From the sequence record CP063550.1: a DNA stretch of 64,000 nucleotides. One strand, written 5' to 3'. Position numbers and translations under genes: made by a program. Under the pieces are notes generated by a model. The model saw only the letters and a list, made by a program, of their open reading frames with translations, had not been told where the DNA came from and did no database searches. This DNA comes from a plasmid. Below, in pieces: positions 1 to 64,000 of this stretch (position 1 is the stretch's first letter; every line of letters starts with the position of its first letter).

Positions 1-132
1 TCTGGACTACACGTTTATTTGGAGCATCTTCTTTAGAAGTGTTGAAAGCGCTTGAAGAACAGCCGGGTATCGAGGGAGCAGTTGTAACAAAAGAGAATCA
101 ATTCTTGTATACAAAAGGATTTGAAAAAATTT
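1..132 (+). CDS. 3' end of an upstream gene, partial, product unknown
   Basis: Frame 3 is open from the window edge to TAG at 130-132 ('...LEVLKALEEQPGIEGAVVTKENQFLYTKGFEKI*'). No family recognised. Confidence 0.25.
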
Positions 133-176
133 AGTACGTGCGAACAGTCAGAAATCGATGTTAGAAAGGAAAGAGA

Positions 177-788
177 ATGAAGATGAAATTTATTGGATTA
201 GTAGGAACAAATTCAACGCGGTCAACAAACCGTGAATTATTACAGTTTATGAAAAATTATTTTGTAAATGAGGCAGAAATCGAAATTGTCGAAATCAAGG
301 AGCTGCCACTATTTAACAAACCTGAAAACACAGAACTACCAAATGTTGTTAAAGAAATTGCTGGAAAAATTGAACAAGCAGATGGCGTAATCATCAGCAC
401 ACCAGAGTATGACCATGCGGTTCCTGCTTCATTGATTAACGCATTAAATTGGCTTTCATATGGTATTTTTCCGTTTGTGGATAAACCAGTGATGATTACC
501 GGAGCGTCTTATGGCACGTTAGGTTCTTCACGCGCACAAGCACATTTGCGCCAAATATTGGATTCACCAGAGTTAAAGGCACGAATTATGCCAAGCTCAG
601 AATTTTTATTGGGTCATTCACTCCAAGCCTTTGATGAGCAAGGACGACTCATTGATGAAGAACAAGTCGCAAAATTACGTGAACTATTCAAAGATTTCTT
701 ACTCTTTGTCACAATCACTAGTCAATTGCAACATGCGCACCAAGCAAATAAACGTGAAGCCGAAAGCTTTTCATGGGAAACGATTTAA
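177..788 (+). CDS. NAD(P)H-dependent FMN reductase family oxidoreductase (flavodoxin-like fold)
   Basis: 203-aa ORF, RBS 'AGGAAAGAG' upstream. Motifs 'KFIGLVGTNS...DGVIISTPEYDHAVPASLINALNWLS...GASYGTLGSSRAQAHLRQIL' are typical of SsuE/YieF-type FMN reductases. Confidence 0.8.
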   Translation: MKMKFIGLVGTNSTRSTNRELLQFMKNYFVNEAEIEIVEIKELPLFNKPENTELPNVVKEIAGKIEQADGVIISTPEYDHAVPASLINALNWLSYGIFPFVDKPVMITGASYGTLGSSRAQAHLRQILDSPELKARIMPSSEFLLGHSLQAFDEQGRLIDEEQVAKLRELFKDFLLFVTITSQLQHAHQANKREAESFSWETI

Positions 789-807
789 TCGAGGGGAGCA
801 AACAAAG

Positions 808-2028
808 ATGAAATTAATAGGTATCGTCGGATCAGCAGCTGAACTTTCATATAACCGTAAATTATTAACATTTATCCAAAAACAATATCATGAACTATTT
901 AATTTAGAAATCATTGAAATCAAAGATTTACCTCTGTTCAATCAAGATGATGATCAAACAAATAGTCCTGCTATTCAACAGCTAAATCGCAAAATCTTAA
1001 TGGCTGATGGGGTAATTATTGCTACGCCAGAACACAATCATACGGTTCCAGCAGGATTGAAAAGTGCACTTGAATGGCTATCATTTAAAATCCATCCACT
1101 TGAAAATAAACCTGTAATGGTTGTGGGTGCTTCTTACTACGATCAAGGAACTTCACGCGCGCAATTACACTTGCGCCAAATTTTGGACGCACCAGGCGTG
1201 AATGCATTAGTGATGCCCGGAAATGAATTTTTATTGGGAAAAGCAAAAGAAGCATTTGACCAAGAAGATCGCTTGATTGATCCACGAACTGTTGACTTTT
1301 TAGGCAGTACATTAGCAAGTTTTGTAAAATTCATTAAAGTCGTGTCTACCTTAGCAGGGCCTAAAAAGCTTCCACCAGAAGATTTGCATGCGACAGGAAC
1401 AATTGCTACGACAATACCCGATGTTGATATGTCAGATGATCATTGGTTGGAAAAAGCTTCTGAAGCAGTCGGTGCCGTTTCTGGAAATACTTACGTCAAA
1501 TTAAATCGTGGGTTATTGACAGTGGATCAAATCAATTACTTTTTAGATTCGATGCCGATGGAATTAACTTTTGCAGATAATAATAACCAATTTTTATATT
1601 ATAATTTGCGCCAAGAAGCGAAAGAGATGTTAGCTGCTCGTGTGCCCGGTCAGGTAGGGAATCCATTAGCCAACTGTCACCCAGAAAAATCGTATAAAAA
1701 TGTAGAGTGGGTAATTCAACAACTGCGAAGCGGAGCAACAGATGCGGTACGTGTTCATGTACCAAAACAAGTGCCAGAAAAATATATTGTGCATAATTAC
1801 CAAGCAATGCATGATGAAAATGGAGAGTATGCTGGAATCAATGAATACATTCTTGATTTCAAACCAATCATTGAGTGGTATTTACAACAAACGGGTCAAC
1901 AACTTGTTGGAAATGAAGATGCGGTTTCAAGTGCATCTGTTCATGGTGGAAAAACAGATGCAGTAACCAGCGCCAGCACACACGATGAAACTGCAGTAGA
2001 TGCAGTTTCGAGTGCTTCTGTAAAATAA
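808..2028 (+). CDS. FMN-reductase-domain protein fused to a DUF438-like C-terminal domain, possibly 3'-altered by IS insertion
   Basis: Real start is probably ATG 808 (RBS GAGGGGAG at about 790). The track ORF from 631 overlaps the preceding gene. The N-terminus is a paralogue of the preceding reductase. The C-terminus 'FLDSMPMELTFADNNNQFLYY...NCHPEKS...' resembles DUF438. The low-complexity tail repeats 'DAVSSASV'. The stop lies 4 nt before the IS6 inverted repeat at 2032. Confidence 0.65.
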   Translation: MKLIGIVGSAAELSYNRKLLTFIQKQYHELFNLEIIEIKDLPLFNQDDDQTNSPAIQQLNRKILMADGVIIATPEHNHTVPAGLKSALEWLSFKIHPLENKPVMVVGASYYDQGTSRAQLHLRQILDAPGVNALVMPGNEFLLGKAKEAFDQEDRLIDPRTVDFLGSTLASFVKFIKVVSTLAGPKKLPPEDLHATGTIATTIPDVDMSDDHWLEKASEAVGAVSGNTYVKLNRGLLTVDQINYFLDSMPMELTFADNNNQFLYYNLRQEAKEMLAARVPGQVGNPLANCHPEKSYKNVEWVIQQLRSGATDAVRVHVPKQVPEKYIVHNYQAMHDENGEYAGINEYILDFKPIIEWYLQQTGQQLVGNEDAVSSASVHGGKTDAVTSASTHDETAVDAVSSASVK

Positions 2029-2031
2029 AAA

Positions 2032-2840
2032 GGTTCTGTTGCAAAGTTTTAAATAAAGAATAAAGTCCCTTACGGTATCTATGATTTAAGCTGGGATTCC
2101 CAATAATACCTTGATTTCAGTACAGACCGAAAACCCGAAGAGAGTGCCTTCTTTTCGGGTTTTCTTATATAATCCTCGGATGGCTTCCATGCCTTTAATC
2201 GTGGTAGAGGCAGTGCGTAAACTTCGATAGAATTTATTGCGTCTCTTTACTGGACGATGGTCTTGTTCAATCAAATTATTCAGGTATTTAATGGTACGAT
2301 GTTCTGTCCCTTGATAAAAGCCGTATTCTTTTAGTTTCTTAAAGGCACTTGTAATAGAGGGGGCTTTATCTGTGACTACAACCTTCGGTTCATCAAACTG
2401 CTTCACTAACCGCTTAAGAAAAGCATAGGCTGCTTGTGTGTCCCGTTTTTTACGTAACCAAATATCCAAGGTTAAACCATCTGCATCGATGGCTCGATAC
2501 AAATAATGCCATTTTCCTTTAATTTTGATGTACGTTTCATCCATTTTCCATGAATAAAAGGATTTTTTATTTTTCTTTTTCCAAATTTGATAGAGTAGTT
2601 TGCCATATTCTTGCACCCAACGATAAATCGTCGCATGAGAAACGTTAATGCCACGATCATATAAGATTTCTTGAACTTCACGATAGCTAAGGTTATAACG
2701 AAGATAGTAGCCCACGGCTACAATAATCACATCCTGCTGAAATTGCTTTCCTTTAAAATGATTCATCGTCATTCCTCCTGCTATCTTTTTCTATTATTCT
2801 ACCTTATTTGATAGTAGATTTAAAACTTTGCAACAGAACC
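2032..2840 (-). mobile_element. IS6-family insertion sequence, a type-A relative of IS1216, 809 bp
   Basis: Terminal inverted repeats 'GGTTCTGTTGCAAAGTTT' at 2032 and its reverse complement ending at 2840. One 228-aa DDE transposase. No 8-bp target duplication (flanks AATAAAAA and AAAGAACT). Confidence 0.9.
2086..2772 (-). CDS. IS6 family transposase
   Basis: 228 aa, 'MNHFKGKQFQQDVIIVAVGYYLRYNLSYREVQE...DADGLTLDIWLRKKRD...'. It is about 85% identical by eye to the IS1216 transposase copies at 24453 and 29133. Confidence 0.9.
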   Translation of the reverse strand: MTMNHFKGKQFQQDVIIVAVGYYLRYNLSYREVQEILYDRGINVSHATIYRWVQEYGKLLYQIWKKKNKKSFYSWKMDETYIKIKGKWHYLYRAIDADGLTLDIWLRKKRDTQAAYAFLKRLVKQFDEPKVVVTDKAPSITSAFKKLKEYGFYQGTEHRTIKYLNNLIEQDHRPVKRRNKFYRSLRTASTTIKGMEAIRGLYKKTRKEGTLFGFSVCTEIKVLLGIPA

Positions 2841-3119
2841 AAAGAACTCATCAAGCTGGCTAATAAGGGTCAAGATTATGAACATCTAGCAGATGAGATT
2901 GATGAGCTGAGAGACAAGCGACAGCTCCTTTTAGTAGAAGATGCCTCCCTCAGTGGCGAGAACGAGCGAATCAATGAGCTGATTGAATTTATCCGCAAGA
3001 ACAAATTCCGTACCTTAGAGTACGATGATAAGCTTGTAAGGAAGATAATCCAGAGCGTTACAGTCTATGAAGAACACTTCGTCATATCCTTCAAATCTGG
3101 CATCGAAATGGAAATATGA
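2841..3119 (+). pseudogene. C-terminal fragment of a large serine recombinase, truncated by the IS6 copy
   Basis: The ORF starts inside the IS inverted repeat. The tail '...VRKIIQSVTVYEEHFVISFKSGIEMEI' resembles large serine recombinase C-termini. Resemblance only. Confidence 0.35.
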
Positions 3120-3261
3120 AAACCAGAAGTAAATAGCCCATGATTCTACAGTAGAGTCGTGGGTTTTCTTTTGCTTGCTGATTATAATAATATTTTAATA
3201 ACTATTGTTATTATAAACCAAATGATTTATAATATTCTTAGCGTAAACTTGGAGGTGCTGT

Positions 3262-3483
3262 ATGACTACGGCAGAAATGATTAAAGAACTGTGTGAGCAA
3301 ATGAATATAAGTGTTTCCGAACTTGCTAGACGTATTGGACAGACTCCACAGAATTTCAATAAGAAATTACAACGAGAAACGGTAACCTTAGATGAGTTGA
3401 AAGCGATTGCTGATGTGCTAGGTGTCAAGTTTGTGCAGGCTTTTATATTGCCTGATGGCAATGAAATAAAGATAGGTAATTAG
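3262..3483 (+). CDS. XRE-family helix-turn-helix transcriptional regulator
   Basis: 73 aa. HTH 'ISVSELARRIGQTPQNFNKKLQRE'. RBS GGAGGTG upstream. An AT-rich palindromic region at 3180-3240 could be its operator. Confidence 0.75.
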   Translation: MTTAEMIKELCEQMNISVSELARRIGQTPQNFNKKLQRETVTLDELKAIADVLGVKFVQAFILPDGNEIKIGN

Positions 3484-3498
3484 GAGGTGTAATTTGTA

Positions 3499-4341
3499 TT
3501 GAAAATCATAACAATAAATGATGTTGAGTATGCTGTATTTGCTGCTAATGAAGGTACTTCCAAACCACAACCTCATATCATAGAAACGAAATCTGGTACT
3601 ATTCCAGAAGGAAAACAACTGAGTTTATTAAAAGAATATCTTAAGCAGAATGATATTTCCCCAATAAAAGGAGCAACAACATATTGGTGCATTGACAAGG
3701 TTCTTAAGCTTGATTCAAGTAAAGAAAAAACTATAAGTGAAACAATCCATAAACAAAAATACTTATCTTTAACTGAAGAAAATATTGAGAAACAGCATAA
3801 GTTTGTAGGTGCAAGCTCTAATTATGGGAAAGAAGGTCTAATAATACATGATGTTTTGAATGCATTTCCTCTTCATAATGATTTAAATACTATTGCGATG
3901 AAGATTGCGGTAATTGATGTAACAAATTCAACACATCTTTCTCAATATAAGAGCAGGTTGTCTCTATATGATTTGGCTAAAGTAATTCTGGAGATTCCAA
4001 ATTTTGATGATCGGTTGGCAAAAGGAGATCCTCAGTTGATAAATATTATCGCAAGGAACATTGGTGCAGTTAATATGTTCTCATTTGCATCCAAGTACTG
4101 TACATATCATAATGTGGAAGTGTGTGGGAGAGATGATTACTCCATCTTTGATGGTATCGTTAAAAATACTCTTCCACACTATATCCAAGGACTAACTACG
4201 AATAAGATTGATACGTGGCGAAGAAGTTTTGATTACGAGGCATTTAACGAATGTGTTGGAAAACTACTTGATGAAAATAATATACATATTCCTTTTAGAA
4301 GAAGAAAGTTAGATCACTTCTTGTGGTATGCGAATAGGTAG
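3499..4341 (+). CDS. hypothetical protein (280 aa), TTG start, no family recognised
   Basis: Strong RBS TAGGAGGTG at 3481-3489 followed by TTG 3499. No recognisable catalytic motif except a C-terminal 'RRRKLDH' (an Rx4H, HEPN-like spacing). That is weak. Confidence 0.5.
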   Translation: MKIITINDVEYAVFAANEGTSKPQPHIIETKSGTIPEGKQLSLLKEYLKQNDISPIKGATTYWCIDKVLKLDSSKEKTISETIHKQKYLSLTEENIEKQHKFVGASSNYGKEGLIIHDVLNAFPLHNDLNTIAMKIAVIDVTNSTHLSQYKSRLSLYDLAKVILEIPNFDDRLAKGDPQLINIIARNIGAVNMFSFASKYCTYHNVEVCGRDDYSIFDGIVKNTLPHYIQGLTTNKIDTWRRSFDYEAFNECVGKLLDENNIHIPFRRRKLDHFLWYANR

Positions 4342-4385
4342 AATATAAGAAAAAGGCATCGTAAAAGTGATTCTGGATAAAATTA

Positions 4386-6206
4386 ATGGGGGAGGAAATA
4401 ATAGTGGGATTATTTGATTTTCTAAAGAAAAAACAAGGAAAGGTTAGTAAACACGTTGATTATCAACTGGCTTCTAGTCTATTTCGTACTGGTAAAGTTT
4501 TTGCTGAAAAATTGGAAGTGGACATATCAAATGTAGATGAGTTTCGTAAAACTTTTATCGCTTTTGATGTGGAAACAACTGGCCTAAATTCTTCTTCAGA
4601 TAGAATTGTAGAGATTGGTGCGGTGCTATTTAAAGAAGGAGTTCCAATTCAATCATTCGGAACTCTTGTCAATCCAAAAGTTAGAATTGCAGCCTCAGCT
4701 TCGGCAATAAATAATATAACTAATGAAATGCTAAACTCTGCTCCAAATGAGCAGGAAGTTTACCCCCAGTTGGTAGAATTTTTAGGAGATGCACTAGATG
4801 GAAAAATCACTATGTGTGCACACAATGCAAGTTTCGATTTTGGATTTTTAAGTAACACATTTTCTAGACTTGGGTATGATGCTAAAATTAAGTATGTTGA
4901 TACTCTGAGTCTCTCTAGAAAACATATAAAAGGCATTGTAAATCATAAGCAAGAGACTGTAGCGGAATATTTCGGATTAATAAATGACACTGCCCATAGA
5001 GCGGAATCAGATGCAGATATATGCGGAAAGATTTTTTGGGGTGTTTTAGATATTATTGAGGAGTCGTTGGAAGAACAAAAAAAGCAAATAGAAAAGATGA
5101 CTCCAGACATAAAAGAACTTGAAGCTTGTGCTTTTATTCAAGATATTATTGAGAAAAAAGGATGCGACACCAGTTGGATCAGGTATCGAAAAAACAGTAA
5201 TAATTATGTCGATGTAACTTGTCTATATACATTCTTAAAGTTTAAGTTTGCTAAGAAGGGAAATTACATCATTATTAGAAAAGATGCTACAAATGGAATT
5301 GATTTACCTATAGAACCTTGTACTGTAAGTGAAGGCGGTACAACAAATGTGCGAGTCTATTTTCGTAGCCCCTTTGACTTAACGCCTCTTTCAAATTATA
5401 TTTTCAGTGCTTATAGCGATTGTTATAATTCTATGAATGAATATATGAGTGTTAGTAATTACACTAAAAAAGAAGCAGAGCAAAGCCTTAGTATGCTGAA
5501 ATCTATTTCAAAATCAGCGATGAAAGAGTTATTATTCGATGCAAAAAATCGTGGATATGATGAGACTGAAGTTAACCTAAATATTGAAAAAGTGATATCT
5601 AGAGAAGATGTAATTATTAACGGGTTGCATAATCGAGTTTCATTAAACAAGATACGAAATATAGGGAATTGGGAGAAAGGATTTGATGCAGGTTATCCAT
5701 ATTGGGAACGTGGAGAAACTGCTAGGAAAAATGGCAAAGTAGATGAAGCTATTGCACTTTTTGATAAAGCTCGATATAACGGCTATGATGCTCCTGCGCT
5801 ATATGATTCTTATGCTAAAGCTTATCGAAAAATTAAGGATTACGATAATGAAATTCTCATTCTTGATGAAGGAATTATGCGTAAAACACGGCACGATGTT
5901 GGTACTTTAGAGGCTCGTAGGGATAAGGCAATTAAGCTATTATTTGCTAAACAAGAGGCAGAGCGGATAGCTAAGGAAAAATCTGATTTTCTAAAAGCGA
6001 ACAAAAAAGAGGATGCGATTAGTGAGCCTAGCAAGAAGCGTGGAAGACAGATTATTCAAATGACTGATGATGGAACAATAATAAAAGAATTCGATACTAT
6101 AGCTTCTGCTGTAAAAGAAGTTGGCGTTAACTCAAAAAGTATTAGGGATGCTGCAAATGGAGTTCAAAAACATGCTGGAGGATACTACTGGAAATACAAA
6201 GATTAG
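4386..6206 (+). CDS. DEDDh (DnaQ-like) 3'-5' exonuclease domain protein with a helical middle region and a C-terminal NUMOD-like DNA-binding domain
   Basis: Exo motifs I 'FDVETTGL', II 'CAHNASFDFGFL' and III 'HRAESDADI'. The C-terminus 'IIQMTDDGTIIKEFDTIASAVKEVGVNSKSIRDAANGVQKHAGGYYWKYK' resembles the DNA-binding module of GIY-YIG/HNH homing endonucleases. No Walker A motif. An alternative start is GTG 4404 (RBS GGGGGAGG at 4388-4395). Confidence 0.7.
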   Translation: MGEEIIVGLFDFLKKKQGKVSKHVDYQLASSLFRTGKVFAEKLEVDISNVDEFRKTFIAFDVETTGLNSSSDRIVEIGAVLFKEGVPIQSFGTLVNPKVRIAASASAINNITNEMLNSAPNEQEVYPQLVEFLGDALDGKITMCAHNASFDFGFLSNTFSRLGYDAKIKYVDTLSLSRKHIKGIVNHKQETVAEYFGLINDTAHRAESDADICGKIFWGVLDIIEESLEEQKKQIEKMTPDIKELEACAFIQDIIEKKGCDTSWIRYRKNSNNYVDVTCLYTFLKFKFAKKGNYIIIRKDATNGIDLPIEPCTVSEGGTTNVRVYFRSPFDLTPLSNYIFSAYSDCYNSMNEYMSVSNYTKKEAEQSLSMLKSISKSAMKELLFDAKNRGYDETEVNLNIEKVISREDVIINGLHNRVSLNKIRNIGNWEKGFDAGYPYWERGETARKNGKVDEAIALFDKARYNGYDAPALYDSYAKAYRKIKDYDNEILILDEGIMRKTRHDVGTLEARRDKAIKLLFAKQEAERIAKEKSDFLKANKKEDAISEPSKKRGRQIIQMTDDGTIIKEFDTIASAVKEVGVNSKSIRDAANGVQKHAGGYYWKYKD

Positions 6207-6245
6207 CAGATAATCTAAGATAACCTAGGATCTTCTTAATAGATA

Positions 6246-7283
6246 CCCGTGGTGCTAGTTAATTTTAATATCCTAAAGAATATCTCAAAGTTCCTTCAAA
6301 ACGTCGTTGTGCTCGACTTAATAGAACACTGTAAGCCAGTAATATGCTTTCAAATCTACTCTCTAGCCCTTTAACAGAACGTGAGTTGAAATTTTGACAA
6401 CCTAATTTTTCTAAGGAAGAAAAAACAGTCCCAACTGTTTTTCTTTGTTTTCCAAGTAAGCTGTGGTCTAGTTTTTCTGATTTATCCATGTTTTTACGTG
6501 GCGGAATGGATATAGTAATGCCCATAAGGGCAAGCTTTTCATGGATTTTATGGCTAATATATCCTTTGTCCCCTAGGATATTGGGAAGATTCGCTTCTTC
6601 CGATAAAGTCTCTAACACTTTCACGTCATGGACACCTGGATTCGTGATTGAGTAAGTAATCGGAAAGCCAGTCTTAGTAACGATCATATGAATTTTAAGA
6701 CCATAAAAATAAGATTTTTTTGTTGAGTTATAGCCAACTTTGGCTATTTGATTCAATAGTTTTGCTTGTCTATTTCTAACTGGTTTACATAATGGACTAG
6801 GAAAACTATCTATAATTCCGACTAGTTCACCTTTGGTGAGCTTCTTGATGAAAAAGTATCGAATAATCTTGATAGTGTAAGCTAAGTTTGAACTTAAGCG
6901 AGTGAATCGACTCCTACTAGGAAAGTCACCATTAGGAAATAAGACGGAACAAACCGCTCTATACGTGGCTCTTTGGCTAGTATAGCCATTAATTATGCCC
7001 CATATAACACAAGCAATAATCACTGTATCGCGTTGCTTCAGTTGATCAGTATTTCTTCGGTTTTTAATCTTATCTGGTACACAATTGTGGTATATGTTAG
7101 AAACAGTTCTCATAATTTCCTTGAATGTTATAAAAGTATCTGTATAATGTTCAGTATATTTTGATGAACGCATATGTAGTCCTCATTTCTTGGGAGTTTT
7201 GAGACTACTATATGCGTTTTTTTGTTGATTTACCAACATGTTTAGACATTTTCCTCTAGGAAAAAATTAACTAGCACCACGGG
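6246..7283 (-). mobile_element. IS982-family insertion sequence, 1038 bp
   Basis: Perfect 22-bp terminal inverted repeats 'ACCCGTGGTGCTAGTTAATTTT' at 6246-6267 and 7262-7283 (reverse complement). One DDE transposase. Confidence 0.85.
6265..7173 (-). CDS. IS982 family transposase
   Basis: 302 aa with the characteristic '...LGDKGYIS...' DDE region. Confidence 0.85.
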   Translation of the reverse strand: MRSSKYTEHYTDTFITFKEIMRTVSNIYHNCVPDKIKNRRNTDQLKQRDTVIIACVIWGIINGYTSQRATYRAVCSVLFPNGDFPSRSRFTRLSSNLAYTIKIIRYFFIKKLTKGELVGIIDSFPSPLCKPVRNRQAKLLNQIAKVGYNSTKKSYFYGLKIHMIVTKTGFPITYSITNPGVHDVKVLETLSEEANLPNILGDKGYISHKIHEKLALMGITISIPPRKNMDKSEKLDHSLLGKQRKTVGTVFSSLEKLGCQNFNSRSVKGLESRFESILLAYSVLLSRAQRRFEGTLRYSLGY

Positions 7284-7319
7284 TTAAATCTATATTTTGA
7301 TATACAAATTACAGCTTCA

Positions 7320-7556
7320 GATACTAAGTTGCATAAACCTTTTCCGGACCCCATACAAAAGGCAATTGATGAATTGGGCATAAAAAATAAGAAACGATTT
7401 ATATTGGTGATTCATTATATGACATGCAAAGTGCGAAAGCTTGTGGGATAGCATTTGGTTTAGCTAAATGGGGAGCCAAAAATATAGAAAATTTTCAAAG
7501 TGTAGATATAATTATTGATTCTCCTCAAGAAATACTTGATTTGTTAGAAAAATAGA
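7320..7556 (+). pseudogene. HAD-family hydrolase C-terminal remnant, frameshifted
   Basis: Frames give '...KPFPDPIQKAIDELGI' and 'YIGDSLYDMQSAKACGIAFGLAKWGAKNIENF...'. A HAD motif III-like tail is split between two frames. There is no start codon. Confidence 0.35.
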
Positions 7557-7557
7557 C

Positions 7558-7601
7558 AAAGAGCGTGAGATAAGGATAGGGTCTCACGCTCTTTGTTTTT
7601 C
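7558..7601 (+). terminator. rho-independent terminator
   Basis: 'AAAGAGCGTGAGA...TCTCACGCTCTTTGTTTTTCG' is a perfect 13-bp stem followed by a T-run. Confidence 0.6.
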
Positions 7602-7634
7602 GCCATTTAAAGATTGAAATTTTTGCCATCGCCG

Positions 7635-8686
7635 ATTGTAAAATTAAGCTAGACAACTAAAAAAGTCATTTGTGCTACACTCAAAATAGTTCCGACCAAA
7701 GAATTATAAGGAGTGAGTACAAATGACCTATACCCATCTTACAACGGATGAACTTGTAATAATAGAGTCTTATTTCAAAATTAATCAATCTGTTGCTAAA
7801 ACTGCCCATTGCTTGAATCGTTCAAGACAAACGATCCATAAAGTATATCTGTTCTTCAAGCAAGGAAAATCAGCCTTAGAATATTATCAACAGTATAAGA
7901 AAAACAAATCAAACTGTGGTAGACGTCCGCTTGTTTTACCCGAGGAACAATCAGAATATATTCAAAGAAAGGTTGTTCAAGGATGGACACCCGATGTGAT
8001 TGTTGGTCGTGCAGCGTTTCCTATTAGTTGTTCTGCTCGTACCATTTATCGTATGTTCAAAAAGGGGCTATTTGATTCTTCTGACTTACCGATGAAAGGC
8101 AAGCGTAAACCGAATGGACATCAAGAAAGACGTGGAAAACAAACTTTCCGCCGCTCTATTCATGAACGTGAAAAGGATTATAGCCAATTCTCAAATGAGT
8201 TTGGTCACCTTGAAGGTGACACTATCGTAGGTCTGAAACATAAAAGTGCTGTAATTACCTTAGTTGAACGATTATCAAAAGTTATCATCACATTGAAACC
8301 GTGTGGTAGACAAGCGATTGATATTGAAAAAAATTAAATCAATGGTTTGAATCTGTACCGAAAAACCTATTCAAATCCATCACTTTTGATTGTGGAAAGG
8401 AATTTTCAAATTGGAAACAGATCAGTAATGTCAATGATATTGCCATTTATTTCGCTGATCCAGGAACGCCGTCTCAAAGAGGCCTAAACGAGAATTCTAA
8501 CGGATTGTTACGTAGAGATGGTTTATTGAAATCTATGGATTTCAATTCAGTAGATGAATTTTTTATTCAATCTGTCGCATCTAAACGAAATAATATTCCT
8601 AGAAAATCACTGGATTATCGAACACCTTTGGAAGTATTTTTGAGTTACGTAAGTATTGATGATCTGTCTAACTTAATTTGACAATT
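7635..8686 (+). mobile_element. IS30-family insertion sequence, copy 1 (about 1.05 kb)
   Basis: Imperfect terminal inverted repeats 'GATTGTAAAATTAAGCTAGACAA' and 'TTGTCTAACTTAATTTGACAAT'. The same left end and 5' leader reappear at 31749. Confidence 0.8.
7723..8680 (+). pseudogene. IS30 family transposase, frameshifted near codon 204
   Basis: The N-terminal ORF 7723-8337 ('MTYTHLTTDELVIIESYF...') continues in another frame ('WFESVPKNLFKSITFDCGKEFSNW...RTPLEVF') to about 8680. The DDE core is split. Confidence 0.8.
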
Positions 8687-8705
8687 AAGACATTTAAAAA
8701 GAAAA

Positions 8706-8951
8706 GTGACAGATAGGAATAAAAACTTATTAAATGTAGTTATGATCTGTTATATTTCATTTCTAATACTAGGTCTTCCACAAGCAGTGTTTCCTGAAAT
8801 GTTTTCTGGAGACTGGGGTATTGTCAGCTATTCTATATTAACATTGATTGCTATGGTTTTAGGTACTTCATTTTATAATGCTTTTGTAAGTAAGCATGTT
8901 GAGGAATATGAAGTATTAATGTACTTAAAAGAGAAAAAAACAAGTAATTAA
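8706..8951 (+). CDS. small hydrophobic protein, hypothetical
   Basis: 81 aa, GTG start, two predicted transmembrane segments. No RBS is evident. Confidence 0.3.
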   Translation: MTDRNKNLLNVVMICYISFLILGLPQAVFPEMFSGDWGIVSYSILTLIAMVLGTSFYNAFVSKHVEEYEVLMYLKEKKTSN

Positions 8952-9157
8952 TATGAGAACACCACGCATAGTTTTTATTTTGAGATATTCTAGAATGAAA
9001 CACATTAAGAACGAAAGCAAAGCAAAAGACGCCAGAACTTCTACTACCTTCTAAGTTTTTTCATATTTGTTTGTTATGCTATACATAGATCTGCATAATT
9101 AGACTTGCGCTGCCCGTTATTGAAGTTTCAGGCAGCGCTCTTTTTGGGGGATCGATA

Positions 9158-9357
9158 ATGGAAGAAGAAAAAATATTTGAGAAACGCTGGCAGCTAGCAT
9201 CAAGTGAACAAAGAGCAAGATACAATAATTTGATCACCTCCTACCCCACTGTTGACTAGACATATAAGGAAAAGAAATACTTACTTTGGCTGTGCCAGTT
9301 AGATATAGATACCTTTGAAACATTTGAAGTGATCCTAGATAAAATTAAACAGAATTG
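9158..9357 (+). pseudogene. small conserved hypothetical protein, disrupted by an internal TAG; paralogue of 55630-55851
   Basis: 'MEEEKIFEKRWQLASSEQRARYNNLITSYPTVD*TYKEKKYLLWLCQLD...'. It is preceded by the same ~150-bp leader with a GC hairpin (GCGCTGCC...GGCAGCGC at 9107-9135) as the intact copy. Confidence 0.5.
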
Positions 9358-9558
9358 ATCAGAAACAAGCGAAGCCTTCTCTCGGTTCGCTTGTTTTGCT
9401 ATTTATTAGTTGGCTCAGGGCAACTCTAAGCTCGTTTGAAAGAAAACCGATGGATAATCCCCTTGTTTGTACCACTTTAGAATACATGGATGTACGTATT
9501 GCCATTGACTCCTATTAGTTACTGAAAAAAAATTTAAACAAGTTGAGTATTGCAGATA

Positions 9559-9650
9559 AATAGCTCCAGTGAGGTGAATAACTGCTCCACTCAAGGCAAT
9601 AGATAGCTCCATCCAGGGCAACAAACTGCTCCACTTTCATATTTAATAGA
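9559..9650. repeat. about 3.5 tandem 21-22-bp direct repeats, iteron-like
   Basis: 'TAGCTCCAGTGAGGTGAATAAC / TGCTCCACTCAAGGCAATAGAT / TAGCTCCATCCAGGGCAACAAAC / TGCTCCACTTTC...'. No rep gene is adjacent. Confidence 0.45.
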
Positions 9651-9726
9651 TGAATAACCTTCTGTATAATAGAAAGGCATACCTTTCGGTATGACAACTT
9701 ATACAGAATGTTATTTTATTGGTTCA

Positions 9727-10006
9727 CTATCGAAAAATTTTGGAGCTTTATTTTTCCGGTATTTCTCAACGAACGATTAGTTTAACTGTGGGAAGCTCCA
9801 GACATACGATTCGAGAAGTTACTTCTCGAGCAGACAGGAAGGGGGTGACTGAACTAACCGCTGATATGAGCGATACTTGGCTGTAGGAATATCTTTTTCC
9901 GGAAAAACAAACAACAGCACGAGGTTACCTTCCTGTAGACTGGGAATATGTTCATAAAGAACTAATGAAAAAGAATATGACATTGAAACTCCTTCATAGA
10001 GAATAT
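9727..10006 (+). pseudogene. IS21-family istA 5' fragment
   Basis: 'YRKILELYFSGISQRTISLTVGSSRHTIREV...' and 'GYLPVDWEYVHKELMKKNMTLKLLHREYG' are hallmark IstA N-terminal segments. There is an internal TAG, and the fragment is cut by the Tn3-type inverted repeat at 10007. Confidence 0.5.
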
Positions 10007-10069
10007 GGGGTACATGGAACATAGAAACGAAAATGCACGGTAGAAAAGCGAATGAATATAGTATAAATT

Positions 10070-10675
10070 CTACAAATCATTCGCTTTCTTTATTTTATAT
10101 ATGGTTGGTCGAGAGAGACCATTTTCTTTGGCAATTTCTGCAACTGGAACTCCTTGATTTAACATGTCCACCACAGTTTTAAAGACTAATCGTTTTTGCG
10201 GATCTGTTGAGTTCTCAGAATATTCAATTGGTCGCCCCTTATATCGACCAGCTTTTTTGGCCAATAATACTCCTTGCCGCTGACGTTCACGGATTTTCTC
10301 ACGTTCGTTTTGTGCAATATAACTTAGCAATGATAAAAACATATCGAACATAGCAGTATCTAGGAGTTCATTTCCAGTATTAAAATCTAAAAACTGTGCA
10401 TCTAGTATTTTTAATGCTACTTTTTTCTGTTTCATAAAGGTAACTGTATTTTTTATGTCTTCATAATCTCTGCCTAGGCGATCCAGTGATGCAACAATGA
10501 CACAATCACCTTCTCGGATATAATTTAGTAATTTTTGAAACTCAGGTCGCTGGATATCTTTACCACTGGCTTTTTCTTGGAATAATTTATCAATGTTAAG
10601 GTCTTCCATCATTGCCAATTGTCGATCTAAATTTTGATCTTGTGAAGACACTCTAATATATCCAATTTTTGCCAT
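10070..10675 (-). CDS. tnpR: serine recombinase (Tn3-family resolvase)
   Basis: Start at 'MAKIGYIRVSSQDQNLDRQ' (catalytic Ser). C-terminal HTH 'GLSRPTIYKI'. An AT-rich res-like region lies at 10676-10796. Confidence 0.85.
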   Translation of the reverse strand: MAKIGYIRVSSQDQNLDRQLAMMEDLNIDKLFQEKASGKDIQRPEFQKLLNYIREGDCVIVASLDRLGRDYEDIKNTVTFMKQKKVALKILDAQFLDFNTGNELLDTAMFDMFLSLLSYIAQNEREKIRERQRQGVLLAKKAGRYKGRPIEYSENSTDPQKRLVFKTVVDMLNQGVPVAEIAKENGLSRPTIYKIKKANDL

Positions 10676-10796
10676 AAAAACTCCTTTTAAAAAATGATAT
10701 AATTTACATGTAAAATTTACTTGTAGTTTTACTGTTATCATAGCATTTTTAAAAATAAATTTTAAGTCTACTTATAATTTACTTTGGAGGTTTTGA

Positions 10797-11192
10797 ATGA
10801 ATGAAATTAAGCGCAATAAAAATTCTTTTGGTGTTTATTTAGGAGAGCCTAGCTCGGAACAGTTAAATAAAGGTGAAGCTCGTCATGCTCTATGTCGAAA
10901 TATATTTTATGGTAGAAAAGGCAAACTTTATCAAACTTATTACGACGGTATGGAGGAACAGCTCAACGCATTAGGATTAGTAACTAATGCTATCATATAT
11001 TGGAATTCACTATATTTAGAAAAAGTCTTTGAACAAATTAAAACGGAAGGGTTCGACTGTTCCGAAGAAGTGTTACGCAAGCAATTTCCATTAATTAGTG
11101 ATCACATTAATTTTGTTGGCAAATATAGTTTCCGCTATGAAAAAGAATTATCGAATGGAATACTACGTCCGTTAAATATAGAGAATTATTGA
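10797..11192 (+). pseudogene. Tn3-family transposase C-terminal fragment (131 aa)
   Basis: 'GEARHALCRNIFYGRKGKLYQ...LGLVTNAIIYWNSLYLEKV' is the conserved extreme C-terminus of TnpA. The stop lies about 10 bp from the inner IR. Confidence 0.8.
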
Positions 11193-11356
11193 GAATGTTC
11201 GTCTTTTGGTTCCTACCGTGCATTTTCGCACGGATGTTCCAGATACTATTTTTGAATGTATAAAATTGAAAACACAAGAATACTAATAAATCAACGATTC
11301 TTGTGTTTTTAATTTTTCACTACCGTGCATTTTCGTTTCTATGTTCCATGTACCCC

Positions 11357-11612
11357 AATCTTGAAAAATTAATTAAAGACTTAGATAAAGCCATTGACGA
11401 CTTAGTCGTGGTGCTACCGGAGTATCAATGTTTAACCAGTATCCCAGGTATTGGTCCTGTTTAGGCTGCTGGAATACTCGCTGAAATTGGTCCAATTGAA
11501 CGTTTTTCTGATGAAATAAAATTGACAAAGTATGCCGGCCTATATTGGCGACAGAGTCAATCCGGTAAATCTGAATACGAAAATTTTTTTACGAAAAGCT
11601 TCACGTCTAATA
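11357..11612 (+). pseudogene. IS110-family transposase C-terminal fragment
   Basis: '...LTSIPGIGPV*AAGILAEIGPIERFSDEIKLTKYAGLYWRQSQSGKSEY' with an internal stop. It abuts the Tn3-type inverted repeat. Confidence 0.55.
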
Positions 11613-11709
11613 TCTATTTTAAAATAAAAATATTCCTGCTAATTTGGAATCGTTTCCTTCTTTTGGTATAATAATACCTGAAATTCTTTTGAGAGGAGTT
11701 GTTCGTGAA

Positions 11710-12681
11710 GTGAAAACTACTATGAAGGATGTTGCTGCGTTAGCAGGAGTTGGTGTGGGTACGGTATCTAGAGTAATAAATGGAGTAAAGGTGAAAGAGG
11801 TTACCAAAGAAAAAGTAATGGCTGCAATTAGTGAGCTTAATTATGAGCCTGATGAATATGCCAGAGGTATGAAAACGAATAGTAGCAATACAATAGCTCT
11901 TATTTTACCTACGATTTGGCATCCCTTCTTTTCCGAGTTTGCCTACTATGTAGAGGAAGCTCTCAGCCAAAAAAATTATAAGCTTTTTTTGTGTAATGCG
12001 AACGGCAGTGCGGAAAAAGAAAAAGAATATATCCAAATGGTCAAGCAGAGTAAAGTAGACGGAATTATAGGTATTACCTATTCAGACATTGATAAATATG
12101 TATCATCAAATTTACCATTTGTCAGTATAGACCGCCATTTTTCGGAACAGGTTTCTTATGTAACGGCAGATAATTATTTAGGTGGGCAAATTGCCGCTCA
12201 AGAACTACTTACTCGTAACTGTAAAAACTTGTGCTATGTTGGGGGTGTTTCACCTTACCCTAACGAAACAAACAATCGTAAAGCTGGTTTTTACAATATT
12301 TGTGAGGAAAATAAAATAGCTGTGAAGGTATTGGATATGCCTGAACCAATTAGCAATTTAGAGGAACAATTGCTCGCTTTTTTTTCGGATAATCCTGAAA
12401 TTGATAGCATTTTTACCATCAATGATTTCATGGCTTTGGATGTGATAAAAGCCCAAAAAAAACTAGGGAAGGAAGCACCTAAGGATTTTCAAATTATTGG
12501 TTTTGATGGAGTCAAGCTATCGTTGCAAAAAGACTATTTACTATCAACGATTGTACAGCCGATAGAGGAAATGGCCAAGGTTTCAGTAGAAACACTCATG
12601 GCGATGATTTTAAATGAAGAACCGCCTAAGCGTGTGGTAGTACCGGTTTTCTTTCACGCTGGAGAGACGACTAAAGAGTAA
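11710..12681 (+). CDS. LacI-family transcriptional regulator (sucrose/fructan operon repressor-like)
   Basis: HTH 'MKDVAALAGVGVGTVSRVINGV' plus a periplasmic-binding-like domain. RBS GAGGAG at 11693. GTG 11710 or ATG 11722 start. Confidence 0.85.
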   Translation: MKTTMKDVAALAGVGVGTVSRVINGVKVKEVTKEKVMAAISELNYEPDEYARGMKTNSSNTIALILPTIWHPFFSEFAYYVEEALSQKNYKLFLCNANGSAEKEKEYIQMVKQSKVDGIIGITYSDIDKYVSSNLPFVSIDRHFSEQVSYVTADNYLGGQIAAQELLTRNCKNLCYVGGVSPYPNETNNRKAGFYNICEENKIAVKVLDMPEPISNLEEQLLAFFSDNPEIDSIFTINDFMALDVIKAQKKLGKEAPKDFQIIGFDGVKLSLQKDYLLSTIVQPIEEMAKVSVETLMAMILNEEPPKRVVVPVFFHAGETTKE

Positions 12682-12747
12682 AAAACCGGTTTATAACGAT
12701 TTTTTTGAGATAGGTTGACAGAAAGTGATTTCAATGATATCTTAAAA

Positions 12748-12802
12748 CCAATTAATTGGAAACGTTACCAATTAATTGAAAAATAAAACGGAAACGTTTC
12801 AA
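12748..12802 (+). promoter_or_regulatory. cre-like site (TTGGAAACGTTACCAA) and palindromic LacI-type operator (GGAAACGTTTC) upstream of the ABC transporter operon
   Basis: 12752-12765 fits cre consensus TGNAANCGNWNNCA. 12790-12800 is a perfect 10-bp palindrome GAAACGTTTC. Confidence 0.5.
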
Positions 12803-12820
12803 AAAATAGGAGGAACATCG

Positions 12821-14134
12821 ATGAAAAAGAGAATGTTAGCAATTGCAGCAATTTTAGCATTAACAGCTGGAGGACTTGCAGGATGTGGCAGTAAGGAGAA
12901 AAGTTCAGGTAGCAGTGATCCAGGAGAAATTAAGATTTGGGTTCAGTTTTCTGATGAAACGCCTGAAGGAAAAGCTTGGGCAGAGATTGTGAACAATTTT
13001 AATGATGAATACGAGGGTGAATATAAAGCTGTTACTGAGTATATTCCTCGTAGCGGAAGCGGCGGTGGATATGAGGATAAAGTAAATGCTGCAATTACAA
13101 CCAATACCCTTCCTGATGTTATTACGTTAGATGGACCGAATACTGCAGCTTATGCTCATTCAGGAGTCATTGCTCCATTAGATGATTATTTGAAAGATGC
13201 GGACATGGATGATGTATTAGACAGCATTATTCAGCAAGGAACCTACGATGGCAAAATGTATGCGTTTGGTTTCTCAGAGTCCAGTGTGGGTGTCTATTAC
13301 AATAAGTCGCTGTTCAAAGATGCTGGAATTACAGAAGATCAATTGCCGACGTTAGAAGATCCTTGGACTTGGACGGAATTTCAAGCAATTTGCCAAAAGC
13401 TGACTGATAAATACAAAACGCCTGCAATTGATATGCAAATGGCGTCGGGAGACGAAATGCTGACCTACGCATATACACCATTTATATGGTCGAATGGCGG
13501 CGATGTCGTTAATGCTGATGGAACCAAAGCCGAAGACTATTTTAACGGTAAAAAATCCGTTGAAGCGTTGGAATTTATTCAAGAATTGGTTGAAAAAGGT
13601 TACACCACAATCAGTCCTATTGAAAAAGGATTTGAAACTGGCAAATATGCCATGATGCTGAGCGGTTCTTGGACAATGGCAGATTTAGAGGAAAACTATC
13701 AAGAGATTGATTATGGTATTTTGCCTTACCCCGTTTCAGATGCAACTGGGGAGTTAGTTTCACCAACCGGAAGCTGGCAGTTAGCAATGACTGAGAAAAC
13801 AGAGAAAAAGGATGCTTCTGCGGCCTTTATTAAGTTTGCAACCAGTACAGAATCTAGTCGTATTATGAGTTTAGGGAACAGTGTTCTACCTATCAGAAAT
13901 TCAACAGTTGATTTAATTAAAGATGAAGTGTCGGAAGGAATGCAGGTATTAATTAAGCAAAACCAACTTTCTGGACATGCCCGCCCAGTGGTTGTAGCTT
14001 ATCCGCAAGTATCTAGAGCATTCCAACAAGCAGTTCAAGATATTAGCTACTTCGAGGAAAACCCAGATGTACAAAAAGTAGCAGATAGTCGCGCTGCTGA
14101 AATGCAACAGGCAATTGATACTTCACTAAAATAG
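12821..14134 (+). CDS. carbohydrate ABC transporter substrate-binding lipoprotein
   Basis: Lipobox 'LAGCGS'. RBS AGGAGGA at 12807. Family 1 SBP features. Confidence 0.9.
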   Translation: MKKRMLAIAAILALTAGGLAGCGSKEKSSGSSDPGEIKIWVQFSDETPEGKAWAEIVNNFNDEYEGEYKAVTEYIPRSGSGGGYEDKVNAAITTNTLPDVITLDGPNTAAYAHSGVIAPLDDYLKDADMDDVLDSIIQQGTYDGKMYAFGFSESSVGVYYNKSLFKDAGITEDQLPTLEDPWTWTEFQAICQKLTDKYKTPAIDMQMASGDEMLTYAYTPFIWSNGGDVVNADGTKAEDYFNGKKSVEALEFIQELVEKGYTTISPIEKGFETGKYAMMLSGSWTMADLEENYQEIDYGILPYPVSDATGELVSPTGSWQLAMTEKTEKKDASAAFIKFATSTESSRIMSLGNSVLPIRNSTVDLIKDEVSEGMQVLIKQNQLSGHARPVVVAYPQVSRAFQQAVQDISYFEENPDVQKVADSRAAEMQQAIDTSLK

Positions 14135-14158
14135 AAGTTTCTAAAGGGGGCCAATCAA

Positions 14159-15043
14159 GTGTTAAAAAAACCGACAATGAAAGACAATTTGATAGGTTAC
14201 GGCTTTCTAGCGCCAGCTTTGCTGCTGCTGACGATTTTTCTGATCATACCCGTAATCATGGTAATTTATTATGCCTTTACTGATTATTATTTGTTAACGC
14301 CAGATGCTAGACAATTTATCGGCTTAGAAAATTTTAAGCGACTGTTCGCTGATCCAATTTTTGTAAAAAGTATTTGGAACACGGCTAAATTTGTTGTTTG
14401 GATTATTCCGGTCCAAATAGGGGCAGCTTTAGGAATGGCACTTATTATCAACAAAAATCGTAAAGGAAATATCTTTTTTAAAGTAGCCTTTTTTGCGCCA
14501 GTCGTGATGTCCTTAGTCGTTATTTCGATTTTATGGTTGTACTTGTTAAATCCTAATGAAGGTCTGGTTAATACGCTATTTGCAAAGATTGGAATTGCTT
14601 CGCAGCCTTTTTTGACTAGTCCCAAACAAGCAATGTATACGCTTGTTTTCGTATCGGCATGGCAAGGTGCAGGATATCAGATGCTGCTGTTTTTAGGGGG
14701 AATGCAAAATATTCCGCAAGACGTTTATGAGGCAGCCGAAATTGATGGTTTTTCTAAGTTTCAGCAATTTCGCTATATCACCATGCCATTATTAAAGCCC
14801 ACGGCGATTTTTATTTTACTTACCACATTGATTTCGGCCTTTAAACTAATCATTCAGCCAATGGTAATGACTCAAGGTGGACCAATGAATTCTACTATGA
14901 CAATGGTTTATTACATTTACCAAACTGGATTTACAGACCGTATGGTAGGCTACTCCAGCTCCATTGCGTTAATCTTTACCACTATGATTGGTTTAATTAC
15001 AATTGCTCAAAGAAAATTGGTAAAGGAGGATGATCCAGCATGA
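14159..15043 (+). CDS. sugar ABC transporter permease (MalF-like)
   Basis: 6 TM segments. EAA-like loop 'EAAEIDGFSKFQQFRYITMP'. Confidence 0.9.
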   Translation: MLKKPTMKDNLIGYGFLAPALLLLTIFLIIPVIMVIYYAFTDYYLLTPDARQFIGLENFKRLFADPIFVKSIWNTAKFVVWIIPVQIGAALGMALIINKNRKGNIFFKVAFFAPVVMSLVVISILWLYLLNPNEGLVNTLFAKIGIASQPFLTSPKQAMYTLVFVSAWQGAGYQMLLFLGGMQNIPQDVYEAAEIDGFSKFQQFRYITMPLLKPTAIFILLTTLISAFKLIIQPMVMTQGGPMNSTMTMVYYIYQTGFTDRMVGYSSSIALIFTTMIGLITIAQRKLVKEDDPA

Positions 15044-15888
15044 CCAAGAAATTTGGACCGCTAATGATCGTAGAATATTGTTTGCTGTTCCTTTTAGCGG
15101 CATTATTCATTTTCCCGATGCTGTGGATGGTAGTTTCCTCTATGAAGCCTGAAGCAGATGTCTATCAAAATTTAGCTTCCTTCAAAGCTTTTTTACCTAG
15201 TTTGAATCCAGCTAATTGGTTTAAAACTTATCAAGAGGTTATTTCCCGGTTCAGTGTGGGAACTTATTTATTAAACAGTATTTTTTATGGTTTAACCTTT
15301 GCCTGTGGGTCAATCATTGTAAACTCTTTGGCGGGTTTTGCCTTTGCGAAGGTTAATTTTTCAGGCAAGAAAATTATCTTTGGAGCTTTGTTAGCTCTGC
15401 TGATTGTCCCGATGGAGACGGTTTTAATTCCGCAATTTACCATCGTTAATTCACTAGGCTTAGTGAATACTCGCTTGGCAGTGATTTTACCAGCGATGGC
15501 CAGCGCGTTTAATATCTATCTGTTTAGAAATTTCTTTATCGCGATTCCAGAAGAAATCATTGAATCAGCGAAATTAGATGGTGCAAATATTGTTAAAATT
15601 TTCTTTCACATCATGCTGCCAATGTCTAAACCAGCCATAGCCACAGTAGGTGTCTTATCCTTTATCTCCAGCTGGAATGATTATATTTGGCCGTTAATGG
15701 TCTTAACTGACAGCAGCAAATTTTCAATGCAAGTGGCAATTACTACGATCAATACTACACAGCCAGTTTATATCAATCAAGTGATGGCTGTTTTAACCAT
15801 TGCAACGATTCCACTGATTATTGTTTATATCGTTGCACAAAAATATATTCTGCAGGGACTTGGCGGTTCTGGAACGGGTATAAAATAG
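15040..15888 (+). CDS. sugar ABC transporter permease (MalG-like)
   Basis: Overlaps the previous stop (ATGA). 'ESAKLDGANIVKIFFHIMLP' EAA motif. Confidence 0.9.
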   Translation: MTKKFGPLMIVEYCLLFLLAALFIFPMLWMVVSSMKPEADVYQNLASFKAFLPSLNPANWFKTYQEVISRFSVGTYLLNSIFYGLTFACGSIIVNSLAGFAFAKVNFSGKKIIFGALLALLIVPMETVLIPQFTIVNSLGLVNTRLAVILPAMASAFNIYLFRNFFIAIPEEIIESAKLDGANIVKIFFHIMLPMSKPAIATVGVLSFISSWNDYIWPLMVLTDSSKFSMQVAITTINTTQPVYINQVMAVLTIATIPLIIVYIVAQKYILQGLGGSGTGIK

Positions 15889-15901
15889 GAGTGAATAGTG
15901 A

Positions 15902-17374
15902 ATGTTGCAAAAACTTTTAAAGGCCAATGAGTTTATTGAGAAAAATGCTCAAACAGTCAATCAAGAATACCGGAATAAATTTCATTTGATGGCTCCGATT
16001 GGCTGGATGAATGATCCAAATGGTTTTGTTTATTATCAAGAGGAGTATCACTTGTTTTATCAATATTATCCTTACGACAGCATCTGGGGACCAATGCATT
16101 GGGGCCATGCTAAAAGCAAGGATCTAATTCACTGGGAGCATTTGCCAGTAGCACTGGCACCAGGTGAAAGCTATGACAAGGAAGGCTGTTTTTCCGGCAG
16201 TGCCATAGAAAAGGATGGCAAGCTGTATTTGATTTATACAGGACACAATGTTGTGGAAGGGCAAGTTCGACAAGTTCAGTGTTTGGCAGTTTCAGAAGAT
16301 GGCATTCACTTTGAAAAATATGCCGGAAATCCAATCATCGCAGAAGATCACTTAGCTTCTGTTGCAACGACCGAAGATTTCCGCGATCCCAAAGTGTTTC
16401 AGCGAAAAGAAGACTATTTTACTGTAGTCGCTACTAAAACTGCAGATGCTCGTGGACAAATTGTGATGTTCCATTCCAAAGATTTACTAACTTGGGAGTT
16501 TTATTCCGTATTGCTGGAGGGAACTCCAGAACAAGGCATTGTATGGGAATGCCCAGACTTGTTTGAACTAGATGGCAAAGAAGTCTTGATTCTTTCTCCT
16601 ATTCAAATGACTCCACAAGGCAATGCTTACCAAAATACGAACTCAACTGTTGCTTTCATCGGTACTGTCGATTGGCAAACAGGCAAATTTCTAGTAGAGA
16701 ATTTTCATGAAATCGATGGCGGTTTAGATTTTTATGCACCCCAGACCTGTGAAAACGAAGCAGGCCAAAGAATAATGATTGCTTGGATGCAAATGTGGCA
16801 GCGTAAAATACCTACGAATGATCTGGGCCATGGTTGGTCAGGTTCCATGACCTTGCCTAGAGAGCTGAGGGTGGCTGATAATCAATTGTTGCAACGGCCA
16901 GTTTCATCAATTTATCAAGTAATTGATCCGCAGGAAAGGATTGAATGGGCGAAGACTGAAGAGAATCGCTTCTTACTGAAGGACTTAGTATATGACCAGC
17001 ACTATTTACGCTTGGAAATCAATTTAAAACAGGCAACGAAACTAGAACTTCACTATGCGAAGGGACCCGACCATACATTACTGCTTAACTATGATGTTGA
17101 ACGGGAGTGCTTTACTGCTTCCAGGGAACACATGCCGTATGATTTATCAGGAGCTGAAAAGGAAGTGTTGAAAAAGCGCAGTGTGACGATTCCTTTGGAA
17201 AATAATTGTCTAACCATCGAAATTTTCCGTGATACTTCAGCTATTGAGCTTTTTCTAAATGATCGTCTGACTATGAGTACAACTTTTTATGAGACAGAAA
17301 AAGGACAGGATTTTCTTTTGCTGGCAGACAGTGAAGTAACCTTTTCATTGGAAAGCGGCTTAATTAATCTATAG
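15902..17374 (+). CDS. GH32 sucrose-6-phosphate hydrolase / beta-fructofuranosidase
   Basis: 'WMNDPNG', 'FRDPKVF' and 'ECPDLF' are the GH32 catalytic motifs. Confidence 0.9.
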   Translation: MLQKLLKANEFIEKNAQTVNQEYRNKFHLMAPIGWMNDPNGFVYYQEEYHLFYQYYPYDSIWGPMHWGHAKSKDLIHWEHLPVALAPGESYDKEGCFSGSAIEKDGKLYLIYTGHNVVEGQVRQVQCLAVSEDGIHFEKYAGNPIIAEDHLASVATTEDFRDPKVFQRKEDYFTVVATKTADARGQIVMFHSKDLLTWEFYSVLLEGTPEQGIVWECPDLFELDGKEVLILSPIQMTPQGNAYQNTNSTVAFIGTVDWQTGKFLVENFHEIDGGLDFYAPQTCENEAGQRIMIAWMQMWQRKIPTNDLGHGWSGSMTLPRELRVADNQLLQRPVSSIYQVIDPQERIEWAKTEENRFLLKDLVYDQHYLRLEINLKQATKLELHYAKGPDHTLLLNYDVERECFTASREHMPYDLSGAEKEVLKKRSVTIPLENNCLTIEIFRDTSAIELFLNDRLTMSTTFYETEKGQDFLLLADSEVTFSLESGLINL

Positions 17375-17387
17375 AAGGGAGAGCTCA

Positions 17388-18263
17388 GTGATGATTTATG
17401 GTTCAATCGAAGCAGGCGGCACAAAATTTGTGTGTGCCATTAGCGATGAAGAAATGACGATCAAGGAAAGAGTGAGCTTTCCGACAACGACACCTGAGGA
17501 AACAATACCTTTAGTCATTGACTTCTTCAAACAATACCAAGCAGATTTAGCAGGGATTGGGATTGGCTCATTTGGGCCTATCGATATCCATCGCGATTCC
17601 GCCACTTATGGGTACATTACCTCGACCCCGAAAGTGGCATGGCAAAATTTTGATTTCATCGGTACCATGAAAAAAGAATTTCCGATCCCGATTTCTTGGA
17701 CAACAGATGTCAATGCGGCTGCCTATGGTGAGTATGTCTTCGGCAGTGGCAAAGGATTGAGCAGTGTCGTTTACTATACGATCGGTACGGGTGTTGGCGG
17801 CGGTGCCTTACAAGAAGGGCGCTTTATCGAAGGGTTTAGTCATCCAGAAATGGGGCATATGCTCGTCGTCCCTCATCCAAAAGATGACTTTGCTGGCAGC
17901 TGTCCATTTCATGGCAACTGTTTAGAAGGGATGGCCGCTGGACCCGCCATCGAAAAACGCTTAGGGAAAAAAGGACAAGAGGTTGCAGAAGATGATCCTT
18001 ATTGGGAAATCGAAGCCTCCTATATTGCTCAATGTGCCTACAATACAACCTTGATGTTTTCTCCAGATGTGATCATTTTTGGCGGTGGTGTGATGAAACA
18101 ACGCCATATGCTGCAAAACGTCCACGACGCATTTGCAAAATTGGTCAATGGGTATGTCGAAACACCTGAGTTAAGCAAATATATCGTGACCCCAGCATTA
18201 GAAGACAACGCTGGAACGCTCGGTTGTTTGGCATTGGCTCGAGAAGCGGTCTTACATTCATAA
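17388..18263 (+). CDS. ROK-family fructokinase
   Basis: 'GSIEAGGTKF' ATP motif. Zn-binding 'HPEMGHM...CPFHGNCLEG'. Confidence 0.9.
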   Translation: MMIYGSIEAGGTKFVCAISDEEMTIKERVSFPTTTPEETIPLVIDFFKQYQADLAGIGIGSFGPIDIHRDSATYGYITSTPKVAWQNFDFIGTMKKEFPIPISWTTDVNAAAYGEYVFGSGKGLSSVVYYTIGTGVGGGALQEGRFIEGFSHPEMGHMLVVPHPKDDFAGSCPFHGNCLEGMAAGPAIEKRLGKKGQEVAEDDPYWEIEASYIAQCAYNTTLMFSPDVIIFGGGVMKQRHMLQNVHDAFAKLVNGYVETPELSKYIVTPALEDNAGTLGCLALAREAVLHS

Positions 18264-18325
18264 ACGAAAAAAGGCTCTTCGACATTTAGTGTTGGTAGAG
18301 AAAGATACAACTGAAAATTTAGTCA

Positions 18326-18362
18326 TAACCAGTTAGGCAGAGTGCTTAACTGGTTTTTGTTT
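18326..18362 (+). terminator. rho-independent terminator after the sucrose cluster
   Basis: 'AACCAGTTAGGCAGAGTGCTTAACTGGTTTTTGTTTT'. Confidence 0.6.
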
Positions 18363-18498
18363 TACTTGGAAGATCAAGCCTTGAATGAGATAAGTTCTTG
18401 CTCGAAAGTTATGGAAATTTCGATAGCCGTAGGCTACTTGTATTGTGCAATAGTTTTTTACAAAAAAAAGGGGGTGCGGATATTTTTTTTGGACCTTT

Positions 18499-19124
18499 TT
18501 AACAAATATATCTTTGCTTCTTCCGATATTGAAGAGGGCTTAGCCTTCCTAAAGATAACTTAATTCGTTGATTATTATACCAATGAATATAATCATCCAA
18601 TTTGTTTATAAACTGATTGATTGTTGTATTCTTCCAGTCACGTTGATAAAACATCTCGTTTTTTAATCGTCCAAAGAAACCTTCGCACGCTGAATTATCT
18701 GGTGAATAACTCTTTTTAGACATAGAGTGAAGCAAGTTGGCTTTGTTCCAATAGTCCAACTAACAATAGCACCATCGTAACAATCGACAAGTGGTGATAA
18801 GTAGATTTTCCCTGCGAGAATTCTAAATTCAGTAATATCTGTTAACCATTTTTCATTTGGCTTCTTTGCTTTAAAATTCCGATTTAATAAATTGGGGTGT
18901 GCAGGAGAAATTTCCCCAGCATACGAAGAATACTTTTTTCGTCTAGAAAATTTAACAAATAGATTTTCCTCAGTCATCAATCTACGTACAACTTTTTCAG
19001 AAAGCTTTTTACCCATATTTTTTAAAGCTTGGTGAATTCTACGGTAACCATACGCACAGAAGTTATGATTGAAAATCGTGATAATTAATTTGACGTTCTT
19101 TGTAATACTTATCTGGTTTCTCAA
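18499..19124 (-). pseudogene. IS3 family transposase OrfB, DDE core split by a frameshift at about 18720-18760
   Basis: ORF 18663-19124 ('...WLTDITEF...YLSPLVDCYDGAIVSW') and ORF 18499-18759 ('...SPDNSACEGFFGRLKNEM...') are consecutive parts in different frames. Confidence 0.75.
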
Positions 19125-19881
19125 GTGCTTGTTTTTGATAAAAATAGCTGCTTTTAGGAAACTGGAGCTGTTGAAGAAGCTCTTTCAAGGTGAACTGATT
19201 TCGTAAGGCATCAATCAATATCGTTTTTTCTTGATTTGATAGACAAAGAAGATTGACGCCTTTTTCTTTTTTTAGCAGTTCAGCCGCTCCTTCGAGTAAT
19301 GCTTTTTCGAGCTGTAATTGGTGTACTTGTTTTTGTAAGTCTTCTACTTCCTTTAAAAGTAGCTCTTTTTGTTTTTCCTGATTTTTTAAAGTCATACACA
19401 ATGGAAAATCCTTTCCAAGAACCGTGTTTTTCCATTGATATAGAGTAACTCTACTAATTCCTCCAGATTCGGCTAAATTTTTCCTATTAGTTTGCGGTTT
19501 ATAGAATTTTTTCAACACAGCTTCTTTTTGATCTTGTGTTAACTTTACCGCACTTTTTCGGAGTTTTCTAGCTCCTGGTGCAAGTTCTTCACACCGCTGC
19601 CGCAAGGACTCTCTATTAGGATAACCAAGCATGCGAATGGTTCGTGCATAACATTGACCATATTCAAAATAATGATTCACCGCTATTCGTTTTTGTTCTT
19701 CAGAATACTTTGATTTTTTTCGGTGCTCCTGATGGAGCTCTCCGGATTCCAAATACTCTTTATACCATTTCCGTAGTGCACCAATCGACGGATACCCTAA
19801 TTCTCGAATGGTTGCAGCATAAGAGCAATCGTATTTTAAAAATAACTGAATTGCCCTTACACGCTCTTTGTGGGAAAACAC
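19063..19881 (-). CDS. IS3 family transposase OrfA (HTH)
   Basis: 272 aa, two HTH-like segments and a C-terminal leucine zipper ('LEKALLEGAAELLKKEKG'). Confidence 0.75.
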   Translation of the reverse strand: MFSHKERVRAIQLFLKYDCSYAATIRELGYPSIGALRKWYKEYLESGELHQEHRKKSKYSEEQKRIAVNHYFEYGQCYARTIRMLGYPNRESLRQRCEELAPGARKLRKSAVKLTQDQKEAVLKKFYKPQTNRKNLAESGGISRVTLYQWKNTVLGKDFPLCMTLKNQEKQKELLLKEVEDLQKQVHQLQLEKALLEGAAELLKKEKGVNLLCLSNQEKTILIDALRNQFTLKELLQQLQFPKSSYFYQKQALEKPDKYYKERQINYHDFQS

Positions 19882-20342
19882 ACGGACATTCCTCCTAAGT
19901 TTATTTTTTCGTCCAGGATTATGTCCGCACCCCCTTGCTTTCTGATGACTTATTCTGGTTCTTTGAGTGTCAATGCATAGATGTGATGTAGCTAGTTAGA
20001 AAAAAATTTTGAATACTCTTTTTTTCTTTCAGACTCCTTTTTAAGTAAGATTTTGAAGTGTGAGTTACGGGGTCAGAAACTTAAAAGTTTTTGATCCTTT
20101 ATTTTCAAGTCTGATTTGGCAGCTTTTCGGCAGCTCATTTATTTATGGTCAGAAATAGATGCTGAAATTTTAATCTATTAGCAAATAGTCCAGAACGTAT
20201 GAAGAGGAGTCGGATATCATTTGTCATTAACACCATAAATATTTATAAAATTCGTGTTCACCTACAATTAAATTTAATATATAATATTCGTTGTAAGGGC
20301 TTATAATTTTTTGTTAATGAACAAGATAGGAAGAAACATTTA

Positions 20343-20624
20343 ATGGACAGTTTTCAGAGATTGTCACTAGTAAATCAATTTGAGTTATTGGCTAAATTTG
20401 AGGACCAAAACAGATCTTATTATGAAAGAAAAATCGAAATATTGAGAGAAGGTTACGAGTATCATTATGATGATGAAATTTGGAGTGATCTTTCTGAGCC
20501 ATTTCCGAAAGAAGATTCTCGATTTGTATTAGATGTATTGAACATGTATCGAGATATCAATTTTAGTAAATCAAAGCTAAACTTAGATGAAAACCAAATT
20601 ACTAATTCATACTATACTCATTTC
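20343..20624 (+). pseudogene. YfbU-family (UPF0304) protein, 3'-truncated by IS6 insertion
   Basis: 'LSLVNQFELLAKFEDQNRSYYERKIEILREGYEYHYDD' matches the YfbU N-terminal pattern. The reading frame runs into the IS inverted repeat at 20625. Confidence 0.55.
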
Positions 20625-21433
20625 GGTTCTGTTGCAAAGTTTTCCAAAAAATCTATTTTAGTGTAAAATTGAGAAAAAAGACAGAGAGGACAGAGTAATG
20701 AATCATTTTAAAGGCAAACAATTCAAAAAAGACGTCATTATTGTCGCTGTTGGTTACTACCTGCGTTACAATCTAAGCTATCGTGAAGTTCAGGAATTGT
20801 GATATGATCGTGGAATAAATGTTTGTCATACTACGATTTATCGTTGGGTACAAGAGTACAGCAAAGTCCTCTATTATCTTTGGAAGAAGAAAAATAGACA
20901 ATCCTTCTATTCATGGAAAATGGACGAAACCTATATCAAAATTAAGGGACGTTGGCATTATCTTTATCGTGCAATTGATGCGGACGGCTTAACCTTAGAT
21001 ATCTGGTTACGAAAGAAACGGGACACACAAGCAGCCTATGCTTTTCTTAAGCGGTTAGTGAAGCAGTTTGATGAACCGAAGGTTGTAGTCACAGATAAAG
21101 CCCCCTCTATTACAAGTGCCTTTAAGAAACTAAAAGAATACGGCTTTTATCAAGGGACAGAACATCGTACCATTAAATACCTGAATAATTTGATTGAACA
21201 AGACCATCGTCCAGTAAAGAGACGCAATAAATTCTATCGAAGTTTACGCACTGCCTCTACCACGATTAAAGGCATGGAAGCCATTCGAGGATTATATAAG
21301 AAAACCCGAAAAGAAGGCACTCTCTTCGGGTTTTCGGTCTGTACTGAAATCAAGGTATTATTGGGAATCCCAGCTTAAATCATAGATACCGTAAGGGATT
21401 TTATTCTTTATTTAAAACTTTGCAACAGAACCC
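20625..21433 (+). mobile_element. hybrid IS6 element: IS1216-type 5' half, type-A 3' half
   Basis: The left end and leader are identical to the copies at 24379 and 56100. The right 70 bp is identical to the type-A right end (reverse complement of 2032-2100). The protein switches type after 'AYAFLKRL'. Confidence 0.85.
20698..21378 (+). pseudogene. IS6 transposase (hybrid) with an in-frame TGA at codon 35
   Basis: '...YREVQEL*YDRGINV'. GAATTGTGATATG versus GAATTGTTATATG in the intact copies. Confidence 0.85.
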
Positions 21434-21526
21434 ATTACGAGTCACAGTAATTACTTGTAAATACATTATCTCGTGGTATAATGTATTTACTAAGTAATTA
21501 CATACTGTTAGAAATGAGGGATTTAA

Positions 21527-21856
21527 ATGATTACAAAAACAAGAAAACAAGGCAATTCAATCATGTTGACAGTACCTAAAGATTTTAATGTTCCTAATGG
21601 AGTCGAAGTTGAAGCAAAGTTGGTAGAGAATGGTATTCTTTATGAATTTGTTGAACCACAAAAAGAATTTTATGATTTTAGCGAAGATATTTTGTCTGAT
21701 ATAATTGCAGAAGGCTACGATAAAGATGAGATTCTTGTAGAATTTAAGAATAGAAAAAACAAAATGCATTCTTCCTTTAGAGATATTGCTGAAGATACAC
21801 TTACTAATTCTAAAGTAATGACTAAAGAGGAGTTGGCAACAGAAATTGGCTTATGA
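21527..21856 (+). CDS. type II antitoxin, AbrB/MazE-fold (SpoVT/AbrB-like)
   Basis: 'KQGNSIMLTVPKDF' swapped-hairpin motif. Overlaps the downstream toxin by 11 nt. Confidence 0.65.
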   Translation: MITKTRKQGNSIMLTVPKDFNVPNGVEVEAKLVENGILYEFVEPQKEFYDFSEDILSDIIAEGYDKDEILVEFKNRKNKMHSSFRDIAEDTLTNSKVMTKEELATEIGL

Positions 21857-22133
21857 AATCGTTCCTTCAAAACATGTCATTAAGTATTTAAAAAAGCTAA
21901 AAGAGAAGCCATTGAAAGAAAAATTTTTGAATTTAATTTATGATGAAATTGCGATTGATCCATATAAGGGTGAACAAAAAACTGGGGATTTATCAGGTAT
22001 TTGGTCTAGTGGGTTCAAATATGCGGGCACAACATATAGAGTAGCTTACGAGATTATAGAAAACAAGGTTATTCCAGTATTGTTATGTGGAACGCATGAA
22101 AACTTTTATGAACAGTTGAAAAAATTAATCTAG
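21846..22133 (+). CDS. RelE/ParE-family type II toxin
   Basis: 95 aa. 'YRVAYEIIENKVIPVLLCGTHENFY' is a typical RelE/ParE C-terminal block. Confidence 0.7.
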   Translation: MAYEIVPSKHVIKYLKKLKEKPLKEKFLNLIYDEIAIDPYKGEQKTGDLSGIWSSGFKYAGTTYRVAYEIIENKVIPVLLCGTHENFYEQLKKLI

Positions 22134-22293
22134 TGATTTGTTGTCGTTCTTAAGAAGGACGGCTTCTTTTTATCGAAAATCTGATTCGTCTACATGACTA
22201 AAGTCGCGAGTATTCTCTGCTTCTCGATAAATTAAATAACGTCATTACTTTGAGGAAAGCTATAAATCAATATATTTCAGCTTTTCCTTATTT

Positions 22294-22356
22294 ATGTACT
22301 ACCTTTTACTTATTAATTATAAGGTAGTACATATATATCTTTTTTTGGTAGTAACT
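22294..22356. repeat. centromere-like palindrome ATGTACTACCTT-N15-AAGGTAGTACAT plus an extra half-site, upstream of parA
   Basis: 12-bp inverted arms at 22294-22332. Half-site 'GGTAGTAAC' at 22347-22355. '-10' TATAAT at about 22369. Confidence 0.5.
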
Positions 22357-22416
22357 AAAAATAAATATGTTATAATAGTATCAAATGAATATTGCTAAAA
22401 GAAAAGAGGTAGGAAC

Positions 22417-23274
22417 GTGGTAGCGAAGAAATATGTAATCGGTAATTTTAAAGGTGGCGTAGGTAAAAGTACGTGCGCGCAAATGTTAGGGTTTGAATCA
22501 GCAGTTAATGAAGGAAAAAGAACCTTGATAATTGACTTGGATATGCAAGGAAATACTTCTGATGTGATGAACTTAACGCATATGAACTTCACTAACGAAG
22601 AAGGAGGCGGAGAAGGTGAACCGATTGTTTACGAAAATACTGTGACTGACGTGTTGATAAACAATCTTCCACCTAAAGAGGCTGTCTATAAAGTAATCAA
22701 TAACCTCTATATACTTCCAGCAGACATGTCCTTTGAAATGTATGATGATTGGATCAAAGACCAATATAATGATTCATTATCCCAATTCAAATATATGAAA
22801 GAAAAGCTAGAACCATTATTTGATGAGTTTGACGTCATCTATTTAGATGTCCCACCTTCTATTTCTGTATATAGTAAATCCGCGATGTACATTGCGGACT
22901 GGGCAATCGTCGTCTTACAGACCCAAGTAAAATCGATGAGAAATGCGATGCAATATCTTGAGTATATGGACTTTTTTGTGAAAGAATTTGATACAAATTT
23001 ATATGTTGCTGGTGTTATTCCTTTCATGTTGGAAAGCGGTGACGCAGTAGATCAGGAAATGTATAAACAAGCCCAAGAGATTTATGGGGAACATTTGATT
23101 AAAAATGTTGTACTCAAAAATGCGCGCTTAAAACGATACGACGGATCAGGTATTACGATGGAGAAGACAAAGAAAGGTCTCTTAAAACAATGGGATCGCA
23201 AAAGCCACGAATTATTTATCAGTATTTTGAAAGAATTGGAAGAACACGAGAATTGGTATGCGGAGGTGGAGTAA
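22417..23274 (+). CDS. parA: ParA/Soj-family partition ATPase
   Basis: Deviant Walker A 'GNFKGGVGKST'. GTG start after RBS GAGGTAGG. Confidence 0.9.
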   Translation: MVAKKYVIGNFKGGVGKSTCAQMLGFESAVNEGKRTLIIDLDMQGNTSDVMNLTHMNFTNEEGGGEGEPIVYENTVTDVLINNLPPKEAVYKVINNLYILPADMSFEMYDDWIKDQYNDSLSQFKYMKEKLEPLFDEFDVIYLDVPPSISVYSKSAMYIADWAIVVLQTQVKSMRNAMQYLEYMDFFVKEFDTNLYVAGVIPFMLESGDAVDQEMYKQAQEIYGEHLIKNVVLKNARLKRYDGSGITMEKTKKGLLKQWDRKSHELFISILKELEEHENWYAEVE

Positions 23275-23823
23275 TTGGCTGACATCAAAGGACTTGATAT
23301 TTTTGGGAACAACAAAGGACTCGCCAAAATAAAAAAAGAAGCAGAAGCAAAGAAAAAGCAGCAAGCAATTACACCATCTGAAAATAAGCAATTAGAAGTG
23401 CACCAAGTTCAAGAAATAAAAACTTCCTCCAATGTTGAAAGACAGAGTAGAGGAAGAACAAAAAAAGTTGGCGCACCAATCAGAAAGTTTGATAAGGTTT
23501 ATTCCACCAAGCATCCTTTAAAACTGTCGACTTTGTTAAATGCGACTTCCAGAGTTTTAGTAGAAAAGTATGAGACTAATATGACAAGAGATGAATTGCT
23601 TAGAAAAGCTTTAGATGAGTATATTAAACAGAATCTTACGCAAGAAGATAAGCAAGATTTGTTTAATGACGTGGTGAAAGAACTAGACTTGTTCAGAGAA
23701 AAATATCCAATTGTTCCAGAATTAGATGATCGTGGAGAAATAATAAGAACTACCAGTCAGATAAAACAAGATACCGAAGACTCACTGCGCAAAGGGTGGG
23801 GAATGAATAATAAAGTTAGATAA
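23275..23823 (+). CDS. partition adaptor / centromere-binding protein (ParB-like, PrgO-type)
   Basis: Start codon overlaps the parA stop (TAATTGGCTGAC... ATG). Lys-rich N-terminus. Position immediately after parA. Confidence 0.55.
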   Translation: MADIKGLDIFGNNKGLAKIKKEAEAKKKQQAITPSENKQLEVHQVQEIKTSSNVERQSRGRTKKVGAPIRKFDKVYSTKHPLKLSTLLNATSRVLVEKYETNMTRDELLRKALDEYIKQNLTQEDKQDLFNDVVKELDLFREKYPIVPELDDRGEIIRTTSQIKQDTEDSLRKGWGMNNKVR

Positions 23824-23827
23824 TAAT

Positions 23828-23880
23828 CAAAGAAGAACTAAGTAACTACCTTTAAACGGTAGTTACTTAGTTCTTCTTTG
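23828..23880. repeat. perfect 24-bp-arm palindrome containing GTAACTACC...GGTAGTTAC
   Basis: 'CAAAGAAGAACTAAGTAACTACC-TTTAAAC-GGTAGTTACTTAGTTCTTCTTTG'. No T-run follows it. Confidence 0.6.
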
Positions 23881-24378
23881 ATTTGCATGAAATAGAGGGG
23901 ATTTATTTTTCTGGTTACGTGATTAAAAAATCCAAAAAATGAGCATAGGAACGGTTATGATTTTAGGGTGTGTTTTAATGAGATATTGTGATTTCATTAA
24001 CAAGTGTATGATAATCTGTTGTTGAGTTAGTAAATAAGTAATAGAGCTAACTCTAAAATAAAACTATTAGGAGGAGATGTAGGTGAAAAAGTTTAAAAAG
24101 AAAATATATTTAGGATTGGTTGTTGGGGTGAGTATGTTTGGGTTCATGGCTCATACTAAACAAGTAACTGCAGATACTAACCAAAAAGAAAGGATTATGA
24201 GCCAATTAGATGACTCTCAAATAAGTATGTACCCAATGAGCTAATTGTCAGTTTAAAGGCTACACAAAGAATTTCAACAGAGAAAAATAAACCGCAAAAT
24301 TTATTGGGTGTAAAAGTTATGGTGGAAAAAGATTTGACTCTTAGGACAAATGAAAGCGATTGTAATAAGCGAGATCAA

Positions 24379-25187
24379 GGGTTCTGTTGCAAAGTTTTCC
24401 AAAAAATCTATTTTAGTGTAAAATTGAGAAAAAAGACAGAGAGGACAGAGTAATGAATCATTTTAAAGGCAAACAATTCAAAAAAGACGTCATTATTGTC
24501 GCTGTTGGTTACTACCTGCGTTACAATCTAAGCTATCGTGAAGTTCAGGAATTGTTATATGATCGTGGAATAAATGTTTGTCATACTACGATTTATCGTT
24601 GGGTACAAGAGTACAGCAAAGTCCTCTATTATCTTTGGAAGAAGAAAAATAGACAATCCTTCTATTCATGGAAAATGGACGAAACCTATATCAAAATTAA
24701 GGGACGTTGGCATTATCTTTATCGTGCAATTGATGCGGACGGCTTAACCTTAGATATCTGGTTACGAAAGAAACGGGATACGCAAGCAGCCTATGCTTTC
24801 TTAAAACGACTCCATAAACAGTTTGGTGAGCCGAAAGCAATTGTGACCGATAAAGCACCTTCTCTTGGCTCCGCCTTTAGAAAGTTACAGAGTGTGGGTT
24901 TATATACTAAGACAGAGCACCGAACTGTGAAGTATCTTAACAATTTAATAGAACAAGACCATCGACCTATTAAACGACGAAATAAATTTTATCAAAGTCT
25001 CCGTACAGCCTCTTCCACGATTAAGGGCATGGAGACCATTCGAGGAATATATAAAAAGAACCGAAGAAATGGAACGCTCTTCGGCTTTTCGGTGTCTACT
25101 GAAATCAAGGTATTAATGGGAGTAACAGCCTAAGATATTTGGAGTTCAGAGAGGGCGCGTTTGATTTTCAAACTTCGCAACAGAACC
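24379..25187 (+). mobile_element. IS1216-type IS6 element, copy B1, 809 bp
   Basis: Inverted repeats GGTTCTGTTGCAAAGTTTTCC (left) and GGTTCTGTTGCGAAGTTTG (right, on the opposite strand). The right flank is ATAAGTTC. Confidence 0.9.
24453..25133 (+). CDS. IS6 family transposase (IS1216-type)
   Basis: 226 aa 'MNHFKGKQFKKDVIIVAVGYYLRYNLSYREVQELLYDRGINVCHTTIYRW...'. Confidence 0.9.
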   Translation: MNHFKGKQFKKDVIIVAVGYYLRYNLSYREVQELLYDRGINVCHTTIYRWVQEYSKVLYYLWKKKNRQSFYSWKMDETYIKIKGRWHYLYRAIDADGLTLDIWLRKKRDTQAAYAFLKRLHKQFGEPKAIVTDKAPSLGSAFRKLQSVGLYTKTEHRTVKYLNNLIEQDHRPIKRRNKFYQSLRTASSTIKGMETIRGIYKKNRRNGTLFGFSVSTEIKVLMGVTA

Positions 25188-25465
25188 ATAAGTTCTCTTA
25201 ATAGAATCGTTGTCATTAAATGGTCTTGCCCATGAATAAAAATTACGCCTACTTCCATTTCGTTCCCTGACGCTTCTTCAGCTAAACATTTCGTTTGTGA
25301 GTTATGCGCTAAGGTTAAATTTTCATCAGCATCCGCTAATAATCGTTCAACATTATCAAAATTACCTTCTCTCACTTCCTTCAACACTGTTAATAATGAA
25401 CTTCTGGCATCTCCTGCATAAGCAACAATTTCAAATCCTAATAATTGCAATTCTTTCCTATCCAT
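25188..25465 (-). pseudogene. lacF: PTS lactose/cellobiose-family EIIA, C-terminus replaced by IS sequence
   Basis: 'MDRKELQLLGFEIVAYAGDARSSLL...IFIHGQDHLMTTILLRELM' then reads into the IS inverted repeat. The native tail is recoverable at 29887-29933 (see the inversion finding). Confidence 0.75.
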
Positions 25466-25487
25466 TTCCTTGCCCTCCTAACTATTT

Positions 25488-26945
<1,458 letters not shown>

Positions 26946-27360
26946 TCACCTCAGCATAATTTTAACATGTATAAGTAAATTTTTTTACACAACGAAAAAC
27001 CGACCTCGAATATCTATTTTATTGCGATATACAAGCACTTATATCCCTTGATGTAAAATAAATATACCATTCAAAAACCGTTTTGTAAACGTTTTTTTGT
27101 AAAATAAATTTATCTTTTTACTAATTTAATTTACACGAAACAAGAAAACGGACTGATTCCCACTAAAATCAATCCCACCTACTAATCATTCTCCAAGTGG
27201 CTATCCATTATCGATTCAATCTTCTCTGTTAATGGATTAGGCTCTCTGCTGATATCAGAGTTTCGTTTCCTGCTAGAAAAAGTAATTTAAGTTACTAAAA
27301 GAGCAGTTTCGATTTACTTTAACAAAGAAAAGGATTATTATATCCCTAGGAGGATGAACA

Positions 27361-28368
27361 ATGGTTACTATTAGAGATATTGCAAAAAAATCTGGTTACT
27401 CAACGGCTACTATATCAAGACTTTTTAAAGGTGATGAGTCACTCTCTATTACATCTGATACTAAAAACAAAATAATCGTTACAGCCAAATCTTTAGGATA
27501 TGATCTGACAAAAATTAAGACTACTCTGTACAAGATTGCCATTCTTTTTTGGATCTCAGAGGAACAGTTAAAAAAGGATGTCTACTATCAACATGTCAAA
27601 GATGATTTGAAAAATTATAGTAAAAAAGCTAATCTAGATTTGATTTTCATCTCTAAAAACGATGGTGTAAAAAGCATTCCTGACGATATTACTGGATTTA
27701 TCGCAATAGGACAATTGACAAAAAAGGAATTGTACTACTTAAATCAAAAAGGGTATAAGGGGGTAATCCGAGGAATAAACCCATTACCTGAACACTTCGA
27801 TACTGTAGAACCTGATTTCCACGAAATGGCCAGACAAGCAATTAACTACTTTATTAATGAAGGTTTCACAAAAATTGGATTTATTGGAGGAAATTTCTTT
27901 AACCTAGAAACGGGTAAAGAAGAGATTGATAGCCGTGAATATGCCTTCCGATATCATTTAGAAAAGAGCGGACTACTCAATGAAAAGTATATTTTCTCCC
28001 AAGGATCATTTACTGTTGACGAAGGGTATCAATTAACTCTTAAAATGAAAGCTGAGTTAAATGAAGATATGCCCGAGGCATGTTTCATACCATCTGACAC
28101 TATAGCTGCCGGCGTTCTTCAGGGCTGCCATGAATTGGGTATTAACATCCCTAAAGATATGGCAGTAATAAGTATTAATGATGACGACATCGCAAAATTC
28201 GTTGCACCACCACTTACAACTTTTAAGATAGATATCGAAGAGATAGCTAAAACCTGTGTAGATTTATTAAGTGATCAACTGGTATATTCGCGGGACATAT
28301 CAAAGAAAACATTAATCGGCGCAAAATTGACCGTTAGGAAAAGTTTTATCCCTAAAGAAGAGGTGTAA
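27361..28368 (+). CDS. LacI-family transcriptional regulator
   Basis: HTH 'VTIRDIAKKSGYSTATISRLFKG'. RBS AGGAGGATG. Confidence 0.85.
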   Translation: MVTIRDIAKKSGYSTATISRLFKGDESLSITSDTKNKIIVTAKSLGYDLTKIKTTLYKIAILFWISEEQLKKDVYYQHVKDDLKNYSKKANLDLIFISKNDGVKSIPDDITGFIAIGQLTKKELYYLNQKGYKGVIRGINPLPEHFDTVEPDFHEMARQAINYFINEGFTKIGFIGGNFFNLETGKEEIDSREYAFRYHLEKSGLLNEKYIFSQGSFTVDEGYQLTLKMKAELNEDMPEACFIPSDTIAAGVLQGCHELGINIPKDMAVISINDDDIAKFVAPPLTTFKIDIEEIAKTCVDLLSDQLVYSRDISKKTLIGAKLTVRKSFIPKEEV

Positions 28369-28761
28369 AATAAGTAATTGAAACTTATCTTTAAAACTAT
28401 AATTGTGTCCACATAGTAGCCGAGCAATCGGGTTTATGCCTATTATGTTTTCCATAAATAATTTGATGGTGATATTTTGACGTAAATACAATATGATTTT
28501 TTCATCGCCAAATTGTGCGCGCTAATTTTTGTTTATCATTCAGAACATTTCCTCCTTTTTATCTAAGTATGAGGTTGGATAAACGCTTCATCTTAGTATC
28601 TTGGGGGATTTTTTATCTCGTTGGGAATATATCAAGCATCAGAGCGCGCAAAAAGAACTGGTCGAAAAATCAATCTACCAGTTCAATCTCATTCACTGTG
28701 ATACTATGTTTTATACAGATAACGCCATATTATAAAACAAGTTGTATTCCGCAAATGGGTT

Positions 28762-29078
28762 CTATTCAACTCTTAAACTATCTATAAAAGATTCAGCCAA
28801 CTCCATTAGCCTCTCGTAATTTAGTTGGTGAACAGCACTTTTTTCAAAAAATTTTGAACCAATTCCTACATAAGAGGCTCCATTGTTCAAATAGTTTTGT
28901 GCATTAGTCTGATCTACCCCTCCTACAGCCATCAAAGGTAAACTTCCTAAAGGGGCTTGCACTTGATTGAAATATTCCGGTCCAAGACAGTTGGCGGGGA
29001 ACACCTTAACAATATCAGCACCCATCTCAAACATTTTGAATATCTCTGTGGGCGACATGGCCCCAGGAATTGTTAGAA
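28762..29078 (-). pseudogene. eda: KDPG/KHG aldolase (Eda) C-terminal fragment, truncated by IS1216
   Basis: '...GAMSPTEIFKMFEMGADIVKVFPA...PLMAVGGVD' is the Eda C-terminal half. The ORF's first 17 codons are IS-derived. Confidence 0.7.
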
Positions 29079-29886
29079 GGTTCTGTTGCGAAGTTTGAAA
29101 ATCAAACGCGCCCTCTCTGAACTCCAAATATCTTAGGCTGTTACTCCCATTAATACCTTGATTTCAGTAGACACCGAAAAGCCGAAGAGCGTTCCATTTC
29201 TTCGGTTCTTTTTATATATTCCTCGAATGGTCTCCATGCCCTTAATCGTGGAAGAGGCTGTACGGAGACTTTGATAAAATTTATTTCGTCGTTTAATAGG
29301 TCGATGGTCTTGTTCTATTAAATTGTTAAGATACTTCACAGTTCGGTGCTCTGTCTTAGTATATAAACCCACACTCTGTAACTTTCTAAAGGCGGAGCCA
29401 AGAGAAGGTGCTTTATCGGTCACAATTGCTTTCGGCTCACCAAACTGTTTATGGAGTCGTTTTAAGAAAGCATAGGCTGCTTGCGTATCCCGTTTCTTTC
29501 GTAACCAGATATCTAAGGTTAAGCCGTCCGCATCAATTGCACGATAAAGATAATGCCAACGTCCCTTAATTTTGATATAGGTTTCGTCCATTTTCCATGA
29601 ATAGAAGGATTGTCTATTTTTCTTCTTCCAAAGATAATAGAGGACTTTGCTGTACTCTTGTACCCAACGATAAATCGTAGTATGACAAACATTTATTCCA
29701 CGATCATATAACAATTCCTGAACTTCACGATAGCTTAGATTGTAACGCAGGTAGTAACCAACAGCGACAATAATGACGTCTTTTTTGAATTGTTTGCCTT
29801 TAAAATGATTCATTACTCTGTCCTCTCTGTCTTTTTTCTCAATTTTACACTAAAATAGATTTTTTGGAAAACTTTGCAACAGAACC
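29079..29886 (-). mobile_element. IS1216-type IS6 element, copy B2, inverted relative to B1
   Basis: Same inverted repeats. The outer flank at 29887-29894 is GAACTTAT, the reverse complement of B1's inner flank ATAAGTTC. Confidence 0.9.
29133..29813 (-). CDS. IS6 family transposase (IS1216-type)
   Basis: Identical 226-aa protein to 24453-25133. Confidence 0.9.
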   Translation of the reverse strand: MNHFKGKQFKKDVIIVAVGYYLRYNLSYREVQELLYDRGINVCHTTIYRWVQEYSKVLYYLWKKKNRQSFYSWKMDETYIKIKGRWHYLYRAIDADGLTLDIWLRKKRDTQAAYAFLKRLHKQFGEPKAIVTDKAPSLGSAFRKLQSVGLYTKTEHRTVKYLNNLIEQDHRPIKRRNKFYQSLRTASSTIKGMETIRGIYKKNRRNGTLFGFSVSTEIKVLMGVTA

Positions 29887-29950
29887 GAACTTATCAATGA
29901 TTTTGTTGAATTGTACAAAGAAAAATTTGCTAAAGCATAGGAGAAGAAAA

Positions 29951-31633
29951 ATGAATACGATTATTAAGCAAATTGAGAAGGGAAAACCGTTTTTTGAAAA
30001 AATCTCACGTAATATTTATTTAGGGGCAATTCGCGATGGCTTTTTAACTGCTATGCCAGCTATTCTATTTTCAAGTATTTTTATTATGATTGCGGCTGTT
30101 CCAGAAGTATTTAACGTGACGTTACCAGAGGCATTCTCGACGTGGCTTTGGAAAGTTTATGGTTATTCAATGGGATTAGTTGGTCTTTTGGTTGTTGCTA
30201 CAACAGCTCGATGTTTAGCTAATTCAATGAACCGTCAATTATCTGATTCAGGTAAGCAGATTAATGAAGTTTCTGTTATGTTAGCGTCAATTTGTGGTTT
30301 TGTAATGATGGCAGCTGATCAAATTGATGGTGGGATAGCTACTGATTATTTAGGGACAAAGGGATTATTAGCAGCTTTCGTTTCTGCGTTTGTTACTGTA
30401 AATGTGTATAAATTCTGTGTTAAAAGAGATTTGACGATCCGTATGCCAAAAGAAGTTCCCGGAACAATCACACAGATGTTTAGAGATATTATCCCCTTTT
30501 CAATTGCAGTATTTATTGCCGTTTTGATTGATACGGGAGTTCGTCAATTTTTTGGAACATCATTTGCAGCAGGTGTAATTCAATTATTGCAGCCATTATT
30601 TAGTGCTGCTGATGGATATGTCGGTATTGCAATCATTTGGGGAGCCATGGCAATGTTCTGGTTTGTTGGTGTTCATGGACCATCGATTGTTGAACCAGCG
30701 ATTGCTGCAATTATTTATGCGAACGTAGAAACTAACTTTGAATTATTTAAAAACGGTGCACAAGCCTCAAAAGTATTAACAGTTGGTCTAGGAAACTTTG
30801 TTGGAACGATGGGTGGTACTGGAGCGACACTAGTTGTTCCTTTTCTGTTCATGTTGTTCGCTAAATCAAAACAATTGAAAGCAGTTGGTAAAGCTTCATT
30901 TATTCCAGTTTCGTTTGCGGTAAATGAACCGTTACTATTTGCTACTCCTATTATTTTGAATCCGTACTTTCTAATTCCATTTTTATTAGCACCAATCGCT
31001 AACGTATGGATATTCAAACTTTTTGTCGATGTCTTGGGGATGAATAGCTTTATATCCGTATTGCCTTGGGCGACGCCCGCACCGATTGGCTTGGTTTTAG
31101 GAACCGGGTTTAGTGTGTTGGCGATTGTATTAGCGGTAGTATTGATTGTTGTCGATGCGATTATTTATTTACCTTTTGTTAAGGCCTATGATTCTGAATT
31201 AGTAGAACAAGAGTTAAAAAACATTGCTGCAGAAGAAGTAAAAGAAGAATTGGTCGAAGAAATCCAAGAAGTTGGTGCAACTGCGGCAGTTATAGTTGAT
31301 GAAGCAAAAGCATCGGTTGGTGAAGGAAAGCGCGTTTTAGTACTTTGTGCTGGTGCCGGAACGAGTGCAATGTTGGCTAATGCATTAGAAGAGGGCGCAA
31401 AAGAGACAGGTGTTAATCTTTCTGCTAAAGCAGGAGCTTATGGTTCTCATTATGATATGATGAAAAATTTTGATTTAATCGTTCTAGCACCTCAAGTGAA
31501 TTCCTATTTGGATGATCTCCGTAAAGATGCAGACAAATTAGGGATAAAAGTAATTGCAACTAAAGGTGCAGAATATATCAATTTAACACGTGATCCTAAA
31601 GGAGCAGTTGATTTTGTATTGAAGCAATTTTAG
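29951..31633 (+). CDS. lacE: PTS lactose-family EIICB
   Basis: 'MNTIIKQIEKGKPFFEKISRNIYLGAIRDGF' LacE-type N-terminus. C-terminal IIB with Cys 'VLVLCAGAGTSAM'. RBS AGGAGAAG. Confidence 0.9.
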   Translation: MNTIIKQIEKGKPFFEKISRNIYLGAIRDGFLTAMPAILFSSIFIMIAAVPEVFNVTLPEAFSTWLWKVYGYSMGLVGLLVVATTARCLANSMNRQLSDSGKQINEVSVMLASICGFVMMAADQIDGGIATDYLGTKGLLAAFVSAFVTVNVYKFCVKRDLTIRMPKEVPGTITQMFRDIIPFSIAVFIAVLIDTGVRQFFGTSFAAGVIQLLQPLFSAADGYVGIAIIWGAMAMFWFVGVHGPSIVEPAIAAIIYANVETNFELFKNGAQASKVLTVGLGNFVGTMGGTGATLVVPFLFMLFAKSKQLKAVGKASFIPVSFAVNEPLLFATPIILNPYFLIPFLLAPIANVWIFKLFVDVLGMNSFISVLPWATPAPIGLVLGTGFSVLAIVLAVVLIVVDAIIYLPFVKAYDSELVEQELKNIAAEEVKEELVEEIQEVGATAAVIVDEAKASVGEGKRVLVLCAGAGTSAMLANALEEGAKETGVNLSAKAGAYGSHYDMMKNFDLIVLAPQVNSYLDDLRKDADKLGIKVIATKGAEYINLTRDPKGAVDFVLKQF

Positions 31634-31654
31634 AGCTTGCTTAGATTAATAAAG

Positions 31655-31690
31655 CGCTAGCCAACTTAGCTAGCGTTTTATCTTAAACAC
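31655..31690 (+). terminator. putative terminator after lacE
   Basis: 'AAAGCGCTAGCCAACTTAGCTAGCGTTTTATCTT' is an imperfect stem plus T-run. Confidence 0.45.
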
Positions 31691-31748
31691 AATGGTAAGC
31701 GCTATCTTTTTTTGCTGTTTAAATTTCGGGTATTCTTTTTGAGGCGTC

Positions 31749-32803
31749 GATTGTAAAATTAAGCTAGACAACTAAAAAGATCATTTGTGCTACACTCAAA
31801 ATAGTTCCGACCAAAGAATTAATAAGGAGTGAGTACAAATGACCTACACCCATCTTACAACAGACGAACTAGTAATCATAGAGTCTTATTTCAATATCGA
31901 GAAACCTGTCGCTCTTGTCGCACAAAGTTTAAATCGCTCTAGACAAACCATTTATAATGTTTATTCGTTTCTCAAACAAGGAAAAAAGTGCTAGATTATT
32001 ACCGTCAATACAAACAAAATAAATCTCGTTGTGGACGACGTTCAACCGTTTTATCTGATGAACAATCAACATATGTTCAAGAAAAGGTAGCTCAAGGGTG
32101 GTCACCCGATGTGATTATCGGCCGTGGCGAGTTTCCAATTGATTGTTCTGTTCGTACACTCTATCGGATGTTTAAAAAAGGCCTTTTTGACACACAGTCG
32201 TTACCTATGAAGGGGAAACGTAAACCGAATAATCATCAAGAAAAGCGTGGAAAACAGGCCTTTCGCAGAACGATTCATGAACGGAACAGTCTCTATCCAC
32301 ACCTGACTAAAGAATTTGGTCATCTCGAAGGCGACACCATTGTGGGAGTTAAACACAAGAGCGCTGTTATTACATTGGTTGAGTGTTTATCCAAGGTTAT
32401 TATTACTTTGAAACCGACAGGCAGACGAGCCGAAGATATCGAAAACAGGTTAAATGATTGGTTCAAATCCATGCCTAAACACTTGTTTAAATCCATGACA
32501 TTTGATTGTGGAAAAGAATTTTCCAACTGGCGATCTATAAGTAACTCGAACGATATTGCCATCTTTTTCGCAGATCCAGGAACACCTTCGCAAAGAGGGC
32601 TAAATGAGCACTCAAACGGCTTGCTTAGACGAGATGGCTTACCTAAAACAATGGACTTTAGGGACATGGATGAAACCTTTATTCAATCCGTTGCCTCGAA
32701 AAGAAACCATATTCCAAGAAAATCATTAAATTATCGAACACCATTGGAAGTATTTTTGAGCTGCATAGATAAAGACATATTGTCTAGCTTAATTTGACAA
32801 ATC
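31749..32803 (+). mobile_element. IS30-family insertion sequence, copy 2
   Basis: Same left inverted repeat and leader as 7635. The right end 'TTGTCTAGCTTAATTTGACAAATC' is also found as a remnant at 42862-43033. Confidence 0.8.
31839..32797 (+). pseudogene. IS30 family transposase, frameshifted near codon 50
   Basis: 'MTYTHLTTDELVIIESYFNIEKPVALVAQSLNRSRQTIYNVYSFLKQGKKC*' followed by ORF 31988-32797 in another frame. The break is at the run GGAAAAAAG. Confidence 0.8.
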
Positions 32804-32815
32804 AGAAAAGAAAAA

Positions 32816-33043
32816 ATGTATCAAGTTTTTGAAGAAATGGGTTATCCAATTAAAACGGTCACCAGAAAACTAGAAGTAATCAAAGCGGATGATACGATCA
32901 GCGATTTGTTAGATGTGGAAGAAGGAGATCCAATGTTCTATTTCCATACACAGGGTTTTTCGCTAGAACGTCTGCCCGTTGAGTATTCGATTTCGAAATA
33001 TCGAGGAGACATTAACTACTTTGTTTTTGAACTTGCACAATAA
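32816..33043 (+). pseudogene. GntR/HutC-family regulator C-terminal (UTRA) fragment
   Basis: '...DPMFYFHTQGFSLERLPVEYSISKYRGDINYFVFEL' is a UTRA-domain tail. The N-terminus has been displaced by the IS30 copy. Confidence 0.45.
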
Positions 33044-33257
33044 CTTCAGATTAAATAAAATGATTTATTAAAGATAAAAGTCGAATGAACAAGGCTGTCA
33101 CTATGACAGTCATGCTCGTTCGGTTTTATTTTTTAGAATAGCAGCTTGCAAATTCTGAAAAATTTTGCTTTCCTTCCTGCAGAAGGCTTCTTAAGAAAAC
33201 TTGTTCTAGCACTTTTCTTAAGAATTTGATAGTCTTAAAAAGAAAAGAGGCGATGAA

Positions 33258-34010
33258 ATGTTAAAAACGGATCGATTCCAAGCGATCATGTCGTTATTAG
33301 AGGTTAACGGTACAGTACGAGTCAGCGATATTATGGAGAAGTTTTCGGTTTCGGATATGACAGTCCGACGTGATTTGGACGAAATGGAGAAACAAGGATT
33401 ATTAGAACGCGTCCATGGCGGAGCGAAATTGAAGGATTTTTATCGGCATGTGGAGCTTTCTCATAGAGAAAAACAGATTATGCTGCAAGAAGAAAAGCAG
33501 CGGATTGTGGAAAAGGCGAATGAAATGATCAATGATGGTGATACGATATTTCTTGGACCAGGAACTACAATCGAGCTCATGTCAAAAATCATTCAAGGGG
33601 ATTCACTGCGGATTGTTACAAACTGTTTGCCTGTTTTTGAAGAATTAAATAAGCGAAAAGGGAATCGAAAAATCTATCTATTAGGTGGCGAGATGCGGGA
33701 AACGACTCAATGCTTTGTTGGTGAAATCACGAATAAATCGCTACAGGATATGAATTTTCATAAAGCATTTTTCAGCTGTAATGCTTTAAATGAACAGAAA
33801 ATTATGACTTCGACTTTTGAAGAGGGCCAAACTCAACAGATCGCTCTGAATAATTCTGTTGAACGCTTTTTATTGATTGATCATTCGAAAATTGGGAAAA
33901 GAGATTTTTCAGTATATTATAATCTGAATGATGTAACAGTAGTTATAACGGATGATGATGAACAAAAGCACTATGAAAAAATCGAAAAAGAAGAAAAATA
34001 TGTTGTGTAA
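33258..34010 (+). CDS. DeoR-family transcriptional regulator (LacR-like)
   Basis: HTH 'VRVSDIMEKFSVSDMTVRRDLDEM' plus a DeoR C-terminal sugar-phosphate sensor domain. Confidence 0.85.
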   Translation: MLKTDRFQAIMSLLEVNGTVRVSDIMEKFSVSDMTVRRDLDEMEKQGLLERVHGGAKLKDFYRHVELSHREKQIMLQEEKQRIVEKANEMINDGDTIFLGPGTTIELMSKIIQGDSLRIVTNCLPVFEELNKRKGNRKIYLLGGEMRETTQCFVGEITNKSLQDMNFHKAFFSCNALNEQKIMTSTFEEGQTQQIALNNSVERFLLIDHSKIGKRDFSVYYNLNDVTVVITDDDEQKHYEKIEKEEKYVV

Positions 34011-34602
34011 ATGAGAAACTGCCAAACTCTAGATAATTAGAACTTGGTAGTTTTTTGGTAGCCTTGAATTTAAGCGAATTATGTTATTTTTAGGGTGCAT
34101 CATTACTAATTCCTCCGAATACTTGAATACACCATTTGAAAAAAGATAGTCGATTTTTTTGGGATGTTATGTTTATGTGAAGGAAAAAATAGCAGTATCA
34201 ATCACCGCTTTATTAAGGAGGAAAAGGGATATCAAAACAACCATGGACACTAAGTCAGCTGAAGCTCTTTGACATGAAACGAGTTAGATCAGAAAAAGCA
34301 ATGATGAAATCGCACGCATAACCGCGGGATGCGAAGCGATTCAGGAAAAAAGAAATCAAGGAATTCGCAATTAAACAACAAAAAGTCAAAAAGCACAAAA
34401 CAAACAAGAACACAAAAAGAATCGTTGAGGAATACCAACAAAGGCAAGCTTAAAGGAGTTAAAAAAAGCATAAACGTTGATAATTTCTTTATTGGGTGTG
34501 GCAAGAGATGGGCTATGCTTTTTGAAATGGATTTTACATCTATTTATTTTTTATAGGTAAAATAATACCCCGAAGTCTAAAGACATTCGGGGTGTTTTTA
34601 GC

Positions 34603-36060
34603 TTATTTAGCTTCGGCTGCATAAGTCATATTATGCGCCGTTGCCGGAGATGCATTCTCTTCTTTTTCAGCTGCGTATGCAGCGTTGCGTTTTTTCATTT
34701 GACGAGCGTACCAAATGAAGATTAAAAGGTATGCACCTAATGCTAAGGCAGCGTATATCACAAATTCGATTTGTCCTTGAGAAGCATTACCGACTAAATA
34801 ACCTAGGAATTTTTCAATCGGGCCTTCCATCGTTGTATGAGAGATCATGGCGGACCCGTTCAAGCCGGCTGGAAAGGCTCCGACTGCTTTAGCTGTTTGA
34901 GTAACGAACGGGGCGATCAAGGTGCCGGACCATAAGAATAATGGTAATTCGATCGCGCCGATTACGATCATACGGATTAATTTTCCACGAGTTACGACCA
35001 ATAGTGCTGGGGTAACACCCATTGCGATGATTCCGCCTAGTGGCAATAATTTATTTCCTGGTAAGATGATGGCTTCTAGCAACATGATTGGTGCTAATAC
35101 GTTAGCGGCAGCCCAGATTTCAGCGCGGCCTGCTATGAAAGGCCAGTCTAAACCTATGTTGATGGTACGTCCTTTTAGTCGTTTATTGGCAAAATCGGTA
35201 ATCCCTTGTGATAACGGTTCTACGGCTGCGATGAACCAAGCGCCTATCAAAGAGAACAATTCCAAACAGACGGCAGCGGTAAAGGCTAGCGAGAAAATTT
35301 GCGTTGGTGTTTGTCCTGCTAGTAATCCAACAAAAATCCCCAAATAAATTCCAATCGCGAATTTTGATCCCCAGAAGCCAATTTTACTATTCAATTTGGC
35401 AGCATCGAAATCATATTTATCCAACCAAGGGAAGATTTTGTCGAAAATTTTATCGAAAACCATAATAATCGGATTCATCATGTAGTTCATATGAGTCGTG
35501 GTCATCGGGTTGCTGTCTGGCGCATTTAACAAGTCATTGAAGGTTGGTTTCATTAAGTCGGAGTTCCAAATTTTTAATACACCAATGAAAATAACTAATG
35601 CAGAAGCAATAAACAGATTAGCACCGCAGAAGATCGCGAACAAACCAACAATTGCTAAATGCCAAATATCGAAAATATCCACATCTAATGTGTTGGTTTT
35701 TTTCATTGCTAACATGACAATATTGACGATCACCATAATTAGTAAAAAATAAAGCGTGTATGGCGACCCCCATGTGATGGTTGCTAGTGGGGCCCAACCG
35801 ACATCTGTAATGTTTAATGAAATACCTGTGCGTTCAACAAAAGCTGTCATAGCGTCTGAAAAAGCAGTAGTTAAAATTCCAATAATAGCTCCGATCCCAG
35901 TCAGGGCGATCCCTAATTTGAGCCCGCCTTCAAGAGCGCGTGACGGTTTTACTTTAAAAAATAAAGCAATAACAGTTAATACGATGGTCATTAACGGTGC
36001 CGCACCTAAATTAATTAGGGGGGTAAATACTTTATTGGCAATATCAATAATTGTATTCAT
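34603..36060 (-). CDS. PTS galactitol-family EIIC
   Basis: 485-aa polytopic membrane protein. GatC-type N-terminus 'MNTIIDIANKVFTPLINLGAAPLMTIVLT'. Confidence 0.9.
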   Translation of the reverse strand: MNTIIDIANKVFTPLINLGAAPLMTIVLTVIALFFKVKPSRALEGGLKLGIALTGIGAIIGILTTAFSDAMTAFVERTGISLNITDVGWAPLATITWGSPYTLYFLLIMVIVNIVMLAMKKTNTLDVDIFDIWHLAIVGLFAIFCGANLFIASALVIFIGVLKIWNSDLMKPTFNDLLNAPDSNPMTTTHMNYMMNPIIMVFDKIFDKIFPWLDKYDFDAAKLNSKIGFWGSKFAIGIYLGIFVGLLAGQTPTQIFSLAFTAAVCLELFSLIGAWFIAAVEPLSQGITDFANKRLKGRTINIGLDWPFIAGRAEIWAAANVLAPIMLLEAIILPGNKLLPLGGIIAMGVTPALLVVTRGKLIRMIVIGAIELPLFLWSGTLIAPFVTQTAKAVGAFPAGLNGSAMISHTTMEGPIEKFLGYLVGNASQGQIEFVIYAALALGAYLLIFIWYARQMKKRNAAYAAEKEENASPATAHNMTYAAEAK

Positions 36061-36081
36061 ATGCTTTTCCTTTCTTTAGTC

Positions 36082-36384
36082 CTATTTGTTTAATGATTGG
36101 ATTGCGCTTTCCATACTTTGGTAAACAGGCTCAGCCATAGCAGGAATACGATAAAGAATAGCACCTGCATCAACGACAGGGATGTTAATGTCAAAACCCA
36201 AGTCGGTGTTGGCAATTTGTGCGAAAATGTCATAATGAGACAGCATTTCTTCATTGATATCTTTGATCATAACGGCGTCACAGGTGACTTGATAGCCACG
36301 ATTTTTCAATTCAGTTTCCAAAGCGCTTTTGATTTGATGGCTTGAATTAACGCCTGCTCCACATGCTGCTAAAATTTTGATCAT
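36082..36384 (-). CDS. PTS galactitol-family EIIB
   Basis: 'ILAACGAGVNSS' active-site Cys loop. Confidence 0.85.
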   Translation of the reverse strand: MIKILAACGAGVNSSHQIKSALETELKNRGYQVTCDAVMIKDINEEMLSHYDIFAQIANTDLGFDINIPVVDAGAILYRIPAMAEPVYQSMESAIQSLNK

Positions 36385-36440
36385 AATAATTCTCCCCTTA
36401 AAATAAGTTTATTTTTTATCCTGCGGTTAGGCAGAGACTT

Positions 36441-36920
36441 CTATATATAAAAATGTTCTTCTAAAAAATGATAAATCGCTTCTGTGTCCTCTAATTTGAA
36501 AAACGAAAACAGTTTTTCTTCGTCAACAGAATTAATGAAATCCATGATATTAGCCAACATGCCAGCCTGTGCTTCACCATTTTCGTTCAAGATCATGAAA
36601 AGAAATGAAGCGGAAATCTGATCGCTTGGCGAGATCATGTTGTAGAAAGGGATTTCATTTTTTACTTTGATTGGAATGATACGGGTGGTTCGCACAAACT
36701 CACTTTCGGTATGAGGGATAGCGATATCTGGCAATATTTTAGAGACAGGTGAGAGATCTAATCCCGTCGGATAATTACGCTCCCGTTCTAAAAGGTTCTC
36801 CAAAAAATCTTCGGTTACCAATTCTTTCTTTAACAGATCTTGATAGACTTCCTCGAACACTTCTTCCTGCGACTGCTTGTCAGAAACATAGACAGTGTCT
36901 TTGAAAAAGAATTCATTCAC
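36441..36920 (-). CDS. PTS EIIA (mannitol/fructose type-2 fold, galactitol family)
   Basis: 'DIAIPHTESEFV' phosphorylatable His. Confidence 0.8.
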   Translation of the reverse strand: MNEFFFKDTVYVSDKQSQEEVFEEVYQDLLKKELVTEDFLENLLERERNYPTGLDLSPVSKILPDIAIPHTESEFVRTTRIIPIKVKNEIPFYNMISPSDQISASFLFMILNENGEAQAGMLANIMDFINSVDEEKLFSFFKLEDTEAIYHFLEEHFYI

Positions 36921-37084
36921 ACAAAACAGCTCCTTTATTAGTTCGTTTATGTTTATTTATATGTTTACAAGTTGAGTATAACCGCTTACAAAATCATTGT
37001 CAACGCATAAACGAAAATAAACGAACAATATGTGTTGAAAAATGTTCGTAAATGTTTTATTATAAGGTCGTGGAGGTACAGAAT

Positions 37085-37858
37085 ATGCTGAAAACAGAAC
37101 GACAGCGTTCGATCTTAGCGATGTGTGATCGCTATGGGACGATAACAGTCAAATTTATTCAGGAAGTACTGAATGTTTCAGATATGACGATCCGCCGAGA
37201 TCTAGAGGAACTCGCGCAGAAGAAAAAGCTTTTACGCGTTCATGGCGGTGCACAAAAAATCGATTATCTGGAAATGTCGACTTCTATAGAAGCAAATGAG
37301 CTTTCTCATACTGAAAAAAAGAAGCTGCATACAAAAGAGAAGGAATACATCGCTAAAAATGCGGCAGCTCATATCAATCAAGAAGACGACACGATTTTTC
37401 TTGGATCGGGTACAACGATCGAATTAATGACACGATACATCAAGCCGTCATCTCTCCGAATCGTTACCAATAGTCTGCCGGTTTTCAATCTATTAAGTGA
37501 AATAAAAAGATTTGAACTGTATTTGATCGGTGGGCTATATCGGGAAAAGACTGGAGCCTTTGTCGGTTCAATTGCCAATGAAGCTGTTCAAAAAATCGGT
37601 ATTAAGAAGGCTTTTGTCGGAGTGAATGGATTGAAGGGTTCGGAGGTTTCGAATTTCAGTATTGAAGAAGGTACCTTGCAAAAAATTGTTTTAGATAATG
37701 CGGCAGAAAAATGTTTGGTTTCAGATGCAAACAAATTCGACCATAGCGATTTTTATAATTTCTATGATTTGCGCAAGATCGACAAATTATTTACGGATTC
37801 TACTCTTTCAGCCGAGCTGAAGAGTTATTATCAGCAATTCACTAAAATCATTCAGTAA
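37085..37858 (+). CDS. DeoR-family transcriptional regulator
   Basis: RBS GGAGG at 37071. 'VKFIQEVLNVSDMTIRRDLEEL'. Confidence 0.85.
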   Translation: MLKTERQRSILAMCDRYGTITVKFIQEVLNVSDMTIRRDLEELAQKKKLLRVHGGAQKIDYLEMSTSIEANELSHTEKKKLHTKEKEYIAKNAAAHINQEDDTIFLGSGTTIELMTRYIKPSSLRIVTNSLPVFNLLSEIKRFELYLIGGLYREKTGAFVGSIANEAVQKIGIKKAFVGVNGLKGSEVSNFSIEEGTLQKIVLDNAAEKCLVSDANKFDHSDFYNFYDLRKIDKLFTDSTLSAELKSYYQQFTKIIQ

Positions 37859-37877
37859 AAAATAGGAGGAAACAAAA

Positions 37878-38306
37878 ATGCGTGTAGTAATTGGTTCAGA
37901 CAGTGACGGCATGGAATTAAAGGAATTAATCAAGAAAAAATTGATCAAAGAAGGTATTACAGTAGTAGATAAGAGTGAAACGGCTTCAGAAGATTTTGTG
38001 GAATCAACTTTGGCGATCGCAAATGATCTGAATGAAAACGAAGGTAGTTTAGGAATCGCGGTTGATGGCTACGGCGCTGGCAGCTTTATCACGGCAACAA
38101 AGGTTAAAGGAATGGTAGCAGCAGAAGTTTCGGATGAGCGCAGTGCGTATATGACCCGTAAACATAATAATTCTCGGATGATCACACTTGGATCAAAAAT
38201 TGTTGGCGATGAGTTGGCGTTGAATATTGTTAAGGAATTTCTACAAGCAAATTATGATGGTGGTCGTCATCAAGTACGTGTCGACATGTTAAATAAAATG
38301 GCGTAA
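37878..38306 (+). CDS. lacA: galactose-6-phosphate isomerase subunit LacA
   Basis: '[16 protein letters not shown]' RpiB/LacAB family. Gene order lacABCD. Confidence 0.9.
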
Positions 38307-38315
38307 TTAGGAAGG

Positions 38316-38840
38316 ATGAATGAAATGAAAATCGCAATTGGCTGTGACCACATCGTCACAGATACAAAAATGGCAGTATCAGATTTCTTAAAATCAAAAG
38401 GACATGAAGTGTTGGATATGGGGACCTATGACTTTACCAGAACCCATTATCCGATCTACGGAAAAAAAGTCGGAGAGGCCGTGACTAGCGGAGAAGCAGA
38501 TCTAGGAGTTTGTTTGTGTGGAACAGGTGTTGGGATTAACAACGCTGTCAATAAAGTACCTGGTATCCGCAGTGCGCTGGTTCGCGATATGACGACTGCT
38601 ATCTATGCGAAGGAACAACTAAATGCCAATGTGATCGGCTTTGGCGCTCGGATTACGGGAGAATTTTTGATCTGTGACATATTAGAGGCCTTCATCAATG
38701 CCGATTATCAAGAAACTGAAGAAAACAAAAAATTGATCGCCAAAATCGATCACGTCGAAAAAGCCAGTGACAAGCAGTCTGATCCGCATTTCTTCGATGA
38801 ATTTATCGAGAAATGGGATCGTGGCGAATACCACGATTAA
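38316..38840 (+). CDS. lacB: galactose-6-phosphate isomerase subunit LacB
   Basis: '[13 protein letters not shown]'. The start may be ATG 38325. Confidence 0.9.
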
Positions 38841-38852
38841 GCGGGTGGACAA

Positions 38853-39779
38853 ATGATTTTAACAATAACGATGAATCCATCGATTGATATTTCTTATCCA
38901 TTAGAAACCTTCAAGCTCGACACAGTCAATCGAGTAAGAAATGTTCGCAAAACAGCTGGCGGTAAGGGCCTAAATGTGACACGTATCTTGAAGCAATTAG
39001 ATACGGAGGTGATTGCTAGTGGTTTAATCGGCGGTTTTTTAGGTGAAGAGATTAAAAAGGACCTGACTCAAAATGAGATTGCTCATGACTTTTTACCTAT
39101 CAGCGGAGAGACACGTAATTGCATCGCTGTTTTACATGACGGAAAACAGACGGAAATCCTAGAAAACGGACCTGTTATTACTGAACAAGAAGCAAGGGCG
39201 TTCTTGCAACATTTCGAAAAATTAGCTGTTAAAGCCGAAATCATTTCTTTTTCAGGAAGCTTGCCAGAAGGATTGCCTGCTGATTTTTATCGACAAATGC
39301 TGCAAGTTTGTCAGCCAAAGCCTGTCGTTTTAGATTGTTCAGGTACAGCATTAAGGGAAGTGTTGCGAGGCAGTGTAAAGCCTAAGCTAATAAAACCCAA
39401 TACCGAAGAGCTGGCTGGTCTGCTAGGACGAGAAATCTCAACAGAATTATCAGATTTAAAAGCCGCCTTGTCAGATTCGATGTTTGATGAAATTGAATGG
39501 ATAGTGGTTTCAATGGGGGGCGACGGAGCCTTTGCCAAACATCACGAGACTTTTTATTGCGTGACAATTCCAAAGATTGATGTCGTCAATCCAGTTGGCT
39601 CTGGTGATGCGACCGTTGCCGGATTGACCGCTGCGATTCAACAAGGTCTTTCGGATGAAGCCGTGTTAAAACAGGGTAATGTTTTAGGAATGCTGAATGC
39701 TCAGGAAGCGACGACTGGCTATGTCCAATTAGCCAATTATCAAAAACTATATGATCAAATCTTAGTGGAGAAAGTGTAG
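38853..39779 (+). CDS. lacC: tagatose-6-phosphate kinase
   Basis: '[17 protein letters not shown]...[13 protein letters not shown]' PfkB family. Confidence 0.9.
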
Positions 39780-39791
39780 GAGGATACGGAA

Positions 39792-40778
39792 ATGAACGAA
39801 GAAAAACGTCAATATATCAAGCAACTATGCAATGAAGATGGAGTGATTGGGGCCTTAGCAATTGATCAACGCGGGGCTTTGAAGAAGATGATCACAAAAT
39901 TCAAGGGCAGCGAAGCAGAAGAATCAGAAATCGTTGAATTTAAAGAAATTGTTTCTTCACAATTAACGAAATATGCCTCATCGATTTTATTAGATCCCGA
40001 ATATGGCTTGCCAGCAGCTGACGTTAGAGCAAAAAATGCCGGCTTGCTGTTAGCTTATGAAAAAACTGGTTACGATGCGTCAACTCCCGGCCGTTTACCA
40101 GATTTATTATCGATCTGGTCAGTTAAACGTTTAAAAGAAGCAGGCGCCGATGCTTGTAAGTTCCTACTTTACTATGATGTCGATGAAGCAGAAGAAATCA
40201 ATAATCAAAAACATGCCTTTATTGAACGAATCGGCTCAGAATGTCAGGCTGAAAACTTACCCTTCTTCTTGGAGCTTGTTTCTTATGACGCGAACATCTC
40301 TGATGCGACTTCGAAAGAATACGCCATTAAGAAACCTCATAAAGTCAACGATATGATGAAGGAATTTTCTGATCCACGTTATGGCGTAGATGTGTTAAAG
40401 GTGGAAGTACCCGTCAATATGAATTATGTGGAAGGCTATGGGACAGACGAAGTCGTGTACACAAAGGCACAAGCGGCTAACTTCTTCAAGGAACAGGCTG
40501 AAGCCACTAACCTGCCATTTATTTTCCTAAGCGCCGGTGTAAAAGCAGAGTTGTTCCAAGAAACACTGCGCTTCGCGAAAAATGCCGGCTCAACCTTCAA
40601 TGGTGTACTTTGCGGCCGTGCGACTTGGGCAGATGGTGTAGAAAGCTATATCGTTGATGGAAAAGAAGCAGCGATGGAGTGGATGAATACGCAAGGGCGT
40701 AAAAATATTGAAGAATTAAATGCCGTATTGAAAGAAACTGCTACACCGGTGGAAGTGTTAACAAGCTCACTATCATAA
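39792..40778 (+). CDS. lacD: tagatose-1,6-bisphosphate aldolase
   Basis: '[18 protein letters not shown]' LacD signature region. Confidence 0.9.
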
Positions 40779-40783
40779 GAAAT

Positions 40784-40826
40784 CAGACTGTGAAGCAAAA
40801 TTGCTTGCAGTCTTTTTTTATACATA
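40784..40826 (+). terminator. rho-independent terminator after lacD
   Basis: 'AGACTGTGAAGCAAAATTGCTTGCAGTCTTTTTTTAT'. Confidence 0.5.
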
Positions 40827-41233
40827 AAGCGTAAAATCATGCTGCATTATTAGGGGAACGAATTCTAAAATAGTAAGTGAGTTAAAACGAAGGGGTTTTT
40901 CTTTAGAGAGATTTTCTTACATGTGGTACTTAATGACTTGATGGCAATTTTCAGTATTCTAACGAGGCTTATTGGTCATAAACCAACGAACTTTGAAAAG
41001 TATATACAAGAAAACCAAGCAAATAGAAAGTAGTGAGACTGGAGGAAAGGTTCCAGTCTTTTTCTATTCTAGGTATTTTCAAACAGTAAAATCATTCTTA
41101 ATTATGTGTTTTTTAACAGAATGTATGAATTTCTTCAAATCTTCACAAAAAGAACGTGGACTTTGAAGAAGAGCGTGTACTATGCTAAAAAGCATAAGTG
41201 TAATTACTAAATCCGTATGAGGAGTGAATATAC

Positions 41234-41902
41234 ATGCGTGTACTGGTGGTTGAGGACAATCGTGAGCTGGTTTTATCCGTAAAAAAGGGCCTAGAGCAGG
41301 AGAATATTTCTGTAGATGTAGCTTATGATGGCGAGTCAGGAGAAGAGAAGGCCTTCATCAATTCATACGATGGGATACTACTAGATTTAAATCTGCCTAA
41401 AAAAGATGGATTATCTGTTTTACAAAGTCTCCGTGCTGAAGAAGTCGAAAGTCCAGTTATCATTATTACTGCACGTGATGAGATTGAAGAACGAGCAAAA
41501 GGCTTGGATTTTGGAGCAGATGATTATTTAGTCAAACCCTTTGAGTTACTAGAATTAAAAGCACGAATACGCGCGGTTATTCGTCGTTATCATGGACGTG
41601 CGCTGCCGCAGATTTCAATTGGTGCTTTGAAGATTGATCCATTAGGTCGAAGGGTCAGCTATCAAAAGACAGAGGTGGTCCTGAAACCCAAGGAATTTGA
41701 TATCTTACTGTGCATCGCTCAGCGTCATCCAGCGGTTGTTTCGTCTGAGGAAATTTCTGAACATGTCTACGATGAAGATTTTGATCCTTTTTCGTCGGTT
41801 CTGCGAGTGCATCTGGCTCGTCTAAAAAAGAAACTGGCTGAAGCAGCTGAAAAAGAGGTCTTAAAAACCATTCGAGCAAAGGGGTACCAGCTATGCTATT
41901 AA
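41234..41902 (+). CDS. OmpR-family response regulator
   Basis: Receiver domain 'VLVVEDN...LLDLNLPKKDG' and winged-helix output domain. Confidence 0.9.
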   Translation: MRVLVVEDNRELVLSVKKGLEQENISVDVAYDGESGEEKAFINSYDGILLDLNLPKKDGLSVLQSLRAEEVESPVIIITARDEIEERAKGLDFGADDYLVKPFELLELKARIRAVIRRYHGRALPQISIGALKIDPLGRRVSYQKTEVVLKPKEFDILLCIAQRHPAVVSSEEISEHVYDEDFDPFSSVLRVHLARLKKKLAEAAEKEVLKTIRAKGYQLCY

Positions 41903-43026
41903 ATTTTAAAATGACGTTAACGATGCTGGCTTTTTCACTGTTGGTGACAGGCGTGATTTTAGTGAGTTTCTTCTTTCTGAGAAATAATTTGGAGGGAATC
42001 AGTATCGCATCTACCTTAGGTGAAGATGTTTATTTTATGGAAGAGGGTAAGACGGTTCAAGCAGAGACGCAGATGGAAGCTTCGAAATCTTCCAACAATC
42101 AATTTATGACTATTTCGATGATAGATAAAGCTTACCAGGACGAACTATTTAAATATTTACCAGCGATGGTGCTGGTTATTTGTTCTGCCGTCATGTTATT
42201 AACGTTTATTCTTTGGTTGGTTTTACGCAAAATTTACAGTAATCAAATCTTAGCGATTACGCGTGATTTAACGTTTATTGATCAAGTTCCTAAAAATACT
42301 GTGAAGGACGAGGCATTAAATGCGGCTTTTAATAAGCTAAAGGATAAGTTCGATGGTCATTTGGAGGATTATCGACGATTAAATAGTTATCTGACCCACG
42401 AGCAGAAAAATGCCATCGCTATTTTGCGTACGAATCTGGAAATAGAACGGCAACATGCCGATCAAGGAAATTTAATGCTTTTAGATCGGATGACCGACAG
42501 TATTGACGATATTTTGACATTATCCAATAACTCAGAGGATCTTAGCACGGAAGTCGTAGACGTTTCACTGATCTGTGCGGAAGTTTGTGATGCCTACAAA
42601 ATGAATTATCCGAATCTTTTGTTTGCGTTTACTGAAGATCAACCAACCCTGATTCATGGACGAGATCGTTGGATTTATCGGGCGGTTTCGAATTTAGTTG
42701 ACAATGCAATCAAATATGGTGAAGGAAAACTGGTAATTGTCACCATTTCAAACCAAAAGGGTAGCGTGATTATTGAAGTAAAAGATCAGGGAATTGGCAT
42801 TCCTCAGGAGAAACAGGCATCAATTTTTTCTCATCAGTACCGAGTGCATGGGCTCAAGCAGGATGGCTTACCTAAAACAATGGACTTTAGGGACACGGAT
42901 GAAACCTTTATTCAATCCGTTGCCTCGAAAAGAAACCATATTCCAAGAAAATCATTAAATTATCGAACACCATTGGAAGTATTTTTGAGCTGCATAGATA
43001 AAGACATATTGTCTAGCTTAATTTGA
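41893..43026 (+). pseudogene. sensor histidine kinase, C-terminally truncated and fused to an IS30 remnant
   Basis: H-box 'THEQKNAIAILRTNLE', N-box 'VSNLVDNAIKYGEG' and G1 'DQGIGIP' are present. There is no G2 box. The last 55 codons ('GLPKTMDFRD...DILSSLI') are identical to the IS30 transposase C-terminus. Confidence 0.8.
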
Positions 43027-43033
43027 CAAATCA
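42862..43033 (+). mobile_element. IS30-family 3' remnant (about 170 bp, right end only)
   Basis: Near-identical to 32632-32803, including the right inverted repeat. Confidence 0.8.
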
Positions 43034-43320
43034 GATGTCTATAAAATTCGTTAGAAAATACAATTTATAGATATCCAATTGATTTGTAAACAAAAAGGAG
43101 TTGTCAACTAAGCCACTCCTTTTTGTTGTAATTTTTCCCAATAAGAAAGTCTACTACTTTAGGAAGATAATAGTAAGATAGAAATGTTGCCCCCAAAATT
43201 ATTATCCAGCTGGATATAATTAATCAAATAAAAAGGATCAAAAATGTAGTGACCCCCAAAAGTTAGACTTTTTTGGAGTGGAGAAATCCACTCTTTTTTT
43301 CATGCTCTAAAATGATATTT

Positions 43321-43761
43321 TTACACAACCGTAACGGTTGTTTTACGAAATTGGACGGGACTTTGCCAGTTTAATTTCTGTTTTATCCGTTCATTATTGT
43401 AGTAATAGATATAGCTATCGATGGCTGATTTTAATTCCTCGAAACAGTTATAAACTTTCCCGTGAAAAATCTCTTGTTTTAATAAGCCAAAAAAATTCTC
43501 CATAAGTGAATTATCTAAGCAGTTCCCTTTCCGAGACATGCTTTGAAAGATTTTGTACTCCTTCAATTTGTTTCTATAAGCTTTCATTTGATACGACCAA
43601 CCTTGATCTGAGTGAAACGTACGACGATAGGGACAATCGTTAGTGGTCTGGATAGCTTCCTCCAAACCTTCCATTACCGCACGTGTTTCTGAATGGTGGT
43701 AGCGACCGATTTGAACGGCTAGGGCGGAAATACGGTGCAAATGCACGGTGGTTTCATGCAA
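43321..43761 (-). pseudogene. IS3-family OrfB C-terminal fragment
   Basis: 'FHSDQGWSYQ...SRKGNCLDNSLMENFFGLLKQE' is the integrase-core C-terminus. No N-terminal part or orfA is present. Confidence 0.7.
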
Positions 43762-44009
43762 TGCTTACAGGGCGTATTTTGTAAGGGTATGTAACGGAGA
43801 TAATCCCGACGGTAATGGATGTGAGAGGCCAAGCCGACGCTGACGGTAGGGCAAACAAACATAGTTGCACTCTAGCGATCGTTATTTATTTTTAACGGTC
43901 AAACTAGGGTACAACTATGCTTAAAACACTTCGCCTCAACTTCTGGTAGCAAAAGTGATTTTGAAAGTCAAAATATTTTTTATGAGTTATTTATAATTCG
44001 CCGTTTGTA

Positions 44010-44153
44010 TAATTAAGCGAGACAAATAAAAAAGCCATTTATGTTACACTCAAATTGTAATACCCGCTAAAGCATACAAGGAGAGTGAACATAAATGACT
44101 TATACCCATCTTACACCAAACGAGCTTGTAATGATAGAAGCATATTTTCCCTT
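44010..44153 (+). mobile_element. 5' fragment of a second, divergent IS30-family element
   Basis: 'TTGTATAATTAAGCGAGACAAATAAAAAAGCC...ATGACTTATACCCATCTTACACCAAACGAGCTTGTAATGATAGAAGCATATTTTCCC' parallels the IS30 left ends at 7635 and 31749, then stops abruptly. Confidence 0.6.
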
Positions 44154-44429
44154 TTAAACTAATTGTTCAAACTCATCGTCTCCTAAAAAGTAGTGTTGAT
44201 TTTTCTTAAGTTTAGTAATTGGATTTTTTACAATCAATTTATACTTTAAAGCTTTGGTGGGGATTGTTTCGTAAATCCAAAAGATATTATAAGGATCTGA
44301 GGTAAGATAGAAATTTCTAAATTCAAAGTTTTTTTGTTTGTTTATAATTTTTTCCATGTATCGTGGATAGATACTAATAAGGATATTGTTAGTCATCGAG
44401 TGTCCATAATTCTCGTGTGGATTTTTCAT
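44154..44429 (-). CDS. ASCH-like (PUA-fold) small protein
   Basis: 91 aa. 'ILISIYPRYMEKIINKQKNFEFRNFYL' resembles the ASCH beta-barrel opening strand with its conserved 'K-x-x-E-x-R'. The stop is exactly at the IS30-fragment junction. Confidence 0.45.
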   Translation of the reverse strand: MKNPHENYGHSMTNNILISIYPRYMEKIINKQKNFEFRNFYLTSDPYNIFWIYETIPTKALKYKLIVKNPITKLKKNQHYFLGDDEFEQLV

Positions 44430-45198
44430 TAATATAAGCTAAATAACTATTTTCAGTTAACTTAGCTGCCAGTTCCTTACTAGCTTCAGTCATTTCTATT
44501 AATGCTTTCCAATTGGGGATAGGGCTATCCAAACCAGAAATTTTTGTCGACTTATTTAAACGATTCCATTTTCTAATTGTTGTTCCTACTCTTATAGCTG
44601 AACTCGAACTGCTTTCTGTATTGTATTTATTTTTCACTTGTAAAAGAATTGGTGAGGTTCCTAAATAACAGAAATCAACAGCTCGATATACAGAGCCGGC
44701 GCACCAAATCCAACCTTCAGGTTCTAACACTTCGGCTAAATATTCCTCTAAAATACTTCCGTTCATGTTCTCAGCGCTCATATATAAAAAATGTCCACGC
44801 AAGTAGTCATTCAATACTTTTTGATCATCAATATTAGCATTTGCTGCTACTCTAGTAGTTAAAGCAGCATCTTTTTCGCCAAATGTTTTAAGAGGTTTTT
44901 TTAATGCTGGGTTATTCCTATCCCTGATGTATTTATTACACCATTTTGTTAAGTAAATTTTTGCCATAATTAATGGATTATCACTATCAGGTACTGATAT
45001 ACCAGTGAACAAACTTGGTCCATTGTTGAGTGCAAAATAAAAAAGTTCTTTTAAATTTTTATGATACTTACTATCTTCAACGTCATCGATAACTTCATCA
45101 AAAATAATGGATGCCGGTTCTGTGGTTAAACCTTCATTTAAGATTGATTCAAAAGTTCTATTTTTGTTAGGCATATACGTCACGTAGCTTGTTATCAA
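44389..45198 (-). CDS. putative PD-(D/E)xK-like nuclease (269 aa), family unknown
   Basis: 'WCAGSVYRAVDFCYLGTSPILLQVKNK' has D...(Q/E)VK spacing reminiscent of PD-(D/E)xK. It overlaps the ASCH ORF by 41 nt in another frame. It is divergent from hsdM, with a 100-bp gap. Confidence 0.45.
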   Translation of the reverse strand: MITSYVTYMPNKNRTFESILNEGLTTEPASIIFDEVIDDVEDSKYHKNLKELFYFALNNGPSLFTGISVPDSDNPLIMAKIYLTKWCNKYIRDRNNPALKKPLKTFGEKDAALTTRVAANANIDDQKVLNDYLRGHFLYMSAENMNGSILEEYLAEVLEPEGWIWCAGSVYRAVDFCYLGTSPILLQVKNKYNTESSSSSAIRVGTTIRKWNRLNKSTKISGLDSPIPNWKALIEMTEASKELAAKLTENSYLAYINEKSTRELWTLDD

Positions 45199-45298
45199 GA
45201 ATAAGATTTTTTCTTTTTTTTTTGCTTTTTCTAAAAGGGAGTATGCTAAAATAAGAGGGTATATAGCAACTTTAAATAAGAGATAGGAGTGTATCTTT

Positions 45299-46894
45299 TT
45301 GGGTGCAGAATTAAATCAAAAATTATTTAGTGCGGCAGATAATCTCCGTAGTAAAATGGATGCGTCAGAATATAAAAATTATTTATTGGGACTGATTTTC
45401 TATAAATATTTATCCGACCGTTTGTTGGAACAAGTGGTTCTTTTAGCAGATGAATCCTTAGAGGAATATGACACAGTAAGCAAACAAACAATGTTGTATC
45501 GTGAATTACTTTCAGATGAAGAATCAAAAGAAGACCTGATTGCCACAATCGTTGATATTTTGGGGTATTCGATCTCACCAGAGTATCTTTTCAACGTCTT
45601 AGCGGATCAAGCAAAACAAGCAACGTTCCAATTGAACGATCTAAACAAAGCCTTTGTGCAATTGGCATCTACCTACAATCAATTTAATGGGTTATTTGAT
45701 GATGTGGATCTCCAATCAAAAAAACTAGGAACAGATGAGCAACAACGAAATGTGACGATTACCGAAGTTATCAAGAAATTGAATGACGTGGAAGTTTTAG
45801 GTCACGATGGGGATGTGATCGGGGATGCGTATGAATTTCTGATCAGTCAATTTGCTTCAGAAGCAGGGAAGAAAGCCGGAGAATTTTACACGCCTCATAT
45901 GGTTTCTGATATGATGGCACAAATCGTGACGTTGGATCAAAAAGAACGACGATTCTTTAGTGTCTTTGACCCAACCATGGGTTCAGGTTCCTTGATGTTA
46001 AATGTACGTAACTACTTAACTCATCCAGATAACGTTAAATATCATGGGCAAGAACTAAATACAACGACATACAATCTAGCAAAAATGAACTTGATTTTAC
46101 ATGGGGTAGATGCCGAAGAAATGAATCTCCGCAATGGGGATACGTTGAATAAGGACTGGCCAACAGATGAACCTTACACATTTGATGCAGTAGTGATGAA
46201 TCCACCTTATTCGGCTAATTGGTCAGCAGATACGACCTTCTTAGATGATTCTCGGTTTAATCGCTACGGGAAATTAGCGCCAAAATCCAAAGCAGATTTT
46301 GCGTTTCTTCTTCATGGTTTCTATCATTTGAAGGAAACAGGGACTATGGCTATCGTCTTGCCACACGGGGTTTTATTCCGTGGTGCTGCAGAAGGGGTCA
46401 TTCGTCAAAAATTATTAGAAGACGGCAGTATTTATGCTGTGATCGGTATGCCTGCGAACTTGTTCTTTGGTACATCGATTCCAACGACGGTGATTGTATT
46501 GAAGAAGAATCGTCAAACTCGAGATGTATTATTCATTGATGCTAGTCGTGAATTTGTTAAAGGGAAAAATCAGAATAAATTATCGGAAGAAAACATTCAA
46601 AAAATCCTCGAAACCTACGCTGAAAGAAAAGATGTCGAGAAATACGCTCATTTGGCAACCTTTGATGAAATCAAAGAAAATGACTATAACTTAAATATCC
46701 CACGCTATGTCGATACTTTCGAAGAAGAAGAACCAATTGATATGGTTCATGTCGGAAATGACATCAAGAAGATACGACAAGAACAGCAAGTGCTAGAAAA
46801 AGAACTTTTAGAAGCTATCTCTTCCCTGCAAACAACACCTGAAAATGAAGCGTGGTTACAAGGTGCGCTGGAGGTGTTCAAACATGAGCAATGA
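45299..46894 (+). CDS. hsdM: type I restriction-modification N6-adenine DNA methyltransferase subunit
   Basis: 'FDPTMGSGSLM' (motif I) and 'VVMNPPYS' (motif IV). Confidence 0.9.
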   Translation: MGAELNQKLFSAADNLRSKMDASEYKNYLLGLIFYKYLSDRLLEQVVLLADESLEEYDTVSKQTMLYRELLSDEESKEDLIATIVDILGYSISPEYLFNVLADQAKQATFQLNDLNKAFVQLASTYNQFNGLFDDVDLQSKKLGTDEQQRNVTITEVIKKLNDVEVLGHDGDVIGDAYEFLISQFASEAGKKAGEFYTPHMVSDMMAQIVTLDQKERRFFSVFDPTMGSGSLMLNVRNYLTHPDNVKYHGQELNTTTYNLAKMNLILHGVDAEEMNLRNGDTLNKDWPTDEPYTFDAVVMNPPYSANWSADTTFLDDSRFNRYGKLAPKSKADFAFLLHGFYHLKETGTMAIVLPHGVLFRGAAEGVIRQKLLEDGSIYAVIGMPANLFFGTSIPTTVIVLKKNRQTRDVLFIDASREFVKGKNQNKLSEENIQKILETYAERKDVEKYAHLATFDEIKENDYNLNIPRYVDTFEEEEPIDMVHVGNDIKKIRQEQQVLEKELLEAISSLQTTPENEAWLQGALEVFKHEQ

Positions 46895-48101
46895 TACACG
46901 ACCAGAAATCCGGTTTCCTGGTTTTACGGAAGATTGGGAAGAGCGTAAGTTAGGAGATATGATGGATGTTACTTCTGTGAAGCGAATTCATCAATCAGAT
47001 TGGACTAACTCAGGTATTAGATTTTTACGTGCTCGTGATATTGTCTCAGCTGCAAAAAATGAGGAACCATCCGATTATCTTTACATTTCAGAAGAAAAAT
47101 ATAATGAATATTCGAAAAATTCAGGTAAAGTTTCTCAAGGAGACTTGCTTGTAACTGGTGTCGGATCAATAGGTGTCCCCTTATTAATCACTGATGATAA
47201 CCCAATTTACTTTAAGGATGGAAACATCATTTGGTTCAAGAATGAGCATAAAATTGACGGAAACTTCTTTTACTACTCGTTCATAAATAACAAAATTCAG
47301 AAGTATATCCGTGACGTTGCAGGCATTGGAACCGTCGGAACCTATACAATTGATAGTGGTAAAAAGACACCTATCTCACTTCCAACTTATGACGAACAGA
47401 TCAAGATCGGTTCATTTTTCAAACAACTTGATCACACCATCATGCTTCACCAGCACGAATTAGATTTGCTGAAGGAAACGAAAAAAGGATTCTTACAAAA
47501 AATGTTCCCTAAAAACGGAGCAAAAGTGCCAGAAGTTCGTTTTCCAGGATTTACGGGAGATTGGGAAGAGCGGAAGTTGGGGGAAGTGGTAGTTTTTTTG
47601 AATGGTAGAGCTTTTAAACAACAAGAATTACTTGATTCTGGAAAATATAGGGTTTTAAGAGTAGGTAATTTTAATACTAATGATAGATGGTATTATTCAA
47701 ACTTAGAATTAGAGGAAGACAAGTATGCTAATAAAGGAGATCTCTTATATTTATGGGCAACAAGCTTCGGTCCTGAAATGTGGAATGAAGAACGTGTAAT
47801 CTACCATTATCATATTTGGAAACTTAAATTTTTATCTAAGGAATTGGACAAACAGTATCTATATACTTGGCTATTGACTGATAAAGAGAAAATTAAAGAA
47901 TCAACTAACGGAACGACAATGGTACATGTGACTAAAGGTGGTATAGAACAAAGGACATTTCAGTTTCCACCGGATATAAATGAACAACAAAAAATTGGTG
48001 CCTTCTTCAAGCAGCTAGATGATACGATCGCTCTTCATCAACGTAAGTTAGATTTGCTGAAGGAAACGAAAAAAGGCTTCTTGCAAAAGATGTTTGTTTA
48101 G
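46884..48101 (+). CDS. hsdS: type I R-M specificity subunit
   Basis: Two target-recognition domains, each preceded by 'RFPGFT(E/G)DWEERKLG' and followed by 'ELDLLKETKKGFLQKMF'. The start overlaps the hsdM end. Confidence 0.9.
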   Translation: MSNDTRPEIRFPGFTEDWEERKLGDMMDVTSVKRIHQSDWTNSGIRFLRARDIVSAAKNEEPSDYLYISEEKYNEYSKNSGKVSQGDLLVTGVGSIGVPLLITDDNPIYFKDGNIIWFKNEHKIDGNFFYYSFINNKIQKYIRDVAGIGTVGTYTIDSGKKTPISLPTYDEQIKIGSFFKQLDHTIMLHQHELDLLKETKKGFLQKMFPKNGAKVPEVRFPGFTGDWEERKLGEVVVFLNGRAFKQQELLDSGKYRVLRVGNFNTNDRWYYSNLELEEDKYANKGDLLYLWATSFGPEMWNEERVIYHYHIWKLKFLSKELDKQYLYTWLLTDKEKIKESTNGTTMVHVTKGGIEQRTFQFPPDINEQQKIGAFFKQLDDTIALHQRKLDLLKETKKGFLQKMFV

Positions 48102-48114
48102 GGAGGGAAGAAGA

Positions 48115-51100
48115 ATGAAAATTAGTCACCGTGAGGAAGCGGAAGTCGAAGAACAGTTGATTCGTGTCCTCGGGGAAGGACATAATCAGTGGACGTATCG
48201 TCCGGATCTAAAATCAGAAGAAGATCTTTGGAGCAATTTACGTCAAAAAATCATCTCAAATAATCAAGCAGAACTGAATGATTCTCCTTTGACCGATAAA
48301 GAGTTTGAAACGATCAAAACCGAATTATTGCTACGGACGAAAACCCCATTTGATGCTGCGAAATGGTTAAAAGGTGAAAATGGGATGGCTCGGATCACGA
48401 TTGAACGGGAAAATCCGCAATTGGGTTCTGTCTCACTTATCCTTTATTCCAATCAAGACATTGGTGGAGGAATCTCTACTTATGAAGTGGTCCATCAAAT
48501 TGCAAAACGTGGAAGTAACATAGAAGCGCGGGATCGACGTTTTGACGTCACCTTATTGATCAATGGCTTACCGATTATCCAAATCGAGCTAAAACAAGTA
48601 ACTGCAAAAGATGGTTTTTATCAGGCGTTTAATCAAATCAAAAAATATGCTGAAGAAGGCATGTTTCGGAACAATATCTTTTCGACCTTACAGTTGTTTG
48701 TGGTTTCCAATGAACAAACGACTCGGTATTTTGCAAATGCCTTACCGAAGGATTTGCATCCTAAGTTTTTATTTAGTTGGCGAACGAAAGATAATAAAAA
48801 GGTAGAAAACTTATATGAGTTTTGCAAACAAGTGCTAAATATCCCAGATGCCCATCGCTTGATTGCGGATTATACGATTGTCAGTGAAGATCAAGACAAT
48901 AAAACCCTCATGGTGTTACATCCTTATCAAGTGCATGCGATTCAAGCCTTGTTTATTGCCGCAAATAAACATCAATCAGGGTATGTGTGGCATGCGACTG
49001 GTTCAGGAAAGACGTTGACTAGTTTTGTATCTACTAAGCTTTTAGCACGAAAATCGGGGATCGATCGAACGATCATGTTAGTGGACCGCAAAGATTTAGA
49101 TAATCAGACCACCACAGAGTTTACGAAATTTGCTTCGGAGTTTAATACTGGGGTTTCTTCTGGTAATGCCAAAGCGAATAGCTTGATCGTGGGAACAGGA
49201 AGTGCCAAAGAGTTAAGTGAAACTCTGTTGGCAGATGCCAATGCGAATGTTGTGATCATTACAACCCGTCAAAAACTAGATGCGGCGTTGAAATATGCAA
49301 AGAAACAGGAAGAGAAAAAAGGAACCAATCGCTTCCAAAAATTAATGGGGCAACATATCGTGTTTGTAGTTGATGAGTGTCATCGAGCGTTAAGTGCTGA
49401 AAATATGGAAGAAATCAAAAAAATGTTTCCGAAATCCACTTGGTTTGGCTTTACAGGTACACCGATTTTCCCTGAGAATCGGAAACAAGCCAAAGGGCAA
49501 TTGGCACGTACGACCCATGATCAGTATGGAGAGGTCTTGCACACCTATACCATCAAGAATGCATTAGAAGATGGCTCGGTTTTAGGATTTCAAGTAGAGC
49601 ATGAAAACACCGTGGAGCCGACTTCATTAGAGAATAAAATCTATCGGAAATTAAAAGAAGTAGAAACATATGCAGAGTATTCACCGGAACAGATCAATCG
49701 TATGATCGATCAAATGGAGTCTGTCAAAAAAGAAAGTTATTTGGACCCTACTGTTTTTGAAGCAGAGGAACATATCCAAAAAGTCATTCATAAAATGTTC
49801 CGTCCAGACAATGCCTATACAAAATTTGATTTTCGAAATGGCCGTCCAACGAAGTCTGCGATCTTAACCACGAGTTCCATTGATATGGCCAAAAAGTATT
49901 ATCGGGCCATCAAAGAGATGACGAAAGAATCTGATTGGTTAATAAAAGAGTTTCCCAATCAGCCTATCCGTGAAGGACGAACGATGGAGGATCCTGATTT
50001 CCCACGAATCGCTATTACCTATTCATTAGAAGAAAATAGCCGAGATTCAAGTGCCCAACAAGAAGAAATGCAAAAAATTATTGAGGAATATAATCAGTAT
50101 TATGATACTGCCTGGTCACTAGCAGACATTGAGCGTTATAACGGAGACATCAATAATCGTTTGGCACGAAAAAGAGCGGAATTCAAACAATTTGGGAAAC
50201 AAATCGATTTAGTAATCGTAGTGGATCGTCTATTGACAGGTTTTGACGCCCCTACGATTCAAACCCTATTTGTGGATCGTAATCTAGAGTATGCAGGATT
50301 GATCCAAGCCTTTTCACGTACGAACCGTACGTATCCTGAAAAAACAAAAGGACTAATTGTTACTTTCCGAAAGCCAGCGACAATGGAGAAGAATGTCGAG
50401 GATGCGACAAAACTGTATTCAGAAGCTAAAGAAGAATCGGGTTTGATTTATCCAAGTTACCAAGAATCCAAAAAAAGATTCAAGCAAGCATATGGTAAGT
50501 TAAAAGAGGTTTCATCCATGGAATCCATTGATGAACATACGCCACTTGAAATCCGTATCGAGTACGTCAAAGCATTTCAAGAATTGAATCGTGCGTATGA
50601 ATCGTTAGTGACTTATGATGATTACAATGATGACATGGTGCAATCTTCAACTTTGAACAATCAAATTCAACTTTTGGAAGAACAAATTGGCGTGTACGAG
50701 ACCGTGAAGGGTTCATTGATGGAGGAAGAACCAGAAAAAGAGGGAGAAGATTTTTCAACGATCGAATTTTATAGTGAAAATACCACTAAGTTGTATGATA
50801 TTGATTCTACTTATATTGATCAATTACTAGGAACTTATGCTGCGAATAGTTCAGATGCACGAGAAGAAATTGAAAAAGCTTTGGCTAAATTGAATAAAAC
50901 AGAAGGAGTCAAAGAAGTTTACCGACAAATTTTAAATGCATTTGATGTGGGGACTTTAGATAGTAATGAAGATATCTTTGTCATTAAACGTCGCTATTTT
51001 ACACAAGCAAGTGATAATTTGATTCATGCCTTTTCCAATGAGTGGTTTGTTTCTGAGAAAGAATTACATGCTTCTAATCTGCAATATATGCCAGGTGAAG

Positions 51101-51264
51101 ATCCAATTCCTAATATGAAAGCAATTATCAACAGTAAGGATTACGAAGGATATAAAGCCAAACATCCAGAAGCGAAACCATTTAAATACCCACAAGAAAT
51201 GAAGCGAGCATGGCGTAAAATGTTAGATGATGAGTTGATTCCACTTGAAAATGAATTGAGGTAA
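48115..51264 (+). CDS. hsdR: type I R-M restriction endonuclease/helicase subunit
   Basis: N-terminal nuclease 'DVTLLINGLPIIQIELKQ'. Helicase motifs 'HATGSGKT' and 'VVDECHR'. Confidence 0.9.
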   Translation: MKISHREEAEVEEQLIRVLGEGHNQWTYRPDLKSEEDLWSNLRQKIISNNQAELNDSPLTDKEFETIKTELLLRTKTPFDAAKWLKGENGMARITIERENPQLGSVSLILYSNQDIGGGISTYEVVHQIAKRGSNIEARDRRFDVTLLINGLPIIQIELKQVTAKDGFYQAFNQIKKYAEEGMFRNNIFSTLQLFVVSNEQTTRYFANALPKDLHPKFLFSWRTKDNKKVENLYEFCKQVLNIPDAHRLIADYTIVSEDQDNKTLMVLHPYQVHAIQALFIAANKHQSGYVWHATGSGKTLTSFVSTKLLARKSGIDRTIMLVDRKDLDNQTTTEFTKFASEFNTGVSSGNAKANSLIVGTGSAKELSETLLADANANVVIITTRQKLDAALKYAKKQEEKKGTNRFQKLMGQHIVFVVDECHRALSAENMEEIKKMFPKSTWFGFTGTPIFPENRKQAKGQLARTTHDQYGEVLHTYTIKNALEDGSVLGFQVEHENTVEPTSLENKIYRKLKEVETYAEYSPEQINRMIDQMESVKKESYLDPTVFEAEEHIQKVIHKMFRPDNAYTKFDFRNGRPTKSAILTTSSIDMAKKYYRAIKEMTKESDWLIKEFPNQPIREGRTMEDPDFPRIAITYSLEENSRDSSAQQEEMQKIIEEYNQYYDTAWSLADIERYNGDINNRLARKRAEFKQFGKQIDLVIVVDRLLTGFDAPTIQTLFVDRNLEYAGLIQAFSRTNRTYPEKTKGLIVTFRKPATMEKNVEDATKLYSEAKEESGLIYPSYQESKKRFKQAYGKLKEVSSMESIDEHTPLEIRIEYVKAFQELNRAYESLVTYDDYNDDMVQSSTLNNQIQLLEEQIGVYETVKGSLMEEEPEKEGEDFSTIEFYSENTTKLYDIDSTYIDQLLGTYAANSSDAREEIEKALAKLNKTEGVKEVYRQILNAFDVGTLDSNEDIFVIKRRYFTQASDNLIHAFSNEWFVSEKELHASNLQYMPGEDPIPNMKAIINSKDYEGYKAKHPEAKPFKYPQEMKRAWRKMLDDELIPLENELR

Positions 51265-51421
51265 ACGAGAAGAGTTAAGAAAATTGTACGATTCAAAGAT
51301 AGTAGTAAAGTGGAAGTGTAGAAAATAGGGATAGATGTCTTTTTACTTGTTCACATTTTATAACGGAGTATTTAAGAAAGCTATTGAATAATGATTCTTC
51401 CATCTTTTTCATTCATTTACC

Positions 51422-52230
51422 GGTTCTGTTGCAGAGTTTTAAATAAAGAATAAAATCCCTTACGGTATCTATGATTTAAGCTGGGATTCCCAATAATACC
51501 TTGATTTCAGTACAGACCGAAAACCCGAAGAGAGTGCCTTCTTTTCGGGTTTTCTTATATAATCCTCGAATGGCTTCCATGCCTTTAATCGTGGTAGAGG
51601 CAGTGCGTAAACTTCGATAGAATTTATTGCGTCTCTTTACTGGACGATGGTCTTGTTCAATCAAATTATTCAGGTATTTAATGGTACGATGTTCTGTCCC
51701 TTGATAAAAGCCGTATTCTTTTAGTTTCTTAAAGGCACTTGTAATAGAGGGGGCTTTATCTGTGACTACAACCTTCGGTTCATCAAACTGCTTCACTAAC
51801 CGCTTAAGAAAAACATAGGCTGCTTGTGTGTCCCGTTTTTTACGTAACCAAATATCCAAGGTTAAACCATCTGCATCGATGGCTCGATACAAATAATGCC
51901 ATTTTCCTTTAATTTTGATGTACGTTTCATCCATTTTCCATGAATAAAAGGATTTTTTATTTTTCTTTTTCCAAATTTGATAGAGTAGTTTGCCATATTC
52001 TTGCACCCAACGATAAATCGTCGTATGAGAAACGTTAATGCCACGATCATATAAGATTTCTTGAACTTCACGATAGCTAAGGTTATAACGAAGATAGTAG
52101 CCCACGGCTACAATAATCACATCCTGCTGAAATTGCTTTCCTTTAAAATGATTCATCGTCATTCCTCCTGCTATCTTTTTCTATTATTCTACCTTATTTG
52201 ATAGTAGATTTAAAACTTTGCAACAGAACC
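51422..52230 (-). mobile_element. IS6-family element, type A, second copy; direct repeat of 2032-2840
   Basis: Same inverted repeats and near-identical DNA. Flanks CATTTACC and ATAATTCG (no target duplication). Confidence 0.9.
51476..52162 (-). CDS. IS6 family transposase
   Basis: 228 aa, 2-3 substitutions versus 2086-2772. Confidence 0.9.
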   Translation of the reverse strand: MTMNHFKGKQFQQDVIIVAVGYYLRYNLSYREVQEILYDRGINVSHTTIYRWVQEYGKLLYQIWKKKNKKSFYSWKMDETYIKIKGKWHYLYRAIDADGLTLDIWLRKKRDTQAAYVFLKRLVKQFDEPKVVVTDKAPSITSAFKKLKEYGFYQGTEHRTIKYLNNLIEQDHRPVKRRNKFYRSLRTASTTIKGMEAIRGLYKKTRKEGTLFGFSVCTEIKVLLGIPA

Positions 52231-52284
52231 ATAATTCGAATTTTTATGTTATATACTATAATATAAAATCAATATATGATATAA

Positions 52285-52647
52285 TTGGGTATGGAAAAAA
52301 TATCTTTTGAAACATTTAAAAGACCTAATGGTCATGATGAATTTTTAGAATGGTTGGAAACATTACCAAAAAAAGATAGTGCGAAGCTTTTACGTACAAT
52401 AGAAGAAACAGAAAAGAATGGGATGCTAGTAGCTCAACGGTTGAAATGGGTGAAAAAATTAGACACTAATTTGTACGAATTAAGAAGTAAGGTAGGATCA
52501 AACATCCAAAGAGCTATCTATTTCCATGTGGTCAATGGAAGGTATGTCATTACCCATGGATTTACTAAAAAAACGGAGAAAACACCAATAAGTGAACTTA
52601 AACATGCAAAAGAACTTAGAGAGGAGTGGTTCACAAATGATGATTAA
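52285..52647 (+). CDS. HigB-like (Gp49/RelE-fold) type II toxin
   Basis: 120 aa 'phage-derived protein Gp49-like' pattern. Toxin-first order. The stop overlaps the antitoxin start. Confidence 0.65.
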   Translation: MGMEKISFETFKRPNGHDEFLEWLETLPKKDSAKLLRTIEETEKNGMLVAQRLKWVKKLDTNLYELRSKVGSNIQRAIYFHVVNGRYVITHGFTKKTEKTPISELKHAKELREEWFTNDD

Positions 52648-52903
52648 AAAATTGATTGAAGAAAAGCAAAAAGACAAAGATTTTGCAGAAGCATATGACC
52701 GTGAAGGAAGAAAACTCGAAACTGCGGTTGCTCTTTATCATGCACGGGAGGAAGCAGGCCTAACTCAAGCGGAGCTTGCACAAAAAGCACATACAACTCA
52801 ATCTACTATTGCTCGAATTGAGAGAGGGGATAACGTATCTTTCGATAAACTTGATGATATCGCTAGGGCATTAGGCAAAAAGCTGGTAGTAGAATTTGCT
52901 TAA
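52637..52903 (+). CDS. HigA-like XRE-HTH antitoxin
   Basis: 'EAGLTQAELAQKAHTTQSTIARIERG' HTH. Confidence 0.7.
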   Translation: MMIKKLIEEKQKDKDFAEAYDREGRKLETAVALYHAREEAGLTQAELAQKAHTTQSTIARIERGDNVSFDKLDDIARALGKKLVVEFA

Positions 52904-53061
52904 AAGCGAGTTGAAAATATACCTGTAATAGGCTCCTAACTAATCAATTAGTTTAGTGGGCCTTTTTGTACTAAATAGATAAAAGTTGTCCTATAGTGTA
53001 AAAGTCAATAAATTTTATACAAAAATTACTTTAAAGAGACATAAAGAGAAAGGTACAATAA

Positions 53062-54063
53062 ATGAAAACCATAAATCTAATAAAAGTATTTATAGCATCA
53101 CCAGGTGATATAGCAGCAAAGAGGAATGAAGTAGAAGAAACCATATATAGATGGAATATAGAAAATACAGATAATACAAAAGTAATTTTGATGCCAATTC
53201 GATGGGAAACGAATGCGATTCCTACTTATATAAATAATAGCTCTGGGCAAAGTGTTATTAATAAACAAATTGTAGAAAATAGTGATATATTATTAGCGAT
53301 TTTTGGCCATAAGTTGGGTTCTCCAGTTGATAATTATAGATCGGGAACTATAGCAGAAATTGATTACTTTTATAAAAATAGCAAAGGCGAGGTAGGGGTT
53401 TTTTTCTTAGATGAACCAGTTCCACAAGTTTTGGCTGAAGAGTATATAGAAGTTAAGAAGTACAGGGACTCTTTAGAAGATAAGGGTTTTTATGGAACAT
53501 ATAGCAAAGACAATATCAGAAGGTTTCTCACAAAAAAAGTGAATTATTTAATTGAGAAAGCACAAAATAATTTAGAATCAAAACGCTTTGATTTAGATTC
53601 TATTTCTTACAAGACACCTTCAGTAATTAACAAAAAAGTTACCGGAACTGATAAAGATTTTGATGACAACTTAGATATTTTTGATCCAATAGAATTTGAC
53701 AATGATGAAAGATTGCTGCTAATATATGCGTTTATGGATGAAAATTCTATCTTTTCAACTGATAATTCAACTTATAGAAAAGTAGTTCAATGGGAAAGTG
53801 ATAACAATTTAAGGAGTTACTTGAGTGATAGAGTATTTGATGTACTAGAAAAATTAAGTAAATCGGGAATTTTAAAGGAAGAATACGATTCTTCTTTTGA
53901 TGAGTATCCATCACGCTATATTTTGATTTCAGAGGACTATAAGAAATTTAAAAGGTATTTTTTAAAAAATGAAAAAAAGATATCTGTTATTATGGAGAAA
54001 TACAAAGCTCCAATACAGGCTGATCCATTTTCCAATTTGGATGAATCAGATTTACCGTTTTAA
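53062..54063 (+). CDS. DUF4062-like N-terminal domain protein with a helical C-terminal region of unknown function
   Basis: 'IKVFIASPGDIAAKRNEVEETI...PIRWE...DILLAIFGHKLGS...GTIAEIDYF' matches the DUF4062 pattern (VFISS..D..eER...). The rest has no recognisable motif. Confidence 0.5.
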   Translation: MKTINLIKVFIASPGDIAAKRNEVEETIYRWNIENTDNTKVILMPIRWETNAIPTYINNSSGQSVINKQIVENSDILLAIFGHKLGSPVDNYRSGTIAEIDYFYKNSKGEVGVFFLDEPVPQVLAEEYIEVKKYRDSLEDKGFYGTYSKDNIRRFLTKKVNYLIEKAQNNLESKRFDLDSISYKTPSVINKKVTGTDKDFDDNLDIFDPIEFDNDERLLLIYAFMDENSIFSTDNSTYRKVVQWESDNNLRSYLSDRVFDVLEKLSKSGILKEEYDSSFDEYPSRYILISEDYKKFKRYFLKNEKKISVIMEKYKAPIQADPFSNLDESDLPF

Positions 54064-54432
54064 ATTTTAAATAGATAATTTCATTTTTTAGTAGCAGAGG
54101 TATAAACTTTTTTAATGTTTGAATTGAAAAGAAATGCTAATAGGTCGACTTTATGTTTCTCTTGTGCAATCGTAAATGCGGGGGACCATAAAATTGATCT
54201 ATTATCGAGTGTGTATAAAATAAAATTCAAATCTTATTAGTTTACATAAGATACATTATACTAAGTTGTCAATGTTAAATGCCTTTAAATAAGGACGATT
54301 TATGCATCAATTATATTTATGTTAACTAAATTCTTTTTAACATAAATGTAATCAACTTAGCTAGATGAATCTAAAATGATTGTCTGTATTGATGACAAAG
54401 CTAATTAATAATTACGTGATTCAAAAAAGAAA

Positions 54433-55047
54433 TCATACAATTAGTTGGTCGATTTCTTTTTTTATTCGGTAAATTGTTTGCCTAGTCACATTGTAGTCTG
54501 TTGCAATCTTTGAGATAGCAACCCCATTCTCAAGATCCTGAACGATACTCCTATAGACAAGGCGACGTTGAGGATCTTTGGTGTCTGCACTGTATAACTT
54601 AGGACGACCTTTATAGACGCCGTTTGCTTTAGCGATTTTAATTCCTTGTGCCTGGCGTCGTTTCGATTCAGTACGTTCTTGTTCAGCAATCATGGCTGAG
54701 ATTTAAATGATTAAGTCTTTGATGAATTTATCTAGGAGAGGATTTCCAATTGCTTCAGCCATGATCGGTAAACTGGTGATAATAAGTCGCACATTCTTCT
54801 TCTTTAGATAATTCACTGAATCGATAATCTCGTCATAATTGCGTCCAAGTCGATCAATGGCTTCTACAATAAAAATATCTTGCTCTCTGACAAAATCTAA
54901 AGCTTCCTGGAAAATCGGCCGATGACTAATCGTCGCTCCAGATTGTTTTTCGATAAAAATTTTTTCAGCGCCAAACTTTTTCATTTCTTCAATTTGACGT
55001 TGTTCATTTTGATCGATGGATGAAACTCTAATATAAGCAATTTTCAA
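54433..55047 (-). pseudogene. serine recombinase (resolvase), frameshifted between the catalytic and HTH domains
   Basis: ORF 54703-55047 ('[18 protein letters not shown]...') and ORF 54433-54693 ('...GRPKLYS...VTRQTIYRIKK') are the two halves in different frames. Confidence 0.8.
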
Positions 55048-55094
55048 ATTTATTCCCTACTTTTCTATAACGTTTATAATACACCCTAATCATA

Positions 55095-55160
55095 CGTTAG
55101 AACTCTAAATTTTTCAATGTTATATTTTTGTCTATTTAGGGTAAACTCTAAATAGACAAA
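55095..55160. promoter_or_regulatory. res-like site: inverted repeat TGTCTATTTAG-N9-CTAAATAGACA plus a repeated AACTCTAAAT
   Basis: Located immediately upstream of the resolvase gene. Confidence 0.4.
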
Positions 55161-55229
55161 CGGTTTTTGAATTCTAAAAGTTAAATAGTTTATAATAGAA
55201 GAAAAAGAATGGGGTGACGATTTCTTAGA

Positions 55230-55532
55230 TTGAAAAGGAAAGATAAATATTATAGATTATTACTTTTGACAGCTGAAGCAGGATGGATGGATTTTCCAGA
55301 AGTTGTAAAAGAAGTTCAAGAGATAGGTGCAACTATTTCTGATAGCCGCTCCTCTCCTATGAACTATCAGGATGCCCATGGAATTAAAATAATTGATCAA
55401 GAGAGAAATGTCAGAAAATACACAACAATAAATGAGTGTGTAATTAATGAAAATCTTTGTAGGGCACCGATAACGAAACACATTAAGAATAGAAGCAAAG
55501 CAAAAGACGGAAGAACTTTTACTACCTTCTAA
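55230..55532 (+). CDS. hypothetical protein
   Basis: 100-aa ORF, no RBS or motif recognised. Confidence 0.25.
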   Translation: MKRKDKYYRLLLLTAEAGWMDFPEVVKEVQEIGATISDSRSSPMNYQDAHGIKIIDQERNVRKYTTINECVINENLCRAPITKHIKNRSKAKDGRTFTTF

Positions 55533-55629
55533 GTTTTTTTCATATTTGTTTGCTATACTTAGATCTAAGGAATTAGACTTTCGCTGCCCATTATTTAAGT
55601 TTGAGGTAGCGTCTTGCGAGGGATCAATA

Positions 55630-55851
55630 ATGGAAGAAGAAAAAATATTTGAAAAACGCTGGGAATTGGCTTCAGTTGAACAAAGAGCAAGGTACCATAA
55701 TCTAATGTCCTCTTACCGTAATATTGATTGGACTTACAAAGAAAAGAAGTACTTGCTTTGGTTATGTCAGTTAGATGTAAATACCTTTGAAACATTTGAA
55801 GTGATTCTAGATAAGATTAAAAACAGCAATGAAAAAAGAGCTGATCTATAA
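55630..55851 (+). CDS. small conserved hypothetical protein (73 aa)
   Basis: 'MEEEKIFEKRWELASVEQRARYHNLMSSYRNIDWTYKEKKYLLWLCQLD'. Intact paralogue of the pseudogene at 9158. Confidence 0.5.
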   Translation: MEEEKIFEKRWELASVEQRARYHNLMSSYRNIDWTYKEKKYLLWLCQLDVNTFETFEVILDKIKNSNEKRADL

Positions 55852-56099
55852 TGGTTCGCTCTTTTTATTTTATTAACTCTTTGGTTACTATATGTAAAAT
55901 ACAGCTTCATATTACAATAAATTTCAGGATACAAATTTATTTAAGCATATATAAATATAATTGAAATAGGACATAAATATATGAGTATGAGAAAGGTGAT
56001 TCCATGTTTAATAAATGGGCAAACCACCCAATGAACTCGAGAGGTAGAGATAATTTGAAGGAGACGGACAAGTTCTGGGAAGAAGTATATAGTAAAAAC

Positions 56100-56907
56100 G
56101 GTTCTGTTGCAAAGTTTTCCAAAAAATCTATTTTAGTGTAAAATTGAGAAAAAAGACAGAGAGGACAGAGTAATGAATCATTTTAAAGGCAAACAATTCA
56201 AAAAAGACGTCATTATTGTCGCTGTTGGTTACTACCTGCGTTACAATCTAAGCTATCGTGAAGTTCAGGAATTGTTATATGATCGTGGAATAAATGTTTG
56301 TCATACTACGATTTATCGTTGGGTATAAGAGTACAGCAAAGTCCTCTATTATCTTTGGAAGAAGAAAAATAGACAATCCTTCTATTCATGGAAAATGGAC
56401 GAAACCTATATCAAAATTAAGGGACGTTGGCATTATCTTTATCGTGCAATTGATGCGGACGGCTTAACCTTAGATATCTGGTTACGAAAGAAACGGGATA
56501 CGCAAGCAGCCTATGCTTTCTTAAAACGACTCCATAAACAGTTTGGTGAGCCGAAAGCAATTGTGACCGATAAAGCACCTTCTCTTGGCTCCGCCTTTAG
56601 AAAGTTACAGAGTGTGGGTTTATATACTAAGACAGAGCACCGAACTGTGAAGTATCTTAACAATTTAATAGAACAAGACCATCGACCTATTAAACGACGA
56701 AATAAATTTTATCAAAGTCTCCGTACAGCCTCTTCCACGATTAAGGGCATGGAGACCATTCGAGGAATATATAAAAAGAACCGAAGAAATGGAACGCTCT
56801 TCGGCTTTTCGGTGTCTACTGAAATCAAGGTATTAATGGGAATAACAGCCTAAGATATTTGGAGTTCAGAGAGGGCGCGTTTGATTTTCAAACTTCGCAA
56901 CAGAACC
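56100..56907 (+). mobile_element. IS1216-type IS6 element, copy B3
   Basis: Same inverted repeats and leader as 24379. Flanks GTAAAAAC and GAGAACCT. Confidence 0.9.
56173..56853 (+). pseudogene. IS1216-type transposase with a nonsense codon (CAA to TAA at codon 51)
   Basis: '...TIYRWV*EYSKV'. TGGGTATAAGAG versus TGGGTACAAGAG in the intact copies. Confidence 0.85.
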
Positions 56908-56914
56908 GAGAACC

Positions 56915-57532
56915 TTGGGTTTTCAAGTGCTTTTTGGTTCATTAATCTTAACCATAGTGTTTTTAAAGTGGAAAACAAGCAACAAAAAAAGTATGTGGAG
57001 CCTTGTAGGAATAGTTCTTATTATTTTTACTGTGACTGCAGCAACAGAAGCAAATTATTCGCATAAAATTCAGTCGTATAAAGGTCGTTTAGTTATGACC
57101 AAAAAAGATGTTACACGTTATACATCCTCAAGAACTGGAGGCCTATATGACTATGCACCATTAGATGCATTGAAATATAAAGATCATTTAAAGAAACATG
57201 AAGTAAAAGTTGGTGATCGGTGGGAGAATGCATCTCATAAAGCATATAATTCCAAAATAGTCTATACAGTAGAAGATGCCGATGAGCAAAATATCACATT
57301 ACCTGTATTCAATTATTGGGGAACAGTTGTGAAAGTAAATGGGAAAAAGAGCACTATAGAAAATGACAATGGTTTAGTGTCTATTAAAGGTACGGGGAAA
57401 AGAACTATAGTTGAGGTTTCATCTACGTATCCAACTACGATGATTCTATCTTTATTAATTAGTTCAATAACTTTTATATTCTTATTTACACGTTATTTAA
57501 TAAGATGCTGCGGTGAAATGAAAATAGATTAG
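56915..57532 (+). CDS. membrane-anchored hypothetical protein; TTG start exactly at the IS boundary, possibly 5'-truncated
   Basis: N- and C-terminal hydrophobic segments. No RBS, because the upstream sequence is the IS inverted repeat. Confidence 0.35.
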   Translation: MGFQVLFGSLILTIVFLKWKTSNKKSMWSLVGIVLIIFTVTAATEANYSHKIQSYKGRLVMTKKDVTRYTSSRTGGLYDYAPLDALKYKDHLKKHEVKVGDRWENASHKAYNSKIVYTVEDADEQNITLPVFNYWGTVVKVNGKKSTIENDNGLVSIKGTGKRTIVEVSSTYPTTMILSLLISSITFIFLFTRYLIRCCGEMKID

Positions 57533-57695
57533 ATAGATATTATAAATATGTTGATTCTATTTTCATAGCAATGGAGAAAATACATTAGCAATATATAAAA
57601 GAAGGTATCAAGAGTCACAGTGAATTTATTCCGAAAAGTGAAAAGAGCAAATATAAAATTTAATGAAAATATAGAACTAAATAGGAAAACGTAGA

Positions 57696-57727
57696 CGTAA
57701 TTTTCTACGTTTTCCTTTTCATATATA
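57696..57727 (+). terminator. rho-independent terminator
   Basis: 'AAAACGTAGACGTAATTTTCTACGTTTTCCTTTTC'. Confidence 0.5.
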
Positions 57728-58175
57728 TTAAATATTACGGAAAATTATATAAACTAATTTAGTGTTTTGTTTGTAATTCCTAATTTTGCTCCACTTTTAG
57801 ATAATTTTTAGGTCTATTTAACTCATCAGACATTCTATGCTCATTTTTCTCCAAATTTGTTTCAACTCTTTCGTACTTAATTTTGCGTATTTGAAAATTC
57901 TTCTTTTAGAGTACTTTTATTACGATACTAGTATGATATATATCTATAGCAAACAGTTAAAATCTTCCTAAAATAAGCGAATAGCATTCCTAAAACCTAT
58001 AAAATTTTTAGATGAAGCGACAAGTGGACAATTAATAAACTACTTGAACATGAAATTATGGATCACCTTTCAAATTTAGAAAATGGAATTCTTATACTTA
58101 TTGCGCAACATTTATTGATTGCAAAATTATGTGACAAAAAAAACTAGTAGAAGAAAGAATAATGGCTTGATAATA

Positions 58176-58289
58176 AAGTACTACCTATTAAAGGTAGTAC
58201 TTTATTTAATTTAGTATAAATTAACATACTACTATATTTTAGGTTTCATATTATATAAATTAATAATATACTACCATTTGTTGGTAGTA
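58176..58289. repeat. two palindromes sharing the TACTACC half-site with the parAB-flanking sites
   Basis: 'AAAGTACTACCTATTAAAGGTAGTACTTT' (58176-58204) and 'ATACTACCATTTGTTGGTAGTAT' (58267-58289). Confidence 0.5.
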
Positions 58290-58443
58290 TAATTTAAAGG
58301 TAATAAGTTATTCTTTTATTACTATGTTTGGGTTTTATAGCAAAGAAAGTTTAATAAGAGTTTGGACCTAGCAAACAATATTAATGAGGTCATTAAATCT
58401 TATTATCTTTAGTGATATAACGAAATATCTACACAGACAAAAT

Positions 58444-59772
58444 GATAGCGTAAAATATTTTGTGTAAATAGATATTTAGGGTAGAAAAAAAGAAAGTCCA
58501 TTCTGTAAAATTAAAGTTACCACAACCGAAATTTTATAGGAGGACTTTCTCATGCCCAATTTTACTACAGAAATTATGGAAACACTAATCAATAAAGGTG
58601 ATTTAGATGAATTATTTCGATGTCATTTAGAATTAGCTGTTAATTCATTATTGCAGGCTGAATTAACAGCTTTTCTTGATTATGAAAAATATGATCGTGC
58701 TGGGTTCAATTCAGGTAATTCCCGTAATGGGAATTATTCACGTTCATTCAGAACAGAGTATGGAGAATTAAATTTGGTAATTCCTAGAGATAGAAATGGT
58801 AAGTTTTCTCAACAAACTTTACCTGCTTATAAAAGAACCAATGACTCTTTAGAAACCACTATTATTCAGCTATTTCAAAAAGGAATTACTATGTCTGAAA
58901 TCTCTGAATTGATTGAAAAAATGTACGGGCATCACTATACGCCACAAACCATTTCAAATATGACTAAAATAGTTTCTGAAGATATTATTGCCTTTAAAGA
59001 AAGGTCCTTAGAATCCAGATACTCTGTCATTTTTATGGATGCTACTCACATTCCTTTAAAAAGACAAACTGTTTCAAAAGAAGCAGTTTATATTGTAATT
59101 GGCATTCGATTAGATGGAACCAAAGAGGTTCTTGGGTTTAGTCTTGCTCCAACTGAATCTGCTTATGTTTGGAAAGAGATTCTTCAAGACCTAAAAGACC
59201 GTGGTTTAAAAGAGGTTTTATTAGTCGTAACTGATGGTTTAAGTGGCATTAACGATAGTATTCATAGTGTTTATCCAAATGCTCAATTTCAACAATGTTG
59301 TGTCCATATATCTAGAAATATCGCTCATAAGGTTCGTGTTAGTGATCGACAAGAAATCTGTAGCGATTTCAAATTAGTTTATCAAGCAAGTTCAAAAGAA
59401 GAAGCAAATAATCAAATAAGGTTTATGATAGATAAATGGAAAAAGCAGTATCCACGAGTGGTTAAATTGCTCATGAATCCTGCTATATTAACCTTTTATA
59501 ATTTCCCTCCGTCAATCAGAAGAACTATTTATTCAACTAATTTGATTGAAGGTTTTAACAAACAATTAAAGAAATATACCAAAAGAAAAGAGCAATTTCC
59601 TAATGAAGAATCTCTGGAGAGATTTCTAGTATCTCAATTCAACAACTATAATCAAAAGTTTCTATGCCGAGTTCATAAAGGTTTTAAAGAAATACATGAT
59701 ACATTAGAATCAATGTTTTAACTTGATCAACAGAATGGGCTTTTCCATTTACACAAAATTATTGACGCTCCC
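58444..59772 (+). mobile_element. IS256-family insertion sequence (about 1329 bp) with an 8-bp target-site duplication
   Basis: Inverted repeats 'GATAGCGTAAAATATTTTGTGTAAA' and '...TTTACACAAAATTATTGACGCTC'. 'GACAAAAT' lies at 58436-58443 and again at 59773-59780. Confidence 0.85.
58552..59721 (+). CDS. IS256 family transposase
   Basis: 389 aa. Mutator-type DDE 'VIFMDATHIP...VVTDGLSG...'. Confidence 0.9.
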   Translation: MPNFTTEIMETLINKGDLDELFRCHLELAVNSLLQAELTAFLDYEKYDRAGFNSGNSRNGNYSRSFRTEYGELNLVIPRDRNGKFSQQTLPAYKRTNDSLETTIIQLFQKGITMSEISELIEKMYGHHYTPQTISNMTKIVSEDIIAFKERSLESRYSVIFMDATHIPLKRQTVSKEAVYIVIGIRLDGTKEVLGFSLAPTESAYVWKEILQDLKDRGLKEVLLVVTDGLSGINDSIHSVYPNAQFQQCCVHISRNIAHKVRVSDRQEICSDFKLVYQASSKEEANNQIRFMIDKWKKQYPRVVKLLMNPAILTFYNFPPSIRRTIYSTNLIEGFNKQLKKYTKRKEQFPNEESLERFLVSQFNNYNQKFLCRVHKGFKEIHDTLESMF

Positions 59773-60044
59773 GACAAAATTATGATCTTGCGTAAAGTTA
59801 TAAAATATTAATAAAAATATTTTATTAATGAAAAGCTTGGTAGCACGGTTATTCATATGCTAATTTATTTCACTTTATAGTAAGGGGAGTTCTTAGTATA
59901 TTGTTCAAACTTAAATTTCATATAATTTAATTATGTAAATTAGCTATTCTAAGAACTTCTACGGATAACTGCCCGTCTAAAATTTAAATAAGAGCTTAGA
60001 ATCTTCATATAAGTAAGGTTAATTTTTTTGTACAAAAAAGTCGG

Positions 60045-60173
60045 AATATTCTGAGTTACTGAAATGATATAAAATCATAAACTAAATCCCTTGATTTTAT
60101 TGACTTTCAAAAGTTTATATATATAAGTTAATGATTATGGTAAAATATATACATAATCATTAACTCAGAATAT
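60045..60173. promoter_or_regulatory. 14-20-bp inverted repeats (AATATTCTGAGTTA ... TAACTCAGAATATT) flanking about 100 bp, immediately upstream of the small tyrosine recombinase gene
   Basis: Left arm 60045-60058 and right arm 60160-60173. Inner palindrome TTAATGATTATG/CATAATCATTAA at 60128-60164. Confidence 0.35.
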
Positions 60174-60193
60174 TTTTAAGAAGGGAAACAATA

Positions 60194-60748
60194 GTGAGCT
60201 ATAATGTACAACCGTTAAGGACAAATGAAGAGATACAAGATTTTCAGTTTTGGCTAAGAAGAACAAGTAATCCGGAAAGAGATAGTTTTTTATTTTTGTT
60301 TGGAATCAATAATGGGTTACGTATGTCAGATATTATAGGATTAAAAGTTGGAGATATACGAGGCAAAAGTAAGCCTATTATTGTTGAACATAAAACAGGT
60401 AAGCGAAAACCGATTTTTATAGATAATTTGAGAGAAGAAATTTTATTATATACTGAAGGTAAAGAAGAAAATGATTGGTTATTTCCGAGTCGGCAACAAG
60501 GTCGACATATAACAAGGGATCGTGTCTATCAGATATATGCAGATATAGCAGAAAAATTAGGACGAGATGATATAGGAACACATACATTAAGAAAAACTTT
60601 TGGGTATCACTACTACAAGAAAACTAGAGACATTGCTACCTTAATGTTTATTTTTAATCATAGCTCGCAAGCAATTACAAAAAGGTACATTGGTATAACT
60701 GAAGATGAAATAGGAGCATCACTTCGTGGATTTAAACTAGGTGTATAA
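60194..60748 (+). CDS. small tyrosine site-specific recombinase (catalytic domain only, FimB/FimE-sized)
   Basis: 184 aa. 'LRMSDIIGLKVGDI' (Arg I), 'HTLRKTFG' (His-x-x-Arg) and 'ITKRYIG' (Tyr) pattern. Confidence 0.7.
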   Translation: MSYNVQPLRTNEEIQDFQFWLRRTSNPERDSFLFLFGINNGLRMSDIIGLKVGDIRGKSKPIIVEHKTGKRKPIFIDNLREEILLYTEGKEENDWLFPSRQQGRHITRDRVYQIYADIAEKLGRDDIGTHTLRKTFGYHYYKKTRDIATLMFIFNHSSQAITKRYIGITEDEIGASLRGFKLGV

Positions 60749-60920
60749 TTTAAAAATTTTTATAAACAGTAAAGACAAAGATTAAAAGCTATTTTTATCT
60801 AGAACGATTTTATTTCATAAAGTTCGCGGAATAAAAGCTGGGGTTACTGGTACTTGGTATAGGTTCGTGTTATATAAACTAAGTAATTAAATAACATTTT
60901 TAGGTTGGAAAAGGATGAAA

Positions 60921-61394
60921 TTAAAAAAAGAGAATCAATACGGTCTCAAAAACGCAAACGCTGCGGAATAAGAAAAATACTGATAACTCAACGTTTAGCA
61001 GACTATCTAATAGGGATAGTCTGCTTTTTTCGTTTTTGACCATACTTTTGACCTTCTGCAAACTTCCTTGCTTTTCCTCTGTAGAACTCATGAAATCTGC
61101 AAAACGAATTGCCGTTTCCTCTGTCTGCTTTTTCGCGATATGGGTGTATATATCATCCATAGTGGTTTTAATATCTGTATGTCCAAGTCGAACATACACT
61201 TCTTTGACAGACGCACCAGATTCAAAGAGCAGACTACAATGGGTATGACGAAAACCATGAAGTGTGATATGTTTTAAGTTATTCTCTTTAATGATGATTT
61301 TCAAATTGTGATTTACATAGTCTAAATAAAGGGGCTTATTTTCTTCTGATGAAAACAAAAGTTGTTCACCATCTTTTATAGGTTTGATTCTCAT
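60921..61394 (-). pseudogene. tyrosine integrase C-terminal (catalytic) fragment
   Basis: 'ITLHGFRHTHCSLL...LGHTDIKTTMDDIYTH' box II region. There is no N-terminal SAM/core-binding domain, and the tail is aberrant. Confidence 0.55.
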
Positions 61395-61405
61395 TTTTAG
61401 ATATT

Positions 61406-62353
61406 ATGCCCGCACGTATTCATCACATTTCTATTGTGAATCGCTTTATTCGACCGACATTTGACTTTTATCATAATATACTCGGTTTAAAATTACTAAT
61501 GAAAACAATTAATCAAGACGATCATACCATGTATCACCTGTTTTTTTCAGATAATCACCACCGTGTGGGAACTGAACTGACTTTTTTTGAAGTACAAGAA
61601 GGGAACAACCAGTTTTTTGGAACCAATACGATTGAACGAACGATACTAAAAGTTCCTTCCGAAGCATCATTGCATTTTTGGGAAATATATTTTGAAACAC
61701 AAGGCGTTTGCCATTATGGAATCGAATCATTTTCTGGACGACCTATCTTACGTTTTGAAGGGCCAGATGCAACACGATTAGCTTTAGTTCCCTTACGCGA
61801 ATTTGAAGATATTGATGATTATTTCCCGTATGTCACAGACCAGATCCCTACAGAGCATGCCATTTTAGGAATTGATGCCATTCAACTACGCGTACAATAT
61901 TCCGATGCGACTGAACGAGAGTTATTGTCGGTAGGCTGGTAGCACAAAGAATACGTCAGTTTCTTTTCGGGTCATCAACGAGTGACAATCTTAGAAAATC
62001 AAGACACTCAGTTCTATCAAGAAGTTCAGATTATTCAAGATCGTGAGAATCCAGTTGCCATTGAAGGGATTGGTAGCGTCCATCATGTTGCGTTTGGCGT
62101 AGAAAATAAATCTGATTTACAACGCATCGACAAACAATTACAAGAGCGCAATTTTATAAATTCAGGAATAAAAGATCGTGAATTTTTTGTATCACTTTAT
62201 TATCGTGACCCAAATCAATTATTGATTGAAATTGCTACAGGGGAAGGAAACCTAGATGCAAAAGCGTATGAAAATCAAAGTCCACGCTTTGAAGAAATTC
62301 CTTTATTTTTACCGCAGTACTTAAATTTCATTCGTGAACAAGTGGAGCAATAA
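61406..62353 (+). pseudogene. two-domain VOC/glyoxalase-family protein (ring-cleaving dioxygenase-like), interrupted by an in-frame TAG at 61940-61942
   Basis: ORFs 61406-61942 and 61982-62353 are in the same frame, separated only by TAG. Both halves carry a VOC beta-alpha-beta-beta-beta module. Confidence 0.7.
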
Positions 62354-62623
62354 TTAGCTAATCAAATCCATGACGAAGAGTAAGAGGTTGACTCATAAGT
62401 CAAAAAATAAAGAAAAACGCATCAAATCCATTCTAAAGAATGTTGATTTGATGCGGTTCCTATTTTTATAAACTATCATTTTCGACTAATAAAACTACTT
62501 ATGAGTCAGCCTCTCTTTTTTTCTTGATTTTTATACCTCTTTCTAGGTAAACTAAACATCTGCCAAAAATACCGTGTCTCATTGAAACATTCTCAACTAT
62601 TTCAAAATAAAGGGGAGTACCAA

Positions 62624-63060
62624 ATGAACGAGTATATTGAAATTATCCACGCAAGAGAAACAACTTAAAAATGTCAGTCTCAAAATTCCCAAAAATAAAA
62701 TTAGTATTTTTACCAGCGTATCTGGTTCAGGAAAATCATCGATTGTTTTTGATACTATTACCCAAGAAGCTGGTCGTCAACTGAATGACACCTATGATAG
62801 TTTTACCCGTTTATTTTTACCTAAATACAGTCGTCCAGAGGTTGATGAGATTGATAATCTTTCTACGGCGATTGTGGTCAATCAAAAGAAGATTGGTGGC
62901 AGTGCGCGCTCAACGTTAGGGACGATTACTAACATCAATGCGTTATTTCGTGTGTTGTTTTCATGTTTTGCAACACCTAGTTTAGGATATGCAAATGCTT
63001 ATTCATTTAATGATCCTAGTGGAATGTGTTCTGTCTGTCAGGGAATCGGTAAGACGATTG
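62624..63060 (+). pseudogene. UvrA-paralogue (ABC-ATPase) N-terminal fragment, frameshifted near codon 12
   Basis: 'NVSLKIPKNKISIFTSVSGSGKSSIVFDTI...VVNQKKIGGSARSTLGTITNI' is the UvrA N-terminal ATP-binding half. ATG 62624 is in a different frame from the body. Confidence 0.65.
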
Positions 63061-63908
63061 CATTTTTAATAGGATTGCTTTATTTTTCGGCTATTGATAA
63101 TGCTGATTTTGTATTTTCTGATCCATTTACCGCAGAAGTTTTGTCTGGAATTGAGGAACAGGCAAAGAATCATGGTTATTTTGTATTGGTGCATAATGTT
63201 AATTCAGCAGAAGATGTTAAAACTATTCAGAGAAATTGGCGTTTTGAGGGGTTCATTGTTGTTGGTGTACGTGTAAAAGAATTTTTGGAATTAAATAACG
63301 TTTTTGATGGTCCTGTTGTTTATATTGATACGCATCTTTCAAAAGAGACATTAAGAGAACTTGAACAACAAATGAATCGTTTATTTGTAAATACAAATGA
63401 TTACCAAGCTAGTACATTGGCAGTGGAACATTTGATTCATTATGGTCATGAGAAAATAGCGTTTCTTTCTTTTGACTACATTGTAGGTGAACCAAGTGTT
63501 ATTCAAGAACGACATCAAGCTTATATCGATACATTAAAGAAATATCATTTAACCTTTAAATCGCATTGGATATATAACAACTCTGAATTTGAGCGAATTT
63601 ATCAAGAATTAGCTGAATTTACTGCAATTGTTGTTACTGGAGATTATTTAGCGGCTAAATTAGTAAAATTTTTAAAAAATAAGAATAAACGAGTGATGGA
63701 ACAATTATCGATTATTGGATTTGATGATATTACTTTTGCAGAATTAATGGATCCTGCGTTGACAACAATACGACTAAATCCAGGTAACAAGGGGGCGATT
63801 GCTTTTCACCAACTGATTGGACTGGCCAAACAAGAAGAAATAAAAAATCAAGTACTACTATTAGAGGGAGAATTGATTTCTCGAGACTCTGTTCACAAAA
63901 TCAAATAA
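63061..63908 (+). pseudogene. LacI-family regulator ligand-binding domain fragment, fused in frame to the uvrA-like fragment
   Basis: 'IIGFDDITFAELMDPALTTIRLNP' is the typical LacI C-terminal block. There is no HTH domain. Confidence 0.55.
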
Positions 63909-64000
63909 AAAAGCTCTGTGAAATAAGTATAGTTAACAATAAAATATCCGAACGATAGAGAGAATGAACTGTGATCTAGCAGTTCCTCGTCGCAAATTCA

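Follow-up and report, generated by a model that had tools for sequence, protein, structure and literature searches.

A predicted DNA-glycosylase-fold protein and a DEDDh exonuclease as candidate defence cargo behind a serine-recombinase platform on an Enterococcus faecium megaplasmid

Dag proteins are single-gene HhH glycosylases that are carried on mobile elements and fragment modified phage DNA (Getz et al., bioRxiv 10.1101/2025.10.29.685425). END nucleases join a nuclease to an OGG/EndoIII-like module and act against hypermodified phage DNA, sensor and nuclease being swapped modularly (Yee et al., PMC12191111). Antiphage base excision from modified phage DNA has also been described for Brig1 and for Brig3-BapA, where Brig3 shares its operon with a helper enzyme (PMC11078745, PMC13160076). 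Brig1 and Brig2 are placed under UDG-like proteins by Getz et al. (bioRxiv 10.1101/2025.10.29.685425), and Yee et al. describe their OGG/EndoIII-like domain as unlike Brig1 (PMC12191111).

Here, we examined a 64,000-nt stretch (the window) of CP063550.1, an Enterococcus faecium megaplasmid of hospital origin, in which an XRE regulator, an unknown 280-aa protein and a 606-aa exonuclease had been proposed to form a three-gene module between mobile elements (Table 1). The three ORFs and the motifs quoted for them proved real on rechecking, with all three genes on the plus strand where they had been placed, and the flanks described as IS6, recombinase fragment and IS982 correspond to IS1216, a serine-recombinase remnant and ISEfm1 (transposase at 6265-7173, minus strand). 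The end originally given to the module, 6245, is exactly the ISEfm1 junction. Among sequenced E. faecium megaplasmids, at least 90 carry the cassette, and the exact sequences of the two proteins occur in ~500 to >1,000 contigs in public data, where they are annotated just as 'hypothetical' or 'exonuclease domain-containing'.

Table 1. Features of the cassette and its flanks (positions in the window)
Feature	Coordinates	Strand	Basis or remark
IS1216 transposase (IS6 family), left flank	2086..2772	-	Pfam matches, annotation
Large serine recombinase gene, 3′ remnant (platform), cut by IS1216	2841..3119	+	Loci in which the recombinase gene is intact are homologous from 2841 on
Terminator-like hairpin closing the recombinase gene	3135..3165	+	14-bp stem then T-run; present in all platform copies
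Sigma-70-like promoter TTGTTA-17-TATAAT, AT-rich palindromic DNA (predicted)	3205..3233	+	10/12 consensus match; kept across platform copies
XRE/Cro-C1-type HTH regulator, 73 aa, platform gene	3262..3483	+	HTH_26, E value 4e-14
280-aa protein ORF	3499..4341	+	TTG start, GGAGGTG 9 nt upstream
280-aa protein domains: N-terminal beta/alpha aa 1-75, linker, HhH-GPD/Ogg2-like glycosylase-fold core aa ~86-280			Pfam PF27257 HI_0787_N
Candidate catalytic Lys (second helix of putative HhH) and Asp (next helix N-cap), K199 to D218	codons 4093..4152	+	Conservation, secondary structure; register inferred from pattern
DEDDh 3′-5′ exonuclease, 600 aa	4404..6206	+	ORF reaches up to ATG 4386, giving 606 aa
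N-terminal peptide MGLFDFLKKK, then disordered linker	4404..4496	+	Motif at residue 2 in 36/64 homologues; pLDDT ~33, residues 1-32
DnaQ/PolC-type DEDDh exonuclease domain, aa 38-238	4497..5099	+	RNase_T 102 bits; PDB 2p1j, E value 3e-24
Middle beta/alpha domain, aa ~242-420	5109..5645	+	High pLDDT; shared with NCBIfam PRK06807 (aa 55-364), phrog_14632
TPR-like helical region and long helix, aa ~429-542	5670..6011	+	Weak TPR Pfam matches aa 439-494; model helices
NUMOD-like DNA-binding tail, aa 556-604	6051..6197	+	Profile matches, model
ISEfm1 (IS982 family) insertion, cassette end	6246..7173	-	Vagococcus homology stops at 6245; transposase Pfam matches, annotation

The 280-aa protein, originally labelled as unknown, is predicted from its structural model to have a DNA-glycosylase (HhH-GPD) fold. 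The model is similar to solved members of the HhH-GPD superfamily, with weak Foldseek E values (best 0.13), and its closest structural neighbours are repair glycosylases, aGOG and Ogg2 among them. Sequence searches of Pfam, NCBIfam, PHROG and PADLOC returned nothing, with no match at E ≤ 1 to the curated HhH-GPD/OGG families of Pfam and NCBIfam, and the PDB gave no sequence match even with a 69-sequence profile. A literature search on HI_0787, PDC-S48 and the accessions found nothing relevant. Within the family, K199, D212/213, D218, D272 and W276 are conserved; K199 is invariant and D218 is at least 90 % conserved, and the two fit helices 194-207 and 219-228. Their 19-residue spacing resembles that of K249/D268 in hOGG1.

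Like the Dag proteins (10.1101/2025.10.29.685425), the 280-aa protein appears to have a fold of the HhH superfamily, without a link to housekeeping glycosylases in sequence searches, a core of ~200 aa, carriage on mobile elements or in defence loci, and aGOG and Ogg2 as structural neighbours; the combination that marks Dag proteins (HhH fold, small single-domain core and mobile or defence context) is found here as well. Its Lys/Asp/Trp pattern is close to the mutagenised K118/D132/D184/W188 of Dag1, with a spacing from the Lys to the second Asp of +73 as against +66 in Dag1, and no representative of the 280-aa family carries the Dag1 residue numbering. Unlike Dag, the protein possesses an extra 75-aa N-terminal domain and its gene is predicted to be co-transcribed with an exonuclease gene. 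A comparison of the family, including core-profile homologues, with the tables of the Dag paper revealed no overlap in taxon or accession.

In END proteins, a catalytically dead EndoIII domain and a PLD nuclease form one polypeptide (PMC12191111), whereas the present locus has two genes, conserved Lys/Asp residues of catalytic type and a DEDDh exonuclease, replaced by GIY-YIG or GmrSD proteins in relatives. Membership of the END nucleases was rejected on account of the separate genes and the conserved Lys/Asp. In the Brig3 system, the partner BapA is a deglucosylating hydrolase and not a nuclease.

The downstream gene most likely starts at GTG 4404, encoding 600 aa rather than 606, because an 8-nt spacer separates this codon from GGAGG at 4391-4395, homologues begin with MGLFDFLKKK and RefSeq annotates 600 aa. 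The prediction of a DEDDh exonuclease was borne out by motifs and RNase_T, and that of a homing-endonuclease-type DNA-binding tail is supported by profile matches. RNase_T (PF00929) scores 102.2 bits against a cut-off of 24, and D61/E63 (Exo I, DxE), N147/D151 (Exo II, NxxxD) and H204/D209 (Exo III, HxxxxD) are invariant across 64 homologues. Foldseek with the 606-aa model retrieved DnaQ, PolC and DinG exonuclease domains (TM(target) ~0.8), while no PDB match was returned for the middle or TPR domains. The intervening part had been described as a helical region of ~300 aa, which in the model holds for the TPR-like helices but not for the beta/alpha domain that precedes them; a profile search with this middle domain gave no match in PDB or Pfam. 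The tail matches I-HmuI_NUMOD-like PF22083 (E value 5e-5, 23.1 bits, just under the 27-bit cut-off), which is also recorded for several homologues, NUMOD1 (11 bits, cut-off 22.8), PADLOC 'HEase' (E value 4e-9) and the HNH-endonuclease PHROG phrog_20162 (E value 2.6e-5). Prophage variants L098-L107 lack the middle domain, L097 lacks the TPR-like region, and in the tail-less variants L006 and L022 homology ends at 6014.

No curated family of Pfam, NCBIfam, PHROG or PADLOC spans the whole protein, in agreement with the original view that the architecture falls outside named families. The exonuclease domain is closest to that of PolC type (2p1j, E value 3e-24), and PRK06807 and phrog_14632 also span the middle domain; the PRK06807 equivalog was rejected (191.9 bits, cut-off 335), though profile positions 8-307 of 313 are covered. 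Unlike PolC, DnaQ and DinG types, the protein has no polymerase or helicase part but a TPR region and a NUMOD-like tail, and a mobile or defence-island setting. It shares with Cas2-DEDDh and the PADLOC candidate PDC-S48 a DEDDh exonuclease in a defence setting, but PDC-S48 is an unvalidated candidate with a different C-terminal architecture, and we rejected it since the match is limited to the exonuclease domain (profile positions 4-170 of 411 and 14-172 of 512). The diDNases, which are NrnC-like, and the ISG20-like TONDO exonucleases, a different family, were likewise rejected. The tail, a small beta/alpha domain of ~50 aa at the C-terminus, is reminiscent of the NUMOD/I-HmuI-type modules of GIY-YIG/HNH homing endonucleases, but is fused here to an exonuclease, not to an endonuclease. 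A free-standing homing endonuclease was rejected, as Pfam and NCBIfam gave no GIY-YIG/HNH match and the only catalytic domain is DEDDh.

Our analysis did not bear out a conserved three-gene module: judging from sequence, the locus is a mosaic in which the XRE gene is part of a serine-recombinase platform common to unrelated cargo and is not a dedicated partner of this one. The gene is found in ~208 plasmids and one Streptococcus prophage (92-94 % nucleotide identity) ahead of other cargo, including ant(6)-Ia resistance clusters, and homology between platform copies breaks within its last ~10 codons. The remnant upstream is the end of a 458-520-aa recombinase that lies within a recombinase triplet in L006, L012 and L014 (~520, 138 and 520 aa in the latter two). 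In gene arrangement, a serine-recombinase triplet upstream of XRE is reminiscent of streptococcal Tn5252-type ICE integration modules (PMC13089153), but the window keeps only the last ~93 recombinase codons. The predicted promoter likely drives the whole three-gene operon; a sequence scan of the locus found no terminators between the genes, and the gap between the 280-aa and exonuclease genes is tight (44 or 62 nt). All three genes are under purifying selection, with dN/dS of 0.05-0.07 for XRE and 0.08-0.39 for the exonuclease.

Exonucleases of this family (DEDDh, middle domain, TPR and NUMOD-like tail) occur widely among Firmicutes, encoded by solo genes that lie on ICEs, in prophages and in defence islands. 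Synteny of the pair, which the original prediction would lead one to expect, failed: in a genome scan based on an alignment of the closer homologue subset, the 280-aa family was represented by 80 species-level loci, of which only 3, all in the recent cassette lineage, have the two genes side by side, and at least ten distinct exonuclease contexts outside this lineage lack the 280-aa gene. Solo exonucleases are preceded by 270-440 bp of non-coding DNA, suggesting that they have their own promoter. Relative to Vagococcus, dS is 0.016 for the exonuclease and 0.42 for the 280-aa gene (>20-fold apart), and therefore the two have different histories; Granulicatella keeps the exonuclease and has apparently deleted the 280-aa gene. 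At least four hosts have retained the pair through exchange of alleles. A fourth cassette gene was rejected, as Granulicatella, Caproicibacterium and Vagococcus encode mutually unrelated proteins downstream of the exonuclease. Elsewhere, the 280-aa family has other nuclease genes directly downstream, namely LEM-3-like GIY-YIG (8 loci), other GIY-YIG (3) and GmrSD (3), and the GIY-YIG pairing persists as both genes diverge (62-73 % vs 44-65 % identity). N-termini and domain composition are highly variable among homologues.

We tentatively favour, at somewhat less than even probability, a reading of the cassette as DNA-targeting defence cargo against invading phage or plasmid DNA. A mosaic operon would be transcribed from the promoter of the mobile-element platform (serine-recombinase triplet plus small XRE regulator), with the XRE protein regulating that promoter rather than this cargo specifically. 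The 280-aa protein, as a 'defence-associated glycosylase', would act on invading DNA by flipping out a non-canonical base and excising it and, if bifunctional as its conserved Lys/Asp suggests, would also nick the strand; the exonuclease, held on DNA by its NUMOD-like tail, would begin resection at such nicks or ends, so that base excision would lead to damage beyond repair. This reading is supported by the recurrent pairs of glycosylase fold and nuclease with GIY-YIG co-divergence, the fold and conserved residues of the 280-aa protein, the invariant DEDDh site with its DNA-binding tail, the exonuclease homologues in defence islands, ICEs and prophages, the single promoter without internal terminator, the purifying selection, and the precedents of Dag glycosylases on mobile elements and of END nucleases with their joined OGG/EndoIII-like and nuclease modules. 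The antiphage or anti-plasmid role first suggested from the setting thus remains plausible, as solo exonuclease homologues lie beside PDC-S06, PDC-M62A/B, SspB, Mokosh-like helicase and AbiE genes. The weak Foldseek E values, the absent sequence match to glycosylase families, the rarity of the pair, the solo exonucleases, the discordant dS and the Granulicatella deletion argue against it, and two independent single-gene functions in defence or inter-element competition, juxtaposed by recombination behind the platform promoter, are nearly as likely. The last three of these observations fit such independence, as do the tail-less variants, the many unrelated cargoes on the platform and the validated Dag glycosylases, which act as single genes; a nuclease recurrently and directly downstream of the glycosylase-fold family, retention of the pair through allele exchange, and tight spacing without a terminator speak against it.

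A more specific and rather doubtful version of the cooperating reading holds that PF27257 proteins are active Dag-like glycosylases that recognise and nick DNA as one half of modification-dependent DNA-destruction systems split over two genes, so that the E. faecium cassette would give hospital enterococci 'excise-then-resect' protection against base-modified phages or incoming plasmids; the exchangeable half would be the DEDDh exonuclease here and LEM-3-like GIY-YIG, GIY-YIG or GmrSD nucleases elsewhere. Bifunctional glycosylases leave 3′-blocked ends that need trimming, and the nearest relatives of the two proteins are repair glycosylases and PolC, DnaQ and DinG exonuclease domains, which would suit a mobile mini base-excision-repair or DNA-maintenance module aiding plasmid or host survival under DNA damage, the glycosylase/lyase removing damaged bases and the 3′-5′ exonuclease cleaning blocked 3′ ends or proofreading. 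We consider this improbable given the patchy, mobile distribution with defence-island neighbours, the variable N-termini and domain composition, a NUMOD tail and TPR region unusual in repair exonucleases, and the core-genome location of housekeeping glycosylases, unlike Dag-like ones. Even less probable is an exonuclease serving itself or its element, as a homing-type gene or as an establishment or anti-defence factor of conjugative elements or phages, with the glycosylase-like gene as unrelated cargo: free-standing homing endonucleases typically have a NUMOD-like tail, one variant sits inside a phage tail module between chaperone and tape measure, and further copies adjoin MobL relaxase, NikA-like, FtsK/SpoIIIE and serine integrase genes, but a DEDDh exonuclease is incapable of the double-strand break that homing requires, a Pfam search found no GIY-YIG or HNH domain, and many copies are found in defence islands on chromosomes. 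A toxin-antitoxin or abortive-infection module with XRE as antitoxin or repressor of a toxic nuclease, as the annotation 'antitoxin, Xre family' in some records and weak PADLOC matches to PDC-M69A and CapH might suggest, was rejected as highly improbable, because this XRE gene is found ahead of at least four unrelated cargoes, antibiotic-resistance genes among them, leaving no specific toxin pairing; most exonuclease homologues also lack an adjacent XRE gene.

Should the 280-aa protein prove to be an active defence glycosylase, Dag-type immunity would extend to Gram-positive clinical plasmids, and PF27257, with hundreds of diverged members, would gain a testable function; if it also cooperates with the exonuclease, the pair would represent a catalytically active analogue of END nucleases, split over two proteins and with exchangeable nuclease partners. 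The locus is also of relevance to phage therapy against vancomycin-resistant enterococci. One recombinase/XRE platform carries either aminoglycoside-resistance clusters or candidate defence cargo, and L006 and L007 possess two XRE copies each, with different cargo.

All three genes proposed in the original prediction, encoding an XRE-type regulator, a 280-aa protein (here called the glycosylase-fold protein) and a DEDDh exonuclease, are present as described on a conjugative Enterococcus faecium megaplasmid. They are under purifying selection (dN/dS 0.05–0.39) and form one predicted transcription unit. NZ_CP025426 and many other records are 100 % identical over window 2700–6400, and 80 % or more of this stretch is present on no fewer than 90 plasmids. 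Two NADPH-dependent FMN-reductase-type genes lie upstream of IS1216, where the TTG-started ORF 631–2028 is over-long relative to the RefSeq CDS (window 808–2028); RefSeq annotates a flavin transferase still further upstream.

Features of the cassette and its upstream flank (window coordinates)
Feature	Position	Strand	Remarks
Two FMN-reductase-type genes	177–2028
3′ remnant of large serine-recombinase gene	2841–3119		Truncated by IS1216
Strong terminator	3135–3165		Within 3120–3474
σ70-like promoter	3205–3233		In palindromic AT-rich DNA, within 3120–3474
XRE ORF	3262–3483	+	Cro/C1-type HTH (HTH_26, E 4e-14)
280-aa ORF	3499–4341	+	TTG start, 9 nt after GGAGGTG
Exonuclease ORF	4404–6206	+	Likely GTG start

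Sequence searches of the Pfam, NCBIfam, PHROG and PADLOC libraries and of the PDB returned no match for the 280-aa protein, which public annotation places in a newer Pfam family, PF27257 ('HI_0787_N'). An exhaustive HMMER search recovered 615 family representatives at 50 % clustering. The N-terminus is variable and a core of ~195 aa (residues ~86–280), often stand-alone, is conserved; K135 and K199 are invariant, and conservation is 90 % or higher at D140, D170, D212, D218, D272 and W276. In the structural model, K199 lies in helix 194–207 and D218 caps helix 219–228, an arrangement that, with its 19-residue spacing, would match that of the Lys/Asp pair of bifunctional HhH glycosylase/lyases, e.g. 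hOGG1 K249/D268. A 75 %-identical homologue in a Tn916-like element (L010, 669–5645) has SIR2_2 and NOV_C genes just upstream and a DUF2971 gene downstream, surroundings that are probably a defence island.

The closest functional precedent for the 280-aa protein is the Dag family. These small HhH-superfamily proteins on mobile elements, missed by sequence searches, are single-gene defences that excise 7-deazaguanine-type bases and fragment phage DNA; Dag1 requires K118, D184 and W188, with a contribution from D132 (bioRxiv 10.1101/2025.10.29.685425). Residues of the 280-aa family follow a comparable arrangement, K…D(+13/14)…D…W(+4), but its second spacing is +73, compared with +66 in Dag1. Comparison of residue numbering and of tabulated taxa and accessions, together with a core-profile homologue search, did not tie the 280-aa family to a named Dag family.

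The exonuclease likely starts at GTG 4404, giving a product of 600 aa instead of the predicted 606, as GGAGG (4391–4395) precedes this codon at a spacing of 8 nt, homologous proteins open with MGLFDFLKKK and the RefSeq product has 600 aa; the annotated ATG start (window 4386–4410) overlaps the gene's own Shine–Dalgarno sequence. In the numbering of the 606-aa ORF, aa 7–37 (window 4404–4496) comprise this strongly conserved N-terminal peptide, MGLFDF[LF]KKK, which may serve for docking or as an (amphipathic) membrane-targeting motif, and then a disordered linker of ~25 aa. The catalytic site is intact, as had been claimed: 64 homologues (50–75 % identity) all retain D61/E63, N147/D151 and H204/D209, and the RNase_T profile, for which the cut-off is 24 bits, gives a score of 102. 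The exonuclease domain is nearest to those of PolC, DnaQ and DinG.

The AlphaFold model (pLDDT 88) redraws the remainder of the protein, for which a 300-aa helical region had been proposed: TPR-like helices, which may mediate protein–protein contacts, occupy ~429–542, whereas ~242–420 is a β/α middle domain; a small β/α tail follows at 556–604. NCBIfam PRK06807 and phrog_14632 span the middle domain too, at scores below their cut-offs, and a profile search gave no PDB or Pfam match for this domain. Assignment of the tail to the NUMOD type is backed by matches to PADLOC 'HEase' (E 4e-9) and an HNH-endonuclease PHROG, but the I-HmuI_NUMOD-like match falls just under threshold (23.1 vs 27 bits).

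The XRE gene had been regarded as the module's own repressor. Window 3120–3474, containing the terminator, promoter and XRE ORF, is shared at 92–94 % nucleotide identity by ~208 further enterococcal plasmids and by the Streptococcus prophage Javan630. In these records large serine-recombinase genes lie directly upstream of it, L012 and L014 retaining an intact triplet (~520, 138 and 520 aa), and the genes downstream of it encode an NTase-domain protein, a methyltransferase and ant(6)-Ia resistance. Caproicibacterium and Vagococcus have two XRE copies per locus, one ahead of the 280-aa/exonuclease pair and the other ahead of an SMI1/Tox-GHH or Crp-like set, and in a multiple alignment homology between cargo types stops within the final ~10 codons of this ORF. 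As the XRE gene belongs to a platform that recurs before different cargo, a module-specific repressor is unsupported; the cassette's promoter comes from the XRE gene, and its regulation probably does too. The platform (recombinase triplet, terminator, promoter and 73–74-aa XRE gene) is conserved across window 2841–3483 and loci L006, L007 and L011–L014, carrying an NTase/MTase/ant(6)-Ia cluster, SMI1-Tox-GHH, a Crp-like set or the glycosylase-fold/exonuclease pair. Serine-recombinase triplets are a known integration module of streptococcal Tn5252-type ICEs (PMC13089153).

By the test that the original prediction set itself, the 280-aa/exonuclease pair does not count as a system with conserved synteny. 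Among 80 species-level loci carrying the 280-aa family, the two genes are adjacent in only three, all with 280-aa proteins at least 89 % identical; in the other 77 (280-aa identity 77 % down to 39 %) the exonuclease is absent from flanks of up to 6 kb per side, and the 280-aa gene is never alongside exonuclease homologues at 45–66 % identity. The discordant dS values relative to Vagococcus (exonuclease, 0.016; 280-aa gene, 0.42; XRE gene, 0.35) point to different gene histories inside the cassette. In Granulicatella seriolae (L001, 534–930), what is left of the XRE gene runs straight into the final 58 nt of the 280-aa gene, and the exonuclease comes next; this locus is apparently a deletion derivative of the same cassette that lost the glycosylase-fold gene. 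Two independent single-gene functions, juxtaposed by recombination, would be a somewhat doubtful account of the cassette, yet one nearly as likely as our tentative preference, DNA-targeting defence cargo. As such cargo, the glycosylase-fold protein would recognise a non-canonical base in invading DNA, excise it and then nick the DNA, and the exonuclease, tethered by its NUMOD-like tail, would resect from the nick.

Within the glycosylase-fold family, a nuclease gene recurs immediately downstream. A LEM-3-like GIY-YIG gene is found there in eight loci (gaps −32 to +191 nt, 2–16 nt in three), and a second GIY-YIG protein type and GmrSD_N/DUF7834 in three loci each; LEM-3-like or GIY-YIG loci are L037, L038, L043, L050, L058, L060, L075 and L086, and also L041, L044 and L077. 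GIY-YIG pairing is kept despite substantial co-divergence of both genes (62–73 % vs 44–65 % identity) and looks like an undescribed two-gene module with PF27257; such pairs were seen in MAGs of Bacilli, Mollicutes and Clostridia and in Mycoplasmopsis iners. Macro, Nmad3, SIR2 and NOV_C genes also lie near glycosylase-fold genes. Given these recurrent downstream nucleases and the precedent of END nucleases, in which an OGG/EndoIII-like module is coupled to a nuclease (PMC12191111), a cooperative 'glycosylase plus exchangeable nuclease' arrangement stays viable. The cassette is less likely to be a mobile maintenance module of BER type or a TA system, the latter contradicted by the promiscuous XRE gene, and a selfish or anti-defence role of the exonuclease is likewise less probable. 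The original interpretation stands in part, without a dedicated XRE repressor or a conserved module. The cassette would fall within known kinds of glycosylase-based and nuclease-based defence, is not categorically new and is a good candidate for experiments.

A literature search found nothing on this exonuclease family, which has more than 1,000 homologues, mostly full length. Its architecture is modular, with domain shuffling. L006 and L022 encode tail-less forms (538–544 aa; homology ends at window 6014) that have lost the NUMOD tail, the break falling precisely at a disordered linker, and prophage variants (L097–L107) lack either the middle domain (505–537 aa) or the TPR region (494 aa, inserted between tail chaperone and tape-measure genes). 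The neighbourhoods are consistently mobile or defence-like, comprising an AAA_13/PDC-S06 ATPase; RhuM with a UvrD-like gene; AbiEi/AbiEii; a MobL relaxase with a Mokosh-like helicase; NikA-like with DUF6061; a lysis module with FtsK/SpoIIIE; a PDC-M62A/B pair with SspB; a second DEDDh gene with DUF5677 and IS110; a prophage edge beside an XRE-type gene and a serine integrase; and a single insertion within a tail module. Extra small DEDDh genes lie at most 1–2 kb from a large homologue in L142/L143 (3880–4695; 271 aa with DEDDh_C) and in the unrelated locus L144 (7961–8548; 195 aa).
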